From positions 288,001 to 352,000 of the forward strand of contig JBCCHT010000002.1 of assembly GCA_039028615.1 (NCBI GenBank): a DNA stretch of 64,000 nt. The letters are read 5' to 3'. This document shows positions 1-64,000 of the stretch, piece by piece. The stretch's first letter is position 1; the number at the start of each line of letters is the position of its first letter. A program made the position numbers and the translations under genes. Below the pieces are notes generated by a model. It was given only the letters and a program-made list of their open reading frames with translations. It made no database searches and had not been told where the DNA came from. This DNA is from Myxococcota bacterium (GTDB lineage Bacteria > Myxococcota_A > Polyangia > Nannocystales > Nannocystaceae).

Positions 1-111
1 CGCGCCATCGGGCTGCTCCCCTTCTCGATGATCACGGGCGGCCTGCTCGGAGCCATCGGCGGGGCGGCCATCGGGGCCGCGTGTGCTCTCGTGGGTCGAC
101 TGCGGCGCTGA
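1..111 (+). CDS. 3' end of a membrane protein (partial, starts before the window)
   Basis: Frame 1 reads RAIGLLPFSMITGGLLGAIGGAAIGAACALVGRLRR-TGA (hydrophobic helix plus basic tail) and is followed by a terminator. Confidence 0.6.
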   Translation, partial: RAIGLLPFSMITGGLLGAIGGAAIGAACALVGRLRR

Positions 112-137
112 AGCCTATCGAGTTTGGGGCTCGACGA

Positions 138-167
138 GGGTGCTCGCTTTGGCGGGTGCCCTTTTTT
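138..167 (+). terminator. Rho-independent terminator of the upstream + strand gene
   Basis: GGGTGCTCGC-TTTG-GCGGGTGCCC hairpin (G-U pairs on this strand) followed by a T run. Confidence 0.7.
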
Positions 168-196
168 CGTGCAGGCGCGGGAGGGAGCTGGGTTGA

Positions 197-459
197 GCGC
201 TCGAGTTGTAGGGAGGTTGGCGTGCCGGTCGGGCAGGTCGCCTGTTCGCCGGATTGAGTATTCCGGCCGTGCTCAAACAGTGGTTTCACTCCTTGTCACA
301 GCGTACCTACGCGCAAGAGCTTGGCAGACCGCGTCTGGTTGTGGGCGAGTCGCTACCAAAACTGCGCGCGCCCGGAATACTCAACCCGACGACGGCTCCC
401 GCTTCACTCGGTACGACGGGGCCGATCCATGGGGGCGGGTTTCGGGTTGGTGGCGCGCC
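197..459. repeat. Left arm of a long inverted repeat
   Basis: 197-404 is the reverse complement of 737-944 with 3 mismatches by manual comparison; similarity decays towards 459/681. Confidence 0.95.
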
Positions 460-680
460 CTGGGGACCTACGGGACCTCCTCGGTGTTCGCACGAGTACT
501 CCGCCACGTGACTGCGTCTCACAACTGCTCGAGTCGAACTCTCTTCAAGAACACTCGAAGTGCACCGCGGGGCCGTTCAGGCGAGCCCTCCGCAAACGAA
601 CCTCAACGGAATGGCCCGCTCCCTTCGCTCGCAGAGCACTCCGCACAACCGCGGGTTGGTCGCCACGCGGTCCACCAAAC

Positions 681-944
681 GGCGCACCACCGACCCCAAA
701 CCCCGCCCCTTCGGATCGGCCCAGCCATACCGAGCCAAGCGGGAGCCGTCGTCGGGTTGAGTATTCCGGGCGCGCGCAGTTTTGGTAGCGACTCGCCCAC
801 AACCAGACGCGGTCTGCCAAGCCCTTGCGCGTAGGTACGCTGTGACAAGGAGTGAAACCACTGTTTGAGCACGGCCGGAATACTCAATCCGGCGAACAGG
901 CGACCTGCCCCACCGGCACGCCAACCTCCCCACAACTCGAGCGC
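681..944. repeat. Right arm of a long inverted repeat
   Basis: Reverse complement of 197-459; contains an internal 21-bp stem 749-769/875-895. Confidence 0.95.
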
Positions 945-997
945 CAAACCCGTCCCCGCGCCCGCGCCCGCGCCCGAACACCTCACTCCCAAAAACC

Positions 998-1035
998 AAA
1001 AGAAAAGGGGCACCCGCCAAAGCGAGCACCCCTTT
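998..1035 (-). terminator. Rho-independent terminator of groESL
   Basis: Minus strand GGGGTGCTCGC-TTTG-GCGGGTGCCCC-TTTTCTTT about 30 nt after the groEL stop. Confidence 0.8.
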
Positions 1036-1063
1036 CGATGGCGACCCCGAAGGGCCCGAGCAC

Positions 1064-2728
<1,665 letters not shown>

Positions 2729-2748
2729 CTAAAAACCGGTGGGGGCGA

Positions 2749-3039
2749 TTAGCCCTCGATGACGGCGAGGATCTCTTCCTCGCGCAGGACGATGTGCTCT
2801 TCGCCGTCGAGCTTCAGCTCGGTGCCGGCGTACTTGCCGAAGAGGACCTCGTCGCCCTTCTTGACGTCGAGGGCGAGGCGATTGCCATCGCCGTCGCGCT
2901 TGCCCTCGCCAGTGGCGACGACCTTGCCGCGAGCGGGCTTCTCTTTGGCGCTATCGGGGATGTAAAGACCGCCAGCGGTCTTGGTCTCCTCGGCCACGCG
3001 CGTGACCACGACGCGGTCGTGCAGGGGACGGATCTTCAT
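2749..3039 (-). CDS. groES: Co-chaperonin GroES
   Basis: [12 protein letters not shown]...[15 protein letters not shown]...GKYAGTE; GGAG RBS upstream of the ATG at 3039. Confidence 0.98.
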
Positions 3040-3154
3040 CGGTGATTCTCCTGGCTGAACTTTGTGGGGTGAAGTGGGAGGCGCGGCTCGAATCGAAATG
3101 GCTCGAGGCCGCAAACCGCCGGGCATCCTCGCGAGATCGCTGAGGATTCCTTCT

Positions 3155-3181
3155 CTGGCACTCGGACCCCCCGAGTGCTAG
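3155..3181. promoter_or_regulatory. CIRCE element (HrcA operator)
   Basis: CTGGCACTC-N9-GAGTGCTAG matches the TTAGCACTC-N9-GAGTGCTAA consensus, upstream of groES. Confidence 0.92.
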
Positions 3182-3189
3182 GCGGGCGC

Positions 3190-3217
3190 ACTCTAACCTC
3201 ACCGCTCGACGGGTCAA
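3190..3217 (-). promoter_or_regulatory. Putative sigma70-type promoter of groESL
   Basis: TTGACC-N16-TAGAGT just upstream of the CIRCE element. Confidence 0.55.
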
Positions 3218-3369
3218 CCCGACCCCGAAGAAAAAATCCGAGTCCTCCGTGCACATAGCCGTGGGCTGTCTCACACTTAAACAGCAGGGGCACACAAGAG
3301 CCCCCGTAGGTCGTCCCGGGCCGCTCTACGACGAAAGGAAACGCACTCCTCGAACGAGGTGAATGACAC

Positions 3370-3957
3370 ATGGACGATTCAATGGCGCTGCACCACCACA
3401 CCCTCGAGTCCTTCTTCTTCGAGGAAATCGACCACGCCCAAAAACGAAGTGGGCACAGCCTCTCAGGGACGGTCGAAGCCTATGTGGTCGGCCTATTGGC
3501 TCGTTTCGCGCGTCGAACTCAGGTCGCGGGGCGTAAGAGTCGGCCGCTCGCGCTCGACTACCTCAGCGCCCGCGGCGAGCGGGGATCGGCCCGTGCCACT
3601 GCCCTGCGAGGCGTCGGCGACCGGGCGCTGTACATCAGCGGCGTCGCGCCACGTAGTCTGCATCGCAGCCCGGTCAACGTCCGATACATCCGGGGGATCG
3701 GCGAAGCCGCCTACCGCGAGGTCGCCGATCGCAGCGAATGGAGCGGCGCCCTCGCCGTCCTCGGAGAGCTCGCCGAGAGCTTCGAGGGGGTGGCCGAAGT
3801 GATCAGCGCGGTGGTCGACCTCGACGCCAAGTCCGGCACCTCGGATCTGCTCGGCCTGTACGAACGCTGGCGTCGCGACGGCGACCCTCGGGACCGCCGT
3901 CGCCTGCTGGAAGCCGGCGTATTCCTCGACACCGCCGGCTCCGACCAGGTCCAATGA
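3370..3957 (+). CDS. Hypothetical protein
   Basis: Genome-typical codon usage; LRGVGDRALYISG and YIRGIGEAAY segments; stop overlaps next start (ATGA). Confidence 0.75.
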   Translation: MDDSMALHHHTLESFFFEEIDHAQKRSGHSLSGTVEAYVVGLLARFARRTQVAGRKSRPLALDYLSARGERGSARATALRGVGDRALYISGVAPRSLHRSPVNVRYIRGIGEAAYREVADRSEWSGALAVLGELAESFEGVAEVISAVVDLDAKSGTSDLLGLYERWRRDGDPRDRRRLLEAGVFLDTAGSDQVQ

Positions 3958-4583
3958 GCACGGCGGCCACCGGTTCGCTGCTGCAACGACTCTACCGGGG
4001 GCTCGAGGCTCTGTACCAGACCGAGACGGGGGTCGACCCCGAGGCGCTCGTCGTCCGTCGACCCCCGCAGCCCGGTGCCCGCGAGCTGCTGCTGCTGCGC
4101 GAGGCCGAGGACGGCGACCTCGAAGTCGCGCTCGTCTTCGACGAACAGATGCTCGCCCGCTTCGAGAGCAGCGTGGCCGACCGAGCGTTGTCCGACGAGA
4201 ACCTGCACGACGCGATCCCTGTCGTCGAAGGCCTCAGTCACCTGGTCTACATCGCCGAGGCCGCCCGCCAGAACCGACCGGTGAGCGGCCTCGAGCTCGA
4301 GACCCAGGCCGAGGTCGACAAGCTGGGCCTGTGTTTGCTGCAGCGCTGGCCCGACGCCCGCGATCACTTCGATCGCCTGGTGGACCGGCTCTACTATCGC
4401 TTCGAGCTGCACCCCATGAGCGACGCCCTGGCGCGACGCTATCGAACCGCGAACCGGCTGGCGCTCGGCTTCTCGCGGCAGCTTCGACCTCACGTGGCCG
4501 AGGGCCGGCTCGACGCGCTGCGCCGCGAGCTCCGAGACTTCTGGGGCGCGTCGATGGACGGCAAGCGCTCGCGCGCCGCCTGA
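3954..4583 (+). CDS. Hypothetical protein (EGxSH...ELExQAEVDK motif)
   Basis: ATG at 3954 coupled to the previous stop; genome-typical codon usage. Confidence 0.75.
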   Translation: MSTAATGSLLQRLYRGLEALYQTETGVDPEALVVRRPPQPGARELLLLREAEDGDLEVALVFDEQMLARFESSVADRALSDENLHDAIPVVEGLSHLVYIAEAARQNRPVSGLELETQAEVDKLGLCLLQRWPDARDHFDRLVDRLYYRFELHPMSDALARRYRTANRLALGFSRQLRPHVAEGRLDALRRELRDFWGASMDGKRSRAA

Positions 4584-4628
4584 GCTCCCGAGCGTCGAGA
4601 GCAGGCGGCGGGCCCACGCGTTCGTCCC

Positions 4629-5720
4629 CTACTCCGTCAGCAGCTGGTGGGTCGCGATCTCGTCGTCGGTCATCCAGTGGATGTCCTCGGCGGGCGCGGC
4701 CGCGAGCGTGAACCAGTAGAAGTCGGGGCCGAGCGGGTCACCCAACATCTCGATGAAGTACGCGAGCTGAGACTCGTGAGCGGGGTGGTCCTGGGGGTAG
4801 TCCGCGCCGTCCATCACTCCATCGGACCACGAGTGGACCCCGAGCATCGCGCCCGGCTCGATCGAGCGCTCGAAGCCGGCGCAGAACAAGTCGACCCCGC
4901 CCGAGGCGATCTGGCCGTCCGCAGGGACGAAGGTGCCCCAGCCCGCCTCGCGGATCAGGCGGCCGGTCTGCACGTTGACCTCGTCGTTGATGGAGCCCGG
5001 TACGTCTTGCATCACGAGCGTGTCGACCTCGGGGCGCTGCTCGATGATGGCGTCGACCTGGCGATACGTGACGCTGCCCAGCGTGCCCTCGAGGGTGGCG
5101 GTCGACCCGTCGATCGCGAAGCGAGACGTGCCCGCCCCGAAGAAGAAGCACGCGGAGAGGGTGCGAGTCTCTGAGCCGTCGGACTGTTGCACGATCATCG
5201 GGTCGACCGAGACCGAGCCGAGCTCTTCGTCGAAGCTGATGCCGTCGGTCTGGCCCTCGAAGAGGGTCTCCCCTTCGAGCCACAGGACCGCCCCGGTGGG
5301 TTCTTCGCTCGCGGCATCGATGGGAACGAGCAGCACGCGGTCGCCCATGATGACTGCGATGGCGAGCATGCCGTCGATGTCGGTGGGAGCGACCTCCTCG
5401 ACTTCGAGGGCTTGGTCATCGACCCGGATGGCACCGGAGGCCACCCCATCGATGAGGTCGTCGAAGCTCAGGCGATCGATCGAGACGCACTCGGCCGGGG
5501 GCCCGAGATCGGTGCCTCCGCTCGTGTCGTCGGCGTGGGTGGGAGCGGTCGTAGACTCCGTCGCATCGTCGACGGCGGCGCTGCTCGTGCTTCCGTCGGC
5601 CGACTCGGTCGCGCTCGACGGCGTCTGCGTGTCTTCGGCACCCGGAGCGACCGGGCACGCGGCGGCACTCAGGGTCAGGAGCGAAAGGAAAGGGACTTGG
5701 ACTCGGGTCCAGTGGGACAT
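4629..5720 (-). CDS. Lipoprotein with C-terminal COG3904-like (ClpP/crotonase-fold) domain
   Basis: Signal peptide ending in AAAC, S/T/D-rich linker, VPGSINDE, IASGGVDLFCAG, GVHSW, FTLAAAPA motifs. Confidence 0.7.
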   Translation of the reverse strand: MSHWTRVQVPFLSLLTLSAAACPVAPGAEDTQTPSSATESADGSTSSAAVDDATESTTAPTHADDTSGGTDLGPPAECVSIDRLSFDDLIDGVASGAIRVDDQALEVEEVAPTDIDGMLAIAVIMGDRVLLVPIDAASEEPTGAVLWLEGETLFEGQTDGISFDEELGSVSVDPMIVQQSDGSETRTLSACFFFGAGTSRFAIDGSTATLEGTLGSVTYRQVDAIIEQRPEVDTLVMQDVPGSINDEVNVQTGRLIREAGWGTFVPADGQIASGGVDLFCAGFERSIEPGAMLGVHSWSDGVMDGADYPQDHPAHESQLAYFIEMLGDPLGPDFYWFTLAAAPAEDIHWMTDDEIATHQLLTE

Positions 5721-6053
5721 GGCGAATGCCTCGGTCGGTTGCGATGACGCACCGAGGACCGAGAGGCACGCATATGCCCGAAGCAGCTCCACGTAGGATC
5801 AGCGCCGCTCCCGGTCACCTGCGGGCCACCGAGAACCGGAGAGCGCCACCAGCTGACTGAGATCGGGCGGTAACAAGCACGTCCCGCGGCTCCGATCATG
5901 TCCGAAAGATACTGTCGTCCGAGGGCGGCGCAAGCCGGGACCGCGTTCGCTCACGAACGAGGGGTGACGCGTCGCACCAGGGCCACGAGCGCCCGAAGAA
6001 ACCGGTCGAACGCCTGAAACCTCGCGGCGACGCGGTCGGCGGAACGCCGAGGC

Positions 6054-6836
6054 TCAGAAGCAGACCGCGGTGTCGCCCTTCAGCGGGAAGCACTCCTGCC
6101 CCTCGGGGCACTCGGGTGCTTCGAGATCGCAGGGCAGCAAGCATGCCGCGATCACCTCGTCATTGGCGACCGCACAGACCCGCTCCGCGTCGGCACAGGT
6201 CGGTGGTTCGATCGACTCGCAGAACGACACGCAGGTTCCGGTCAGGGCGTCGGGATCGACGTGAAAGCACATCGACGTGGCATCGCAATCGTCGATACCG
6301 CTGGTGGGCGAGCCGACCATGGTGCAGGGTTCACCCGCAGCGGCGGGGGTGTCCGAGATCGGAGCGCAGCGGGTGGCGTTCCATGCTTCGCCGCCATCGT
6401 TGGCCCACGGCATGCACTTTTCCCCGTCGGGGCAATCTTGCTCGATGATGTCGCACTCGTTCTCGACGCCACCGTCCGCGCCCCCGCCGTAGATGAAACC
6501 GGCGCCGGAGTTGGAATCGTCGACACCGCTGTCGGCATCGGTGGTGGTCGTGTCGAAGGCACCGCCCGACGAGTCCGCCGCCCCATTGGAGGTGGAGGTG
6601 AACGAGTCCTGATTGCCGTCGTCCGCGGGCGAGGTGGCGGTGGTGGTCACGTTGGCTCCGCCCGAGCCGTCGCCGCCCGACGGGAGCGTGCCGTCGTCGC
6701 TGCAGCCGACGAGGACCCCGGCCAGCCCGAGCACCGCGATCAGGGGGGCGCCGACTTCGCGAAGCGGGGCCCGGCAGAACGGGCACGACGGTTCGGAGGC
6801 GCGGACATGCCGGTCACAGCTCGGGCAGCTCTTCAT
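6054..6836 (-). CDS. Cys-rich lipoprotein with N-terminal CxxCxRH...CPFC leader; candidate radical SAM substrate
   Basis: CPSCDRHV-CPFC, hydrophobic stretch with LVGC lipobox, single Tyr in GFIYGG, C-terminal ECD..QDCP.GEKCMPW.NDGG Cys-rich domain. Confidence 0.85.
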   Translation of the reverse strand: MKSCPSCDRHVRASEPSCPFCRAPLREVGAPLIAVLGLAGVLVGCSDDGTLPSGGDGSGGANVTTTATSPADDGNQDSFTSTSNGAADSSGGAFDTTTTDADSGVDDSNSGAGFIYGGGADGGVENECDIIEQDCPDGEKCMPWANDGGEAWNATRCAPISDTPAAAGEPCTMVGSPTSGIDDCDATSMCFHVDPDALTGTCVSFCESIEPPTCADAERVCAVANDEVIAACLLPCDLEAPECPEGQECFPLKGDTAVCF

Positions 6837-6876
6837 TGCCCTTCAAGGCTAACAAAACAAACTACTATTACCAACA

Positions 6877-8118
6877 TCATTCGGCGCCAGGGCCGAATGG
6901 TTCGACGATCAGCTCAAAGGCGCCCATCCCGAACGGCTCGTCGGGGGCGGCCTTGGTCATGACCACACGCTCGCGCAATCCACGCTCTCGCAGATCGAGC
7001 ACTCGGTGATGGCAGTACGGGTTGTTGCCGGGGCGACCGAACAGCGGCTCCGCGGTGGCAGTGCAGCCGGCCTTGCAGGTCTCGGCGTAGTAGCAGTCGC
7101 GGCAGTAGCCCCACAGATCGTCGACGGTACGGCGCTCGAGGGCGCGAATCTGCGGCGCCTCTTCCCACAGCTTCATCAGGCTCTGCTCGCGCACGTTGCC
7201 GCCCGTATTGGCCGGGCCCCCGAGGCTGGGGCAGCTCTTGATCGCACCGTTGGACTCGATGCCCAGACCGGTGCGCCCCGCCTGACACCCCTGGTAGTGG
7301 GCGTCGGCGTTCTGGTTGCGACGCAGCCTCTTTTCGAGCGGACCGAAGTAGCCGAGGTTGTTGCCCGGCCAAAACCGAATGCCCCGGGCGTCGCACAGAT
7401 CGAGCACCCCTTCGAGCTCTTCGTAGACCTCGACCAGCATGTAGGGCTGCAAGACCATCTCGGTGTGATCGGCCGCGTTACCGTGCGCGATGGTGAGGAA
7501 CATCTGCCAGACCCCGACCCCCGCGTCGGCGAGCAGCCCCCCCAGCTCGACCAGCTCCCCCATGGTGCCGCGGTTGATCTGCGAGTTGGCGCCGAGCCTG
7601 ATGCCCGCCTCCTTCGCGAACCGAAGCGCATCGAAGGCCCGCGTCCATCCGCCCGGCGTGCCGCGCAGCGCATCGTGGGTGGACTCGAGACCATCGATGG
7701 ACACGGAGATGAGCTCGATGCCCGCCTCGGCCAGCGCTTCCACGCGGGGGCGAGTGAGGGTGAGGCCTCCCGTGGTCATGGTGGCCTTCATGCCGCGCTG
7801 CCGAATGTGCCGGACCACCGCCAAGACATCGTCGCGGAGATAGGCCTCGCCCCCGATCATGGTGACCTCGCCGACCCCGAGATCGGCGAGTTCATCGACC
7901 AGATCGAGCGACTCTTGCAGGGTGAGCTCATCGGGCCGAGCCTTGCCCGCCCGCGGGCCGCAGGCCTGGCAGCGCTGGTCGCAGGCCAGCGTGAACTCCC
8001 AGACCGCATACGTGGGCGAGGGGCGTTCGCGAACCTTGCGGTCGTTGAAGTAGCGATCGCGAGACTTGGGCAATCCGTCCACGACGGGCAAGCGACGGCG
8101 TGCTCGATGCAACGACAT
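6877..8118 (-). CDS. Radical SAM/SPASM maturase, splicease (PlpX-like; TIGR03913/TIGR04103-like) family
   Basis: AVWEFTLACDQRCQACGPRAG (CX3CX2C), GGEAYLR, SVSIDG, GNNLGYFG, GCQAG...GIESNGAIKSCPSL, LWGYCRDCYYAETCKAGC, GNNPYCHHR. Confidence 0.9.
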   Translation of the reverse strand: MSLHRARRRLPVVDGLPKSRDRYFNDRKVRERPSPTYAVWEFTLACDQRCQACGPRAGKARPDELTLQESLDLVDELADLGVGEVTMIGGEAYLRDDVLAVVRHIRQRGMKATMTTGGLTLTRPRVEALAEAGIELISVSIDGLESTHDALRGTPGGWTRAFDALRFAKEAGIRLGANSQINRGTMGELVELGGLLADAGVGVWQMFLTIAHGNAADHTEMVLQPYMLVEVYEELEGVLDLCDARGIRFWPGNNLGYFGPLEKRLRRNQNADAHYQGCQAGRTGLGIESNGAIKSCPSLGGPANTGGNVREQSLMKLWEEAPQIRALERRTVDDLWGYCRDCYYAETCKAGCTATAEPLFGRPGNNPYCHHRVLDLRERGLRERVVMTKAAPDEPFGMGAFELIVEPFGPGAE

Positions 8119-8172
8119 GCCGCTTCACGGTAGCAGACGGAGCGTTCGGGGCTCGGCGGATCGGTCGTTGCT

Positions 8173-8739
8173 ATGGTGGATGCGGTGAGCCAGATCGGCG
8201 ACTTCCTCGAGCGGGCGCGGGCCGCCGACGCGCCCCCCGTGTGCTGGGACGAACCGCCGTGGGACGGCGCCCAGGCGGCATTGCACTGGCTTCGACTCGC
8301 TCCCCCACCCTCTCGCCGGACCGTCGCTGCACGCCCGGTCTCGCGGGACGAGGTCGCACGGCTATGCGTGGCCATGGTCGCGACGTGCTTCGATGGACCC
8401 GGGCCCCCCTCGTGGTCGAGTCATGGGTTGGAGACCGCGCTCGATGCCGTGGCGGCCGCGACCGGGGACACGCCAGAGCCTCTGCTCGTCGCCGCTTGGA
8501 ACGAGCTCGGCACTCGCTCCCTCGATCGCGTGACCAACAACTTCTGCCGTGCGCTCGGGATCTGCGTGTTGACGTGGGAGCCCAAAGAGCGTCCGTGGGA
8601 TCTGCGGTGGATGCTCGAGCCGGGCACCCAGGCGCAGCTATGCCTGCGCTACTGGACGATGGCCAAGCGACCCGAGCTGTGGAACGACGAGCTCGAAGCA
8701 ACCACCGTGGCCTCGCTGGGACCGCACGCCGAGCCCTGA
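8173..8739 (+). CDS. Hypothetical protein
   Basis: ATG-started ORF divergent from the rSAM gene; no recognisable motif. Confidence 0.5.
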   Translation: MVDAVSQIGDFLERARAADAPPVCWDEPPWDGAQAALHWLRLAPPPSRRTVAARPVSRDEVARLCVAMVATCFDGPGPPSWSSHGLETALDAVAAATGDTPEPLLVAAWNELGTRSLDRVTNNFCRALGICVLTWEPKERPWDLRWMLEPGTQAQLCLRYWTMAKRPELWNDELEATTVASLGPHAEP

Positions 8740-8918
8740 CTCGTCCTGCCTGTGGCACGCTGCCCCCAAGGGGCGGTGGCAACGTGGGGACGGTGCAGCG
8801 AGCCAGGCGCCGCACCGCCATAAAACGCCGAATGTGACCGCCAGCGCCGCGATCGGATGCACGCCGGCTCGGGTTCGCTAGGTCGTTGGCGTTCGTTCTC
8901 CTTACCGACTGGCAAATC

Positions 8919-9737
8919 ATGAGCTTCACGACAACGCTGGTGATCGCTGCGTTCTTCGCCGCCTCCGAGCCCGGCTCCGCCGCAAACGAGACCCGTGAAC
9001 TCTTCGATCGGGCCGCAACGCAGTACCAAACGTCGGACTACCGCGGGGCCGTGGACTCCTATACGGAAGCGTATCGCCTCTCGTCGTCCATCGAAGACTC
9101 GGAGCTTCGAGGCAGCGTCCAGGCGGCCATTTTGTACAACCTCGCTCGGGCGCACTCCAAGGCGTACCGATTCGACGAGAACCCCGAGCACCTGCGACAG
9201 CAGATCGATCTGCTCGAGAAATACCTGGCGCAGACCGCCGACCTGGCCGACCAACAGGACGCGCGAGCGCTGCTAGCCGAGGCCCGCAAAGAGCTGGAGA
9301 TCGTGCTCGCCACCGAATCCCCGGAAGAGCCGGAGTCCGACGCTGACGAAGCTCGGTCGACCGAGGGAATCTTCCTCGCCACGACGCCCTCGCCTACGGA
9401 CGACGAGCCCCCCAAGGGGCGCGGCATGGAGATCGCCGGCTACGTCCTGTTGGGCCTCGGCGTGGGCTCGGGAGGCGCCGCCATCACTGGGGCCGTGCTC
9501 TCCAATCGCGCCCGCGACGAGCACATCGCCGGTCCGACCCTCTCCGACCGAAACGCAGCCGAGTCCAAGGGGTCGCTCGGCAATGGGCTGATCGTAGGGG
9601 GCTCCGTGGCCGCCGGAGTACTCGTCACGACCGGCGTTGCGCTGCTCATCGCGGGGCGAAAACGAAGAAACGGACCGACCCCCACGGCTTGGGTGTCGCC
9701 GAACGGCGCAGGCATCTCGATGGGAGGGCGGTTTTAG
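8919..9737 (+). CDS. Exported TPR-like protein with C-terminal membrane hairpin
   Basis: Signal peptide, helical TPR-like segment (YRGAVDSYTEAY, ILYNLARAH), two hydrophobic helices, C-terminal GISMGGRF. Confidence 0.75.
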   Translation: MSFTTTLVIAAFFAASEPGSAANETRELFDRAATQYQTSDYRGAVDSYTEAYRLSSSIEDSELRGSVQAAILYNLARAHSKAYRFDENPEHLRQQIDLLEKYLAQTADLADQQDARALLAEARKELEIVLATESPEEPESDADEARSTEGIFLATTPSPTDDEPPKGRGMEIAGYVLLGLGVGSGGAAITGAVLSNRARDEHIAGPTLSDRNAAESKGSLGNGLIVGGSVAAGVLVTTGVALLIAGRKRRNGPTPTAWVSPNGAGISMGGRF

Positions 9738-9739
9738 TC

Positions 9740-11344
9740 ATGGCACGTCTACGATTGTTCGTCCCCGGCCTCGGTGCCTCTGTCCTGTCGGCGTCGTGCT
9801 TCGTCACGCCCAGCACCCTCGGCAATCCGTGCGTCGTCGACGAGGACTGCGGGGCGGGCCTGGTCTGCCGCGCAGAGATCTGCGAACTCGACGAGGGAGA
9901 GTCCACGACCACGACGACCGACGACCCCGCAGACACGGGCGACACCGCCGTCGACCCCGAGACCAGCGCGGGCGAGGAGACCGACGGAGGCAGCTCGGAC
10001 TCGACCGGGATTGCAGCCGAAGGCGAGTTTCGCTTCGTGCACGGGTCCGCAGACCTGGGCGCGGTCGATCTGTACGTCCAGGGCGCGGAGGCCCCCTGGG
10101 TCGAAGACCTCGACTACGGAGACGCCTCGGAGTGGCTGGGCACGGCGGAGGGGAGCTACGTCTTCGAACTGCGCGCCGCCGGGTCGGCGCCGAGCGATGC
10201 CCCGATCTTCACGGGAGCCCCCGTGACCCTCGGCGAGGGCGACCGCATCTCCACCTTGGCCGTAGGCCTGACCGCGGGCGGTGAAGACGACGCACTTCGG
10301 CTGCTCCCGCTACGGGAGGACTGGGGCACGGGGTTGGCCGACCGGGCGCGTGCTCGCATCGTGCACGCAGGTGCCGACGCGCCCACGATCACCATCGACG
10401 GGCTCGAGGGTCCCCCCTTCGACCTGCAGCGATTCGACGACAGCGCGGCGATTGGCGTCCCGCTCGATACGGCCGGAGGCGAGCGCATCCAGCTGCTCGA
10501 TGCCAGCGGCGTGCTCACGACCTTCACGACCCCGCCGCTGTCCGAAGGTGACGAGGTCCTCGTGGTGGCGACGGGCCTGTTCGACTCGCTCGCCCGAGAG
10601 CCCGATGGCTTCAGCCTGTTTCTCGTCGGTGCCGAGGGATCGCTGGGGCAGGTACGACAGGACCCGCAGCTGTTCACCCTCCACGGGGCCCGGGACGCGG
10701 GCAACCTCGAGAACTGCACCAACGGGTTCGAGGTCGCGACCAACTTCAACTACGGCGAGGTCCAGTCCTCGTTCATCTCCCCGGGCGAGTACGACTTCGA
10801 GATCTACGGCTATCCGTCGGGGTGCACGGGCGCGGCCCTCAACCCCGGAGGCAATGCCTCGGGGCCCCTCGAGGCCGGCGAGCGGTACCTGCTGTTGCTC
10901 ACGGGAGAACAGTCGCCGGACGGCGGAGAGCCGGCCATCCAGGTGGCTCCGTTTCGCGATCGATTCCCCACCGATGCCGCCGGGACGACCATCCGGTTCA
11001 TTCACGGTGCGTCGGCCGAGCAGATCTACGTCGGCAACGTCTCCGACGGCCTGGTCCCGGCGGCCGACGTCTACACCAACCCGATCGCGTGGCGCTCGGA
11101 GAGCCAGCCGGTCTCGCTGGCCGAGCAGTCGTACTTGCTCGGCATCGCCGACGCGGTCGGCAAGCCGAGGCCTCCGCTCAATCCCCTGGTGACCTTCGAC
11201 TACGCGGCCACGGGAAGCTCGAGGCAGTGGGGAATCGTCTCGGGTGATCCGTCTCCCGAGGAGGGCGACGGGGTCATTCAGCTCATGCTGCTCGACACCA
11301 CGGGCTCGGACTGGACGGTCCAGCTGGTGGACATCAACCAGTAG
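9740..11344 (+). CDS. DUF4397-repeat lipoprotein
   Basis: SASC lipobox, short Cys module, repeated RFVHGSADLGAVDLYV / RIVHAGADAP / RFIHGASA motifs. Confidence 0.8.
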   Translation: MARLRLFVPGLGASVLSASCFVTPSTLGNPCVVDEDCGAGLVCRAEICELDEGESTTTTTDDPADTGDTAVDPETSAGEETDGGSSDSTGIAAEGEFRFVHGSADLGAVDLYVQGAEAPWVEDLDYGDASEWLGTAEGSYVFELRAAGSAPSDAPIFTGAPVTLGEGDRISTLAVGLTAGGEDDALRLLPLREDWGTGLADRARARIVHAGADAPTITIDGLEGPPFDLQRFDDSAAIGVPLDTAGGERIQLLDASGVLTTFTTPPLSEGDEVLVVATGLFDSLAREPDGFSLFLVGAEGSLGQVRQDPQLFTLHGARDAGNLENCTNGFEVATNFNYGEVQSSFISPGEYDFEIYGYPSGCTGAALNPGGNASGPLEAGERYLLLLTGEQSPDGGEPAIQVAPFRDRFPTDAAGTTIRFIHGASAEQIYVGNVSDGLVPAADVYTNPIAWRSESQPVSLAEQSYLLGIADAVGKPRPPLNPLVTFDYAATGSSRQWGIVSGDPSPEEGDGVIQLMLLDTTGSDWTVQLVDINQ

Positions 11345-11350
11345 GCCCGC

Positions 11351-13114
11351 TCAGCCCACGGGCGGGGGTGCGGAGATGAGCTCGAGGTTGAGCCCGCCGG
11401 GCACCATGTAGCCCGTGGCGTGCCCGTAGCCCATGATCTGGAGGCCCAGGCCGGGTGCGTCCTCTTCATCGGCCATGTCGGCGACGAGCCGATGCACGCC
11501 CCCCGTGTCCTTGCTCAGCAGCTCTCGCACCAGGGTCCACGAGGTGCCGTCGATGGGCTGGGGCGTACCGGTGAGCGGAGCCCCATCGAGCGTCGCGGTG
11601 GCCCCCGCGGGCAGCAGGATGTCGGCGTAGCTCACCAGGTAGTCGTCGGGCGCGAGGAAGATGTATCGACTGCGGAACTGGTCGACGGCCACCGCCAGGC
11701 TGAAGGCGGGGTCACCGATGGTCGGCACGTCGTTGGGCGTGTGCAGCTGGCCGCCCTTGACGAACATGCCGATCGCGAAGGACTCGTTGCCCGTGACCTC
11801 GAAGCCCTCGCTGGTCTCGAAGGCCACCACCTGCCCCGCGTCGAGCGTGGTCGGAGCACCCGCCGGCTGACCGCCGGGATACTCGAGCGTGGTGCCGTCG
11901 AAGTTGCCGTAGATGCGAACGTAGTGGCCGATGTTGGCCCCCGTCGCCGAGCTGGGCGGCGCGACGATGTAGTGCGCCCCCAGGACCTCGGCGGGCAGCA
12001 TGGTCTCCTCGAGGTGGTCGGCATAGCCCTCGCCCGCGATCTCGGGACTCGGCGAGGAGGTCAGCGGCACGAAGCCCACGACCTGAACCGGCGCATCCGC
12101 GGTGACGAGGCTGCCGCTCAGGTCGCTGTGCACGTCGCCCCAGAACACGCCCGGATTGCCGAGCAGCTGGACCACGTCACCCGCGTCCATCTCGAACACC
12201 GCGGTGCCGCCGGGATCCACGGCCGCCACCCCGGTACCCGCCGCGAACTGGGCCTGCTCAGCCAGGTGTACGGTGACGGTGGTGCCGTCCTGCGTGGCGG
12301 TGATGGCCGCCCCCCCGGGCGCATCGTCGAACCCTCCCGTGGTCCCCTTGACCGAGTCCTTCAGGAAGATCCGGTAGTTCCCGGTCATCGCCGTCGAGGG
12401 GATGAGCAGCGCGGCGTCATTGCTGACCGACAAGCACGAAGAGCCGAGCCCGATCTGCTGGACCAACGAACAATTGGCGACCTCGTCGGTGTACTCGAGC
12501 GGGTTGAACTGCCACACGGTGACCGGCACCGAGCTGGTCAGGTGGTACGCCCCGCCGTCCACCCGAATGGAGCTGTTGGGTCGATCGCCCGTGGTCTGAG
12601 CGTTGAACTGCGGGCCCTTGAGGCCTTCGACCCACTGCAGCGGAATCTTCTCGAGCGAGCCCGGGGCGACCGTGGCGGTGGCGACCTCGACCCCATCGCG
12701 CTCCACCGTGATCTCGGCCGGCTCGTCGCCGCCATTGGCCACCGCCGCGGTGAACGAGAAGTTGGTCAGCACCGGGTTGTAGGTCACCGTGGGCCAGAAG
12801 TCGCAGCCGACGTAGGTGTGGTGAATGGCCGCCTCGGCGCAGGTCTGTGGATCGACCCCGGGATCGGTGCCGCCACCACCCGGGCCAACATCGAGCACGG
12901 GACCGCCGGGGCCATCGTCGCTGTCGGAGGCCGTGCCTCCCATCGTCTCGTCACCGGTGCCGCCCCCCGAGGGGCTCGAGCCCGCCGGACCCCCACCGGT
13001 CGCGCCCGCGCTCGTGCCGTTCGACGCGAACCCGTTGTCGTCGGGGTCGATCGTGCAGCCCGCCACCAGAAAACACGCCCCCGCCACCGCGACGATTCGT
13101 CGAACATCCCCCAT
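11351..13114 (-). CDS. IgGFc-binding-protein domain lipoprotein
   Basis: VAGC lipobox, GCDFWPT, SNDAALLIP, DLSGSLVTADAPVQV, DHLEETMLP, GDPAFSLAV, GYMVPGG. Confidence 0.85.
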   Translation of the reverse strand: MGDVRRIVAVAGACFLVAGCTIDPDDNGFASNGTSAGATGGGPAGSSPSGGGTGDETMGGTASDSDDGPGGPVLDVGPGGGGTDPGVDPQTCAEAAIHHTYVGCDFWPTVTYNPVLTNFSFTAAVANGGDEPAEITVERDGVEVATATVAPGSLEKIPLQWVEGLKGPQFNAQTTGDRPNSSIRVDGGAYHLTSSVPVTVWQFNPLEYTDEVANCSLVQQIGLGSSCLSVSNDAALLIPSTAMTGNYRIFLKDSVKGTTGGFDDAPGGAAITATQDGTTVTVHLAEQAQFAAGTGVAAVDPGGTAVFEMDAGDVVQLLGNPGVFWGDVHSDLSGSLVTADAPVQVVGFVPLTSSPSPEIAGEGYADHLEETMLPAEVLGAHYIVAPPSSATGANIGHYVRIYGNFDGTTLEYPGGQPAGAPTTLDAGQVVAFETSEGFEVTGNESFAIGMFVKGGQLHTPNDVPTIGDPAFSLAVAVDQFRSRYIFLAPDDYLVSYADILLPAGATATLDGAPLTGTPQPIDGTSWTLVRELLSKDTGGVHRLVADMADEEDAPGLGLQIMGYGHATGYMVPGGLNLELISAPPPVG

Positions 13115-13236
13115 CGGAACAACGATAGGAAGCGGCTCGGGGCGCGGGACGGCCGGATCTTCTCACCACCGTGGCGGGTTTCGATCGTTGGGCGCGGCAA
13201 AGCGACCGGCGCGCACCGCTCGAGGGCGATCCGAAC

Positions 13237-13863
13237 TCAGCGTCCGTGTGGATCTCCACCCACCTGCTCGCGAAGTGCCTGCGCCCAGTCGTCGAGCTGC
13301 TCTGCGCTGGCCTCTGCCCAGTCGCCGCCGCCGGGCTCGGCCAGGGTCTGGCGCAGCAGCTCCTTGGCCCGACGCAGCCGGCTCTTGATCGTCTCGCGGT
13401 GCACCCCCAACACCTCGGCCAGCTCCGCGTAGCGCAGGCCCTCCCAGTAGTACAGCTCGAGGGTCACCTGAAGCTCCAGCGGGAGGCGTCGCAAAGCCTC
13501 GAGCAGTTGCGCCTCGTCTTGCTTGCGCGCGATCACGGTCCCGCACGAGGGCTGGAGGTCGTGCACCGAGTGCAGGCTGGTATCGAGCTCGTCCCTTCGC
13601 AGGCGGCGAAAGTGGGCGAACAGCTCGTGGCGAGCAATGCTGAACAGGTACGCCCGAAAGCTCGTCGCCTCGCGCAGCCGCTGTGCGTTCTCCAGGCACG
13701 CCAACATCGTGCGCTGGATCAGCTCTTCGACGCTGTCGCCCGCCTTATTGCGGAAGAAGCGACACAAGGGCCGAAAATGCCGCATCAGTAGGGCGCGCCC
13801 GGCCTGCTCGTCGCCCGCCCGCCACCGCGCGAGCAATCGTGCGTCGTCGCCGGAGTCGCCCAT
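13237..13863 (-). CDS. ECF RNA polymerase sigma factor
   Basis: DARLLARWRAGD, FRAYLFSIARH (region 2), LRRLP..LELYYWEGLRYAELAEVLG..TIKSRLRRA (region 4). Confidence 0.92.
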   Translation of the reverse strand: MGDSGDDARLLARWRAGDEQAGRALLMRHFRPLCRFFRNKAGDSVEELIQRTMLACLENAQRLREATSFRAYLFSIARHELFAHFRRLRRDELDTSLHSVHDLQPSCGTVIARKQDEAQLLEALRRLPLELQVTLELYYWEGLRYAELAEVLGVHRETIKSRLRRAKELLRQTLAEPGGGDWAEASAEQLDDWAQALREQVGGDPHGR

Positions 13864-13883
13864 CCACGGCAAGGATACCGGGT

Positions 13884-15029
13884 CTACATCGCGCACGCGT
13901 CGGCCGACGAAACGTCCATGTCCACCCCGGGTAACGCGAAGCCAGCCACGATCTCGGGCGGCGGCCTGGGCTCGGTCAGCTCCACGATCTGCCCGTAGCG
14001 CCAGTAGTAGTGGTGCCCGGGCTCGAACTGAAAATCCTGCACATACACACAACCCAAGGTCGCTCCGGGCGCATCGGTGACCCACGGAGCTTGGGTCGCG
14101 GCGCCCCGACCACACCCGGCGAAGGCTTGATCCCCGAAGTTGGTGGCCGCGGCCGCAACCACCGTCACTGGTTGGTCCGTCGGTACCTCCACCCACGCCA
14201 TCGCCCCGAAGGGCGTCTGGTAGGCCGCATCTCCCGAGGTCACCCCGGTCATCGTGCAGCCATGGCCGAGCCCGTGGTTGTCGATCCCCGCCATCGCCGC
14301 TTGGGCGTGCCCCGGCAAGGTGCTGAACGCGACGATCTCCCCGCCGCCGCTCCAGTCGGCCCCGGCGGCAAAGACCTTGAACGTCGCCGCGGGCCAGTTG
14401 CCCTGCCACTCGGCTCCATACCAGTGGAAGCGCAGCGCATCGAAGTCGTAGCTCGCGGCCACGCATCCCCCCAGATCGGGATGAACCCCGCGACGGCACA
14501 GGTGGTTGCCTTGCTGTTCGGGGCCGACCTGCCCGTACACGATCGTGGTGGGGTCACATGCGTCGTAGGCCGCCTGGTAGATGCTGCAATCGGGCTCGCC
14601 ACGACGCTGGCACATGTCGACAAAGGTCCGCTCGGCGCCGCAGCGCGTGCGGTCGTTCCAGAAGGCGCTCCACAGATCGGCGTGGATGAAGGCGGGACCG
14701 TGGGGATCGGGCTCCCACGGCCCCGCCCCTTCATCAGCGGAGGCTCCGTCCGCACCGTCGTCGGTGCCGTCGTCGAACGAGGTCTCGGCCCCGCCGTCGT
14801 CGTCGTCGAACGAGCCGGTCGCGCCCTCTTCACTCGCGCTCGATCCCGAGCTTTCGTCGGCCCCCGCGACCGACGGTCCCCCCGTGAAGATGGGCCCCGT
14901 GCCCGCGACGGTCGGGCCCCCACATGCCGCTACGAGCCAACAAACGAACACGTAGACCAGGTTCTCGGCACGGCCAGCGCGACCTCGATCGTGCGCTTCG
15001 GACCGGGACTGCAAGTCGGTTGTTCTCAC
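13884..15029 (-). CDS. Hypothetical exported lipoprotein (start uncertain)
   Basis: Hydrophobic stretch with VAAC, acidic linker, Cys/Trp-rich globular domain. Confidence 0.65.
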   Translation of the reverse strand: MRTTDLQSRSEAHDRGRAGRAENLVYVFVCWLVAACGGPTVAGTGPIFTGGPSVAGADESSGSSASEEGATGSFDDDDGGAETSFDDGTDDGADGASADEGAGPWEPDPHGPAFIHADLWSAFWNDRTRCGAERTFVDMCQRRGEPDCSIYQAAYDACDPTTIVYGQVGPEQQGNHLCRRGVHPDLGGCVAASYDFDALRFHWYGAEWQGNWPAATFKVFAAGADWSGGGEIVAFSTLPGHAQAAMAGIDNHGLGHGCTMTGVTSGDAAYQTPFGAMAWVEVPTDQPVTVVAAAATNFGDQAFAGCGRGAATQAPWVTDAPGATLGCVYVQDFQFEPGHHYYWRYGQIVELTEPRPPPEIVAGFALPGVDMDVSSADACAM

Positions 15030-15160
15030 GGCATGAACGTAGAGTGACGCCCTCGGAAAAAGGGTGACGACTTTTTTCGTCTTTCTTCGCGATGCTCGGC
15101 GGCCACCATTGGGACCTGCAAGAACCGGCGTTGCTCGTGGTAGCGTGACCAACGGCTGGC

Positions 15161-18079
15161 ATGAACGATCGTACCGATCGCACGGATCGTCTCGACGACA
15201 TCTTGCGGGATGCGGCGGAGGGGACCGACGACCCCATGGACGCGCGCATCCTCGCGGCGGTGGAGCATCGACTCTTCGCCACGAAGCTCGAGCCCACCGC
15301 TCGCCTGGGTCGCTATCACATCATCGATCGCATCGGGGCCGGGGGCATGGGCGTGGTCTACCGCGCTCGGGACCCCGAGCTGTCCCGCGACGTGGCGCTC
15401 AAGCTGCTGCTGCGGAGCAACTCGCATAGCGACACCGCCCGCGCTCGCCTGCGCCAAGAAGCCCAGGCCCTGGCCGAGGTCTCGCACCCCAACGTGGTGC
15501 AGGTCTACGACGTGGGCGAAGACGATGCGTCGCTGTTCATCAGCATGGAGCTCATCAAGGGCATCGACCTGCGGCAGTGGCTCGAGGCGGGCGCCAAGCC
15601 CTGGGCCGAAGTCGTCGCGATGTTCCTCGCCACCGGGCGCGGGCTGCAGGCGGCTCACGAGCGCGGCCTGGTGCATCGTGACTTCAAGCCGGCCAACGTG
15701 CTGCTCGGCGAAGACGGTCGGCCTCGCGTCGTCGACTTCGGCCTGGCCTACGTCACGGAGAACACGGGCACCCAGCCGGTCGACACCGACCCCACCAGCT
15801 CGGGTCCGCGTAGCGGAGGGGGACTCACCGAGACCGGCGTCGCGCTCGGGACCCCGGCCTATATGGCCCCCGAGCAACACCTCGGCGTGACGGCGGACGC
15901 ACGCAGCGACCAGTACTCGTTCTGCCTGTCGCTATACGAGTGCCTGTTCCGTCAGCGCCCGTTCGTCGGCGGGTCCGTCCACGAGCTGAGCCGAGCCAAG
16001 CACGAGGTGCAGCCCAGGCCGCCCGCGGGGCACCGCGTCCCCACGGCGGTGGTCAAGGTGGTGCTACGCGGGTTGCGGCCCGAGCCCTCCGGGCGGTGGC
16101 CGAGCATGGGCGCGCTGCTGCACGCGCTCGAAGCCGCCGCGCGCCCTCGTCGTGCGCGCTGGGTGCTGGGCTTGACCCTGGGCGGCACTGGTCTCGCGCT
16201 GGCTTCGGCCTCGGCCCTGACTCCGCCGGAGTCGACGTCGACCGGTTGCCCCCCCGCGGCCGAGCGCCTGATCGGAGTCTGGGACGACGCCCGGATCACC
16301 GCCCTGCACCAAGGCCTGGAGCGCAGCGGCCTCAGCTACGCGGACACCACCTGGCCGCGGCTTCGCTCGCGGCTCGACGACTACGCCGAGACCTGGGGCA
16401 GCGCCTACGAGCAGGCCTGCGAACAGTCGCGCCAGACCGACGCCGACCCCACGCTCTCCGATCGACGCATGCGCTGCCTCGCCGTGCAGCGCGACGAGTT
16501 GGCCAGCCTGATCGACGTGCTCACCACCGCGCAGGGCGACGCGGTGCGCAATGCCATCCGCGCCGCCACCGAGCTGCGACCGGTCTCCGCCTGCGAATCT
16601 CCGGGGCTCATCCCTGCCATCGATCCCGCGCGTGAGGCCGACGCCGACGCGATCCACCGCCAGCTGCTCGAGGCCGACTCGCTCACCAAGATCGCCCAGT
16701 TCGACCGAGCGCTGGAGATCGCCGAGCCGGCGCTCCCGCGAGCGACCGAGCTGGAGCTCGACGCGCTGCGGGCCCGGGCCCTGCTCGTGGTGGGCCGCCT
16801 GCACAAAGCCAAGGGTCAGCCCGACGAAGCGGCCGAGTCGATGTCGGAATCGGCGATGCTGGCCACGTCGATCGGTCTCGACCGGCTGGCGGCCGAAGCC
16901 GCGATCGATCTGGTCGGCATCGCCGGGGCCTGGCGCTCTCGCTACGACGAGGCGATGGAATGGAATCGCCACGCGAAAGCCTCCATCGAGCGCCTCGACG
17001 ACGATCCGGCGCTGGAGGCTGCTCGCCTCCACTCGCTCGGTACGCTGCAGATGTATCTCGGGCACCTGGACGAGGCCATCGACGCGCTTCGGCGCAGCCT
17101 CGCGCTTCGTCGGGCCCAGCTCAGCGAGGCGCACCCCACCGTCGCGTGGGCCCAGTCGACCCTCGGCGATGCCCTGGTTCGAGCCGGCCGCTTCGACGAA
17201 GGCCTCGCCGCCACGCGGGACGCCTTGATCGCGGGGGAGCAGGCGTTCGGGGCCACCCACCCCAGCGTGGGGGTGATGCAATCACGGCTGGCCGTCGCCT
17301 GGATTCGCCAGGGCGACTACGACAAAGCGGCCGAGCACTCGGAACGCGCGGTGTCCATTCTCGAGGAAGCCTTGGGTCCCGAGCACCAAAATACGGTGAG
17401 TCTGACCATCAACCTCGGCCAAGTGGAGCATCGACGTGGCCGGCTCGACCGCGCGCACGAGGTCTATCTGAAGGTTCGCCCGCGGCTCGCCGGAACCTCG
17501 AACGAGGCGGTGGTCCTCGCGGCGCTGACCGACTTGGCGCGCGAGCGGGGCGACCACGAGCAGGCGCTCTCCTTCGCCTCCCAGTCCCGCCGCCTCCGCG
17601 AGTCGCTGTACGGCAATAGCGACACCCGCGTCGCCATCGGCCTGCTGCTCGAAGGCCTGGCCCTCGCGTATGTCGACCGCGACGACGATGCGTTCGCCGC
17701 CTTCGCTCGCGCCCGCGACATCTCGGCTGAAAAGCCCCTGCCCGCCCCCGTGAAGCTCATCCTCGAGGCCTACGAAGGGCGAGCGCACCTGCACGCGGGT
17801 CGCTACGAACAGGCGCTCACCGGTCTGCAGAGCGCCCTCACCCAGCAGCACGAGCTCGGCTCGGAGCCCATCGATCGCGCCGACGTGCGCTTCCACCTGG
17901 TCCGCGCACTGTGGGGAATGAACCGACGCGACGATGCGCTCCGCCAGCTGCGGGCCGTCGACGAAGACCTCGCTCCGCTGGGAGCCATGGCCGAGTATCG
18001 CCGCGAGCCCATTCGGCAGTGGCTTCGAAACGAAGGCATCGACTTCGAGCTGAGTGTAGGGGGTTCCGGCAAGGACTGA
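15161..18079 (+). CDS. Ser/Thr protein kinase with TM segment and C-terminal TPRs
   Basis: GAGGMGVV, VALK, HRDFKPAN, DFG, GTPAYMAPE; TPR repeats containing HP motifs. Confidence 0.95.
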   Translation: MNDRTDRTDRLDDILRDAAEGTDDPMDARILAAVEHRLFATKLEPTARLGRYHIIDRIGAGGMGVVYRARDPELSRDVALKLLLRSNSHSDTARARLRQEAQALAEVSHPNVVQVYDVGEDDASLFISMELIKGIDLRQWLEAGAKPWAEVVAMFLATGRGLQAAHERGLVHRDFKPANVLLGEDGRPRVVDFGLAYVTENTGTQPVDTDPTSSGPRSGGGLTETGVALGTPAYMAPEQHLGVTADARSDQYSFCLSLYECLFRQRPFVGGSVHELSRAKHEVQPRPPAGHRVPTAVVKVVLRGLRPEPSGRWPSMGALLHALEAAARPRRARWVLGLTLGGTGLALASASALTPPESTSTGCPPAAERLIGVWDDARITALHQGLERSGLSYADTTWPRLRSRLDDYAETWGSAYEQACEQSRQTDADPTLSDRRMRCLAVQRDELASLIDVLTTAQGDAVRNAIRAATELRPVSACESPGLIPAIDPAREADADAIHRQLLEADSLTKIAQFDRALEIAEPALPRATELELDALRARALLVVGRLHKAKGQPDEAAESMSESAMLATSIGLDRLAAEAAIDLVGIAGAWRSRYDEAMEWNRHAKASIERLDDDPALEAARLHSLGTLQMYLGHLDEAIDALRRSLALRRAQLSEAHPTVAWAQSTLGDALVRAGRFDEGLAATRDALIAGEQAFGATHPSVGVMQSRLAVAWIRQGDYDKAAEHSERAVSILEEALGPEHQNTVSLTINLGQVEHRRGRLDRAHEVYLKVRPRLAGTSNEAVVLAALTDLARERGDHEQALSFASQSRRLRESLYGNSDTRVAIGLLLEGLALAYVDRDDDAFAAFARARDISAEKPLPAPVKLILEAYEGRAHLHAGRYEQALTGLQSALTQQHELGSEPIDRADVRFHLVRALWGMNRRDDALRQLRAVDEDLAPLGAMAEYRREPIRQWLRNEGIDFELSVGGSGKD

Positions 18080-18134
18080 GCCGTCCCCCCACCTCGACGA
18101 CGCGCCGGGTTGCTGGCTACAGTGGGTGCCCGGC

Positions 18135-21089
18135 ATGACCGAGACCCGGCCCGACGACGGAGCAACCGACTCCGGCGCATCGTCATCGACCCCCGAAGCG
18201 GAGCTGGGGCTGGCGGGTCGCCGCGGCCTGGCCGAGCTGTTGTCGAACGCGTTCGGTCACCCGCAAACGACGGAGGACTTCGGCCGCTACGAGATCGGGC
18301 GTCGGCTCGGCTCGGGAGCGTTCGGCGAGGTCTACGAGGCGGTCGACCCCCGGCTCGACCGCAAGGTCGCGATCAAGCTGCTGCACCGCGGAGCCAGCCA
18401 CACGAACATCGAGCGCCTCCGTCGAGAGGCCCGCGCGATGGCCCAGGTCCAGCACCCGGCCCTGGTCGACGTGTACGAGGTCGGCCAGGTCCGGGACCGA
18501 GACTTCATCGCGATGGAGCTGGTGGTGGGCACCACCCTCGCCGACTGGGCCCTGGCCCATCCCCCCACGGAGCAGGGGCGCTGGCGCAGAGCGCTCGAGC
18601 TGCTGATGGAGGCGGGACGAGGCCTGGCCGCAGCCCATGCCCGCGGCCTCGTCCACCGCGACTTCAAGCCGGCCAACGTGCTCGTGAGCGACGACGGGCA
18701 AGCCAAGGTCGCCGACTTCGGTCTCGCCCGCATCGGCGCCACCGAAGCCTCGCACGAGGACATCACCAACCCCGGCGACCTGAGCGACTCGGCCTCCCTC
18801 GGCGAAGGCGCGCTCACGCGGACGGGCGCGATCATGGGTACGCCGCGCTACATGTCGCCCGAGCAGCACCTCGGTCGTCGCGTCGAAGCCCATAGTGACC
18901 AGTTCAGCTTCGCGGTGACCGCCTTTTGGGTGCTGCACGGGAACGCCCCCTTTGCCGGAGAGACCCTCACCGCCATCCTCGACTCGATCGAAGACCAGCG
19001 CTTCGAGCCGCCCGCCGTCGCCCAGATTCCTCGAGCGGTCAACACGGTGCTGCGGCGCGCGATGGCCTTGCACCCCGCCGACCGCTACCGGTCGATGGAC
19101 GCCCTGCTCGAGGCCCTGCAACGCGCGAGCGCGCCCCGTCGACTCTGGCCCTTGGTGGCGGTCGGCTCTGCGGCAGCGCTCGCGGTCACCCTCGGGGTGG
19201 TGCTGACGTCTCCCGACGAAGCCACCCATCCCCCCTGCGACCTCGACACGGCGCGAAAACAGGCGGCCACCGCCTGGAACCCCACGCGACGCAAGGCGGT
19301 CGTCGCCGCGTTGGAAGCCACCGGGGTGCCCTATGTCGAGGCCACCGTGCGCGGCATCGACGAGAACCTCGATGCCCGAGCCGAGCGATGGGTGCAGGCC
19401 CGGGCCCATGCCTGCCAGTCGACGTGGATCGAGCAGTCCGAGCCGGAGGAGGTCTTCGATCGCCGAGTGAGCTGCCTGCGGGACGACCTGGCGGACACCG
19501 ATGCCCTGGTCACGCTGCTCGAATCGGCCACGCCGAAGCTGGCCGAGCGCGCCGTGTCGGCCGTGGCGAGGCTCCCGGACCCGAGCCGATGCACCCAGGA
19601 AAACCGAGCCGCCCGCAGCGAGACGCCGCACGCGGGAGAGCTGCGTCGACGGCTCTCCACCGCTCGCGCCGCTCACTTGCTGGCCGAGTACACGAGCGCG
19701 CGGGAGGAAGCCCAAGCCATCGCCGCGTATGCCGAACAGGCGGGTCTGCGCAGCGTCCACGGGGATGCCCTCGAGCTGTGGGCCAAGGCCCAGTCCGCCA
19801 TCCAGCCCGGCTCGGCGCGCACGCAGATCACCGCCGCGTTCGAAGTCGCGGTGCAGCTCGATGAAAACGAAGCCGCCGCGAACCGAGCGCTGTCGGCCGC
19901 CTCGATGCTGGTCGACGAGTTCCCGGAAGAAGCCACGCAGTGGATGCGCCACGCCCACGCAGCACTCGACCGAGTCACCGCGCCCGGCATGGAGCTGCGG
20001 GCCCGCGCCGAGAAGATTCAGTGCCTCGTCAGCGGGACGCTGGGCAACTTCGAGGAGGCGCTGGGGCACTGCGAGCGCGCGATGGAGCTGGCGCAGCAGA
20101 TCCCCGAGCCGGCCGCCGACGCCCGCTGGGGCGTGACCATGACCACCGCCAACGCGCTGCGAGACCTCGGCCGCGAGCGAGAGGCGGTCACCCTGCTCGA
20201 GCGACTGCGCAGCGAGGCGATCGAGCGCAACGGGGCCAACCACCCGCGAGTCGGCGGCGCCACCATGAACCTGGGCAACAGTGCCAAGGTCGCGGGTGAT
20301 GTCGATCGGGCGGTCGCGCTCTACAAAGAAGCCGAGAAGATCTTCTCCATCGCCTACGGTCCCGACCACCCCTGGGTCGTCTCGAGCCTGCTCAACCGCG
20401 GCGGGGCCGAGCTGTCGCGACGCAACGTCGACGAGTCGGCCGCCGTGTTCTCGCGAGCCCTGGAGCTGTGCGGCGATCGGGAGGACTCCCGCACGATCCG
20501 CGTGATGCGGATGCTGGCCGAGTCGCGACGACACCAAGGTCGCTACGACTTGTCGCTGGAGCTGCTGACCCGGGTCACCGCGCTCGAGGACGAGCTGCTC
20601 CCGGACGACCACCCCCATCGGTCCTTCACCCATCACAACCGGGGGATGATCTATCTGATGCAGGGCGACCTCGAGTCGGCGCGCAAGGACTTCGAGCGCT
20701 CGCTCGAGCTGCATGTGGGCGCTCCGAACACGGCCCGCGCCGCGCAGAGCCACACCCAGCTCGCCAAGGTCGCGATGATGCAGGAGCGCATGGAAGACGC
20801 CGACGCGTCGATCGGGCGAGCGCTGGCAATCCTTCGGCAGGTCACCGTGTCTCCCACCGACCTCGCCGCGGTCTTGCTCCGTCAGGCCGAGGTCTTCATC
20901 GAGCTCGAGCGCTTCGAAGCCGCGCAGAGAAACCTCGATGAAGCCGCGCCCCTCATCGACAAGGCGACACCCGAGCTGAAGCAGGACCTCCCCGAAGCGC
21001 TGGTCGAGATCTCCGCGCGCATTCCTCCCCGAGTGCAAAACGCAGGTTCTGCCGACGTTCAACGAGGATCATCGCGCCTGTCCCAATGA
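18135..21089 (+). CDS. Ser/Thr protein kinase with TM segment and C-terminal TPRs
   Basis: GSGAFGEV, VAIK, HRDFKPAN, DFG, GTPRYMSPE; TPRs. Confidence 0.95.
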   Translation: MTETRPDDGATDSGASSSTPEAELGLAGRRGLAELLSNAFGHPQTTEDFGRYEIGRRLGSGAFGEVYEAVDPRLDRKVAIKLLHRGASHTNIERLRREARAMAQVQHPALVDVYEVGQVRDRDFIAMELVVGTTLADWALAHPPTEQGRWRRALELLMEAGRGLAAAHARGLVHRDFKPANVLVSDDGQAKVADFGLARIGATEASHEDITNPGDLSDSASLGEGALTRTGAIMGTPRYMSPEQHLGRRVEAHSDQFSFAVTAFWVLHGNAPFAGETLTAILDSIEDQRFEPPAVAQIPRAVNTVLRRAMALHPADRYRSMDALLEALQRASAPRRLWPLVAVGSAAALAVTLGVVLTSPDEATHPPCDLDTARKQAATAWNPTRRKAVVAALEATGVPYVEATVRGIDENLDARAERWVQARAHACQSTWIEQSEPEEVFDRRVSCLRDDLADTDALVTLLESATPKLAERAVSAVARLPDPSRCTQENRAARSETPHAGELRRRLSTARAAHLLAEYTSAREEAQAIAAYAEQAGLRSVHGDALELWAKAQSAIQPGSARTQITAAFEVAVQLDENEAAANRALSAASMLVDEFPEEATQWMRHAHAALDRVTAPGMELRARAEKIQCLVSGTLGNFEEALGHCERAMELAQQIPEPAADARWGVTMTTANALRDLGREREAVTLLERLRSEAIERNGANHPRVGGATMNLGNSAKVAGDVDRAVALYKEAEKIFSIAYGPDHPWVVSSLLNRGGAELSRRNVDESAAVFSRALELCGDREDSRTIRVMRMLAESRRHQGRYDLSLELLTRVTALEDELLPDDHPHRSFTHHNRGMIYLMQGDLESARKDFERSLELHVGAPNTARAAQSHTQLAKVAMMQERMEDADASIGRALAILRQVTVSPTDLAAVLLRQAEVFIELERFEAAQRNLDEAAPLIDKATPELKQDLPEALVEISARIPPRVQNAGSADVQRGSSRLSQ

Positions 21090-21228
21090 TGCTCCGTCGT
21101 CCGTTCGAACATCCTCAACGGCGGATTTAAACCACACAAAACAATCGCGACAGGTGAGGAAAATCCTGCATTCCTGGACGTTTGGGGGCCACATTCCAGG
21201 GCTCTTACCCGTGCATCTGCGAAGTCCC

Positions 21229-22446
21229 GTGAAGCGCTTCATTCTCACCACCCTCCCCATCCTGCCTCTCGTCGTGTCCGTGACCGCATGCGGTGACGAT
21301 GGCGACCCCGCGATCGAGGAGGGCACGGGCACCGGCTCCGTGGACACCGGAACACCCACGCCCGCCGAGTCCGGCGATGTCGTCGACGAGTCGGGAGATT
21401 CCGGTACCGCGGCTGACACCACGGGTGAGGAGCAAAGCGGCATTCCGGTCCTCGGTGATCTCGGCCACACGCTCGACGACGTCGTGCTCGAGGTAATCGC
21501 GACCGGCCTCGAGACCCCGACCGACGCCGAGTTCAATCCCGATGCGCCCGAGGAGCTGTGGGTCCTCAACCGCAACAGCTCGGTCATGATCGTCAGCAAC
21601 CCGGGCGAGGCCAACCAGGCGGAGCTGATGCGAATCGGCACCACCTTCAACAACGGGACGCACTTCCTGGCCAAGCCCGCCGCGCTGGCCTTCGGGCAGC
21701 CGGGCTCCATGGCCACCGCGCAGCAGGAAGACCAGATCACGCAGCCCTCGACGCCGGCCGACTTCATGGGCCCCACCCTGTGGACCAGCGACAGCGCCAT
21801 CTTCGACGCGGGCCACCCCTCGCACCTCGACATGCTGCACAACAGCCCGCTCGCGTCGGGCATCGCGTGGGAGCAGGGCAACGTCTACTGGGTCTACGAC
21901 GGCACCCACGGCTCGCTCACCCGCTACAACTTCAACGAGGACCATGACCTCGGCGGCACCGACCACACCGACGGTGAGCTCCAGCGCTACGCCGACGGCC
22001 AGCTCGGCTACCAGCCCGGCGTGGTGCACCACGTGGTCGTGCACCACGAGGCGGCGCTCGTGTACGCGGCCGACCCCGCCAACAACCGCGTCGTCGCGCT
22101 CGACCCCTCCGTCGGCAACCCCGGCGGAGCGATCGCGCCCAACTACGACGGCACCACGCAGACGATGATCGACGGCTCCTCCGTCACCACGCTGATCGAC
22201 GGCGCCACGCTCGAAGCGGCCATGGAGATGCCCTCGGGCTTGGAGATGGACGACGGCTACCTGTTCGTCACCGACAGCGCGACCTCGGTCATCTTCGGCT
22301 TCGACTTCGACGGCAACCTCGTCGACTGGCTCGACACCGGGTGGCCCGCCGGCACCTTGATGGGCATCGCGTTCGACGACGAGGGTCGCCTCTACGCCGT
22401 CGACGCGGTGATGAACCAGCTGGTCCGCATCTCGCCCGCCGAGTAG
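21229..22446 (+). CDS. Beta-propeller (NHL-like) lipoprotein
   Basis: VTAC lipobox; propeller-blade-like repeats (PTDAEF, PAALAF, SGIAW, PSGLEM, MGIAFDDEGRLYAVD). Confidence 0.75.
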   Translation: MKRFILTTLPILPLVVSVTACGDDGDPAIEEGTGTGSVDTGTPTPAESGDVVDESGDSGTAADTTGEEQSGIPVLGDLGHTLDDVVLEVIATGLETPTDAEFNPDAPEELWVLNRNSSVMIVSNPGEANQAELMRIGTTFNNGTHFLAKPAALAFGQPGSMATAQQEDQITQPSTPADFMGPTLWTSDSAIFDAGHPSHLDMLHNSPLASGIAWEQGNVYWVYDGTHGSLTRYNFNEDHDLGGTDHTDGELQRYADGQLGYQPGVVHHVVVHHEAALVYAADPANNRVVALDPSVGNPGGAIAPNYDGTTQTMIDGSSVTTLIDGATLEAAMEMPSGLEMDDGYLFVTDSATSVIFGFDFDGNLVDWLDTGWPAGTLMGIAFDDEGRLYAVDAVMNQLVRISPAE

Positions 22447-22453
22447 CGACGCG

Positions 22454-23602
22454 ATGCTGCGACCGCGCTCGACAGCGACGAGACGAGCCGGGCTCGCGAC
22501 CCTCGTGGTGGTCGCGAGCGCCTGGTCCGTCGACGCGAGCGCGCATCCCAACACCCCGGTGCCCCTGTTCGGCGAGGTCCCCTGCATGACCGTCGTCGAC
22601 CAGGCGGGGGCGCCCGTGGTCGAGCTTCCCTACGCCATCGAGAAGCCGACGGGCGAGATTCCGCCCGACAACTCGGAGCTCGAGGACAACCACACCCTCC
22701 AGTTCTTCGCGCTCGAGCGGGCCTTCCCCGGCATCTCGCCCAACTGGATCGGCGAGTACGACCTCGACCGCGTGGAGGCGCTGGGCATCGTGGACCCGGA
22801 CCAGCTGCTGCCCGAGCACGTGCTCGAGTGGACGCCCGATCTCGACGCCGACGAGTGGTACCGCATCGTCCCCGACGACGCCCGCCTGCCGCTGACGCCC
22901 ACGCCGAAGACCACCATCGCCTGGGACACCACCGACAACGACCCCGGCGCCTACCTCGTCTACGGCTATAGCTGGGAGCCCCCCATCAACCTGTGGACGC
23001 CCCGCTTCGGTGCGGTGCGGCTGCTCGCCGATGGCAACGACCCCGCCAGCGGCGGACCGGCGGTGTTCTTGGCCGTCGACCTGGGCGCGACCGTGGACGC
23101 GGGTGACGACTACACGGTGCGCGGGTGCTTCGACGCCGCGCCGGGGAGCGAGCTCGTGCTGACCTGGGCCGCGCGCGTGCCCGAGCCCGAGTGGGAGTGG
23201 AACGAGTTTGCGCGCCTCGAGGTGCAGGCCGGCGAGCTCGAGGTGCTGCTGCCCACCACCCCCGACCTCGCGCTGCAGACACTCGCGATCCGAGCCGACA
23301 TCGTCGACCCGCAAGGACGCGCGTCGTCGGCGATGGCCCCCGTCGGCGTGGACGTACGCCCCGGCCCGCCCGTGGAGACCGATGGCGACTCGACCGGCGG
23401 CGACACGGACGACGAGACCGGCGACGGAAGCTCGACCGGACTGGGCGACGGCGGCAGCTCCGAGGGCACGGGCACCGCCCCTGGCTCCGATGGTGGAGGC
23501 GATGGGTGCTCCTGCCGTCAGTCTTCGGGAGGCGACGACGCGCTCGGTTGGCTCGGCCTGCTCGGCTTGCTCGGCTTGATGCGACGCCGCTCGCTCCGTT
23601 GA
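22454..23602 (+). CDS. MYXO-CTERM sorting-domain surface protein
   Basis: Signal peptide; C-terminus GCSCRQSSGG...WLGLLGLLGLMRRR. Confidence 0.85.
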   Translation: MLRPRSTATRRAGLATLVVVASAWSVDASAHPNTPVPLFGEVPCMTVVDQAGAPVVELPYAIEKPTGEIPPDNSELEDNHTLQFFALERAFPGISPNWIGEYDLDRVEALGIVDPDQLLPEHVLEWTPDLDADEWYRIVPDDARLPLTPTPKTTIAWDTTDNDPGAYLVYGYSWEPPINLWTPRFGAVRLLADGNDPASGGPAVFLAVDLGATVDAGDDYTVRGCFDAAPGSELVLTWAARVPEPEWEWNEFARLEVQAGELEVLLPTTPDLALQTLAIRADIVDPQGRASSAMAPVGVDVRPGPPVETDGDSTGGDTDDETGDGSSTGLGDGGSSEGTGTAPGSDGGGDGCSCRQSSGGDDALGWLGLLGLLGLMRRRSLR

Positions 23603-23647
23603 TACCGAACGCTTCACAGCTCGCCCCCGTGTTAGCGTCGGGGTGCG

Positions 23648-24247
23648 ATGGGTTTGTTCGGCCGGCTGTTCAAGAAGAAGGAACCCCTCAACAACTGCGA
23701 CTGGTGCGGGACCGACTTCGCCGAGGCCGGCACCGAGTCCGGGGGCCTGCTCTTTTGCAGCGCGGCGTGTGTGGAGGCCAAGGACGCCCCCGCGGTGGAG
23801 CGCACGCAGCGAGCCGTGCACCAAGCTCGCGAGCTGACCGTCGACGAAGCCCGCAGCGCCCTGAAGCTGGCTCGCGACGAGCTCGTCCACTTCGCGAAGT
23901 TCCTCGAGAACGGGCTGAACGACGACCGCATCGACGGTTCCCCCAACCTGGAGGCGGAGACCAACCAGCGGGAGTTCGAGCTGTGGCGTAGCCTCGACGA
24001 CGTCCGGCAGGTCGCCGTACGGGAGCAGCTCAACGTCGGCGGCTACGATGCGCTGCGGGAGCGTAGTGTGGTCAACACCATCGAGATCCGTCGGGACTCG
24101 GACGTTTCGCTCGGGCTCGGCCTCACCGGGCCCAAGCTCCGCCGGACGTCGAGCGTCACCGCCGACTTCGCGGCGGGGAACATCGAGCGAATGGCCGAGG
24201 CGATCGAGGCGCTCGAAGCAACGTTTCGAGGCCTCGGTCTGCGGTGA
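23648..24247 (+). CDS. Hypothetical protein with TRASH/FCS-type zinc finger
   Basis: CDWC...LFCSAAC after an amphipathic MGLFGRLFKKK N-terminus. Confidence 0.65.
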   Translation: MGLFGRLFKKKEPLNNCDWCGTDFAEAGTESGGLLFCSAACVEAKDAPAVERTQRAVHQARELTVDEARSALKLARDELVHFAKFLENGLNDDRIDGSPNLEAETNQREFELWRSLDDVRQVAVREQLNVGGYDALRERSVVNTIEIRRDSDVSLGLGLTGPKLRRTSSVTADFAAGNIERMAEAIEALEATFRGLGLR

Positions 24248-24250
24248 GCC

Positions 24251-26272
24251 TCAGCGCGGGGCGGCGGCGATGTTGCCCCCGTCCACCGTGAGCACGGTGC
24301 CCGTGGTGGACTCGGCCTTCGCGAGGGCGACGAAGGCCTGGGCGACGTCGTCGGCCGAGACCTCGCGCCTGAGCAGGTTCGAGCGGAAGTAGGCGTCGGC
24401 GGTCAGGCCCCTCGCCTGCGCCCGCGCCTCGACGTCGGCGGGGTCGAGCAACCCGCTGCGAATGCGGTCGGCATTGATCGCGTTGCTCCGCACGCCGACC
24501 GGGCCGCCTTCGATCGCATACTGCTTCATCAACGCCACCAGCCCCGCCTTGGCCACCGCGTAGGGGCCAAAGCCCGCCCCCGGGTTGAAGGCCGCCTTCG
24601 AGGCGTTGAACAGCAGCACGCCCCCCATCCCCTGCGCCACCATGACCGACGTCGCCGCCGCGGCCAGCCACTGGTGGGCGAGCAGGTTGATCGCGAGGCT
24701 GTCCTCCAGCACCTGCGGCGGACACTCGGCGATGGGCGCCTGCGGTGCCGTGCCCGCGTTGGACACCACGATGTCCAGCCCGCCGAAGCGGGCCACGGCA
24801 TTGCGAACGCTCTGCCCGACGGCCTCGCGATCGCGCAGGTCTACCGCCTCATACGCCGCGCCCAGCGACTTCGCGATCGCGGCGATCCCCTCGGCATCCC
24901 GATCGACCAGAAACAGCGCCGCGCCCTGGGCCGCGAACGCGTTGGCCGTCGCCGCGCCGATCCCCGATGCCGCGCCCGTGATGTACACGACCTTGCCCTG
25001 CAGCGGCGGCGGCGTCTTGCGACCGAGCTTGGCCTGCTCGAGCGACCAATACTCCATGTCGAACAGATCCGACTCGGGCAGCGCCTGGTACCGCCCCACC
25101 GCCTCGGCGTCACCGATGACCGCGATCGTGTGCTCGTACAGGTCGGCCGCGACCCGAGCCGCCTTGGCGTTGGCCCCGGCCGCCACCAGGCCCAAGCCGG
25201 GCACCAAGACCACGCGCGGGTCCGGGTCGAGCGGCGTCTTGCTGAGCCCGCGCGTCTCGATCTGCCCCTGCACATACGCCTGGTAGCGCTCGCGGTAGGC
25301 CTGCAGCGCCTCTTCCACGTGTGCCGCCAAGTCTTGGGCGCCGTGTGGATCGAGGAGCAGCGGCCAGGGCTTGGTGCGAATCACATGGTCGGGGGTAATC
25401 GGCCCGCGGCCGGAGAGCTTCGACAGCTCTGGCCGATCGGCGAAAGCCCGCACCGCCGCGCTGTCGCGCAGCTCGAACAGATACGAGCGCTCGCCCTGCC
25501 CCAGACGACCGCGCAGCACGGGAGCGAGGGTCGGCCAGTCGACGGTCGGCCGCTTGTCGCTCACCTGCACCGTCGCACGGCGGCTCGCGATGAACTCTTC
25601 GGCCTTGGTCACCGCGGCGACGTGCCGCTCGTAGGACTCCCGCGCCGAGTCACCAAACGTGAACAGCCCGTGCTGGAGCAGCAGCAGGCCCTCGCACTCG
25701 GGGTGCGCCTCGTAGGTCTGCGCGGCCAGCTTGGCCAGGGCAAAGCCGGGCATCACATACGGCACGATGGCCAGCGCCTCACCGAAGATCTCGCGGCACA
25801 GCGCCTCGGACTTCGGCTGATCGACCAGCGCCAAGATCGCGTCCGCGTGGCTGTGGTCGATGAAGCGATGGGGCAAGAATGCATGCAGCAGCGTCTCGAC
25901 CGAGGGATTGGGCGCCGAAGCATCGAGCAGACGCACCCGCGCCGCGTTGACCATGTCCTCGTCCGACAACGACTCGCGCTTGCGCAGGGCGGCCAAGGTC
26001 TCGAGGCGCACGGCCGGCAGCCCTTCGGGCTCGATCTGTCCCAGGTCCCAGCCGCTGCCCTTGACGCAGAGCACGGGGGTGGGCTCGCCCAGGTCGTCCG
26101 GCAGCGAGGTCTTGACCGAAGTATTGCCGCCGCCGTGCAGGACCAGCGTGGACTCGCCGCCGATGAGCCGCGACGTGTAGACCCGCAGCGCCAGGTCCTC
26201 GTTGCGCCCCGGCCCCTGCCCCCACCGCTGCACCGCGGCCTTCGCTTCCTCGTCCGACCATCCCGATCGCAT
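24251..26272 (-). CDS. Bifunctional class II aldolase / short-chain dehydrogenase (RhaEW/YuxG-like)
   Basis: HGGGNTSVK, PSVETLLH, IDHSHAD, TPDHVIRTK, EYWSLEQAKL, TGAASGIG, YAVAK. Confidence 0.9.
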   Translation of the reverse strand: MRSGWSDEEAKAAVQRWGQGPGRNEDLALRVYTSRLIGGESTLVLHGGGNTSVKTSLPDDLGEPTPVLCVKGSGWDLGQIEPEGLPAVRLETLAALRKRESLSDEDMVNAARVRLLDASAPNPSVETLLHAFLPHRFIDHSHADAILALVDQPKSEALCREIFGEALAIVPYVMPGFALAKLAAQTYEAHPECEGLLLLQHGLFTFGDSARESYERHVAAVTKAEEFIASRRATVQVSDKRPTVDWPTLAPVLRGRLGQGERSYLFELRDSAAVRAFADRPELSKLSGRGPITPDHVIRTKPWPLLLDPHGAQDLAAHVEEALQAYRERYQAYVQGQIETRGLSKTPLDPDPRVVLVPGLGLVAAGANAKAARVAADLYEHTIAVIGDAEAVGRYQALPESDLFDMEYWSLEQAKLGRKTPPPLQGKVVYITGAASGIGAATANAFAAQGAALFLVDRDAEGIAAIAKSLGAAYEAVDLRDREAVGQSVRNAVARFGGLDIVVSNAGTAPQAPIAECPPQVLEDSLAINLLAHQWLAAAATSVMVAQGMGGVLLFNASKAAFNPGAGFGPYAVAKAGLVALMKQYAIEGGPVGVRSNAINADRIRSGLLDPADVEARAQARGLTADAYFRSNLLRREVSADDVAQAFVALAKAESTTGTVLTVDGGNIAAAPR

Positions 26273-26365
26273 GAAGGGCAGTAAAAGCTCTGCTCCCGCC
26301 GCTGTCCACCCCGCGATCGGGTCCCCGCCGTAGGCCCCGAGACGAGGCGAGAACGCTCGAGCTGG

Positions 26366-27274
26366 CTACGGGGCGCAGGCCTCGAGCATGGCCTGGAAGC
26401 CGGGCCACCTCTGCTCATTGCCGTTGTCGAACAGCGGCTGGGTGAGTCCGTCCTCCTTCACCAGTTGCACGGCCGTGACCTCGACCTTCGCGTCACCGAG
26501 CACCACCTGATTGTCGTGGACGAAGCCACGAATCCCGCCGCCCTCGTCACCGCTGCCGATCGCCCCCTCGGAGTCGTCGAAGTACGCGACGCACCGCGTC
26601 GACCGCTCGCCGCTGCGCGGGGTCAGAATTTCCTCTCCGTAGTACGCGCGGTAGATGTTGCGGAACGCCGCCACCTTCCCGCTCCCGTGACTGCCGTTGG
26701 CCTTGATGCGAAACACCGCGTGATACTGCTCCTTGGCCCGTGCCGGCTCGGATGGGGTCACGGCCAACCCCACGCCATCGAGCAATGCCTGGCCGACCGC
26801 GATCCGCTCGGCCCTATCCGTGAACTGGTCGTTGTCTCGAAACAGCGCGAGCAATAGATCGGTACGACCCTGGTTCGGGTCGCAGCCATCGCCCACCGTC
26901 GTCCCGGGTGCGCACTGGGCAGCACCGCCCGGACTCGTGCGCGCGTAAGAGTCGAACGCCACCCCGAAGCCATGGTCGATGCAATCCACCATGGCCGCGG
27001 CCGCATGCGGTGCCAGATACGAGTCCCCCACCCTCCTCCCCGGATTCGTGAAGTGCTTCGCCATGAGCGTGTTGTCGATGTCGAAGATGCAGATTCCCCG
27101 GGGCGGAGCCAAGGGTGCCGTTTCTCGGTCCTCCGGTATGAATGACGGCAGCGCGGAGTCACCGTCTTCGACGACCGCTTGGGCGGCCGAGCTCGACCGA
27201 GGATGGGCGCAGGATGCCAGAGACAGCAGCCCTAGCCCCGCGACGACGATGGAGAGTTGCTCGACGATGCGCAT
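26366..27274 (-). CDS. HAD-superfamily lipoprotein
   Basis: LASC lipobox; CIFDIDNTL (motif I); AYFDDS (motif IV). Confidence 0.6.
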   Translation of the reverse strand: MRIVEQLSIVVAGLGLLSLASCAHPRSSSAAQAVVEDGDSALPSFIPEDRETAPLAPPRGICIFDIDNTLMAKHFTNPGRRVGDSYLAPHAAAAMVDCIDHGFGVAFDSYARTSPGGAAQCAPGTTVGDGCDPNQGRTDLLLALFRDNDQFTDRAERIAVGQALLDGVGLAVTPSEPARAKEQYHAVFRIKANGSHGSGKVAAFRNIYRAYYGEEILTPRSGERSTRCVAYFDDSEGAIGSGDEGGGIRGFVHDNQVVLGDAKVEVTAVQLVKEDGLTQPLFDNGNEQRWPGFQAMLEACAP

Positions 27275-27389
27275 GGCCTCGACGATCAACGTACAGGTGC
27301 GCCCTCACGCCGCCACTGCCACTTCGAGCCATTGAATTGGCATTCCCCGCCACGGGCTCGCACGAACCCGAGCGGGGGTGAGGCCCCGC

Positions 27390-28097
27390 TCAGCTCGCGG
27401 GGTCTTGGCCGAGCAGGTTGCGGCAAGTAGGCGAGGTGGGGACCGCCTTGGGCGACGGGTTGGTGCGCAGCACCAAGTCCCCCAGGTGCATGGTGACCCC
27501 CATCCAGAAGTGCTCGTTCTTGAAGTGGTGCAGGCGATGGTGACGCCACAGCCGTCGATACAGGCGCCCCCGCGGGCGATAGCTCGAGTGGCTGATGAAG
27601 TGGGTCCACTCGTAGACGAGGCCGATGGCGATGACGGCGAGCAAGAAGCTGAGCCACAGCGCCCAGGTGGGGGTGACGATGGCCGCGACCCCTGCGGCGA
27701 TGGCCATGCCGATCAGGGCGCCGCGCATGGGCGTGCACCAGTAGCGAGGGTCGTGGGGGCTTTCGTGGTGCAGCCGATGCTCGCGCGCGAGCTCGGTGTC
27801 GAGGGTCCAGCGCCCGAGCTTGCGTGGCCGCCAGTGCAGCACGCCGACGTGGATGACCCACTCGGTGAAGGGGTGAAGCGCGAGCACGGCCGCGGCCACG
27901 GCCCCGTCCCACAGGCTGAAGTCGCCGACCACGATGCGCAGCGCGGCCACGGGCACGAGCAGCGCGGCGATGATCTGGGCCGAGCGCTGGCGGATGAAGA
28001 TCTGAAAGACCCCGCGCAAGGTCAGACCCGGCGCGCGGGGATCGAGTTCGACGGACCGAGGGCGGCGCCCAGCCACCGTGGAGCTACCAGCGTTCAT
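27390..28097 (-). CDS. Fatty acid hydroxylase / sterol desaturase family protein
   Basis: His boxes EWVIHVGVLH, HRLHH, YEWTHFISH, HHRLHHFK; TM helices; ATGA overlap with the GntR stop. Confidence 0.9.
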   Translation of the reverse strand: MNAGSSTVAGRRPRSVELDPRAPGLTLRGVFQIFIRQRSAQIIAALLVPVAALRIVVGDFSLWDGAVAAAVLALHPFTEWVIHVGVLHWRPRKLGRWTLDTELAREHRLHHESPHDPRYWCTPMRGALIGMAIAAGVAAIVTPTWALWLSFLLAVIAIGLVYEWTHFISHSSYRPRGRLYRRLWRHHRLHHFKNEHFWMGVTMHLGDLVLRTNPSPKAVPTSPTCRNLLGQDPAS

Positions 28098-28876
28098 CGA
28101 TCGGAGCCTTTCGCGGCCGAGTCGTCGGCCTCGTCGGGAGTGAGGGTCGCGTCTTGCAGGGCACCGACCAGCCCCAGCACCGCCCGCGTGCCCTTCTCCA
28201 TGAGCGCGTCGGCCATGTGCTTGGCCGCCCCGCCGTCGCCACGCTCGACCGCCTCGGCGATGGCCCGATGACCCGCGACGTCGCGCGTTTCCTCGGCCAT
28301 GACCTGCACCAAGACCTCGCGCAGTCGGTCGTAGGTCTCGCGCAGCGTGTTGAAGGAAAGCTCGTAGGCGATGTTGCCCGAGCCCCGCACCATCACGTCC
28401 CAGAAGCGAAGCGACAGGTCCTGCAGCTCGGCCAGATCGTCGACCTCGGCGGCGGCGTGCATGCTCTCGATGAGCTCGCGCAGCGCCGTGATGTCGGCTT
28501 CGGTGGCCCGCTCGGCACACAGCCGCGCGATGTCCGGGGCGAGCACGGCTCGCATCTCCATGACGCTGCGCGCGACCCCGAGATTGATGGTGTTGTCGCG
28601 GCGGAAGAGCATCCGACCGAGCAGGTCGAGCCCGGCGTTGCGGCGAAAATCGAGGACCTTGGTGCCGCCGCCCTGCGAGATACTGACCAGCCCGGCCTGC
28701 GCCAATCGCTTGAGGGCCTCGCGAATCGCGCCGCGATTGACGCCGAGGGTCTCACACAGCTGTCGCTCGGCCGGGAGATTGACCCCGGCCCCGAAGTGTC
28801 CTTCGACGATTTCGCCCGACAGCTGGTCGTAGACCTCATCGGACAGCGTTTTCTTGGCGATTTTACGAAGACCCAT
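28094..28876 (-). CDS. GntR/FadR-family transcriptional regulator
   Basis: LPAERQLCETLGVNRGAIREALKRL wHTH followed by an FCD-like domain. Confidence 0.92.
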   Translation of the reverse strand: MGLRKIAKKTLSDEVYDQLSGEIVEGHFGAGVNLPAERQLCETLGVNRGAIREALKRLAQAGLVSISQGGGTKVLDFRRNAGLDLLGRMLFRRDNTINLGVARSVMEMRAVLAPDIARLCAERATEADITALRELIESMHAAAEVDDLAELQDLSLRFWDVMVRGSGNIAYELSFNTLRETYDRLREVLVQVMAEETRDVAGHRAIAEAVERGDGGAAKHMADALMEKGTRAVLGLVGALQDATLTPDEADDSAAKGSDR

Positions 28877-28925
28877 GGCAACGCCCGCGTGCCCACTCAA
28901 CATGGATCATGATCATCGGATGGTC

Positions 28926-28942
28926 AACTGGTCATACCAATT
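28926..28942. promoter_or_regulatory. FadR-type operator
   Basis: AACTGGTCATACCAATT matches the TGGT-N3-ACCA FadR box, 50 bp upstream of the regulator. Confidence 0.75.
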
Positions 28943-29038
28943 TACGAACGTGAGATCGGCAGTGCGCGGAGTGCGAAAAAGGCACCCTCTGGAGTCTGCT
29001 TTCGGCCGCAGCGGGCCGGTATCGTGGCCCCTGCCCCC

Positions 29039-31693
29039 ATGAAGGACCCCCGCCCCTCGCCGATCTACCGCAAAGACTATCGCCCGCCTCACTATTGGAT
29101 CGACGAGGTCGTCCTCGAGGTGCGGCTTTACGAGGACCGAGCCGAGGTCGAGGCCACGATGAGCGTGCGGCGGAACCCGGACGCGGGTGACGAGCCGCAG
29201 GCGTTGGTGCTGCACGGCGAGCAGCTGCAGCTCGAGTCGGTCGCGATCGACGGACAGATGCTGCCCGCCGAGGCGTACGAGACCGACGAGCGCACCCTGA
29301 CGATCCACGAGGTGCCGGAGCGCTTCGAGCTGCACACGGTCGTGCGCAACGAGCCGCAGAACAACACCGAGCTGACGGGGCTGTACCGATCGGGGCAGAC
29401 CTTCTGCACCCAGTGCGAGGCCGAGGGCTTCCGCCGGATCACCTACTTCCTCGATCGCCCCGACGTGATGGCCCGCTACACCACCACGATCGAGGCGGAC
29501 CGCGAGCGCTACCCGGTGCTGCTGTCCAACGGCAACCGCGAGGCCGAAGGCGAGCGCCCGGGGGGCCGTCACTTCGTACGCTGGCGCGACCCCTTCCCCA
29601 AGCCGAGCTACCTGTTCGCCCTCGTCGCGGCCGAGCTGAAGAGCCACACGGGCACCTTCACCACCCGCTCCGGTCGCGAAGTGAAACTGGAGATCTGGGT
29701 CGAGCCGCACAACGTCGACGCCTGCGAGCACGCCCTGCGCTCGCTTCGGAAGTCGATGGAGTGGGACGAGAAGGTCTTCGGCCTCGAGTACGACCTCGAC
29801 ATCTACATGATCGTCGCCGTCAGCGACTTCAACATGGCGGCGATGGAGAACAAGGGCCTCAACATCTTCAACGACAAGTACGTCCTGGCCCGCCCCCAGA
29901 CCGCGACCGACGACGACTACGAGAACATCGAAGGCGTCATCGCCCACGAGTACTTCCACAACTGGACCGGCAACCGCGTCACCTGCCGGGACTGGTTCCA
30001 GCTGACGCTCAAGGAGGGCCTCACCGTCTTCCGCGACGAAGAGTTCAGCTCCGACATGGGCTCGCGACCGGTCAAGCGGATCATGGACGTCCGCACCCTC
30101 CGCACCGCTCAGTTCGCCGAGGATGCCTCCCCCACCGCTCATCCGATCCGGCCCGAGGCCTATATCGAGATGAACAACTTCTACACCGTCACGGTGTACA
30201 ACAAGGGCTCGGAGGTCATCCGCATGATCCACACCCTCTTGGGAGCCGAGGGCTTCCGCAAGGGCATGGACCTGTACTTCGAGCGCCACGATGGCCAGGC
30301 GGTGACCTGCGACGACTTCGTGACCGCCATGGCCGACGGCAGCGGGGTCGACCTCGCTCAGTTCTCGCGCTGGTACGAGCAAGTGGGCACGCCGGTCGTG
30401 CACGCCGAGGGGAGCTGGGACGAGGCCGCGGGACGCTACGCGCTGACCCTGCGGCAGGAGCCCTCCACGATCGCCAAGGGAGACACCTCGCCGCTGCACA
30501 TCCCGGTGATGGTGGGCATGGTCGGCGCCGATGGACGCGACCTGCCCCTCACGGTCGAGCCCGCGGTGGCCATGAAGGACCACGGCGCCCTGCTCGAGCT
30601 GCGAGAGCAGGAGCAGACCTTTACCTTCGAAGGCCTGACCGAGCGCCCCGTGCCCTCGGTGCTCCGTGGTTTCTCGGCCCCGGTGCGGCTGGAGCTGTCG
30701 CGAAGCGAAGACGAGCTCGCGTTCCTCATGGGACACGATGCCGACCCCTTCAACCGCTGGGACGCGGCGCAGACCTTCGCCCAGCAGATGATCCTGAGCA
30801 TGGCCGCGCAGCGACGAGCGGACGCGGCCATGACCATCGACGCGCGCTTCGTGGAGGCGTGGGGGCAGATCTTGGCCGACGAGAAGCTCGACGGCTCGCT
30901 CAAGTCGCTGACCTTGCAGCTGCCCAACGAGCGCGTGCTCGGCCAGGCGATGGAGGCAGTCGACGTCGACGGGCTACATGCGGCGCGCGAGCAGGTGCTC
31001 GGAGCCCTGGCCGATGCCCACTTCGCCGCGCTGCAATCGACCTACGCGTCGCTGGATCTCGGGCCCTATCGGCTCGACCGAGAAGCGGTGGCGGGCCGAC
31101 GACTTCGCAACACGGTACTGGGCATGCTCGGCCATCGCAGCGACGAGACCGCCCGCGAGCAGGCGGCGACCATGGCCCGGGCTCAGCTCGACGACGCCGA
31201 CAACATGACCGATGCCGAGGCCGCGCTGCACTGCCTGGTCGGAGCCGGGGGTGACGCCCGCGAGACGGCGCTCGCCGACTTCTACGCCAAGTGGCAGCAA
31301 GCACCGCTGGTCATCGACAAGTGGTTCACCGCCCAGGCGTTGTCCACCCGCCCCGACACGCTCGACCGGGTGATCGCTCTGGCCCGACACACCGACTTCA
31401 ACATCCGCAATCCCAACCGGGTCCGCTCGCTGCTCGGCAGCTTCTCGGTGCGCAACCAGGTGTGCTTCCACGCCCTCGACGGCCGGGGCTACGCCCTGCT
31501 GGCCGACCACGTGCTCGAGCTCGACCGACTCAACCCGCAGGGCGCTGCGCGCCTGGTCGGACCCCTGGGGCACTGGCAACGATTCGACGCCACGCGCCGC
31601 GAGCTCATGCGCAGCCAGCTGAGCCGAATTACCGCGCAGGAGGGCCTCTCCAAGGACGTTTTCGAGCTGGCGAGCAAGGCCCTGGGCGCCTGA
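29039..31693 (+). CDS. pepN: Aminopeptidase N
   Basis: TQCEAEGFRRIT, AMENKGLNIFN, HEYFHNWTGNRVTCRDWFQLTLKEG, NPNRVRSL. Confidence 0.97.
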   Translation: MKDPRPSPIYRKDYRPPHYWIDEVVLEVRLYEDRAEVEATMSVRRNPDAGDEPQALVLHGEQLQLESVAIDGQMLPAEAYETDERTLTIHEVPERFELHTVVRNEPQNNTELTGLYRSGQTFCTQCEAEGFRRITYFLDRPDVMARYTTTIEADRERYPVLLSNGNREAEGERPGGRHFVRWRDPFPKPSYLFALVAAELKSHTGTFTTRSGREVKLEIWVEPHNVDACEHALRSLRKSMEWDEKVFGLEYDLDIYMIVAVSDFNMAAMENKGLNIFNDKYVLARPQTATDDDYENIEGVIAHEYFHNWTGNRVTCRDWFQLTLKEGLTVFRDEEFSSDMGSRPVKRIMDVRTLRTAQFAEDASPTAHPIRPEAYIEMNNFYTVTVYNKGSEVIRMIHTLLGAEGFRKGMDLYFERHDGQAVTCDDFVTAMADGSGVDLAQFSRWYEQVGTPVVHAEGSWDEAAGRYALTLRQEPSTIAKGDTSPLHIPVMVGMVGADGRDLPLTVEPAVAMKDHGALLELREQEQTFTFEGLTERPVPSVLRGFSAPVRLELSRSEDELAFLMGHDADPFNRWDAAQTFAQQMILSMAAQRRADAAMTIDARFVEAWGQILADEKLDGSLKSLTLQLPNERVLGQAMEAVDVDGLHAAREQVLGALADAHFAALQSTYASLDLGPYRLDREAVAGRRLRNTVLGMLGHRSDETAREQAATMARAQLDDADNMTDAEAALHCLVGAGGDARETALADFYAKWQQAPLVIDKWFTAQALSTRPDTLDRVIALARHTDFNIRNPNRVRSLLGSFSVRNQVCFHALDGRGYALLADHVLELDRLNPQGAARLVGPLGHWQRFDATRRELMRSQLSRITAQEGLSKDVFELASKALGA

Positions 31694-31764
31694 GCCATGG
31701 GAGCGCTTGCACCACCCAGGTCCCTCCTCCATGCTCATTGCATTGGCTTACTCGAGGTGTGTGC

Positions 31765-32379
31765 ATGAAAATTAGGAGAATGTGGGGGTCGCGCCTTGCG
31801 CTGGTACTGACGGGAGCCGTAGCCGTGGGCTGCGGCGGCGACCCGGGAGCGGATACGGGCAGCGACTCCAGCGACGATACCGACAGCGGTGAGGTCACCC
31901 CGCCGCCCGAGACCGAATCCGAGGGCGAAGTAGTCGGCTGGCTCGAGATCGGCTGGGGTGAGGGCCAATATGTGCCGCTGTCGGACGGCGACGACTTCCC
32001 GCTCGTGCGCGGAGGCCAGGGCGCGGAGATGTTCCCCATCCCCCTGCGCGGGGCCGAGTTCTACCTGCCCGGCAACCCCACCACCTGGATGGACGCCGAC
32101 GGCCCACTCATCGATGTCGAGATGGACATCGAGGGCTTCAACGATGGCGTGGGCGGACACTTCAAGCGCATCGCCAACTACCAGCTCGACTGGGTGGTGC
32201 TCGAAGACGGCACCTACGAGTCTTCGTTCGTACCATTTCTGATGCCCGATGGGGTGGACAGCGCGGACATCAACGGCCTGCCGGCTCACCTCACGGTACG
32301 GGTGCGGCCCTTGAATCAAGCCACGCTCGAGGCCGAGCTCGACGTCGTCGTGTTCGTCGACGAAGCCATCGACAACTAG
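31765..32379 (+). CDS. Hypothetical lipoprotein
   Basis: Signal peptide with AVGC; LEIGWGE...LVRGGQGAEM motif. Confidence 0.7.
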   Translation: MKIRRMWGSRLALVLTGAVAVGCGGDPGADTGSDSSDDTDSGEVTPPPETESEGEVVGWLEIGWGEGQYVPLSDGDDFPLVRGGQGAEMFPIPLRGAEFYLPGNPTTWMDADGPLIDVEMDIEGFNDGVGGHFKRIANYQLDWVVLEDGTYESSFVPFLMPDGVDSADINGLPAHLTVRVRPLNQATLEAELDVVVFVDEAIDN

Positions 32380-32549
32380 CGCGCACCACCGATCGCAAAT
32401 GCCGTTTCCACAGCACCCAACGCTGTGCGAATCGGCATACACGTAGTCGTCCCAAAGGAGGACTACGCCTCGCGTCGAAAATCGCCGTTTGATTGCGGGG
32501 GGCGACGAACCGTGCGGACGGTTCGACATGCTCGTAGTGACGGACGCGA

Positions 32550-35500
32550 TTGGTGAGTGATCGAGACAGTCTGCCGAAGCGCCTCGCCGATCGCTTCGTG
32601 GTCGAGGACCTCATCGGCCAAGGCGCCATGGGGCAGGTGTTTCGGGTCTTCGACGAGCACGAAGGCCGTCGTGTCGCGCTGAAGCTGCTCAAGCCAGAGC
32701 TGAGCCAGGCGCACCAGCTGCATCGGTTCAAGCGCGAGTTCCGAGCCGCGGCCCGACTCGACCATCCCCACTGCGTCCGCAGCTACGAGTTCCTCGAGCG
32801 CGACGGCTTGGCCATGCTGACCATGCAGTACGTCGAGGGCGGGGCGCTGACGCTCGAGCGCATGGAGCCGCTCGCCGTGCTTCGCCTGGGGCTCCAGCTG
32901 CTGGCGGGGCTCGACCACATCCACGGCAAGCGCTTGGTCCACCGTGATCTCAAGCCGGGCAACATCCTGATCGACCGCTCGCAACCGATCCCGTGCGCGC
33001 GGCTGGCCGACTTCGGCATCGCGGGCGCGATGGACTTGGTGCACGAGGACACCACGGTCGGCTTAGTCCAGGGCTCGCTGCGCTACCTGGCTCCCGAGAC
33101 GCTCCGGGGCGGCGGGGCCGATCCGCGCGCGGACCAGTACTCGCTCGGGCTCATCCTCTATGCGCTGCTCGTGGGCCAGCATCCCTTCAGCGGGGCCGCA
33201 CGCTCGCTTCGGCAGTGGCTGGCGATCCATCGTCGCGGCCGAATCCGTCCTCTCGATCACCTGCGACCAGATCTCCCCGCGGCGTTGGTGCAGGCGATTC
33301 ACCGCATGTGCCATCGCGAAGCCAACGAGCGATTCGACGACGCCGCCTTGGCCCACGACGCGCTCGCCGAGGTGTGGCGACAGCTCCCGGACGCGGGTCC
33401 CCTGCCCGAGCATCCTCCGCTGACGCGGCGGCCCTACCTGGTGGCACCGTCCTTCGTCGGTCGGCAGCCCGAGCTCGACGCATTGATGAGCGCCCACGAG
33501 GATGGCCAGGCCGGCCGTGGTCCTCGCGTGATTCGGGTCGTCGGTGAAGCAGGCCGTGGCAAGTCGCGGCTGCTGCGAGAGCTGCTGGTCGAGGTCTTCG
33601 ACAGCGACACGATGATCTTTCCCGGCACCTGCCGCGCGGAGGGAGGCGGCCCCTACGACCCGCTCGGCGACCTGCTGGAGACGCTCGCGGATACCGAGTT
33701 CGATGGCGACGCCACGCCGCTGACGCCCGAGCCGAACTCGACCTCGCCCGCCCACCTCGCGGGGCCCGAGGACGAGACCGCCGACCTGTCGATCGCCGAG
33801 TCGGACTCTCCCCTGTCGATGGTGGCCGAGCTCCGCTCGGACCTGACGCCCCCCGAAGACCCGCTATCCGGTCGAATGCAGGCGCACGCCCGGTGGAGCG
33901 CTCGCCTGCGCCTTTTGTGCCGCATGCGCCCGGTGATGCTCATCATCGAGGACGCGCAGTGGGCCGACCCCGCCACGCTCCAGCTGCTGACCAGCATGGT
34001 GCGCACGGTGGCGATCACCCGCCAGCGCGGGGACTCGGTGCGAGCGAGCTTCGTGATCACGCACCGCCGCTCCGTCGACAACCCCGACCTCGACGCGTTC
34101 ATCGATGCCGCCCGCGAGTACGACGTGCTCACCTCGCTGGACCTGCGCCCGCTGGCGGGCATCGACTCCAAGGGCGTGCTGGCGTCGATGCTGCGCGTGC
34201 CCCCGCCGCAGCTCCCCGACGAGTTCGCCGAGCCCCTGGTCGAGCATGCCGAGGGCAACCCCCTGTTCCTGTCGCAGATGCTCCACTGCTTGCTCGGCCG
34301 CGGCCAGCTGCAGCCCGACGCCAGCGGCGGGTGGAACCTGGACTCTCAGGGCCTGTCCGCGGCCCGACTGCCCCGTAGCGTCGGGATCGCCATCGGAGAG
34401 CAGGCCGCTCGCCTCGCCACCAAGCACCAGCAGATCATGGTGGCGGCCGCCGTGCTCGGGCGTGGCTTCGAAGGCCGGCCGCTCGAGGCCATCACCGGCT
34501 TCGACGAACTGTCCATCCTCGACGGGCTCGACGAGCTGCTGCGCACGGGCTTCATCGAAGACAGCGGCAGCGGCTATCGCTTCGTGCACGATCGGATCCG
34601 CGAGTCGATCTACGCCGCGCTCCCGGCCAGCGAGCGCGTACGCCTGCATCGTCAGGCCGCCGAGCACCTGGTGGACCACGGCGGCGAGCTGCCCAGCTCC
34701 TGGCCGGCCATCGCTCACCACTTCGAACACTCGGGGCGATACGCCGAGGCCTACCGCTACTCGCTGAAGGCCGCCCGCCACGCCTCGGACGAGCATGCCC
34801 ACGGCGCCGCGCTCGGCCACTACGACGCCGCCCTGCGCATGGCCGAACGAGGCGAGCTCGACCCCGACGCGGAGATCTTCGAGTGCCAAGGCGATGCCCA
34901 CAGCGCGCTCGGCCAGTATTCGAAGGCGGTCGACGCCTATGCCCGGTGCCTCGATGGCGCGCCGGAGGGGCTCGGACGCGTGGACCTGCTGAGCAAGCTC
35001 GGCCGAGTCGAGCACAAGCGCGGTCAGTACGAACGGGCGATGAAGGTCTTCGAAGAGGTCCTGGTGGCGATGGGCACCCGGCCGTCCCCCCAAGGGCTGG
35101 TGCTTCGCGTTCAGCTCGTGCTCGCCGTGCTGGCGAGCATGCTGCCGCTGTGGCGCTGGCGAGACAGCGCCCAGCGAGCCGAAGTCATCATCCGTACCCG
35201 CACGCTGCTGTCGGAGTGCTACCTGATGATGGGCGAGATGCTGCAGACCGCCCACCACAGCATCGCGGCCGCGAACCTGGCCCGACGTGCCGGGCCGGGA
35301 CCGGCCGCGACTCGAGCCCTGGCATTCCACGGGATGGGGCTGGTGACCTTCGGCGAGCACCGCATGGGCGGCCGCTACCTGGCCCGGGCCCGGGCCTACG
35401 CCAACGAGACCGAGCTACCCGCGAGTGTGCAGTGCACCATCATGACCTCCGAGGCGCTGGCCCATCTCGCACGCGGCGACACGCACCGCGCGATCGCGAC

Positions 35501-36263
35501 GGCGGAGGCCACGTGGCGTCGCTTCGGTACGGCCGCCAGCGCCGAGGCGAGGGTCGGCTCGCTGACCACGATGAACGTCATCTTGTTGCTCTCGCAGCAC
35601 GACGACCACCGCTGCCACCACTACATTCGGCGCATGCAGGCGCTGGCGGCCGAGCTCGCGGACCCACGCCTGCAGGGCTGGGCGCACCAGCATCGGGCGT
35701 ACCTGCTGCTCCGCCGCGGAGAGCTGACATCCACCCTCGAGCAGCTGCACCAGGGGCTGCGCCTCGCTCGGGAGGCGGGCGACGGCATCATGGCGATCCG
35801 GGCCCAGGATCAGCTCGCGCTCACGCTCGCCCTGCACGGAGACTACGCCGAGGCGCTGCGACGGGGCATGACCGCCACCGCAGACACCCTGGGTCGCCCC
35901 CGCCTCCGACTCCAGCTCGCCATCGACGGAGGGTTCGTGATCGCGGCCGCGCTCGCCCGACGCAACGGACACTCCGTACCCGCGCAGGCCGAGGCGCTGG
36001 TCCGCCAGGTGCTTCGCCGCCGTCGCCGAGATGCCTGTGGGATCCCGACCTCCGCCCTTCAGTTCCGGGTCGCGGAGGCCGCGTGGCACGACGCCAGCGG
36101 CCAGCCCCACGACTTCGACGCCCCGATCGACGCCGCGGAGCGTGCCGGCCTCCACGGCGAGGTCTCGCTGGGGCGAATGATCCGCAGCCGCTTCGACGAG
36201 CGCCCGAGCGCCCCCGAACCGACGACGTCGGCGCCCATCGAGCGAGCCCCACCTCCGGCCTGA
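32550..36263 (+). CDS. Ser/Thr kinase - AAA (STAND-like) ATPase - TPR protein
   Basis: HRDLKPGN and DFG; FVGRQPEL; Walker A GEAGRGKS; Walker B IIEDAQWAD; GNPLFL; RFVHDRIRE. Confidence 0.93.
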   Translation: MVSDRDSLPKRLADRFVVEDLIGQGAMGQVFRVFDEHEGRRVALKLLKPELSQAHQLHRFKREFRAAARLDHPHCVRSYEFLERDGLAMLTMQYVEGGALTLERMEPLAVLRLGLQLLAGLDHIHGKRLVHRDLKPGNILIDRSQPIPCARLADFGIAGAMDLVHEDTTVGLVQGSLRYLAPETLRGGGADPRADQYSLGLILYALLVGQHPFSGAARSLRQWLAIHRRGRIRPLDHLRPDLPAALVQAIHRMCHREANERFDDAALAHDALAEVWRQLPDAGPLPEHPPLTRRPYLVAPSFVGRQPELDALMSAHEDGQAGRGPRVIRVVGEAGRGKSRLLRELLVEVFDSDTMIFPGTCRAEGGGPYDPLGDLLETLADTEFDGDATPLTPEPNSTSPAHLAGPEDETADLSIAESDSPLSMVAELRSDLTPPEDPLSGRMQAHARWSARLRLLCRMRPVMLIIEDAQWADPATLQLLTSMVRTVAITRQRGDSVRASFVITHRRSVDNPDLDAFIDAAREYDVLTSLDLRPLAGIDSKGVLASMLRVPPPQLPDEFAEPLVEHAEGNPLFLSQMLHCLLGRGQLQPDASGGWNLDSQGLSAARLPRSVGIAIGEQAARLATKHQQIMVAAAVLGRGFEGRPLEAITGFDELSILDGLDELLRTGFIEDSGSGYRFVHDRIRESIYAALPASERVRLHRQAAEHLVDHGGELPSSWPAIAHHFEHSGRYAEAYRYSLKAARHASDEHAHGAALGHYDAALRMAERGELDPDAEIFECQGDAHSALGQYSKAVDAYARCLDGAPEGLGRVDLLSKLGRVEHKRGQYERAMKVFEEVLVAMGTRPSPQGLVLRVQLVLAVLASMLPLWRWRDSAQRAEVIIRTRTLLSECYLMMGEMLQTAHHSIAAANLARRAGPGPAATRALAFHGMGLVTFGEHRMGGRYLARARAYANETELPASVQCTIMTSEALAHLARGDTHRAIATAEATWRRFGTAASAEARVGSLTTMNVILLLSQHDDHRCHHYIRRMQALAAELADPRLQGWAHQHRAYLLLRRGELTSTLEQLHQGLRLAREAGDGIMAIRAQDQLALTLALHGDYAEALRRGMTATADTLGRPRLRLQLAIDGGFVIAAALARRNGHSVPAQAEALVRQVLRRRRRDACGIPTSALQFRVAEAAWHDASGQPHDFDAPIDAAERAGLHGEVSLGRMIRSRFDERPSAPEPTTSAPIERAPPPA

Positions 36264-36275
36264 GTCGGTCGCACG

Positions 36276-37241
36276 CTACGGTGCCAAGCAGACGCCCACG
36301 TCTTCGAATCCCGGAGGCGCGCTGCCCTCTTCGTAGTAGGGCGAGCACGACTGGCCGGGCAGGCACGTCGCGCCCATGTCTCCGACGGCGCAGAACGAGG
36401 TGCAACAGCCCAGGTCGAAGCACTCGGGCACGAACTTGCCGGGGACGCACATGGTGCCGGGATCGCAGTCGTTGATGAACATACAGGGGTCCGCGGGCTG
36501 CCCCGCGTCGCCCGAGTCGTCGACGATGCAGGCGAAGCTGCTGGAGGTCCCGACCGGGTAGCAACCGCTCCCTTCGGGGCACGTCTGTGCGAGCGGATCA
36601 CAGGTGGAAAAACACAGCGCCAATACCCCGTCGCCCGTGATCGAGCACATCGATCCCTCGTCCTCGCACGCGGGCTTCTCCGGGGAACCGACGCACATGG
36701 CGATGCACTCGCCTTCGTTGGTCTCCTCGTCGACGTCCCAGCACATCGCCCCCAGCTCGCAGGAGTCGATGCCGCTGAAGGCATTGCCCTCGACCGTGCA
36801 CGGCTCGCCCGCGGCTCCGGGCTCGCGCGCGATGGGGCTGCAGCGCAGCGCGTTCCAGGTGCCGCCCCCATCGTTGGACCACGGCATGCACTTTTCGCCG
36901 CGCGGGCAGTCTTGCGCAAAGAGGTCGCACTCGTCCCCGCCGAAGCCGTCGTCCAAGCCGGGATCGAGGAATCCGACCCCATCATCGGTGCTGGTATCGC
37001 TGGAGCTGTCGAGGGGCGGCGGCGTGGTGGTGGAGGTGGCGGGGGGCACCGACGTGGTCGCGGGCGGAACCCCGGTCGTGGAGCTCGGTGGTGGGGTCGT
37101 GGTGGCCGCCGGAGCGTCGTCGCCGGAGCTGCTCGCGTCGGCACCTCCCGTGTCGAGCGCCACCGTGGGACCACAACCCCACGCCAACCCGCTCAGCACG
37201 CCGAGCGCCAACCACCAGTGAACTCGCGGCCTCATCCCCAC
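36276..37241 (-). CDS. Cys-rich lipoprotein, paralogue of 6054-6836
   Basis: AWGC lipobox; T/P-rich linker; ECDLFAQDCPRGEKCMPWSNDGGGTWNALRC. Confidence 0.85.
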   Translation of the reverse strand: MGMRPRVHWWLALGVLSGLAWGCGPTVALDTGGADASSSGDDAPAATTTPPPSSTTGVPPATTSVPPATSTTTPPPLDSSSDTSTDDGVGFLDPGLDDGFGGDECDLFAQDCPRGEKCMPWSNDGGGTWNALRCSPIAREPGAAGEPCTVEGNAFSGIDSCELGAMCWDVDEETNEGECIAMCVGSPEKPACEDEGSMCSITGDGVLALCFSTCDPLAQTCPEGSGCYPVGTSSSFACIVDDSGDAGQPADPCMFINDCDPGTMCVPGKFVPECFDLGCCTSFCAVGDMGATCLPGQSCSPYYEEGSAPPGFEDVGVCLAP

Positions 37242-37392
37242 ACCCTACCACCAAAGAGCAGTAAAGTTAGTTTTAGTTTCGACCCCTGGGGCTGCTGCGT
37301 TCGGCTGTGACCTGGGAGATTCAGGCCAGAATGTACTGGAAACGGCACTCATCGCCGTGTCCGGCGACCGTTGGCGCCCATTCCGTAAACTA

Positions 37393-38496
37393 CTAAAGCG
37401 AACGAAGTTCCTTCAGCAGAAGCGAGCCGTAGCGCTCCATCTCCCACTCGTCGAGAGCACCGCAGGCCTTCAGCTCGGATTCGTTCTCCGGCATGGCCGA
37501 CGCCAGCACGATCAGCGCCTCCTTGCCGATGATGATGTCGGGCGCCATGTCGAGCTTGTCGGCCATCGCCTTGCGCCACCCTCGGAGCTCGTCGAAGCGC
37601 TTGCGTTCGTCTCGCGGCATGCCCCGTTCGATCGGCGGCGGCGTCGGGGACTCGCCGTCGAGCCCCGCTTCGATGGCGGCCCTGAGCCGCGCGCGCCCCT
37701 TGCCGCGGAGCCGCGGGTGCACCCCTCGGATCTGCGCGAGCGATTGGGCGTTGGCAGGGGGCTTCTTGGCGAGCGACACGAGCAACGCATCGGCCATGAC
37801 CCGAAACACGGGACGATCGATCTCCTGCGCCACCGCTTCGCGAAGTTGATAGAGCGCCATGAAGACGCCGCGCCCCTCCGGCGGCAGATCTCGCGCGCCC
37901 TTGATCCGCCATGCCCCGAGCGTCTCGGCCTTGGTCGGACGCGGCTCGACCCGGGTCTGTCGCAAGCAGGCATGCTCGAAGATGTCCTCGCGCTCGATGG
38001 CCTTCAGATCGGCGCGCTGTTGATCGGCGAGCTCGAGCAGGAAATGCGTGTCGTAACGAGCGTAGTCGAGCGCATGCTCGGGCAGCGGGCGCTCCCCCCA
38101 GTCGAAGCGCTGCATCTTCTTGTTCGCCCGAAACCCGTGGCTCTCGGCGAGGATCGATCCCAACCCGTAGGCGGCCCATCCCAGAACGCGAGCCGCAATC
38201 ATCGTGTCGAAGAGCCCCGCAAATGCGAAGCCGTGCTGACGCTTGAAACACAGGATGTCGTAGTCGGCGCCATGCATGACCTTCGTGATCGCCGGGTCGG
38301 CGAGGACCGGGCCGAGCGGGCTCAAGTCGACGACCAGGGGATCCACCAGGGCATCGCGGCCGGGCACCGAAACCTGCACGAGGCAGATTCGCTCCCGATA
38401 GGCGTGCATGCTGTTGGACTCGGTATCCAGAGCAAAACGCGGCGCCGTCTTCAGCTCGTCGACCAACGCCTCGAACTGCGCGTCGGTCTCGATCAT
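37393..38496 (-). CDS. rnd: Ribonuclease D (3'-5' exonuclease + HRDC); start may be slightly upstream
   Basis: ALDTE, HGADYD, FDTMIAA, YARYDTHFL; C-terminal HRDC-like helices. Confidence 0.9.
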   Translation of the reverse strand: MIETDAQFEALVDELKTAPRFALDTESNSMHAYRERICLVQVSVPGRDALVDPLVVDLSPLGPVLADPAITKVMHGADYDILCFKRQHGFAFAGLFDTMIAARVLGWAAYGLGSILAESHGFRANKKMQRFDWGERPLPEHALDYARYDTHFLLELADQQRADLKAIEREDIFEHACLRQTRVEPRPTKAETLGAWRIKGARDLPPEGRGVFMALYQLREAVAQEIDRPVFRVMADALLVSLAKKPPANAQSLAQIRGVHPRLRGKGRARLRAAIEAGLDGESPTPPPIERGMPRDERKRFDELRGWRKAMADKLDMAPDIIIGKEALIVLASAMPENESELKACGALDEWEMERYGSLLLKELRSL

Positions 38497-38678
38497 GCTC
38501 CAGTTTCCGTGTTGGGAAGGGCCCGGGGTGGACACGCTGCGCATGCTACCTCGCGGACCGCAGATTCCCACCGCTCCGTGTAAACCCCCCGTGCACCATG
38601 GCGCTACGACCGATCGGGGCCGTCCTCTCGGGGTAACCGTGTCTGGCTCGAATCGCGCCCCTGGGGCATGATCAGCGC

Positions 38679-41510
38679 GTGTCGCACGAGTCGACCTTGT
38701 TCGATGATCGGCGCGAGCTCAGCAGTGCTTCGCTCGACCACGACGACACGAACGTAGACGGGGTCACGGCCCGAGACCCCGAGCCGATCGAGCTTCGACG
38801 CGGCGAGACCATGGGCCGCTACGTCCTGCTCGATCCGATCGGTCGCGGCGGGATGGGGGTGGTGTACGCCGCCTACGATCCCGAGCTCGACCGCCGCATC
38901 GCACTCAAGCTGCTGCGCGCCGAGAAGAACGACGCCAAGGGCAGCGCCCGCCTGGCCCGCGAGGCGCAGGCGATGGCCAAGCTCGTGCACCCCAACGTGG
39001 CCACCGTGCACGACGTGGGCAGCTTCCACGGCGAGGGCGTGTTCGTGGCGATGGAGCTCGTCGACGGCTCGGACCTCCGCACCTGGCTCAAGCGCCCGCG
39101 CGAGTGGACCGAGGTCATCGCCGTGTTCCTGCAGGCGGGCCGGGGCCTCATGGCCGCGCACCGGGTCGGGCTCATCCATCGCGACTTCAAGCCGGGCAAC
39201 GTGCTGCTCAGCGATCGCGGCGAGGTGAAGGTCGTCGACTTCGGGCTCGCCCGCCAGCTCGAGTCCAGCCTCGACAGCCACGAGATGCGCATGCTGGCCG
39301 ACCTCGAGTCGAGCGGCTCGATCAGCCAGCGCATCAAGGAGGACGTGACCCGAACCGGAGCCTTGATGGGCACCCCCGCCTATATGGCTCCCGAGCAGCA
39401 CGCCCGCCGCTCGCTCGATGCCCGCACCGATCAATTCTCGTTTTGCGTTGCGCTCTACGAGGCGCTGTTCCAGCGGCCGCCCGTCGAAGGGCATAGTCGC
39501 GTCGCGTTGGCCATGGCCACCAACCGGGGCGAGGTTCGGCCACCCCCCAAGGGGCACTCGATCCCGGCTCGGATCACGCGCGCGGTGTACCGCGGCTTGT
39601 CGCCCAAGGCCGCCGATCGCTTCCCCAGCATGGCCGAGCTGCTGGCCGAGCTCAGTTACGACCCCGGACGTCAGCGCATGCGACTGGCGGCCGGTGTGGG
39701 CGCGACCGTCCTGCTGGCGGCGGGCATCTACGGCTATGTACGGGGCCCCGAGTCCAAGCCGACCGAGGACCCACAGTGCCCCGACCCGCAGGCGGCCCTC
39801 GCCGACGTCTGGGACGACGGTCGTCGCGACACGCTGACCAAGGCCTTCGAGCGGAGCCCCCTGCCCTACGCGGTGGACACCAGCAAGTTCGTGATCGAGC
39901 GCCTCGATCGTTGGTCCGACGAGTGGGCCACGGCGCGACACGAAGCCTGCGAAGCGACGATCGTCCACGAGACCCAGCCCAAGACCACGATGGAGCTGCG
40001 CACCCACTGCCTCGATCGACAGCGCAAGGACCTGGCAGCCGTGGCCCAGCTGCTGATCGAGGCCGACACCAGCACCATCGAGCGCGCGGATCGACTCACC
40101 GCCTCGCTCCCCGCCACCGCCGCCTGTGCCGACGTCGATGCCCTCAACCGGCTCCCACCGCCCACGGATCTGGCGACCCGCGAGGTGGTCGAGACCGTCC
40201 GTGATCAGCTGAGCGAGATCCGAGCGCTACGGGCCGCGGGTCGATACCGGGTGGGATTCGAACGCGCGGGCGAGACGCGGGACCTCGCGCTGACCACCGG
40301 GTACAAGCCGGTCATCGCCGAGACGCTGTCCATCTTGGGCAACCTCCAGAACAACGTCGGCAACCGGGCCGATGGCGAGACGACCTTGCACGCGGCCGCC
40401 CAGGCGGCCACGGAGGCCCGCTACGATCAGATCCTGGTCACCGCCTGGCTCGACCTGGCGTGGAACCTGAGCATCGGCCAAAACCGCCACGACGAAGGCC
40501 TGCGCTTCACCGAGTACGCCGACGCGGTCATCACCCGCATGGGGCGACCCGAGTGGCTGCGGACCAACCTGCAGTGCACCGAGGGCAACATCAAGTGGGA
40601 GCGGCAGGACACCGAGGAGGCCCTGGTGCTGCTGCAGGCCTGCCTCGACGGGCGCCTGCGCCAGGACCCCCGCCACCCGCAGCTCGCCACCACGATGACC
40701 TATGTCGGTAACGTGCTGATCGACCTGGGCCGGCTCGACGACGCCGAGAAGGCCTTCCGCGACGCGCTCGAGGCCGCCATCTCCACGCACGGCCTCAAGC
40801 ACCCGCTGGTCGCGTCGTCCTACAACGGCCTCGGGGTCGTGTTCTATCACCAGCAGCGCCTCGCCGACGCGGAGGCGCAGTACCAGCAGGCCTACGAGCT
40901 CAACCTCGAGCTGCTCGGCCCCGACGATCCGGCCCTGCTGTACTCGCTGGGGAACATCGCCAACTGCCGACGCGAACGCGGCGAGTACAAGAGCGCGCTG
41001 GCGGCGATGCGCAAGGTCGAGCGGCTGGTCCGCAACGGCTTCCCCGCCGAGCACCGCGAGTCGGGCACGACCACCCACAACATCGCCGAGCTGCTCGCCC
41101 TGCTCGACCAGCCCGAAGACGCGCTCGAGCACTACGAGCGAGCGCTGCGGATCCGCATCGCCGTGCACGGGGCCGATGCGCTGTACGTGGCCAACACGCT
41201 CACGGGGCAGGGCGAAACCCTGCTCACCCTCGGGCGGCAGGCCGAGGCCCGCGAGGCGCTGGAGCGGGCCTACGGCATCCGGGAGGCGGCCAAGGACCAC
41301 CGCAAGGACAACTTCGGTCGCACTCGCTTCGCGCTGGGGCGCGCGCTGATGCAGTCGGACAAGGATCCCGCGCGCGCCCGCCAGCTGGTTCGTCAGGCCC
41401 GTCGCGACTACGAGACGATCGACGACAGCGCCCTCAAGCGGGAGCGCCGTGATGCGATGGACCGCTGGCTCGCCGAGCACGACCGCCCGGGCGACGCCAC
41501 GCGCAACTGA
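38679..41510 (+). CDS. Ser/Thr protein kinase with TM segment and TPRs
   Basis: GRGGMGVV, IALK, HRDFKPGN, DFG, GTPAYMAPE; TPRs. Confidence 0.95.
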   Translation: MSHESTLFDDRRELSSASLDHDDTNVDGVTARDPEPIELRRGETMGRYVLLDPIGRGGMGVVYAAYDPELDRRIALKLLRAEKNDAKGSARLAREAQAMAKLVHPNVATVHDVGSFHGEGVFVAMELVDGSDLRTWLKRPREWTEVIAVFLQAGRGLMAAHRVGLIHRDFKPGNVLLSDRGEVKVVDFGLARQLESSLDSHEMRMLADLESSGSISQRIKEDVTRTGALMGTPAYMAPEQHARRSLDARTDQFSFCVALYEALFQRPPVEGHSRVALAMATNRGEVRPPPKGHSIPARITRAVYRGLSPKAADRFPSMAELLAELSYDPGRQRMRLAAGVGATVLLAAGIYGYVRGPESKPTEDPQCPDPQAALADVWDDGRRDTLTKAFERSPLPYAVDTSKFVIERLDRWSDEWATARHEACEATIVHETQPKTTMELRTHCLDRQRKDLAAVAQLLIEADTSTIERADRLTASLPATAACADVDALNRLPPPTDLATREVVETVRDQLSEIRALRAAGRYRVGFERAGETRDLALTTGYKPVIAETLSILGNLQNNVGNRADGETTLHAAAQAATEARYDQILVTAWLDLAWNLSIGQNRHDEGLRFTEYADAVITRMGRPEWLRTNLQCTEGNIKWERQDTEEALVLLQACLDGRLRQDPRHPQLATTMTYVGNVLIDLGRLDDAEKAFRDALEAAISTHGLKHPLVASSYNGLGVVFYHQQRLADAEAQYQQAYELNLELLGPDDPALLYSLGNIANCRRERGEYKSALAAMRKVERLVRNGFPAEHRESGTTTHNIAELLALLDQPEDALEHYERALRIRIAVHGADALYVANTLTGQGETLLTLGRQAEAREALERAYGIREAAKDHRKDNFGRTRFALGRALMQSDKDPARARQLVRQARRDYETIDDSALKRERRDAMDRWLAEHDRPGDATRN

Positions 41511-41665
41511 GCCGCCCCCCCGTTCGAGGGGCTCGACGTGAACGCGTCGTGCAGCACGATGGAGTCACCATGCGGCTCCCTCGACTCACCGCGCCCTCGC
41601 GAAACGTCTCTGCGAACCATGCGCGAACTCATGGTTCGGGCACCATCGGGCCGCAATCCCACACG

Positions 41666-42028
41666 ATGAACAAGATGTGCACGCGGTGCAGCTACGACGA
41701 GCTGCAGGCTGGAGTCACAGCGACCTCGACGGCGGCGACGGGCAATGCCGCCGAGAATCTCGCACGTCAGGCGGTCCCCAACGGCGCCTCCGGAGTCATC
41801 TGCTCACACTGGCAGAACGCCGACAACGTCAGGTTCGATGCCAACTGTGTCTACAACACGACCGTCCACCGAACGACGCAAGCCCACTGTGCGGGTCGGT
41901 TCCGCGGCTATCACGAGCCGTCTCAGCAACAGCTCAACGCGGAGCAGCAGTCGATCACCGCTGCTCGGAATGCCGTGCCCCAAGGCGCCACGAACGTCGA
42001 CTGCGATACCTGGCGAGCGCGCGCCTAG
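41666..42028 (+). CDS. Small Cys-containing protein with an internal two-fold repeat
   Basis: ARQAVPNGASGVICSHW / ARNAVPQGATNVDCDTW. Confidence 0.6.
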   Translation: MNKMCTRCSYDELQAGVTATSTAATGNAAENLARQAVPNGASGVICSHWQNADNVRFDANCVYNTTVHRTTQAHCAGRFRGYHEPSQQQLNAEQQSITAARNAVPQGATNVDCDTWRARA

Positions 42029-42042
42029 GCCCACCCTGCCGC

Positions 42043-42318
42043 TCAGCGGTCGCTGTGGCCCAAGTCCTTGTCGGGCGCGACCCGGTCGCGGATGAGCTGC
42101 TTGAGCTCTTTGGACTCGGGGAAGCGGCCGGCCTCGGACTTGGCGAAGACGAGCTCGTCGTCGACCCGAACCTCGAAGATGCCGCCGTCGCCGGGCACCA
42201 GGGCAACCTCGCCCAGGTGCTCGCCGAGACTCATCAATAGCTCCTGCGCCATCCAGCCCGCTCGCAGCACGAAGCGGCAGCGCTGGCAGTAGAGAATCTC
42301 GACCCGAGGGCGGGACAT
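42043..42318 (-). CDS. SelT/SelW/SelH (Rdx) family protein
   Basis: VEILYCQRC, RAGWMAQELL, GGIFEVRVD, GRFPESKELKQLIRD, LGHSD. Confidence 0.92.
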   Translation of the reverse strand: MSRPRVEILYCQRCRFVLRAGWMAQELLMSLGEHLGEVALVPGDGGIFEVRVDDELVFAKSEAGRFPESKELKQLIRDRVAPDKDLGHSDR

Positions 42319-42370
42319 GACGACGCACTGAAGGGGGCGGACCCACGCGGGGGCCCGCCCTGCTCGGAGC

Positions 42371-43141
42371 TCAGCGGCTGCTGATCGCGGCCCGCATGAG
42401 CTCGCGGTTGAGCGTCACGATGGCGTCGGTGCTGATCTCCTTGGGGCACACCGCTTCGCACTCACCGTGGTTGGTGCAGCCACCGAAGTCGGCACCGTCC
42501 ATGGCCGAGACCATCTTGAGCGCTCGCTCGTTTCGCTCGACCTGCCCCTGCGGGAGCAAGGAGAGGTGGCTGACCTTGGCGCCCACGAAGAGCATGGCCG
42601 ATGCGTTCGGGCACGCGGCCACGCAGGCACCACAGCCGATGCACGCGGCGAAGTCGAAGGCCTCGTCGGCGTTGGACTTGCCGATGGGGATGGCGTTGGC
42701 GTCGGGCGCCGAGCCCGTGCCCACCGAGATGAAGCCGCCCGCGTGCTGGATAGTATCGAAGGCCGTGCGGTCGACCATGAGGTCGCGCAGCACGGGGAAC
42801 GCCTTGGCACGGAAGGGCTCGACGGTGATGGTCTCGCCGTCGCGGAAGCCACGCTGCGCGAACTCTCGCATGTGCAGCTGGCAGGTGGTCGTGCCCGGCC
42901 GCGGACCGTGCGGGACCCCGTCGATCACCATCGAGCAGGTACCGCAGATGCCCTCACGACAGTCGTGATCGAAGGCGATGGGGCCCTCGGGGTACTTCTC
43001 GTGGTTGTGGATGATCTCTTCGTTGAGCACGTCGATGGCCTCGAGGAAGGACATCTCCTCTTCCACCTGGACATCGTAGGTCTTGAACTCGCCCGAGGGG
43101 GCGCCGCTCTTCTGTCGCCAAATTTTGAACTTGACCTTCAT
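42371..43141 (-). CDS. sdhB: Succinate dehydrogenase / fumarate reductase iron-sulfur subunit
   Basis: [35 protein letters not shown]. Confidence 0.95.
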
Positions 43142-43149
43142 CGTTCGGC

Positions 43150-45081
<1,932 letters not shown>

Positions 45082-45117
45082 GGTGTCGGTTGCCTTTGCG
45101 AATGAAGAGGGAGGCGG

Positions 45118-45801
45118 TTAGGCGGAGACGAGCTTGAGCAGGCAGGCCACGGGCACGGCGGCGAAGCCCAGCCCGGTGACCACCGCGATGGCGGGTCCGA
45201 CTTTTTGCAGCGGCTCTTTGAAGCGACCCTTGGCCACGCCCAGGGTGCGGAACATGCTGCTGACCGCGTGGCTGAGGTGCAGCGAGACCGCCACCACCGA
45301 CAGCAGGTAGGTGATGGTGATGACCGGGTTCTGGAAGCTGCGCACGAAGTTCGTGTAGATGTCGCGGCGCCCCATCGCGTCGGTGAGGTCTTCGTAGGCG
45401 ACCACCTCGAGGGTGAAGTGCGCGAGGTGGAAGAGCACGAAGGCCACCACCACCCAGCCGGTGAGGATCATGCTGCGCCCCCACGGCGTGCTGCGTTGCG
45501 CCTTGAGCGCGGCGTACCGGTTCGGGCGCGCGGCGACGTTGCGGGCGGTGAGCTTGACCGCGCACGCGATGTGGATGCCGATCATCGCGACCAAGCCGAG
45601 GCGAGCGCCCCATTTGATCCCACCCAGCCCTTGCATGAAGGCGGCGTAGTCGTTGTACGCGTCTTGCCCGGCAAAGACCTGGAGATGGCCCGCCATGTGC
45701 TGGAGCAGGAATCCGACCATGGCCAGTCCGGTGACGGCCATGATGACCTTCAAACCGAGAGTGGAATTCCAGGCGGACGATGAGGAAGTGGAAGCGCTCA
45801 T
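45118..45801 (-). CDS. sdhC: Succinate dehydrogenase cytochrome b subunit
   Basis: KVIMAVTG, about five TM helices with heme-ligand His residues, upstream of sdhAB. Confidence 0.92.
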   Translation of the reverse strand: MSASTSSSSAWNSTLGLKVIMAVTGLAMVGFLLQHMAGHLQVFAGQDAYNDYAAFMQGLGGIKWGARLGLVAMIGIHIACAVKLTARNVAARPNRYAALKAQRSTPWGRSMILTGWVVVAFVLFHLAHFTLEVVAYEDLTDAMGRRDIYTNFVRSFQNPVITITYLLSVVAVSLHLSHAVSSMFRTLGVAKGRFKEPLQKVGPAIAVVTGLGFAAVPVACLLKLVSA

Positions 45802-46202
45802 GGCAGTTCGGTCCCCGATGTGAGGGCGCGGCCTGGAGTTTTTCCTCCAGGAGCCCCCTGAAGGAGGCATCTACCACACTCGGAGCCCCGGCACCGCGCG
45901 CAAGGCCAAGTGCGCGAAAGATGCGGGGGTAGACCCACATCGTGGCTGCACCGTCCGAGTCGGCGCCGTGGCCGACTCAGAGGTGCGCAGGGGCGTCTAT
46001 CTGCCCGCGGACCGAAGTTTCGGGGTCGAGCGCGGCCCGACCCGAAGGGGGGAAGACGCACATTCGAGATCTCCCGCCGATGCCGCTCGATCAACCTGGG
46101 CATAATTCCGGCGCGGCGGCGTTTCCTCCAGGCCCCGTGCCGAATGCCCGTGCCCACGCTCATCCTCCCGACGGCTCAGGACCTCCCGCGAGACCACGGC
46201 CC

Positions 46203-48062
46203 ATGAGCGCGGTCGACCCATCGGGCGCATCGCTGTCCCTCGGTGAGCATCTCGGGCAAGGAGCCGTCGCCACCGTACGCCGGGTCCATGGCCCCGGCGG
46301 GCGGGTCTACGCGGGCAAGCTGCTGCACGAATCCCACGAGCGCGACGCGGCCTCTCGCGCCCGGTTCGCGCAAGAGGCCGAGCTGCTCGAAGGCCTGTCC
46401 CACCCCAACCTGGTCGGCTTCCACGGCCTGGTCGACATCGAGGGTCGGCGGGTGCTGCTGATGGAGCTGGTCGAAGGGCCCACGCTGGCGGAGGTCATCG
46501 CCCGCGAGACGACCCTCGACCCCGCGCGCGTGCAGCAGCTCGGTCGGGGCTTGGCCGCCGGCCTGGCCTACGCGCATCGGGCCGGCATCGTGCACCGCGA
46601 CCTCAAGCCCAGCAACGTGCTGCTCGCGGGCGGCACCGAGCCCAAGATCGCCGACTTCGGCATGGCGCGCGCGACCTCGCTGTCCGGGGTCGGCTCCCAG
46701 GGCCTGACCGTGCTGGGCACGCCCGACTACATGGCGCCCGAGTGCCTCGACCCGCTGGCGGTCGACGCCCGCACCGATCTGTACGCGCTCGGCTGCATCT
46801 TGTTCGAGATGCTCGCCGGGCGCCCGCCGTTTTCTTCGGCCACGCCGCTCGGCTTGCTCAAGGCCCACCGCGACCACGACGTGCCGGCTCTACCCACGAG
46901 CGTGCCCGCGCCCCTGCGCACGCTCGTGACGTCGCTGCTCGCCAAGACCCCGGGCGACCGCCCGCAGGCGGCCGAGTCCGTGCGCGACGCCCTCGATGCA
47001 ATGCTCGACCCCTCGAGCGACGCGGCCGGGTCCACCGCGCTCGCGGTGGCGTCGTCCGCCGCGCCGCCCACCGTCGCCCGCGGTCGCTGTGTCGCCTGTG
47101 GAGCCCCGCTGGTGACCGCGCTCGGCCAGTGCATCGATTGCGGCCACGAGATCGCCCACCTGGAGGCCGGCCGCTGGTCGGTGCTCGTGACCGGGCCGGG
47201 TGAACCCGGCGACAAGCTCGACGCCACCCTGCGCGAGCGCCTGCGCCAGTGGTTCGAGGACAACCCCGAGCTGGGCCTCGAGCCCGCCGACAACCTCGTC
47301 AAGAAGATCCCCCGGGTCCCCTTCCCCATCACCACCAAGGTCTCCGAGCGCAGCGGGGCGAGCTTGGTCCGCGCCCTGCAGCGCCTCGGGCTGGAGGCCA
47401 CCGCCGTCCGGGGCGGGCCCATGGCGTACAAGCCCATGCGAGCCAAGTCGCGCACGCTGATGGGTCGCATGGCGCTCATCATGACGAGCTTCATGAGCGG
47501 CCTGTGGCAGACGGGCTGGGCCGCGGGCATCGTGATGGTGGGCTTGTTCGTCGCGGCCGGGGTCATGGTGGCCAATGCCAACCGCCGGGTGACGCGGCAG
47601 CTCGCCAACAATCGCCAGCCGCTGCCCGAGCCGGTCCGCAAGGCGCTCGAGCAGACCCGCGAGGCCCTGCCCGCGATCCAAGAGCGACGTCATCGCCAAG
47701 GTCTGCGAGCGGTGCTCACCCGCGTGGTCGACCTCGCCCGGGACACCGCCAGCGACGACCCCGAAGCCGCCCAAGAGCTCGTGCAGGCGGTCAATGCCGC
47801 CGTCGCGGCCGCGGCTCGGCTCGACGCTCTCGACCGTGAGCTCGCGGCGATGGACCAGGACAGCGCCACCCAGCACGCCCGCGCGACTCTGCACGCGCGC
47901 GACACCTGGGCCTCGCGGCTGCTATCGCTGACCGCCACCCTCGACACGCTCGCGTCCCGCCGGGCCGCCGCCGGGGCCCGACGGGGGCTCGCCGACGACG
48001 AAGAGACGCTCGATCAGCTGCGTGCCCACGTGGAGGCGCTCGAGGAGGTCCAGAACGCATGA
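46203..48062 (+). CDS. Ser/Thr kinase - zinc ribbon - TM - helical C-terminal domain
   Basis: YAGK, HRDLKPSN, DFG, GTPDYMAPE; CVAC...CIDC; hydrophobic hairpin; coiled-coil tail. Confidence 0.9.
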   Translation: MSAVDPSGASLSLGEHLGQGAVATVRRVHGPGGRVYAGKLLHESHERDAASRARFAQEAELLEGLSHPNLVGFHGLVDIEGRRVLLMELVEGPTLAEVIARETTLDPARVQQLGRGLAAGLAYAHRAGIVHRDLKPSNVLLAGGTEPKIADFGMARATSLSGVGSQGLTVLGTPDYMAPECLDPLAVDARTDLYALGCILFEMLAGRPPFSSATPLGLLKAHRDHDVPALPTSVPAPLRTLVTSLLAKTPGDRPQAAESVRDALDAMLDPSSDAAGSTALAVASSAAPPTVARGRCVACGAPLVTALGQCIDCGHEIAHLEAGRWSVLVTGPGEPGDKLDATLRERLRQWFEDNPELGLEPADNLVKKIPRVPFPITTKVSERSGASLVRALQRLGLEATAVRGGPMAYKPMRAKSRTLMGRMALIMTSFMSGLWQTGWAAGIVMVGLFVAAGVMVANANRRVTRQLANNRQPLPEPVRKALEQTREALPAIQERRHRQGLRAVLTRVVDLARDTASDDPEAAQELVQAVNAAVAAAARLDALDRELAAMDQDSATQHARATLHARDTWASRLLSLTATLDTLASRRAAAGARRGLADDEETLDQLRAHVEALEEVQNA

Positions 48063-50077
48063 ATGCCCTGCCCCAACGACTCGGCCTCGAGGTCATCGAA
48101 GGCCCCGCGCGCATCGGCTCCGAGCTTCGCTGGCGGGTACAGCACGAAGGCCGCCCCGCCCTGCTGGCCCAGCTGCTCCCCGAGCTCGCCCACGACCCCG
48201 CCGTACGCCGTCGCTACGTGCGGGACGTGGAGCGACTGCGAGGCCTGGGCTTGGCCGGGCTGGCGCCGACGCGGAAGACCGGGCCCGAGCCGGATCCTCG
48301 CGCTCCCGAGGCGCCGCCGCCGTGGCGCCTGCGCGACGACCCCGAGGGCGAGACGCTCGAACACTGGCTCACCCGGCGTGCACCCGCGCCCGTCGACGAG
48401 GTCGCGCGGCTCGGAGCGGCGCTGGCCGAGCTGGTGCATCGACTGCATGGTCGGGGCGCCGTCGTGCGCAACCTCGACCCCAGCCACGTGGTGCTCGCTG
48501 CCGACGATCGACTGTGGCTCACGGATGTCGGCCTCGCGCGCGTCGACGTGCTCTCCACGCGCACCGCGGCCAGCCTCATCCTCGAGGGCTCGCCCTACAC
48601 CGCGCCCGAGCTGCTCACCGAGACGGTCGTCGACCAGCGGGCGGACCTGTACGGCTTGGGCACGATCTTGTTTCGCGCGGTCACGGGCATGCTGCCCTAC
48701 GGCGACTCGAACTCCCTGCTGCGCCCCACCGAGCCGCCGCCGCGGGCCTCGACCCTCCGCCCGGACATCCCCGCCGGCTTCGATGAACTCATCGCACGCT
48801 GCCTCGACCACGACCCCGCCGCGCGCCCCGACAGCGCCGCACAGCTGGCCGAGATTCTCGGCGGGCGATCGAACCTGCCGTCGCGGGAGGCTCGCGTCCC
48901 CTGCCAGGAATGCGGCACCCCCCTGCGGCCCGGCCAGCGCTTGTGCACCCACTGTGGAAAGCTCGCCGTGCAGTTCGTCCCCGCGACGACCCCCGACGAG
49001 GGGCACGAGATCGTCCTGCGCAAGATCGACGAAGGCGCCGAGGCCCGCGCCAAGCTCGAGCGCATCTTGGGCGCCGTCTCCGACGGGCCGCTACCGCCGC
49101 TGAACTTCGTGGTCGGCGACGCCCGCATGTACTCCAAGGGCGAGCGCAAGGCGTTCATCACCCTGCCCGCGCGCCTGGTCTCGGGCCTGTCCGAGTCGAG
49201 CGCACACGCCCTCAATCAGAGACTGGCCGACGCCGGCCTCCACACGCGCGTCGTGGCCCCGCGAGGGCCCACGGCCGGCTTGGCGCCCCGGGAAAAGCGA
49301 GGGCTCGCCATCGGAGCGGCCGCCTCGGTCGCCGCCATCTTGGGGGCGTTCGTCCTCGCGGTCGGGGAGGCCGGCTTGAGCATGGCCGTGGTCATCGCCG
49401 GCGTCATGACCCTGGTCGCGGCCGCGATCCTGGTGTCGGTCGGCCTCGTGCTGCGCCACCGAGAGAAGCGCAAGAAGAAAGACCCGGTCGTCGCGTTGCG
49501 ACCCACGCCGGCCGCCCTGCCCGCGTCCGATCCCTTGGTGGCTCGACTCGCGGCGCTGCTGACCGGCGACCCGCCGCCCGATCTCCGCGAGCAGGTCGGC
49601 GAGCTCGCCCTGGCCGTGCAGCGGCTGGTGGATCACCGCGCCCACAACCGGGCCGAAGCCGACGAGATCGATGCCGTCACCGCGCCCGTGGCTCAGCTGG
49701 TCTCGCTCATCGAGGGTCAGGTGCAGGCGATCCGCCGTATCGACCTCGAGCTGGGCACGCTCGACGAAGGCGCCCTGGTTCGGGCCCTCGCTGCCGCGGA
49801 AGCCCGCGGAGACGCGCCCGCGGCTCGCGAGACGCTGCTCGAGGGGCTCGACCGCCTCCGTGCCCTCGAGGACGCGCGTGCCCGCCGTTTTCATCGCTTG
49901 CTCGAAGCCACGCACCTCGCCCGCCGCTCGGTGGAGCTCGGCCTCGCGGTGCACGATGGCCAGGCCGAGCACGAACGACATGTCGCCCAGGCCCTCGCTG
50001 CCCTCGAACGAGAGCTGGGCGAAGACGTCGACGCTTCGTCATCTCCCGCGGCGCTGCCCGCAGCCGCGGCCGGCTGA
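48059..50077 (+). CDS. Pseudokinase - zinc ribbon - TM - helical C-terminal domain
   Basis: Kinase C-lobe (GSPYTAPE, ADLYGLG) but VRNLDPSH and DVG, no VAIK Lys; CQEC...CTHC; ATGA overlap with the upstream kinase. Confidence 0.85.
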   Translation: MNALPQRLGLEVIEGPARIGSELRWRVQHEGRPALLAQLLPELAHDPAVRRRYVRDVERLRGLGLAGLAPTRKTGPEPDPRAPEAPPPWRLRDDPEGETLEHWLTRRAPAPVDEVARLGAALAELVHRLHGRGAVVRNLDPSHVVLAADDRLWLTDVGLARVDVLSTRTAASLILEGSPYTAPELLTETVVDQRADLYGLGTILFRAVTGMLPYGDSNSLLRPTEPPPRASTLRPDIPAGFDELIARCLDHDPAARPDSAAQLAEILGGRSNLPSREARVPCQECGTPLRPGQRLCTHCGKLAVQFVPATTPDEGHEIVLRKIDEGAEARAKLERILGAVSDGPLPPLNFVVGDARMYSKGERKAFITLPARLVSGLSESSAHALNQRLADAGLHTRVVAPRGPTAGLAPREKRGLAIGAAASVAAILGAFVLAVGEAGLSMAVVIAGVMTLVAAAILVSVGLVLRHREKRKKKDPVVALRPTPAALPASDPLVARLAALLTGDPPPDLREQVGELALAVQRLVDHRAHNRAEADEIDAVTAPVAQLVSLIEGQVQAIRRIDLELGTLDEGALVRALAAAEARGDAPAARETLLEGLDRLRALEDARARRFHRLLEATHLARRSVELGLAVHDGQAEHERHVAQALAALERELGEDVDASSSPAALPAAAAG

Positions 50078-50078
50078 G

Positions 50079-50711
50079 CTACCCGCAGACCTCGCCGAGC
50101 CCGGTGAGGTTGTAGCAAGTCATGCCGATGGGACAGGTGGCTCCGCCCGCGCAGTCGAGGGCGCAGGCGGTGTCGGGCAGGTCGTTGACCACGATCGAGA
50201 CGCAGACGGGCACCGCGGTGCCGCCCGGCGACGGGTCACAATCGACCGCGGCGTTGGTGCACGCGACCGCGGAGCAAAAACCGTCGATCACCACGCCCCC
50301 GGCGTCGCTGATGGTGATGCACAGGTTCGGCAAGAAGCCACACTCGTCGCCGACGGTGCACGGCGCGTACATGCCCATGTCGGGCTGCATCCCGCTGCCA
50401 CCGCCGCCGTCGTCGGTGCTGCCGACCGTGGTGACCCCCGTGGTCGTGCCCACGACTCCGTCGCCGCTGCTGTCGGCCATGCCCGTCGTGGTCTCGCCGC
50501 CCTCCGAGGACCCACCACCCGAGCCCTCCGTCGCGGCGTCCTCCGTGCCCGATCCAGAGGGCTCCCCCGTCTCCGTGCCCGGAGTCATGGTCGTGACCGG
50601 AGCCGCGGCCGTCGCAAAGGGACTATTGCCGTCGGTCTCGACGACCGTGCACGCGAGCGACGACGCCCCGGCGAACATCAGTCCAACAACCTCGAATCGA
50701 ACCCCTACCAC
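50079..50711 (-). CDS. Small Cys-rich lipoprotein
   Basis: SLAC lipobox, T/G/S-rich linker, C-terminal multi-Cys domain. Confidence 0.75.
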   Translation of the reverse strand: MVGVRFEVVGLMFAGASSLACTVVETDGNSPFATAAAPVTTMTPGTETGEPSGSGTEDAATEGSGGGSSEGGETTTGMADSSGDGVVGTTTGVTTVGSTDDGGGGSGMQPDMGMYAPCTVGDECGFLPNLCITISDAGGVVIDGFCSAVACTNAAVDCDPSPGGTAVPVCVSIVVNDLPDTACALDCAGGATCPIGMTCYNLTGLGEVCG

Positions 50712-50736
50712 CCGATCACGATAGCGTAGACGGCAA

Positions 50737-50761
50737 GGAACCGAGCCGACCGCTCGGTTCC
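50737..50761 (-). terminator. Hairpin downstream of the VWA gene
   Basis: GGAACCGAGC-N5-GCTCGGTTCC perfect 10-bp stem; weak U tract. Confidence 0.5.
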
Positions 50762-50778
50762 CATTGTGGCCGGTCGGG

Positions 50779-52311
50779 TCAATTACCGTGCAAGAGCTGG
50801 TACGCCTGGTTGTGGTTTTCTCGCACGCTGCGGGCCTGAGCTTCGAGACCGTCGTTCGGGAACGGCTGCGGCCTCGGGCTCACCGCAGTCGGTGCGCCCT
50901 TGGTCATGGGCCTCGGCCGTGGGTGGGATTTCTTCTTGGGTCGGCGTTGATGCGAGACCTTGGGCGGCGGCGGCGGAGCGAGGCCCTCGAGCGTGGGCTC
51001 GAGCTCGACCAGGCCGTCGACCAGCCGGGACAGCTCTGCATCGGGCATGTCCTCGAGGAGCGCTCGCGCTTGCGCAATGGTGCTGCCCACCAGCGTCTTC
51101 GCGGCCGGCACCTGACCGGAGCGCGCCATGGAGACCGCCTGTAGCGTGGCGGCGGCAGTCGTGGCCCGGGCGGCAGCCACCGCCACTTCGAGGTCCACGC
51201 CCTCGGCCAGGGCCCCCTCGTCGGCGGTCGCTTTGGCGGACACGAAGGTCCGCTCGACCATGCCCTGGCCCGCCCTCGCGTCGGTGTAGTTGACCACCCC
51301 GTCGAGCAGCTCCACGGTGGCGCCGTCGCGATGGGATCCGATGCCCAGCTTCACCAGCAGGGTCCGCTCTTCGTGCTCGGCCAGGTCGGGGAGCCGCAGC
51401 ACGTAGCCGCGACCGTTTTGGCTCATCCCCTGATGCGTGGAGCCATAGCCCGGCACCTCGAGCACGCTGACCCCGGGCCCCGGGTTGAGCGTCACGGAGA
51501 CCCCCGTCGCGGCGAGCCGCTCGAGCCCCAGCACTTCGTCGCGGAACACGGCGGCGACCATCTCGGGCTCTTCCACGAAGTGAAAGCGTCCGCCCGTGGT
51601 CTGGGCGATGCGACCCAGCAGGGTCTCGTGGAACTCGAGCCCCAGGCCCAGCGTAGTGATGGGCACGCCGACTTGAGCCACGGTTTGGTTCACCGCCGCT
51701 TCGTCGTTGGGCACGCCGTCGCTGACGAGGACGAGGCGATTGATCTCGTACTTGGGCGCCTGCAGCTGCACCTGGTACCAGCCCATCGCGAGGCCCTCGC
51801 TCAGGCTCGTGGTGCCCGAGGCTTCCATGGCCTCGATGGCCTCGACGATGGCCGGCTTGGTCTCGGGCGAGACGGCGGTCGCGGGCACCAGCACCTCCGC
51901 GACCGAGCCGAAGGACACCAAGCTGAAGGAGTCACCGTCGTGCAGATCGTCCAGCAGGGTCAGCGCGGCGTCGCGAGCCTGGTCGATGGCCTCGCCCGCC
52001 ATGGATCCCGAGGTATCGACGACGATGCCGATGTTCGCGGCGGGCCGGGGGACGTCCTCGAGCTCGGGGCTCCGCACCCCGATGCGAACCCAGCGCTCGC
52101 TCGGCGCGTCCGCGGCCACGAAGCGGTTGTCCAGCCGAGATCCGAGCTGGAGCTCGATGGGCTCCACGCCGGCGTCGGGGACCGCGAGCGCTTCCTCGAC
52201 GCCCTGGCCCGGGTCGGGACTCACCGGAGGGTGATGAGCATTGCGCGGAGTACAGGCGGGCATCACAAAGGCCGCCGCAAGGACCAACAGGGATAGGCTT
52301 CGTCGTCGCAT
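50779..52311 (-). CDS. VWA-domain lipoprotein
   Basis: MPAC lipobox; MIDAS motif VVDTSGSM; LVSDGVPN; TLGLG. Confidence 0.88.
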   Translation of the reverse strand: MRRRSLSLLVLAAAFVMPACTPRNAHHPPVSPDPGQGVEEALAVPDAGVEPIELQLGSRLDNRFVAADAPSERWVRIGVRSPELEDVPRPAANIGIVVDTSGSMAGEAIDQARDAALTLLDDLHDGDSFSLVSFGSVAEVLVPATAVSPETKPAIVEAIEAMEASGTTSLSEGLAMGWYQVQLQAPKYEINRLVLVSDGVPNDEAAVNQTVAQVGVPITTLGLGLEFHETLLGRIAQTTGGRFHFVEEPEMVAAVFRDEVLGLERLAATGVSVTLNPGPGVSVLEVPGYGSTHQGMSQNGRGYVLRLPDLAEHEERTLLVKLGIGSHRDGATVELLDGVVNYTDARAGQGMVERTFVSAKATADEGALAEGVDLEVAVAAARATTAAATLQAVSMARSGQVPAAKTLVGSTIAQARALLEDMPDAELSRLVDGLVELEPTLEGLAPPPPPKVSHQRRPKKKSHPRPRPMTKGAPTAVSPRPQPFPNDGLEAQARSVRENHNQAYQLLHGN

Positions 52312-52531
52312 CAAAAACGCGTTCCGGGCCCCGAACGCCGGCCGCCATGGCCGGCTTACGGGCAAAGATCCAGACAGTCGGGTTCACGGAACGCACCACC
52401 GCGGGAACCGGCCTGGGCTCCATCACTTTCGCCCCTCCCGCTACGCGTGTTCAGGGATCCGCGGATGGCCGCAGGCCCTCCGAGACCGGTTTGGAGCGTT
52501 GTTCGGGCCCGCGTGATATCGTCGATGACTG

Positions 52532-54448
52532 ATGACGGCATCGTCTGCGGCAGACCAAGCGGGAACGAACCTCGTGTTGGTGTGCTGCGCTCGCGAAGAC
52601 GCCGAGCCCTTGAGCGAGACGCTCAGCGTGCTGCGCGAGGACGGGCTGGAGGTCGAGCTGGTCGAAGGGCTCGACGAAGACGCCAAGCGACTGACCGCGG
52701 TCATCGAAAAGCACGGGGGCGCCGGCCTCTACGTGCTGTGCCGCAGCCCTCGCCTCGGCCGCGAACAGGTGGAAGAGCTGCGCGAGCTGCTGCTGGCCCG
52801 CCACGTCCCCTTCGCCCGCACGCTGACGGTGGCCGTCGGTGGCCGAGGGGCGCTGGCCGATCGCATTCGCTCCGGGCTGCGTCGATCGAGCACGCGGGGC
52901 GGCGGGAGCAGCCGCAGCGCCGCTTCGTCCCGAGGAGCCTCGGCGCGCGCCAGCTCGGGTCGCGTGTCGATCACGCCCACGGACACCACGGAGGACGAAG
53001 AGCCGACGCTCGTGGGGCGCCGCGATGCCCTGGGCACGACCCCGCCTTCGCCTCCCAGACCTCCCGCCAAGCCCCGGCCTCCGTCGGGGACTTCGGCCGT
53101 CAACAAGCGCCCACCCGCGCCTCCGCGCCCGCCCGCCTCGGCCAGCAAACCGCCGGCCCCCTCGAAGCCGCCGCCGCCGCCCGCACCGGATGCCGCGGAC
53201 TCGATGGTGGCCACGGCGACCGAGTCGATGATCGAGGAGATCGAGACCTCGCCCGAGGACACTTCGCTGAGCAATCCGCGGATCTCGATGTCGGACCTCG
53301 ACCTGTCGGACCTCGACGACTCGATCACCGACATGCGCATGCCGGCGGAGGAGAGCACCTCCGAAGGGCAGCTGACCGCACAGATCTCCGGCGACACCGT
53401 GATCGGGCCGATGCCCGCGATGATCACGGGCGACACGCTCACGGGTGAGAAGATCCCGGAAGACTTCCGCAAGAAGATGGCCGCGCTGGGCGGCGTATGG
53501 CCCGAGCCGCGCCCCGCGACGACCGAGCCCGCGCCCGCGCTGCCTGCTCCCGAGTCGACGCCGACCGCCGCCGACTCGGGCGAGGCCTTCGCGCCCTCCC
53601 TGCCGGAGTTCTCCGACTCGGCCGCGCACGAGACCAACCCGGCGGCGGAAGACGTCACTCGACCCGGGTCCTCGGAGGACTCGAACGCGGCCCCGGCTCT
53701 GCCTCCACCGGATGAGGCGGAGGACGTGGCCACGGTACCCGTGCCCGCACTGACCACGCCGAGACCCGTGGTGGCCACGAATAGCTCGCCGCTGGAATCG
53801 ACCGTGCCCACTCCGGTGGTCCAGGCCTCGAACGAGCCCGGCCCCGCACCGGTCGGGCCGTCCTTTGCGAGCAGCTCGGGTTCGCTGCCGAGCTGGCTGC
53901 CGTGGGCGCTGGGCGGAGCCGCCGTGCTGCTGTTGTGCGTGGTGGTGGCGGTCGCCGCGTGGCCCGACGACGAGCCGGACGAGGTCGCCAGCAACGAGGC
54001 GACCTCCGAGCCCAAAGACGACGACGCACCGAAGCCCGAGGCCGACCCGACCCCGGAGAAGAAAGCCGAAGCCGCACCGCCGGTGAAGCCGCCGCCGCCC
54101 AAGACCTACCCGGTGCTCGCCGCGCTGCGCACTCGGCAGGTCCGCGCCCTCGACGTCCTGCTGGTCGCCACCGAGACCTCGAACGCCGACGACCACGCCG
54201 CCGCGAGCCAATACTGCGAGGCGCTGGAGATCGCCGGACTCGGCGGCTGGCGCCTCCCCGATGTGGGCGAGCTACGCTCTTTGAGCGACGCCCAGATGAT
54301 CCAATCGAACAAGTACTACTGGTCGGCCACGGCCGCCGACCTCTTCGGCGACACCCACCTGGCCTGGTACGGGCGGCGCAAGTACGCCAAGCCCCACGCC
54401 AAGGCTGCGCTGACCCAGTGCGTGCGCGGGAGCTCGAGCGACTCGTGA
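52532..54448 (+). CDS. Bitopic protein: TIR-like N-domain, Pro/acidic linker, TM, C-terminal DUF1566 (Lcl) domain
   Basis: YCEAL..GGWRLPDVGELRSL..YYWSAT..CVRG at the C-terminus; TM LPWALGGAAVLLLCVVVAVAAW; alpha/beta N-domain. Confidence 0.78.
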   Translation: MTASSAADQAGTNLVLVCCAREDAEPLSETLSVLREDGLEVELVEGLDEDAKRLTAVIEKHGGAGLYVLCRSPRLGREQVEELRELLLARHVPFARTLTVAVGGRGALADRIRSGLRRSSTRGGGSSRSAASSRGASARASSGRVSITPTDTTEDEEPTLVGRRDALGTTPPSPPRPPAKPRPPSGTSAVNKRPPAPPRPPASASKPPAPSKPPPPPAPDAADSMVATATESMIEEIETSPEDTSLSNPRISMSDLDLSDLDDSITDMRMPAEESTSEGQLTAQISGDTVIGPMPAMITGDTLTGEKIPEDFRKKMAALGGVWPEPRPATTEPAPALPAPESTPTAADSGEAFAPSLPEFSDSAAHETNPAAEDVTRPGSSEDSNAAPALPPPDEAEDVATVPVPALTTPRPVVATNSSPLESTVPTPVVQASNEPGPAPVGPSFASSSGSLPSWLPWALGGAAVLLLCVVVAVAAWPDDEPDEVASNEATSEPKDDDAPKPEADPTPEKKAEAAPPVKPPPPKTYPVLAALRTRQVRALDVLLVATETSNADDHAAASQYCEALEIAGLGGWRLPDVGELRSLSDAQMIQSNKYYWSATAADLFGDTHLAWYGRRKYAKPHAKAALTQCVRGSSSDS

Positions 54449-55122
54449 GCGCCAAGCAAGCTCCGCCCTCCAAGTCGTCCCGCGCCACCGACCCGTCGCG
54501 TCGCGGCCTGCGACTGATGGTGTACGACCGCAGCTGTCGGGGCCGCACCGCCCTGCCCGGGCTCTCGCATGCGTGGTGGGCCGGGGCCAAGCTCTACCGC
54601 ACCATGCGTCGGCTCGACGCCTACGTCGGGGTCGACAGCTGGGAGCAAGGGCTCGAGTTCCTCGCCGAGTATCGCCCCGAAGAGCCCTTGGCCGAGGTGC
54701 AGTACTGGGGCCACGGCAAGTGGGGTGGCGCCCGCGTTCGCCAGCAGATGCTCGATCGCAGCGCGCTCGAGTCGAAGCATCCCCTGCACTCCCGGCTCGC
54801 CGCCGTGCGCGATCGCTTCGTGCCCGACGCCCAGGGCCTTTGGTGGTTTCGGACCTGCGAGACGCTCGGGGCCCGGCCCGGTCAGCGCTTCGCGATGGAG
54901 CTGTCGGACTTTCTCGGCGCACGCGTGGCCGGCCATACCTTCATCACCGGGCACCTCCAGAGCGGCCTGCACACCCTCGCTCCGGGGCAGCGGCCGCAGT
55001 GGTCGGAGGACGAAGGGCTCCGCGAAGGCTCGGTCGAAAAGCCCACGCGGGCGCACTGGTCCAAGCTCCGCGCGCCCAACACCATCACGTGCCTCCGCGG
55101 CACCATTCCCAAGGGCTACTGA
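54445..55122 (+). CDS. Hypothetical protein with His-Gly/Cys dyad-like motifs (DUF4347/caspase-hemoglobinase-like)
   Basis: GTG start overlaps the previous TGA; EVQYWGHG and WWFRTCET motifs. Confidence 0.7.
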   Translation: MSAKQAPPSKSSRATDPSRRGLRLMVYDRSCRGRTALPGLSHAWWAGAKLYRTMRRLDAYVGVDSWEQGLEFLAEYRPEEPLAEVQYWGHGKWGGARVRQQMLDRSALESKHPLHSRLAAVRDRFVPDAQGLWWFRTCETLGARPGQRFAMELSDFLGARVAGHTFITGHLQSGLHTLAPGQRPQWSEDEGLREGSVEKPTRAHWSKLRAPNTITCLRGTIPKGY

Positions 55123-55146
55123 GCCATCGCGGCTGACCGCCGGGCC

Positions 55147-56142
55147 CTAGCTGGTGCGGGCTCGGCCGGACTGCGATCGCGAGCGGCAGCGGGACTCGCC
55201 GGAGCCACAGCGAAAGCGAACGTGCATGTGGTCGCGGTGGCCATCCCAGTGCTTGAGGATGGGCGGCGTCTCGGACTCGCGGCCGGGCACGCGGAAGTAG
55301 CGGGCGAACTCTTCCTCGCTCAGCTCGCGGCGAGCCAGCGGCCGTAGCAGGCGCTGCAGCCGAATGCTGATGAAGATCTGCTGGACCTCGCCAGTCTCGA
55401 CCAGGGCGCGAATGAGGGCCCAATTGCGCTCGACGTCGAAGTTGTCGGCGTTGGCTCGTTGCCAGCGCTCGTGCTCGAGGCCGTCGCTGAGGATATAGCC
55501 CAGGTCGACGTCGCGACCGGTGCGATGAGATCGATGAGGCGCGGCTCGACCTCCGCGGCGGGCCGAGATTTCACCCACCGAGATCGGCGGCGCGTCGTCG
55601 AAGGTTCGACCATAGCGGGTGAACGCGGTGACCATCGCCTCGATGGCATTGCTCGCGCCAAAGGCCCGAGTCCGTCGCTCGCGGAGCGTCCAGAACGGAC
55701 CCTCGGGCATCGGCTTGCCGTGCTCGAGACGCCCCGAATTCGGAGCGCCCACCGAGCGGGTCGGCTTTTCGTCGGAGGCCCGATACACCCACAGGCGAGC
55801 GCCGGACTGCACCCGCTGCTGCCCGCGAAGCTGTGGGTTGAGCTCCATCAGAGCGCGCTTCTTGATGCCCCAGCGGCTCGCCAGCGCGTCGACGCTCTCG
55901 CTCTCGCCCACCGTCCACTGGATCTCGAGCAACGAAGGCAGCGGCATGGCCTCGACCGCCTCGGCCTCGGCGGCCTCGGCCACCGTTGCCGCCAGAGCGA
56001 CGGTCGTCGGTGCCGGGGGCAGCATGCTCATGGAGGCGGGCTCCGGCACGACCGACTGGCCTCGGACACTGGTGGTGGTCTCGAAACCCGCACCGATGGC
56101 CAACGGCCCTATCAGGGCCAATGCACGAAGGTATCCCCCCAC
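55147..56142 (-). CDS. LysM + penicillin-insensitive murein endopeptidase (MepA/M74-like)
   Basis: ESVDALASRWGI..LMELNP (LysM); SVGAPNSGRL, HRSHRTGRDVD, HRDHMHVR. Confidence 0.88.
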   Translation of the reverse strand: MGGYLRALALIGPLAIGAGFETTTSVRGQSVVPEPASMSMLPPAPTTVALAATVAEAAEAEAVEAMPLPSLLEIQWTVGESESVDALASRWGIKKRALMELNPQLRGQQRVQSGARLWVYRASDEKPTRSVGAPNSGRLEHGKPMPEGPFWTLRERRTRAFGASNAIEAMVTAFTRYGRTFDDAPPISVGEISARRGGRAAPHRSHRTGRDVDLGYILSDGLEHERWQRANADNFDVERNWALIRALVETGEVQQIFISIRLQRLLRPLARRELSEEEFARYFRVPGRESETPPILKHWDGHRDHMHVRFRCGSGESRCRSRSQSGRARTS

Positions 56143-56218
56143 GACTCGCGAACTCTACCGAAGGTGACGATCGGGAGCCACTGCAATCGGCCCCATCGAT
56201 GTGAGCGTATTTCGAACG

Positions 56219-56252
56219 AAAAGGTTCCCTGCGACCCGCGCAAGGAACCTTT
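56219..56252 (-). terminator. Rho-independent terminator after the TetR gene
   Basis: Minus strand AAAGGTTCCTTGCG-loop-CGCAGGGAACCTTTT. Confidence 0.7.
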
Positions 56253-56282
56253 GGAGTGCGAAGCCCTGCGACCTCGACCTAC

Positions 56283-56873
56283 TCAGTTCGAGGTCGACTT
56301 GGGGGCGGCGTGGGCGACCAGGAGCAACAGCGCGCTGACCATCATGTCGACGAGCTGGTCTTCGCTCATCTCGGCTTCGTGCTCGAGCCACTGGAGACAA
56401 GCCGACTCGGTGAAGCCCGCCCATCCGAACACGGCCACGCGCTGAACCGCACCGTCGTCGCGGATACCGGCGCGCTCGAGGATGCGGCGGACCACCTTGT
56501 TCCGCGCGTCGTCGATGATGCGCTGGACCTCGTCGTCGACCTCGCCCCGCATGAGCGTGCGATAGAAGGTCGCGTTGAGACGAATGAAGCCGACGAAGCG
56601 GGCGAGCGCGCCGCGGACGGATTCTTCGAATGGCACTTCGTCGTCGAGCTGCGTGGCCTCGAGGACTCGGCGCGCGAGCTCGCGAACGGTGGCGACGTAG
56701 TAGCCGCGCTTATTGGCAAAGTAGTGGTAGAGCAGCCCCTTGGAGACACCGCCGGCGAGCGCGATGTCATCCGTGGACACCTGATCAAAGGCGCGTTGGC
56801 TGAAGAGCTCGACACCGAGCTCGAGCAGGCGGGCACGCCGCTGATCCACGGAGAGTCGTTGTGCACGAGGCAT
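56283..56873 (-). CDS. TetR/AcrR-family transcriptional regulator
   Basis: RRARLLELGVELFS..VSTDDIALAGGVSKGLLYHYFANK. Confidence 0.93.
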   Translation of the reverse strand: MPRAQRLSVDQRRARLLELGVELFSQRAFDQVSTDDIALAGGVSKGLLYHYFANKRGYYVATVRELARRVLEATQLDDEVPFEESVRGALARFVGFIRLNATFYRTLMRGEVDDEVQRIIDDARNKVVRRILERAGIRDDGAVQRVAVFGWAGFTESACLQWLEHEAEMSEDQLVDMMVSALLLLVAHAAPKSTSN

Positions 56874-56887
56874 GTCGGTACATTGAA

Positions 56888-56914
56888 TCTTTATTGGGCG
56901 ATGCTCAATAAAGA
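56888..56914. promoter_or_regulatory. Palindromic operator, likely the TetR autoregulatory site
   Basis: TCTTTATTGGGC-GAT-GCTCAATAAAGA (11 of 12 positions symmetric), about 15 bp upstream of the TetR start. Confidence 0.7.
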
Positions 56915-56950
56915 AAATGGATCGAGCCCGAATAACGTCGTTCAGTAAGG

Positions 56951-57091
56951 GGTTGGCGTACATTCCCTGACGCAACTTCTGCACACGCGCACCGAACGCC
57001 GGCTAAAACGTCCTCGGAATGGAGTTCCGAGCCAGGAAACGAATCCAGCTCGGTTGAATCAGAAGCAATCTCGGGGACCTCTTTTTCAACC
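56951..57091. ncRNA. Candidate rod-shaped structured RNA
   Basis: Five nested helices around an apical hairpin in a lower-GC intergenic region; strand unresolved. Confidence 0.35.
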
Positions 57092-57168
57092 GGAAGATCT
57101 CGATCCAAAGCCCACAAGTCGCGCGGGTTCGCACCGGGCCAGTCGGCCGAAGGCGCCAAACCCGAGAC

Positions 57169-58068
57169 TCAGGCCTGCGTCGAGGCCGCGCGCAACGAAG
57201 CCATCAGCGCCTCGGCCGCGGACGATGGCGTCCGGTCGCGGCGATGCACCAGCCAGAACCAGCGCGCGACCGGAGTCCCCGCGACCGGCACGATCTCCAT
57301 GCGGCTGCGTTCGAGTTCATCCGCCACCGCGTGGCGAGAGACGAAGCTCAGGCCGAGCCCACTCAGCACGCAGCGCTTGGCCGCCTCGGTGCTGCCCACG
57401 ACCAGGCGTGGCGCCAGTCCCTCGCCGCCGCGCACCTGCGTGAGCAGGTCGGCCACCGCCGCTCGGGTGCCCGAGCCCTCCCCTCGCAAGATGAGCGGCA
57501 ACCCGCGCAGCTGCGTGGGCTCCAGGGGCTTGGTGGACTCGACGAAGGGGTTCGGCGAAGGGCCGACCAGCACGACCTCGTCTTCGGCAAAGGGCTCCGC
57601 CACCAAGCCGCGTTCGCTGGGGCGACGGCCGACCAACGCACAGTCGCACTCGTCGGCCATCAAGGCGGCCAGTGCTCGTGACGACGCGGACACGTTGACC
57701 TGAACGTCGACCCCGGGATGACTGCGCCGCAGTCGAGCCAAATGAGGTGCCAACAGGTACTCGCCGGGGATGGTGGAGGCTGCCACCACCACCCGACCCC
57801 GCTGCCCCTCGTCTTCCGCCCGCAGCTCGGCCAGCGCCTCGTCGCGCAGGGCGATGAGTCGCTCGGCGTAGCTGCGCAGCAACAGGCCCCGCGAGGTCAC
57901 CCGCACCCCGTCTCGACCCCGGTCGAGCACGCGTCCGCCCACCGCCGCCTCGAGGGCTTTGACCTGGAAGCTGACCGTGGACTGGCTGATGCCCAGGGCC
58001 TCTGCGGCCCGCGTGAAGCTGCCGTGCTCGAGCACGGCCAACAGCGTCACCAGTTGGTCGAAGTCCAT
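57169..58068 (-). CDS. LysR-family regulator (CysL-like)
   Basis: GSFTRAAEALGISQSTVSFQVKALE; AASTIPGEYLL; RGEGSGTR. Confidence 0.93.
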   Translation of the reverse strand: MDFDQLVTLLAVLEHGSFTRAAEALGISQSTVSFQVKALEAAVGGRVLDRGRDGVRVTSRGLLLRSYAERLIALRDEALAELRAEDEGQRGRVVVAASTIPGEYLLAPHLARLRRSHPGVDVQVNVSASSRALAALMADECDCALVGRRPSERGLVAEPFAEDEVVLVGPSPNPFVESTKPLEPTQLRGLPLILRGEGSGTRAAVADLLTQVRGGEGLAPRLVVGSTEAAKRCVLSGLGLSFVSRHAVADELERSRMEIVPVAGTPVARWFWLVHRRDRTPSSAAEALMASLRAASTQA

Positions 58069-58077
58069 CGTGCGCGG

Positions 58078-58707
58078 CTACTTGGTGCCGAAGAGACGGT
58101 CGCCCGCGTCGCCGAGCCCGGGCAGGATGTAGCCCTTTTCGTTGAGGCGCTCGTCGATGGCCGCGGTGAAGACCTCGACATCGGGATGCTGCCCGCAGAA
58201 CACCTCGATGCCCTCGGGTGCCGCCAGCAAGCAGGCGAACTTGATGTTCTCCGCGCCCGCCTCCTTGACCCGCTGCACCGCCGCCGCGGCCGAGTTGCCC
58301 GTGGCGAGCATGGGGTCGACCACGATCACCTGACGATCGGCCATGTCCGAGGGCGCCCGGAAGTAGTACTCGACCGGCTCGAGCGTCTTGGGGTCGCGGT
58401 ACAGGCCCACGTGCCCGACCCGAGCCGAGGGCAGGATCTTGGTCATGCCGTCGAGCAACCCGGCGCCCGCTCGCAGCACCGAGATCAGCACGACCTTCTT
58501 GCCCGCCAAGAACGGGGCGTGCATCGACATCAAGGGCGTCTCGATCTCGCGCTCCTCGAGGGGCAGGTCGCGGGTGACCTCGTAGCCCAGCAGCATCGCG
58601 ATCTCCTGGAGCAGCGCCCGAAAGTTGCTGGTGCTCGTCTCCTTCCGACGCATCAGCGAGAGCTTGTGCTTGATCAGCGGGTGGGCAATGTTGTGAACCT
58701 TGGCCAT
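58078..58707 (-). CDS. upp: Uracil phosphoribosyltransferase
   Basis: [42 protein letters not shown]. Confidence 0.98.
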
Positions 58708-58784
58708 CGAAGCTGCCTTTCGAGCGGGGTTTCGGTCGTAGATCAGAAGCGGTCGGGGCGACAAGAGCGAGAATGGACCGGTCG

Positions 58785-59744
58785 CTAGCGGCCGGCCGCG
58801 AGCGCCTGGGCGCTGGCCAGGCCCCATGCCCGCATGGTGACGCGGGCGATGACCGAGGTCTGGCTGATGCCGAACGCGATCAGGATCTTGAAGGCGTTGG
58901 CCTGCTCTGCGCTGGGCGCCACCACCCAGTACAGCACCATCAGCCCGAGGCCCACGACACCGAGCCGAACCGTAACCCCGACGATGGCGCCCGTCCGTGC
59001 CCGGCACAGGCTCATCCCGCGCTGGAGGGCCGTCATCGCGGTGCACTCCGGGTCGGCGATGGCCGCCACCTTCGCGTAGTCGACGATGAGCCGGATCGCG
59101 AGCATGAACGCCCACACCACGAGGTACTTGCCCACGATCCACGCCGCATGGACGCGCTCGTCGATGACGTCGCGGTTGTGGTCGGCGACCCAGGCGGTGA
59201 GCCACGGCAGCATTTTCGCCAGCACCACCGCCCACGCGATCCAGCCGACCACGGCCAGGGTCAGCATGCGACCGAAGTGCTGCGCCCCCAGGCGGATCAA
59301 GCCCCGCTCGTCACCGCCGAAGCGGGCGAGCAGGCCTCCCGAGAGGAAGGTCCAGCCCAGCAAGTAGCACAGCCCGGCCACCATCAGCGGGAGCGGCAGC
59401 GCGAACATGGCCCCCGTGACCAGGCCGTCGAGCGCACGCAGGACCGCCCCGATGCCCACGATACCGGCGTCGAAGGTGCCCGCGATGCCCTGCGCCTGCG
59501 CAGAGAACGACGCGTACCACAGGCCGTCCCAGCTGCTCAGGAGGTTGTCGGCGGCCTCGCGGTGACGGAGCGACTGCGCCAGCGTCGATTGCATCGCGCC
59601 CGCCAAGGGCAACGCCAACAACACGCTGAGCAAGTAGGCCGCGCCGACCGAGGTCCAGTGTTCTCGAACCCGAGACCATCCCGTGGCCACCGCCTGCGCC
59701 GCCCCGACGGACGTCGATTGTGATTGTGATCGCGAAGAACTCAT
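58785..59744 (-). CDS. Polytopic membrane protein
   Basis: Multiple hydrophobic helices; starts about 10 bp after the M1 peptidase stop. Confidence 0.75.
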
Positions 59745-59753
59745 GGCGGTGCC

Positions 59754-61850
59754 TCAGGAGAAGAAGGCGAAGGCTTCCATGCTGTGCTGAACCCAGACCA
59801 TCCACTTGCTCGACCACTTGGTGGCGGCCAGCTCGGCCGGGGCTTCGCGAAGCCAGGCATTGTTGGAGAATTCGGTGTCGAGCACGAGCACGTGCCCCGG
59901 GTCGACGCGCACGCGGTCGACTCGGGCGGGGCGCTCGTAGCGGTAGGTCTGCCAGCGGTCTTCGCCGTCCCAGTGCTCGATGGTCCGCGCTCCGTCGGCG
60001 AAGGTGACCTCGACCGCGACGGGGAAGCGGCCCTCGCCCCAGCGTCGCACGGTGACCACCGACTGCCAGGGGCGCTCGCCAGAGGTCTCTTCGGGGTCTT
60101 GGTCCGCGTGGCCGTGCACCGAGGATGCGCGCCAGCTTCGGACCTCGTCGACCGCGTAGTCGAACACCACCGACTCCTTCCAGACCTGGGCGAAGAACCA
60201 GTCGAGGCGTTGGCCACTGACCAGATCCATCGTGCGGAAGAAGTCCTCAGGTTTCGGGTGCGAGAACGCGAAGCGACGGAAGTAGTGCGTCATCCCGCGC
60301 TGAAAGGTGGGCCAGCCCAGGTAGTTCTCGAGCGTGCGCAGGGTCAGCGCCCCCTTGTCGTAGGAGTTGACGCGATAGCCCCCCGGGCCCGTCTTCCACG
60401 AGTGCCGGGACTGCGGGTCGCGCTTGAGCGCGGAGTGCATGCCCACGTGACGGTCGGCGCCCGCCGTGCGCTCGGGCGGCACGACGGAGGGAAAGGCCAC
60501 GGGAAAAAAGCCCTCGAGGTAGCGCTCGACGTGGGCGTGCTCGGGGAACGCCGCCTCCATCGTGCGTGTGGTCGAGTAGGTGTTGAAGCCCTCGTCGAGC
60601 CAGGCGTGCTCGAACTCGTCGTTGGCGATCATCCCGTACCAGAACTGGTGCCCCGCCTCGTGGACCGTGACCCCCTCGGGCGAGCGGCGCTCTTTGGGGG
60701 ACAGCCAGCGCGTGCCCCCGGTAAACAGCGTCGGGTACTCCATGCCGCCCGTGCCCGAGCGATAGGCCGGGTCCACCACCGTGATGTGCCCGTAGGGATA
60801 GGGCCCCCACCAGCGACCGTAGTGCTCGAGGGCCGCCTCCGTCGCGTCGAAATAGCGATCGCGATGCTCGGCGTGGTCGGGCATCAGCAGCAGGCGCATG
60901 TCGACCGGAGGCAAGCCGGGGGACTCGAAGCGCCGCTCGTGCACCGCGAACTCCGTGCTCGCGGTCCAGGCGAAGTCGTGCACATCGGGCTGCACGAAGC
61001 GATGGGTGGTCTCGCCGCTGCCCTCGGTCGTCTCCGTCTCGCGCCCCGTCGCGCCCACCACCCAGTCCGTAGGTGCGGTGATCGAGACGTCGTAGACGCC
61101 GAAGTCCGAGTAGAACTCGGTCTGGATGAACTGGTGGCAGGCCCACTGCCCGTCGGGCTCGAGTACGCCGACCTTGGGGAACCATTGTGCGGCCAGCAGG
61201 TAGTTCCCGCGCGTCCCCGTCCGCGCGAAGGTCCGCGGCATCTTGGAGGTGAATCGCAGCTCGACCTCGATGGTCTCGCCCGGCGCCACCTCTCGCGGCA
61301 GCGGCACCCGCAGCACGGTGCGATCGTCGGTATTGCCGTCGTCGGGCGAGATGAACTCGGCCCTCGGATGCAGGTCGACGGCCGCGCCTGCTCCCTCATC
61401 CCTCAGACGCAGCTCGTGCACGTCGACATAGGCCCAGTCCTCGGGTCGGCGGTCGTCGTAGCGGTTGCCTCGCTCCCGCGCTCGCCGAAGGAACGAGCTC
61501 CGATCGTTGCGCCACGCGTTGTAGTAGAGGTGGTAGCGCAGCTCGGACGTGGGGTGCTCGGTGATGTTGGTCCACCGCAGCACCTGCTGCCCTTCGATGG
61601 TCTCGTGCTCGGGATCCCACCGCACCTGCATGGTGTAGTTGGCGTTGCGCGGGCTCAGGGGGCCGTCGGGCCACACCATGGGCTCGGCCAACGCATGCGT
61701 GGGGCCGTGGTCGCTCATGCCGGGCACGACGGGTCCGGGCTTGGCCGCCTCGACGGGCGCCGACGCCAACAGGCCCAAGACACCCGACCACATCACGCCC
61801 CATCGCCAGCCTCTTCGCGCATGCCGAGTTGGGCCAAGGGAGGACATCAT
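59754..61850 (-). CDS. Exported M1-family metallopeptidase
   Basis: GGMEYP, HEAGHQFW..WLDEG, SYDKG; signal peptide. Confidence 0.92.
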   Translation of the reverse strand: MMSSLGPTRHARRGWRWGVMWSGVLGLLASAPVEAAKPGPVVPGMSDHGPTHALAEPMVWPDGPLSPRNANYTMQVRWDPEHETIEGQQVLRWTNITEHPTSELRYHLYYNAWRNDRSSFLRRARERGNRYDDRRPEDWAYVDVHELRLRDEGAGAAVDLHPRAEFISPDDGNTDDRTVLRVPLPREVAPGETIEVELRFTSKMPRTFARTGTRGNYLLAAQWFPKVGVLEPDGQWACHQFIQTEFYSDFGVYDVSITAPTDWVVGATGRETETTEGSGETTHRFVQPDVHDFAWTASTEFAVHERRFESPGLPPVDMRLLLMPDHAEHRDRYFDATEAALEHYGRWWGPYPYGHITVVDPAYRSGTGGMEYPTLFTGGTRWLSPKERRSPEGVTVHEAGHQFWYGMIANDEFEHAWLDEGFNTYSTTRTMEAAFPEHAHVERYLEGFFPVAFPSVVPPERTAGADRHVGMHSALKRDPQSRHSWKTGPGGYRVNSYDKGALTLRTLENYLGWPTFQRGMTHYFRRFAFSHPKPEDFFRTMDLVSGQRLDWFFAQVWKESVVFDYAVDEVRSWRASSVHGHADQDPEETSGERPWQSVVTVRRWGEGRFPVAVEVTFADGARTIEHWDGEDRWQTYRYERPARVDRVRVDPGHVLVLDTEFSNNAWLREAPAELAATKWSSKWMVWVQHSMEAFAFFS

Positions 61851-61896
61851 CGGGGCGACGATACCCGAAAAACCTCCCCCGCTCGCTCGCCTGCAG

Positions 61897-62871
61897 CTAC
61901 GGCTGCCCCGCCACCACCAGCGCTCGCGCCGACTCGACCGGAAACGCCATCGAACCGTCGATACTGGCGGTCAGGGCGTCTTGGAGGCGCGGGTGAGTCC
62001 ACTGAAACCCGAGCTGCTCGAGACCGGCGGGACGAACTCGTTGCCCCCAAAGGAGCATCTCGCGAGCTTGCTCCGCGCCGAAGACCAGCCGCAACGCGGT
62101 GGCGGGAGCCGGGACCCACGCCGGCCGGCGCAGGCAGGCCGCGTACTGGCGAGCAAAGTCGGTGTTGCGGACGGGCTGCGGCGTGACCGCGTTGAGCACC
62201 CCCGACATGCGGGGGTCACCGAGCCCCGCCACGATGATGGCGACCAGATCACCGAGGCCGATGAAGCTCCAGAACTGGCGGCCCGAGCCCAGCCGACCGC
62301 CGAGACCGAGGCGTGTGGGGGCGCGCAGGGCCCCGAGCAGGCCGCCGTCGCCCAGCACGTGACCGAAGCGCAGCCGCAGGACGCGGACGCCCCGAGCTTC
62401 CAGAGGGCGGACCGCCGCCTCCCAGTCGCGCACCACCCCGGCGAGAAAACCATCGCCGATGGGGCTGTCTTCATCGACCCATGCGTCGGCAGTGTGGCCG
62501 TAGAAGCCGACCGCCGAGGCCTGCACGATCACCTTGGGCGGCGTCTTCAGCTGGGACAGCGCGGCGACGAGGAGCTTGGTGCCTTCGATGCGACTGTCGG
62601 CGATTTCCCGCTTGCGGGTCTTGGTCCACTTCGCGGGGCCGATCGGTGCGCCTGCCAAGTTCACCACCGCATCGACGCCCTCGAGATCCGCGGGATCGAG
62701 GCGTCGCTGAGCGGGAGACCACTCGATCGCGTCGGCATCGGACCCGGGGGGCCGACGCACCATGCGACGGATGCGAATGCCCGCCTCCGCATCGGTCAGG
62801 GTCTTGCAAAGGGCTCGCCCCACGAAACCGGTGGCGCCCGAGATGGCGATGCACGGAGGGGAATCGGCCAT
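61897..62871 (-). CDS. TIGR01777-family NAD(P)-dependent epimerase (YfcH-like)
   Basis: SGATGFVG, VVNLAGAPI, ASAVGFYG, GGRLGSGRQFWSFI. Confidence 0.92.
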   Translation of the reverse strand: MADSPPCIAISGATGFVGRALCKTLTDAEAGIRIRRMVRRPPGSDADAIEWSPAQRRLDPADLEGVDAVVNLAGAPIGPAKWTKTRKREIADSRIEGTKLLVAALSQLKTPPKVIVQASAVGFYGHTADAWVDEDSPIGDGFLAGVVRDWEAAVRPLEARGVRVLRLRFGHVLGDGGLLGALRAPTRLGLGGRLGSGRQFWSFIGLGDLVAIIVAGLGDPRMSGVLNAVTPQPVRNTDFARQYAACLRRPAWVPAPATALRLVFGAEQAREMLLWGQRVRPAGLEQLGFQWTHPRLQDALTASIDGSMAFPVESARALVVAGQP

Positions 62872-62949
62872 GAATGCGCTTTAGCACGGGGTGCTGCGGC
62901 TCGCCGCTCGAATGGCTGCGAGCGGCGTCGCGTCGGGCCGTGTCTGTGA

Positions 62950-63882
62950 CTACAGCGTGGTGCCGAGCCATTCGAGGATCTCGGGCACGACCTCGGGGAA
63001 CTCGCTGAGCAGCGTCACTCCGTGAGCACTCGAGCCCTCGATGATCTCGACGCGGGTCTCCCCGGTCGCGTCGGCGACCAGCTGCGTGCAGCTGTCGGCT
63101 TGGACTCCGCCGTTGTCGCCGTCGGTGGCCAGGCAGAACAGGTTGCCGAGCGTCAGCGATTTCGGCATCCCCGCGAGGGCCTCCACCGCTTCGAGCCGTG
63201 TCGAGATGGGCACCGCCGCCGAGATCGAGCCCTCGTGCAGAGCGACGACCGTGAGGTTGGCCCCGATGCTCGTGCCCACCGCCCCCAGGCGAGCACCGTC
63301 GACCGAAGGCGACTCGCGAAGCCAGTCCAGGGCCGCGGCGACATCGAGCGGCGCTTGGTCGGGATCGGTGAGGATGTCGGACAGCGCCCCCTGCTGAGGC
63401 CCGGAGTCGCCGTGACCACGTAGATCGAGCGCCAGGGCCACATAGCCCGCGTCGACGAACGTGGGGAGCAGCGCGTCCCACTGGCTGCGATCGTTGGCGA
63501 ACTGGTGGATCAGGAGGAGGCCGGGCAGGCAGGTGCCTTCGGTCGGTCGAGCAACGGTCGCGGCGAGCTCGGTGCCGTCGGCCGCCATGAGACTCAGCTC
63601 TTCGCTCACCAGGGGACCCGCCGCGGGGGTGCAGCCCTGGGCTGTGCCTTCGCCGTCGCTGGTGTCGTCCGCTCCGGTGGTGCTCGTGCTGGCCGGGGCG
63701 GTGGTGGAGCCGGGTTCGCCGGTGTCACTGCTCGACGCTGCGACGCCGCCGCTCGACGAGTCCGAGGCAGTGGCACTGCCTTCGTCGGTGGTGCAGCTGC
63801 TCCCGATCACGGCGAGGGCAAAGAGGAAGGACGTAGGACAATCGGACCAAGACAGGTGCACGGCGGACTCCGCGGACGACAA
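62950..63882 (-). CDS. Exported alpha/beta hydrolase (start uncertain)
   Basis: ALDLRGHGDS, nucleophile elbow GTSIG, C-terminal AHG. Confidence 0.85.
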   Translation of the reverse strand: MSSAESAVHLSWSDCPTSFLFALAVIGSSCTTDEGSATASDSSSGGVAASSSDTGEPGSTTAPASTSTTGADDTSDGEGTAQGCTPAAGPLVSEELSLMAADGTELAATVARPTEGTCLPGLLLIHQFANDRSQWDALLPTFVDAGYVALALDLRGHGDSGPQQGALSDILTDPDQAPLDVAAALDWLRESPSVDGARLGAVGTSIGANLTVVALHEGSISAAVPISTRLEAVEALAGMPKSLTLGNLFCLATDGDNGGVQADSCTQLVADATGETRVEIIEGSSAHGVTLLSEFPEVVPEILEWLGTTL

Positions 63883-63954
63883 CGTCCGCCTGGCTCGCAG
63901 GTTACCGTCTGTGGAGCGGGGTGACGCGGCCGCGCACAGCGCGACGGATGCCCA

Positions 63955-63999
63955 TCAGTCGCCGAAGACTTCCTCGAGCGTCTTCGCGGTCAGCACCCG
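63955..63999 (-). CDS. 3' end of a gene, DUF4351/Rpn-like C-terminus (partial)
   Basis: Reads RVLTAKTLEEVFGD-TGA, which resembles the tails of these proteins. Confidence 0.45.
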   Translation of the reverse strand, partial: RVLTAKTLEEVFGD

Positions 64000-64000
64000 C

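Follow-up and report, generated by a model that had tools for sequence, protein, structure and literature searches.

Zinc-ribbon lipoprotein as a predicted substrate of a splicease-clade radical SAM enzyme in a myxobacterial genome

Two adjacent genes in the window (the whole 64,000-nt stretch of DNA analysed here, from a genome of 12.3 Mb and GC content 68%) raise the question whether tyramine excision by a splicease may be directed at a lipid-anchored, disulfide-rich protein. A sequence-only reading had described a radical SAM (rSAM)/SPASM gene followed, after a 40-nt gap, by a co-oriented gene whose product has an LVGC lipobox and a single Tyr, Y116, in an IYG motif (codons 6486–6494), and had pointed to the signatures AVWE.TL.C...C..CG.RAG and GNNPYCHHR in the enzyme; all of these features are confirmed in the sequence and in the translation of the enzyme, P0001 (Table 1). 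Judging from sequence comparison, the best explanation is that P0001 and its neighbour P0002 constitute a two-gene myxobacterial spliceotide-type system, in which the modification itself is a prediction.

Table 1. Features of the gene pair, in positions of the window
Feature	Position	Strand	Basis
Radical SAM/SPASM enzyme of the splicease clade (P0001, 413 aa), without GDL-type C-terminal zinc-ribbon tail	6877..8118	-	translation, NCBIfam profiles, tree
CxxxCxxC radical SAM cluster motif, residues 46–53	7960..7983	-	translation
SPASM domain with seven Cys (C278–C369), ending in GNNPYCHHR	7003..7287	-	Cys common to type I and GDL references
A/T-rich intergenic spacer, 40 nt	6837..6876	.	sequence
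Predicted substrate, zinc-ribbon lipoprotein precursor (P0002, 260 aa)	6054..6836	-	translation, motifs
N-terminal zinc ribbon CxxC-x10-CPFC, residues 4–21, RanBP2/NZF-like; proposed enzyme-binding/activating module	6774..6827	-	model, HMM, hhalign
Hydrophobic signal region and lipobox LVG-C45	6702..6746	-	homologue comparison
G/S/D/T-rich disordered tether, residues 46–113	6498..6701	-	predicted structure, sequence
F114-I115-Y116-G117, predicted splice site within the family Phe-Ile motif	6486..6497	-	homologue and paralogue comparison
Cys-rich domain with 16 Cys, residues 128–260, a short member of a family of Nannocystaceae lipoproteins	6057..6455	-	homologues, model

The gene pair and the placement of its enzyme

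With few exceptions, the related loci are myxobacterial, those of Nannocystaceae included. Six flanking genes of the window yielded zero tblastn matches in 77 related loci and are therefore considered to lie outside the system. No sigma-70-like promoter was found in the region 5700–8300, and no conserved peptidase or transporter is observed beside the enzyme over the 77 loci, within flanks of 1.5–3 kb. Likewise, no conserved neighbour in the 77 loci could be a separate Y gene, and the 40-nt gap is too small for one. The earlier remark that a PlpY/RRE accessory gene is absent thus holds for the Y gene, as expected, since Y is absent from non-cyanobacterial systems and two-component systems are known (PMC11414181), but it overlooked a candidate replacement, the zinc ribbon of P0002 (residues 4–21). 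P0002 has zero Pfam or NCBIfam family matches, so that no Nif11 or NHLP-leader assignment can be made.

P0001 scores best against two NCBIfam profiles, reaching 415.9 bits with TIGR04103 (cutoff 725) and 402.6 bits with TIGR03913 (cutoff 591.75, with the match stopping at profile position 391 of 477); as both scores are below the curated cutoffs, P0001 is assigned to neither family. Control enzymes from Nostoc and Azospirillum score 853.1 bits against TIGR04103 and 760.6 bits against TIGR03913, respectively, and the score of P0001 against TIGR04133 is 138.7 bits, under the cutoff of 425. Among reference enzymes taken from annotated plasmids, four are 44.6–48.5% identical to P0001, namely the TIGR04103 enzyme of Nostoc, one from Tropicibacter and two of the GDL/DUF1843 type; for the six others, all SPASM enzymes, identity is 25–32%. 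The same four group with P0001 in a 33-sequence tree, where the corresponding split has UFBoot 99 and SH 0.986. In this tree the Nostoc enzyme, a TIGR04103 member, stands for PlpX. IPR026482 corresponds to the TIGR04103 family. PlpX is assigned to IPR026482 (PMC11002830). Identity and tree topology place P0001 in the splicease clade together with PlpX-family and GDL-family enzymes; the earlier splicease-type assignment is upheld in this respect, and the HMM check leaves the enzyme below both curated cutoffs.

Moreover, all ten conserved Cys of P0001 (10/10) are common to the references, and the Nostoc enzyme agrees with the myxobacterial set in 87 of its 101 conserved columns and differs in 14. 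The myxobacterial enzymes as a whole are unsupported as a clade (UFBoot 45). Enzymes with Cys-rich YG partners do form one clade in the 33-sequence tree (UFBoot 100), which recurs in a larger tree with nine members (SH 0.996), for two of which the partner is absent or truncated. The genome contains six intact splicease paralogues and one remnant; an orphan enzyme is located on C42, and orphan YA precursors occur as well. Structure searches returned seven matches, the best being SkfB (E 9e-19), with no solved splicease structure found. An apparent enzyme-substrate fusion at one locus was set aside as a probable long-read error; another copy in that MAG is frameshifted.

Architecture of the predicted substrate and its target site

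The ribbon of P0002 lies upstream of the signal peptide, is modelled at pLDDT of approximately 90, and superposes on RanBP2/NZF fingers with rmsd 0.5–0.9 over 26–27 residues in several matches (Z 2.1–2.9). The lipobox, residues 42–45, fits the strict consensus pattern used here as the test; in the 21 proteins selected by the presence of a ribbon the lipobox Cys is kept in all 21 and the strict consensus box in 12, and the genome has five Lgt and four LspA matches. P0002 is accordingly annotated as carrying a lipoprotein-type signal, with predicted lipidation at C45. Residues 30–122 have no confident model, whereas the Cys-rich domain is modelled as folded, with pLDDT 93–98 (approximately 95).

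Sixty proteins of this genome form the family to which the Cys-rich domain belongs; its label in databases is "ribulose phosphate epimerase". This label has zero Pfam or NCBIfam support, and the family is mislabelled. Nannocystaceae lipoproteins bearing it share with P0002 the domain (approximately 45–58% identity), the signal peptide, the tether and the Phe-Ile motif, but mostly lack the ribbon and the Tyr, and most family members have 26 Cys, compared to 16 in the P0002 domain. A 78%-identical orthologue stops at the same place as P0002. Comparison of the domain with known structures yielded nothing at E <= 0.001 with Foldseek and nothing at Z >= 5 with VIA-align, matches in the ESM Atlas are to unnamed Myxococcota clusters only, and neither Foldseek nor structural alignment gave any link to proteases. 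Part of the domain, residues 162–205, weakly resembles knottins, to which it aligns over 33 residues with an rmsd of 1.8 and Z values of up to 3.4.

On the weakly supported domain tree, members with a ribbon lie dispersed (13 changes, against a shuffle minimum of 21), and the partner enzyme at C1:5.4 kb falls outside the clade of the query enzyme. Rather than a single origin of the ribbon and Cys-domain fusion, several fusions or losses are therefore likely, judging from these trees.

P0002 contains 21 Cys and one Tyr. The earlier reading had stressed that this Tyr is the only one; Y116 is indeed the sole Tyr of P0002, but this is unremarkable by itself and was rejected as evidence, since single Tyr are common in the Cys-rich family, and over the region corresponding to residues 128–260 Tyr is absent from 23 of 120 homologues. 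The above-chance signal for Y116 is comparative. Contrary to the earlier placement of IYG in a plain flexible linker, it is situated in a conserved family motif preceding the domain, Phe-Ile-x-x-Pro-Asp-Gly-Gly, with F114 conserved in at least 90% of the 120 homologues. The F114–G117 site lies 12 residues before the first Cys of the domain, in a region with few Lys or Arg, and the distance from such a site to a folded domain is 4–14 residues.

Among the 60 genome paralogues with this domain just two have the ribbon, and both of them adjoin a splicease gene (at 10–38 nt) and have a Tyr in the Phe-Ile motif, FIYG in P0002 and FYAG in the paralogue at C1:6.7 kb. Hence the ribbon, the Tyr and the rSAM adjacency occur together in 2/2 ribbon paralogues versus 0/58 others, one ribbon-less paralogue also having YG near the domain. 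Similarly, for the 114 anchored sequences out of 120 homologues, a Tyr within 25 residues of the domain is present in 17/17 proteins with the ribbon and 14/97 without it, several of these 14 being ribbon proteins with a mis-called start (Fisher test 3.6e-12, which, as do the counts, overstates independence, since the homologues share ancestry and the motif was part of the query). Of the 21 Cys-rich homologues with a ribbon, 15 have YG at the site and six have YA, and the residue preceding Tyr is F, I, L or V in all 21, whereas in ribbon substrates without this domain it is mostly D, A or T.

Conservation of YG in orthologues beside rSAM genes, suggested earlier as a check, is observed: out of eight Cys-rich partners, seven have YG and one YA. 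Moreover, FIYG is retained in the 78%-identical orthologue. An XYG motif is not always spliced, as the DYG of RcsA stays unmodified (PMC11626197) and from a PcpA fragment containing IYG as well as MYG a single tyramine is lost, which was attributed to MYG (PMC11414181). Overall, we consider it likely that Y116 is modified by P0001 in the ribbon-bearing lipoprotein precursor, as the comparative data suggest.

The zinc ribbon and its counterpart in GDL-type enzymes

A pattern scan of the genome identified nine ribbon ORFs, in each of which the ribbon is followed by a hydrophobic segment, a Cys in a lipobox-like context and Tyr-Gly/Ala; five are located within 130 nt of a splicease paralogue and four are solitary. 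In related GTDB loci a ribbon ORF is found within 3 kb of the enzyme in 57 out of 66 cases. The 71 such ORFs have YG (48), YA (14), YT/YS (6) or no Tyr site (3, all short or broken), and only eight of them contain the Cys-rich domain. A profile search with the ribbon covered 1.84 billion representatives; among the 128 proteins that remain of the best 150 matches after exclusion of 22 multi-ribbon proteins, the site is YG in 79, YA in 38, YT/YS in two, another Tyr in two, and absent in seven. The ribbon-type substrate system is widespread. The majority of ribbon substrates elsewhere have no folded domain and often a repeated core, which in some starts at the lipobox Cys itself, and the folded lipoprotein is a minority form in this broad, mostly unfolded family. 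The earlier view of a lipid-anchored, disulfide-rich substrate agrees with the lipoprotein-type signal, the Lgt and LspA matches and the confident domain model of P0002, but describes this minority form, and it has a precedent in TIGR04134.

A ribbon with the same spacing, CxxC-x10-CPxC, forms the C-terminus of all 120 nearest relatives of the Azospirillum GDL enzyme and is present at either end in none of 120 myxobacterial enzymes, while in the Tropicibacter enzyme it is N-terminal (25.6 bits). With an HMM built from GDL tails alone, substrate leaders occupy ranks 1–7 of the 173,780 ORFs in this genome (the P0002 leader at E 0.0013), the eighth leader has rank 9, and the ninth is not among the best 25. 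Direct comparison of the GDL tail and the substrate ribbon by hhalign yields 95.1% probability and E 3e-8 over 30 columns. In the model of a GDL enzyme the ribbon-helix tail has pLDDT 92–96 with whole-chain pTM 0.87, which suggests that this tail packs on the enzyme. When the search is reversed, the myxobacterial ribbon HMM gives GDL tails a median score of 17.2 bits, at the level of an unrelated kinase ribbon from this genome (17.4 bits), so convergence of small fingers is possible.

As the ribbon marks the neighbour of the rSAM gene (57/66) and matches the GDL tail, it probably stands in for the "missing" PlpY, judging from these sequence data. PlpY is an activator that is functional when fused to the substrate or to the C-terminus of the enzyme (PMC11414181), and a module residing on either the enzyme or the substrate fits this behaviour.

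A broader generalization, which we consider less likely than not, is that the ribbon is a mobile splicease activator, carried at the C-terminus of GDL enzymes, at the N-terminus of one Tropicibacter enzyme and at the front of myxobacterial lipoproteins. It would serve as a disposable cytoplasmic tag by which unrelated envelope proteins acquire a backbone ketoamide before export, the whole constituting a general post-translational system of the envelope. P0002 itself would then trap proteases while tethered to the membrane, its disulfide-rich domain serving for binding and the adjacent ketoamide as a warhead with a hydrophobic P1 residue.

Proposed pathway, alternatives and known systems

In the proposed pathway, the 260-aa precursor would be made in the cytoplasm, where its N-terminal ribbon would dock on, and probably activate, the neighbouring rSAM enzyme, taking the role played by PlpY or by a leader helix in other types. 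P0001 would excise the tyramine equivalent at I115-Y116-G117, leaving a backbone alpha-keto-beta-isoleucine, as suggested by the clade membership of the enzyme and the conservation of the motif. Since radical SAM chemistry requires the cytoplasm and the signal peptide comes after the ribbon, the modification should occur before export. Lgt would then lipidate C45 and LspA would cut off the ribbon together with the signal peptide, if the established lipoprotein pathway applies here; the ribbon would be discarded because the LspA cleavage is at C45. The Cys-rich domain would fold outside the cytoplasm, and the predicted product is a membrane-tethered protein with keto-beta-Ile on a flexible tether of approximately 70 residues beside the disulfide-rich domain. 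The cell thus probably equips a folded protein of its envelope with a protease-reactive keto-amide, as far as sequence data can tell.

The weakest step is the function. Other spliceotides inhibit Ser/Cys proteases only when spliced, in a ketoamide-dependent manner (PMC11626197), and by analogy our best guess, a tentative one with somewhat less than even chances, is that the product inhibits Ser or Cys proteases at the cell envelope, in its defence.

The strongest alternative, which we regard as improbable, is a classical RiPP, in which the protein is a carrier and unlinked proteases free a short ketoamide peptide, or a soluble arm with the Cys-rich fragment. The prevalence of ribbon substrates with no folded domain and often a repeated core agrees with it, as do the listing of spliceotides with PCAT processing (PMC10885120) and the description of native spliceotide end products as elusive (PMC9811515). 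On the contrary, the lipobox Cys is invariant, the site is only a few residues off the folded domain, some cores begin at the lipobox Cys, and the flanks of the enzyme genes show no conserved peptidase or transporter.

We give little credence to some other Tyr-radical chemistry at Y116, e.g., backbone cleavage or a crosslink, instead of tyramine excision. It would fit Tyr-Ala/Thr/Ser cores, as 20 out of 71 ribbon ORFs have YA or YT/YS without YG and are not covered by the published XYG rule, and it would also fit the scores of P0001 under both curated cutoffs and the 14 of 101 clade-conserved columns unlike the type I reference. The firm placement of P0001 among spliceases, the common Cys set and the canonical YG at this locus and in its clade argue for splicing, as does a survey of 189 genera (Scott et al., 2022; PMC10849128, PMC9811515, PMC10533398), for which 27 splicease-substrate pairs of diverse origin are reported as confirmed.

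The least probable possibility, that the neighbour is no real substrate, its pairing being a by-product of shuffling in a lipoprotein family with 60 paralogues per genome and its YG incidental, could draw on the ribbon-less paralogue with YG, the frequency of single Tyr and the scattering of ribbon members over the weak domain tree, but is very unlikely given the coincidence of ribbon, Tyr and rSAM gene in the genome (2/2 versus 0/58) and of ribbon and near-domain Tyr in homologues (17/17 versus 14/97), the FIYG retained in the orthologue, and the clade formed by enzymes with Cys-rich YG partners.

Compared to known systems, the preferred reading, a ribbon-guided splicease acting on a lipoprotein precursor, combines familiar chemistry with a different substrate. 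Type I systems (PlpX/PlpY/PlpA and PcpXYA, TIGR04103; PMC11414181, PMC11002830) are similar in the enzyme clade, the Cys set, the terminal motif and the XYG in the neighbour; the locus of the Nostoc member, an enzyme 44.7% identical to P0001, also encodes a Nif11 precursor and includes a small gene downstream. The P0002 system lacks the Nif11 leader and the Y gene and has instead the zinc ribbon, lipoprotein signal, tether and folded domain, and its enzyme scores 416 against the type I cutoff of 725. GDL-motif (Y-X10-GDL, DUF1843) maturases of TIGR03913 have the highest identity to P0001 among the references (48.5%) and the same ribbon, but in them it is the C-terminal tail of the enzyme, followed by a long helix, and the substrates are peptides of 55–70 aa, whereas here it is at the substrate N-terminus and the enzyme score is 403 against a cutoff of 592. 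Type II systems (RhaXA and RcsXA; PMC11414181, PMC11626197) also lack Y, and a leader element is proposed to bind and activate the enzyme; in their peptide precursors the element is a helix resembling PlpY, compared to a zinc ribbon before a lipoprotein signal in P0002, and the two are likened here by their description.

The closest precedent for the lipoprotein partner is provided by the curated Bacteroidota families TIGR04133 and TIGR04134, where the neighbour of the rSAM gene encodes a lipoprotein (280 aa in Parabacteroides) in which YG follows the lipobox and the C-terminal part is folded. The enzyme is only 25% identical to P0001 and outside its clade, and the partner has no zinc ribbon and an Ig-like domain, whereas P0002 is Cys-rich and has no TIGR04134 match. 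Bacteroidota systems were reportedly shown to splice in the 2022 work of Scott and colleagues. Thus, both the chemistry and the lipoprotein partner are known, and what is new here is the substrate design, an unnamed variant consisting of a disulfide-rich lipoprotein with a zinc-ribbon handle and one Tyr-Gly site. We found no description of a myxobacterial zinc-ribbon lipoprotein splicease substrate in the literature searched, although the survey of Scott et al. (2022) may include myxobacterial pairs; the passages of PMC9505594 and PMC10885120 contain nothing on this substrate type.

A lipid-anchored folded substrate indicates a place to seek the elusive native spliceotide products (PMC9811515), namely, membranes of cultured Plesiocystis, Enhygromyxa and Nannocystis, and the ribbon link offers a hypothesis, open to testing, for the engagement of spliceases that lack Y. 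In other types, proteins could be spliced independently of a leader once the activator was fused to the enzyme (PMC11414181), so the ribbon may also offer an engineering route. In addition, the ribbon substrate gives a handle on the mislabelled 60-member lipoprotein family.

This one genome contains six intact enzymes and nine tagged substrates. Besides the Cys-rich domain, other folded passengers are also seen behind the ribbon, as well as bare tethers; among the passengers are a four-Cys domain resembling a beta-sandwich and a Stig1-like Cys repeat.

Possible splicease action in trans in the source genome

Because the source genome (G000) encodes both a splicease-type enzyme without an adjoining substrate and four stand-alone precursors carrying the zinc ribbon (CxxC-x10-CPFC), and because this orphan enzyme, on contig C42, clusters with enzymes having Tyr-Ala partners, while the closest matches of the leaders of the C35 and C26 precursors are the substrates on C6 and C8, sequence comparison suggests that these precursors may be modified in trans. 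YAGP cores are present in two of the four. This genome also contains a splicease remnant, whose two pieces are separated by a small ORF for a secreted protein containing Cys.

Locations of splicease-related features in G000 (C, contigs) and in related loci (L) and proteins (P)
Feature	Location
Splicease remnant, two pieces	G000:C80:11312-12842
Splicease-type enzyme without adjoining substrate	G000:C42:17483-18898
Stand-alone ribbon precursor	G000:C1:671920-672618
Stand-alone ribbon precursor	G000:C30:88137-88715
Stand-alone ribbon precursor	G000:C35:36128-36508
Stand-alone ribbon precursor	G000:C26:121445-121879
Cys-rich paralogue arrays (examples)	G000:C2:547466-551484; G000:C36:25488-29329
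Proteins with other passengers	P0379, P0382, P0386, P0401, P0413, P0418, P0431, P0480, P0487, P0489
Loci with other passengers	G000:C8:122925-123572; L029, L034, L044, L051
Tropicibacter plasmid splicease homologue, own N-terminus bearing the ribbon	L070:2249-3871
Enzyme and ribbon-Cys-rich substrate in a single reading frame	L018:2893-5148

Cores and passengers

Ribbon lipoproteins of six loci (L002, L003, L031, L062, L064, and L066) have Tyr-Thr-Val or Tyr-Ser-Val as the sole core, a sequence not covered by the XYG rule. The 60 Cys-rich lipoprotein paralogues of G000 frequently form tandem arrays throughout the genome; their database label, ‘ribulose phosphate epimerase’, is without support, and the family has no known function. 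Passengers other than the Cys-rich domain also carry the ribbon, signal and Tyr core: one is a four-Cys domain, resembling a beta-sandwich by eye and having no match in Pfam, and another is a Stig1-like Cys repeat that has PYGAP as its C-terminal core.

Gene neighbourhoods

The spacer between the rSAM and substrate genes (6837-6876) is strongly A/T-rich compared to the 68% GC genome, and a consensus scan covering it identified no sigma-70-like site. Genes at 1064-3126 (minus strand) are, judging by their translations, presumably a groES-groEL pair.

Among relatives, the Tropicibacter homologue is flanked by another rSAM gene and by genes for a phosphotransferase and two peptidases. The L018 fusion, from a long-read MAG, is probably an assembly error. 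Five loci of one subclade (L029, L034, L044, L051, and L061) share a neighbour gene whose product, by eye, looks like a PDZ-containing hydrolase.
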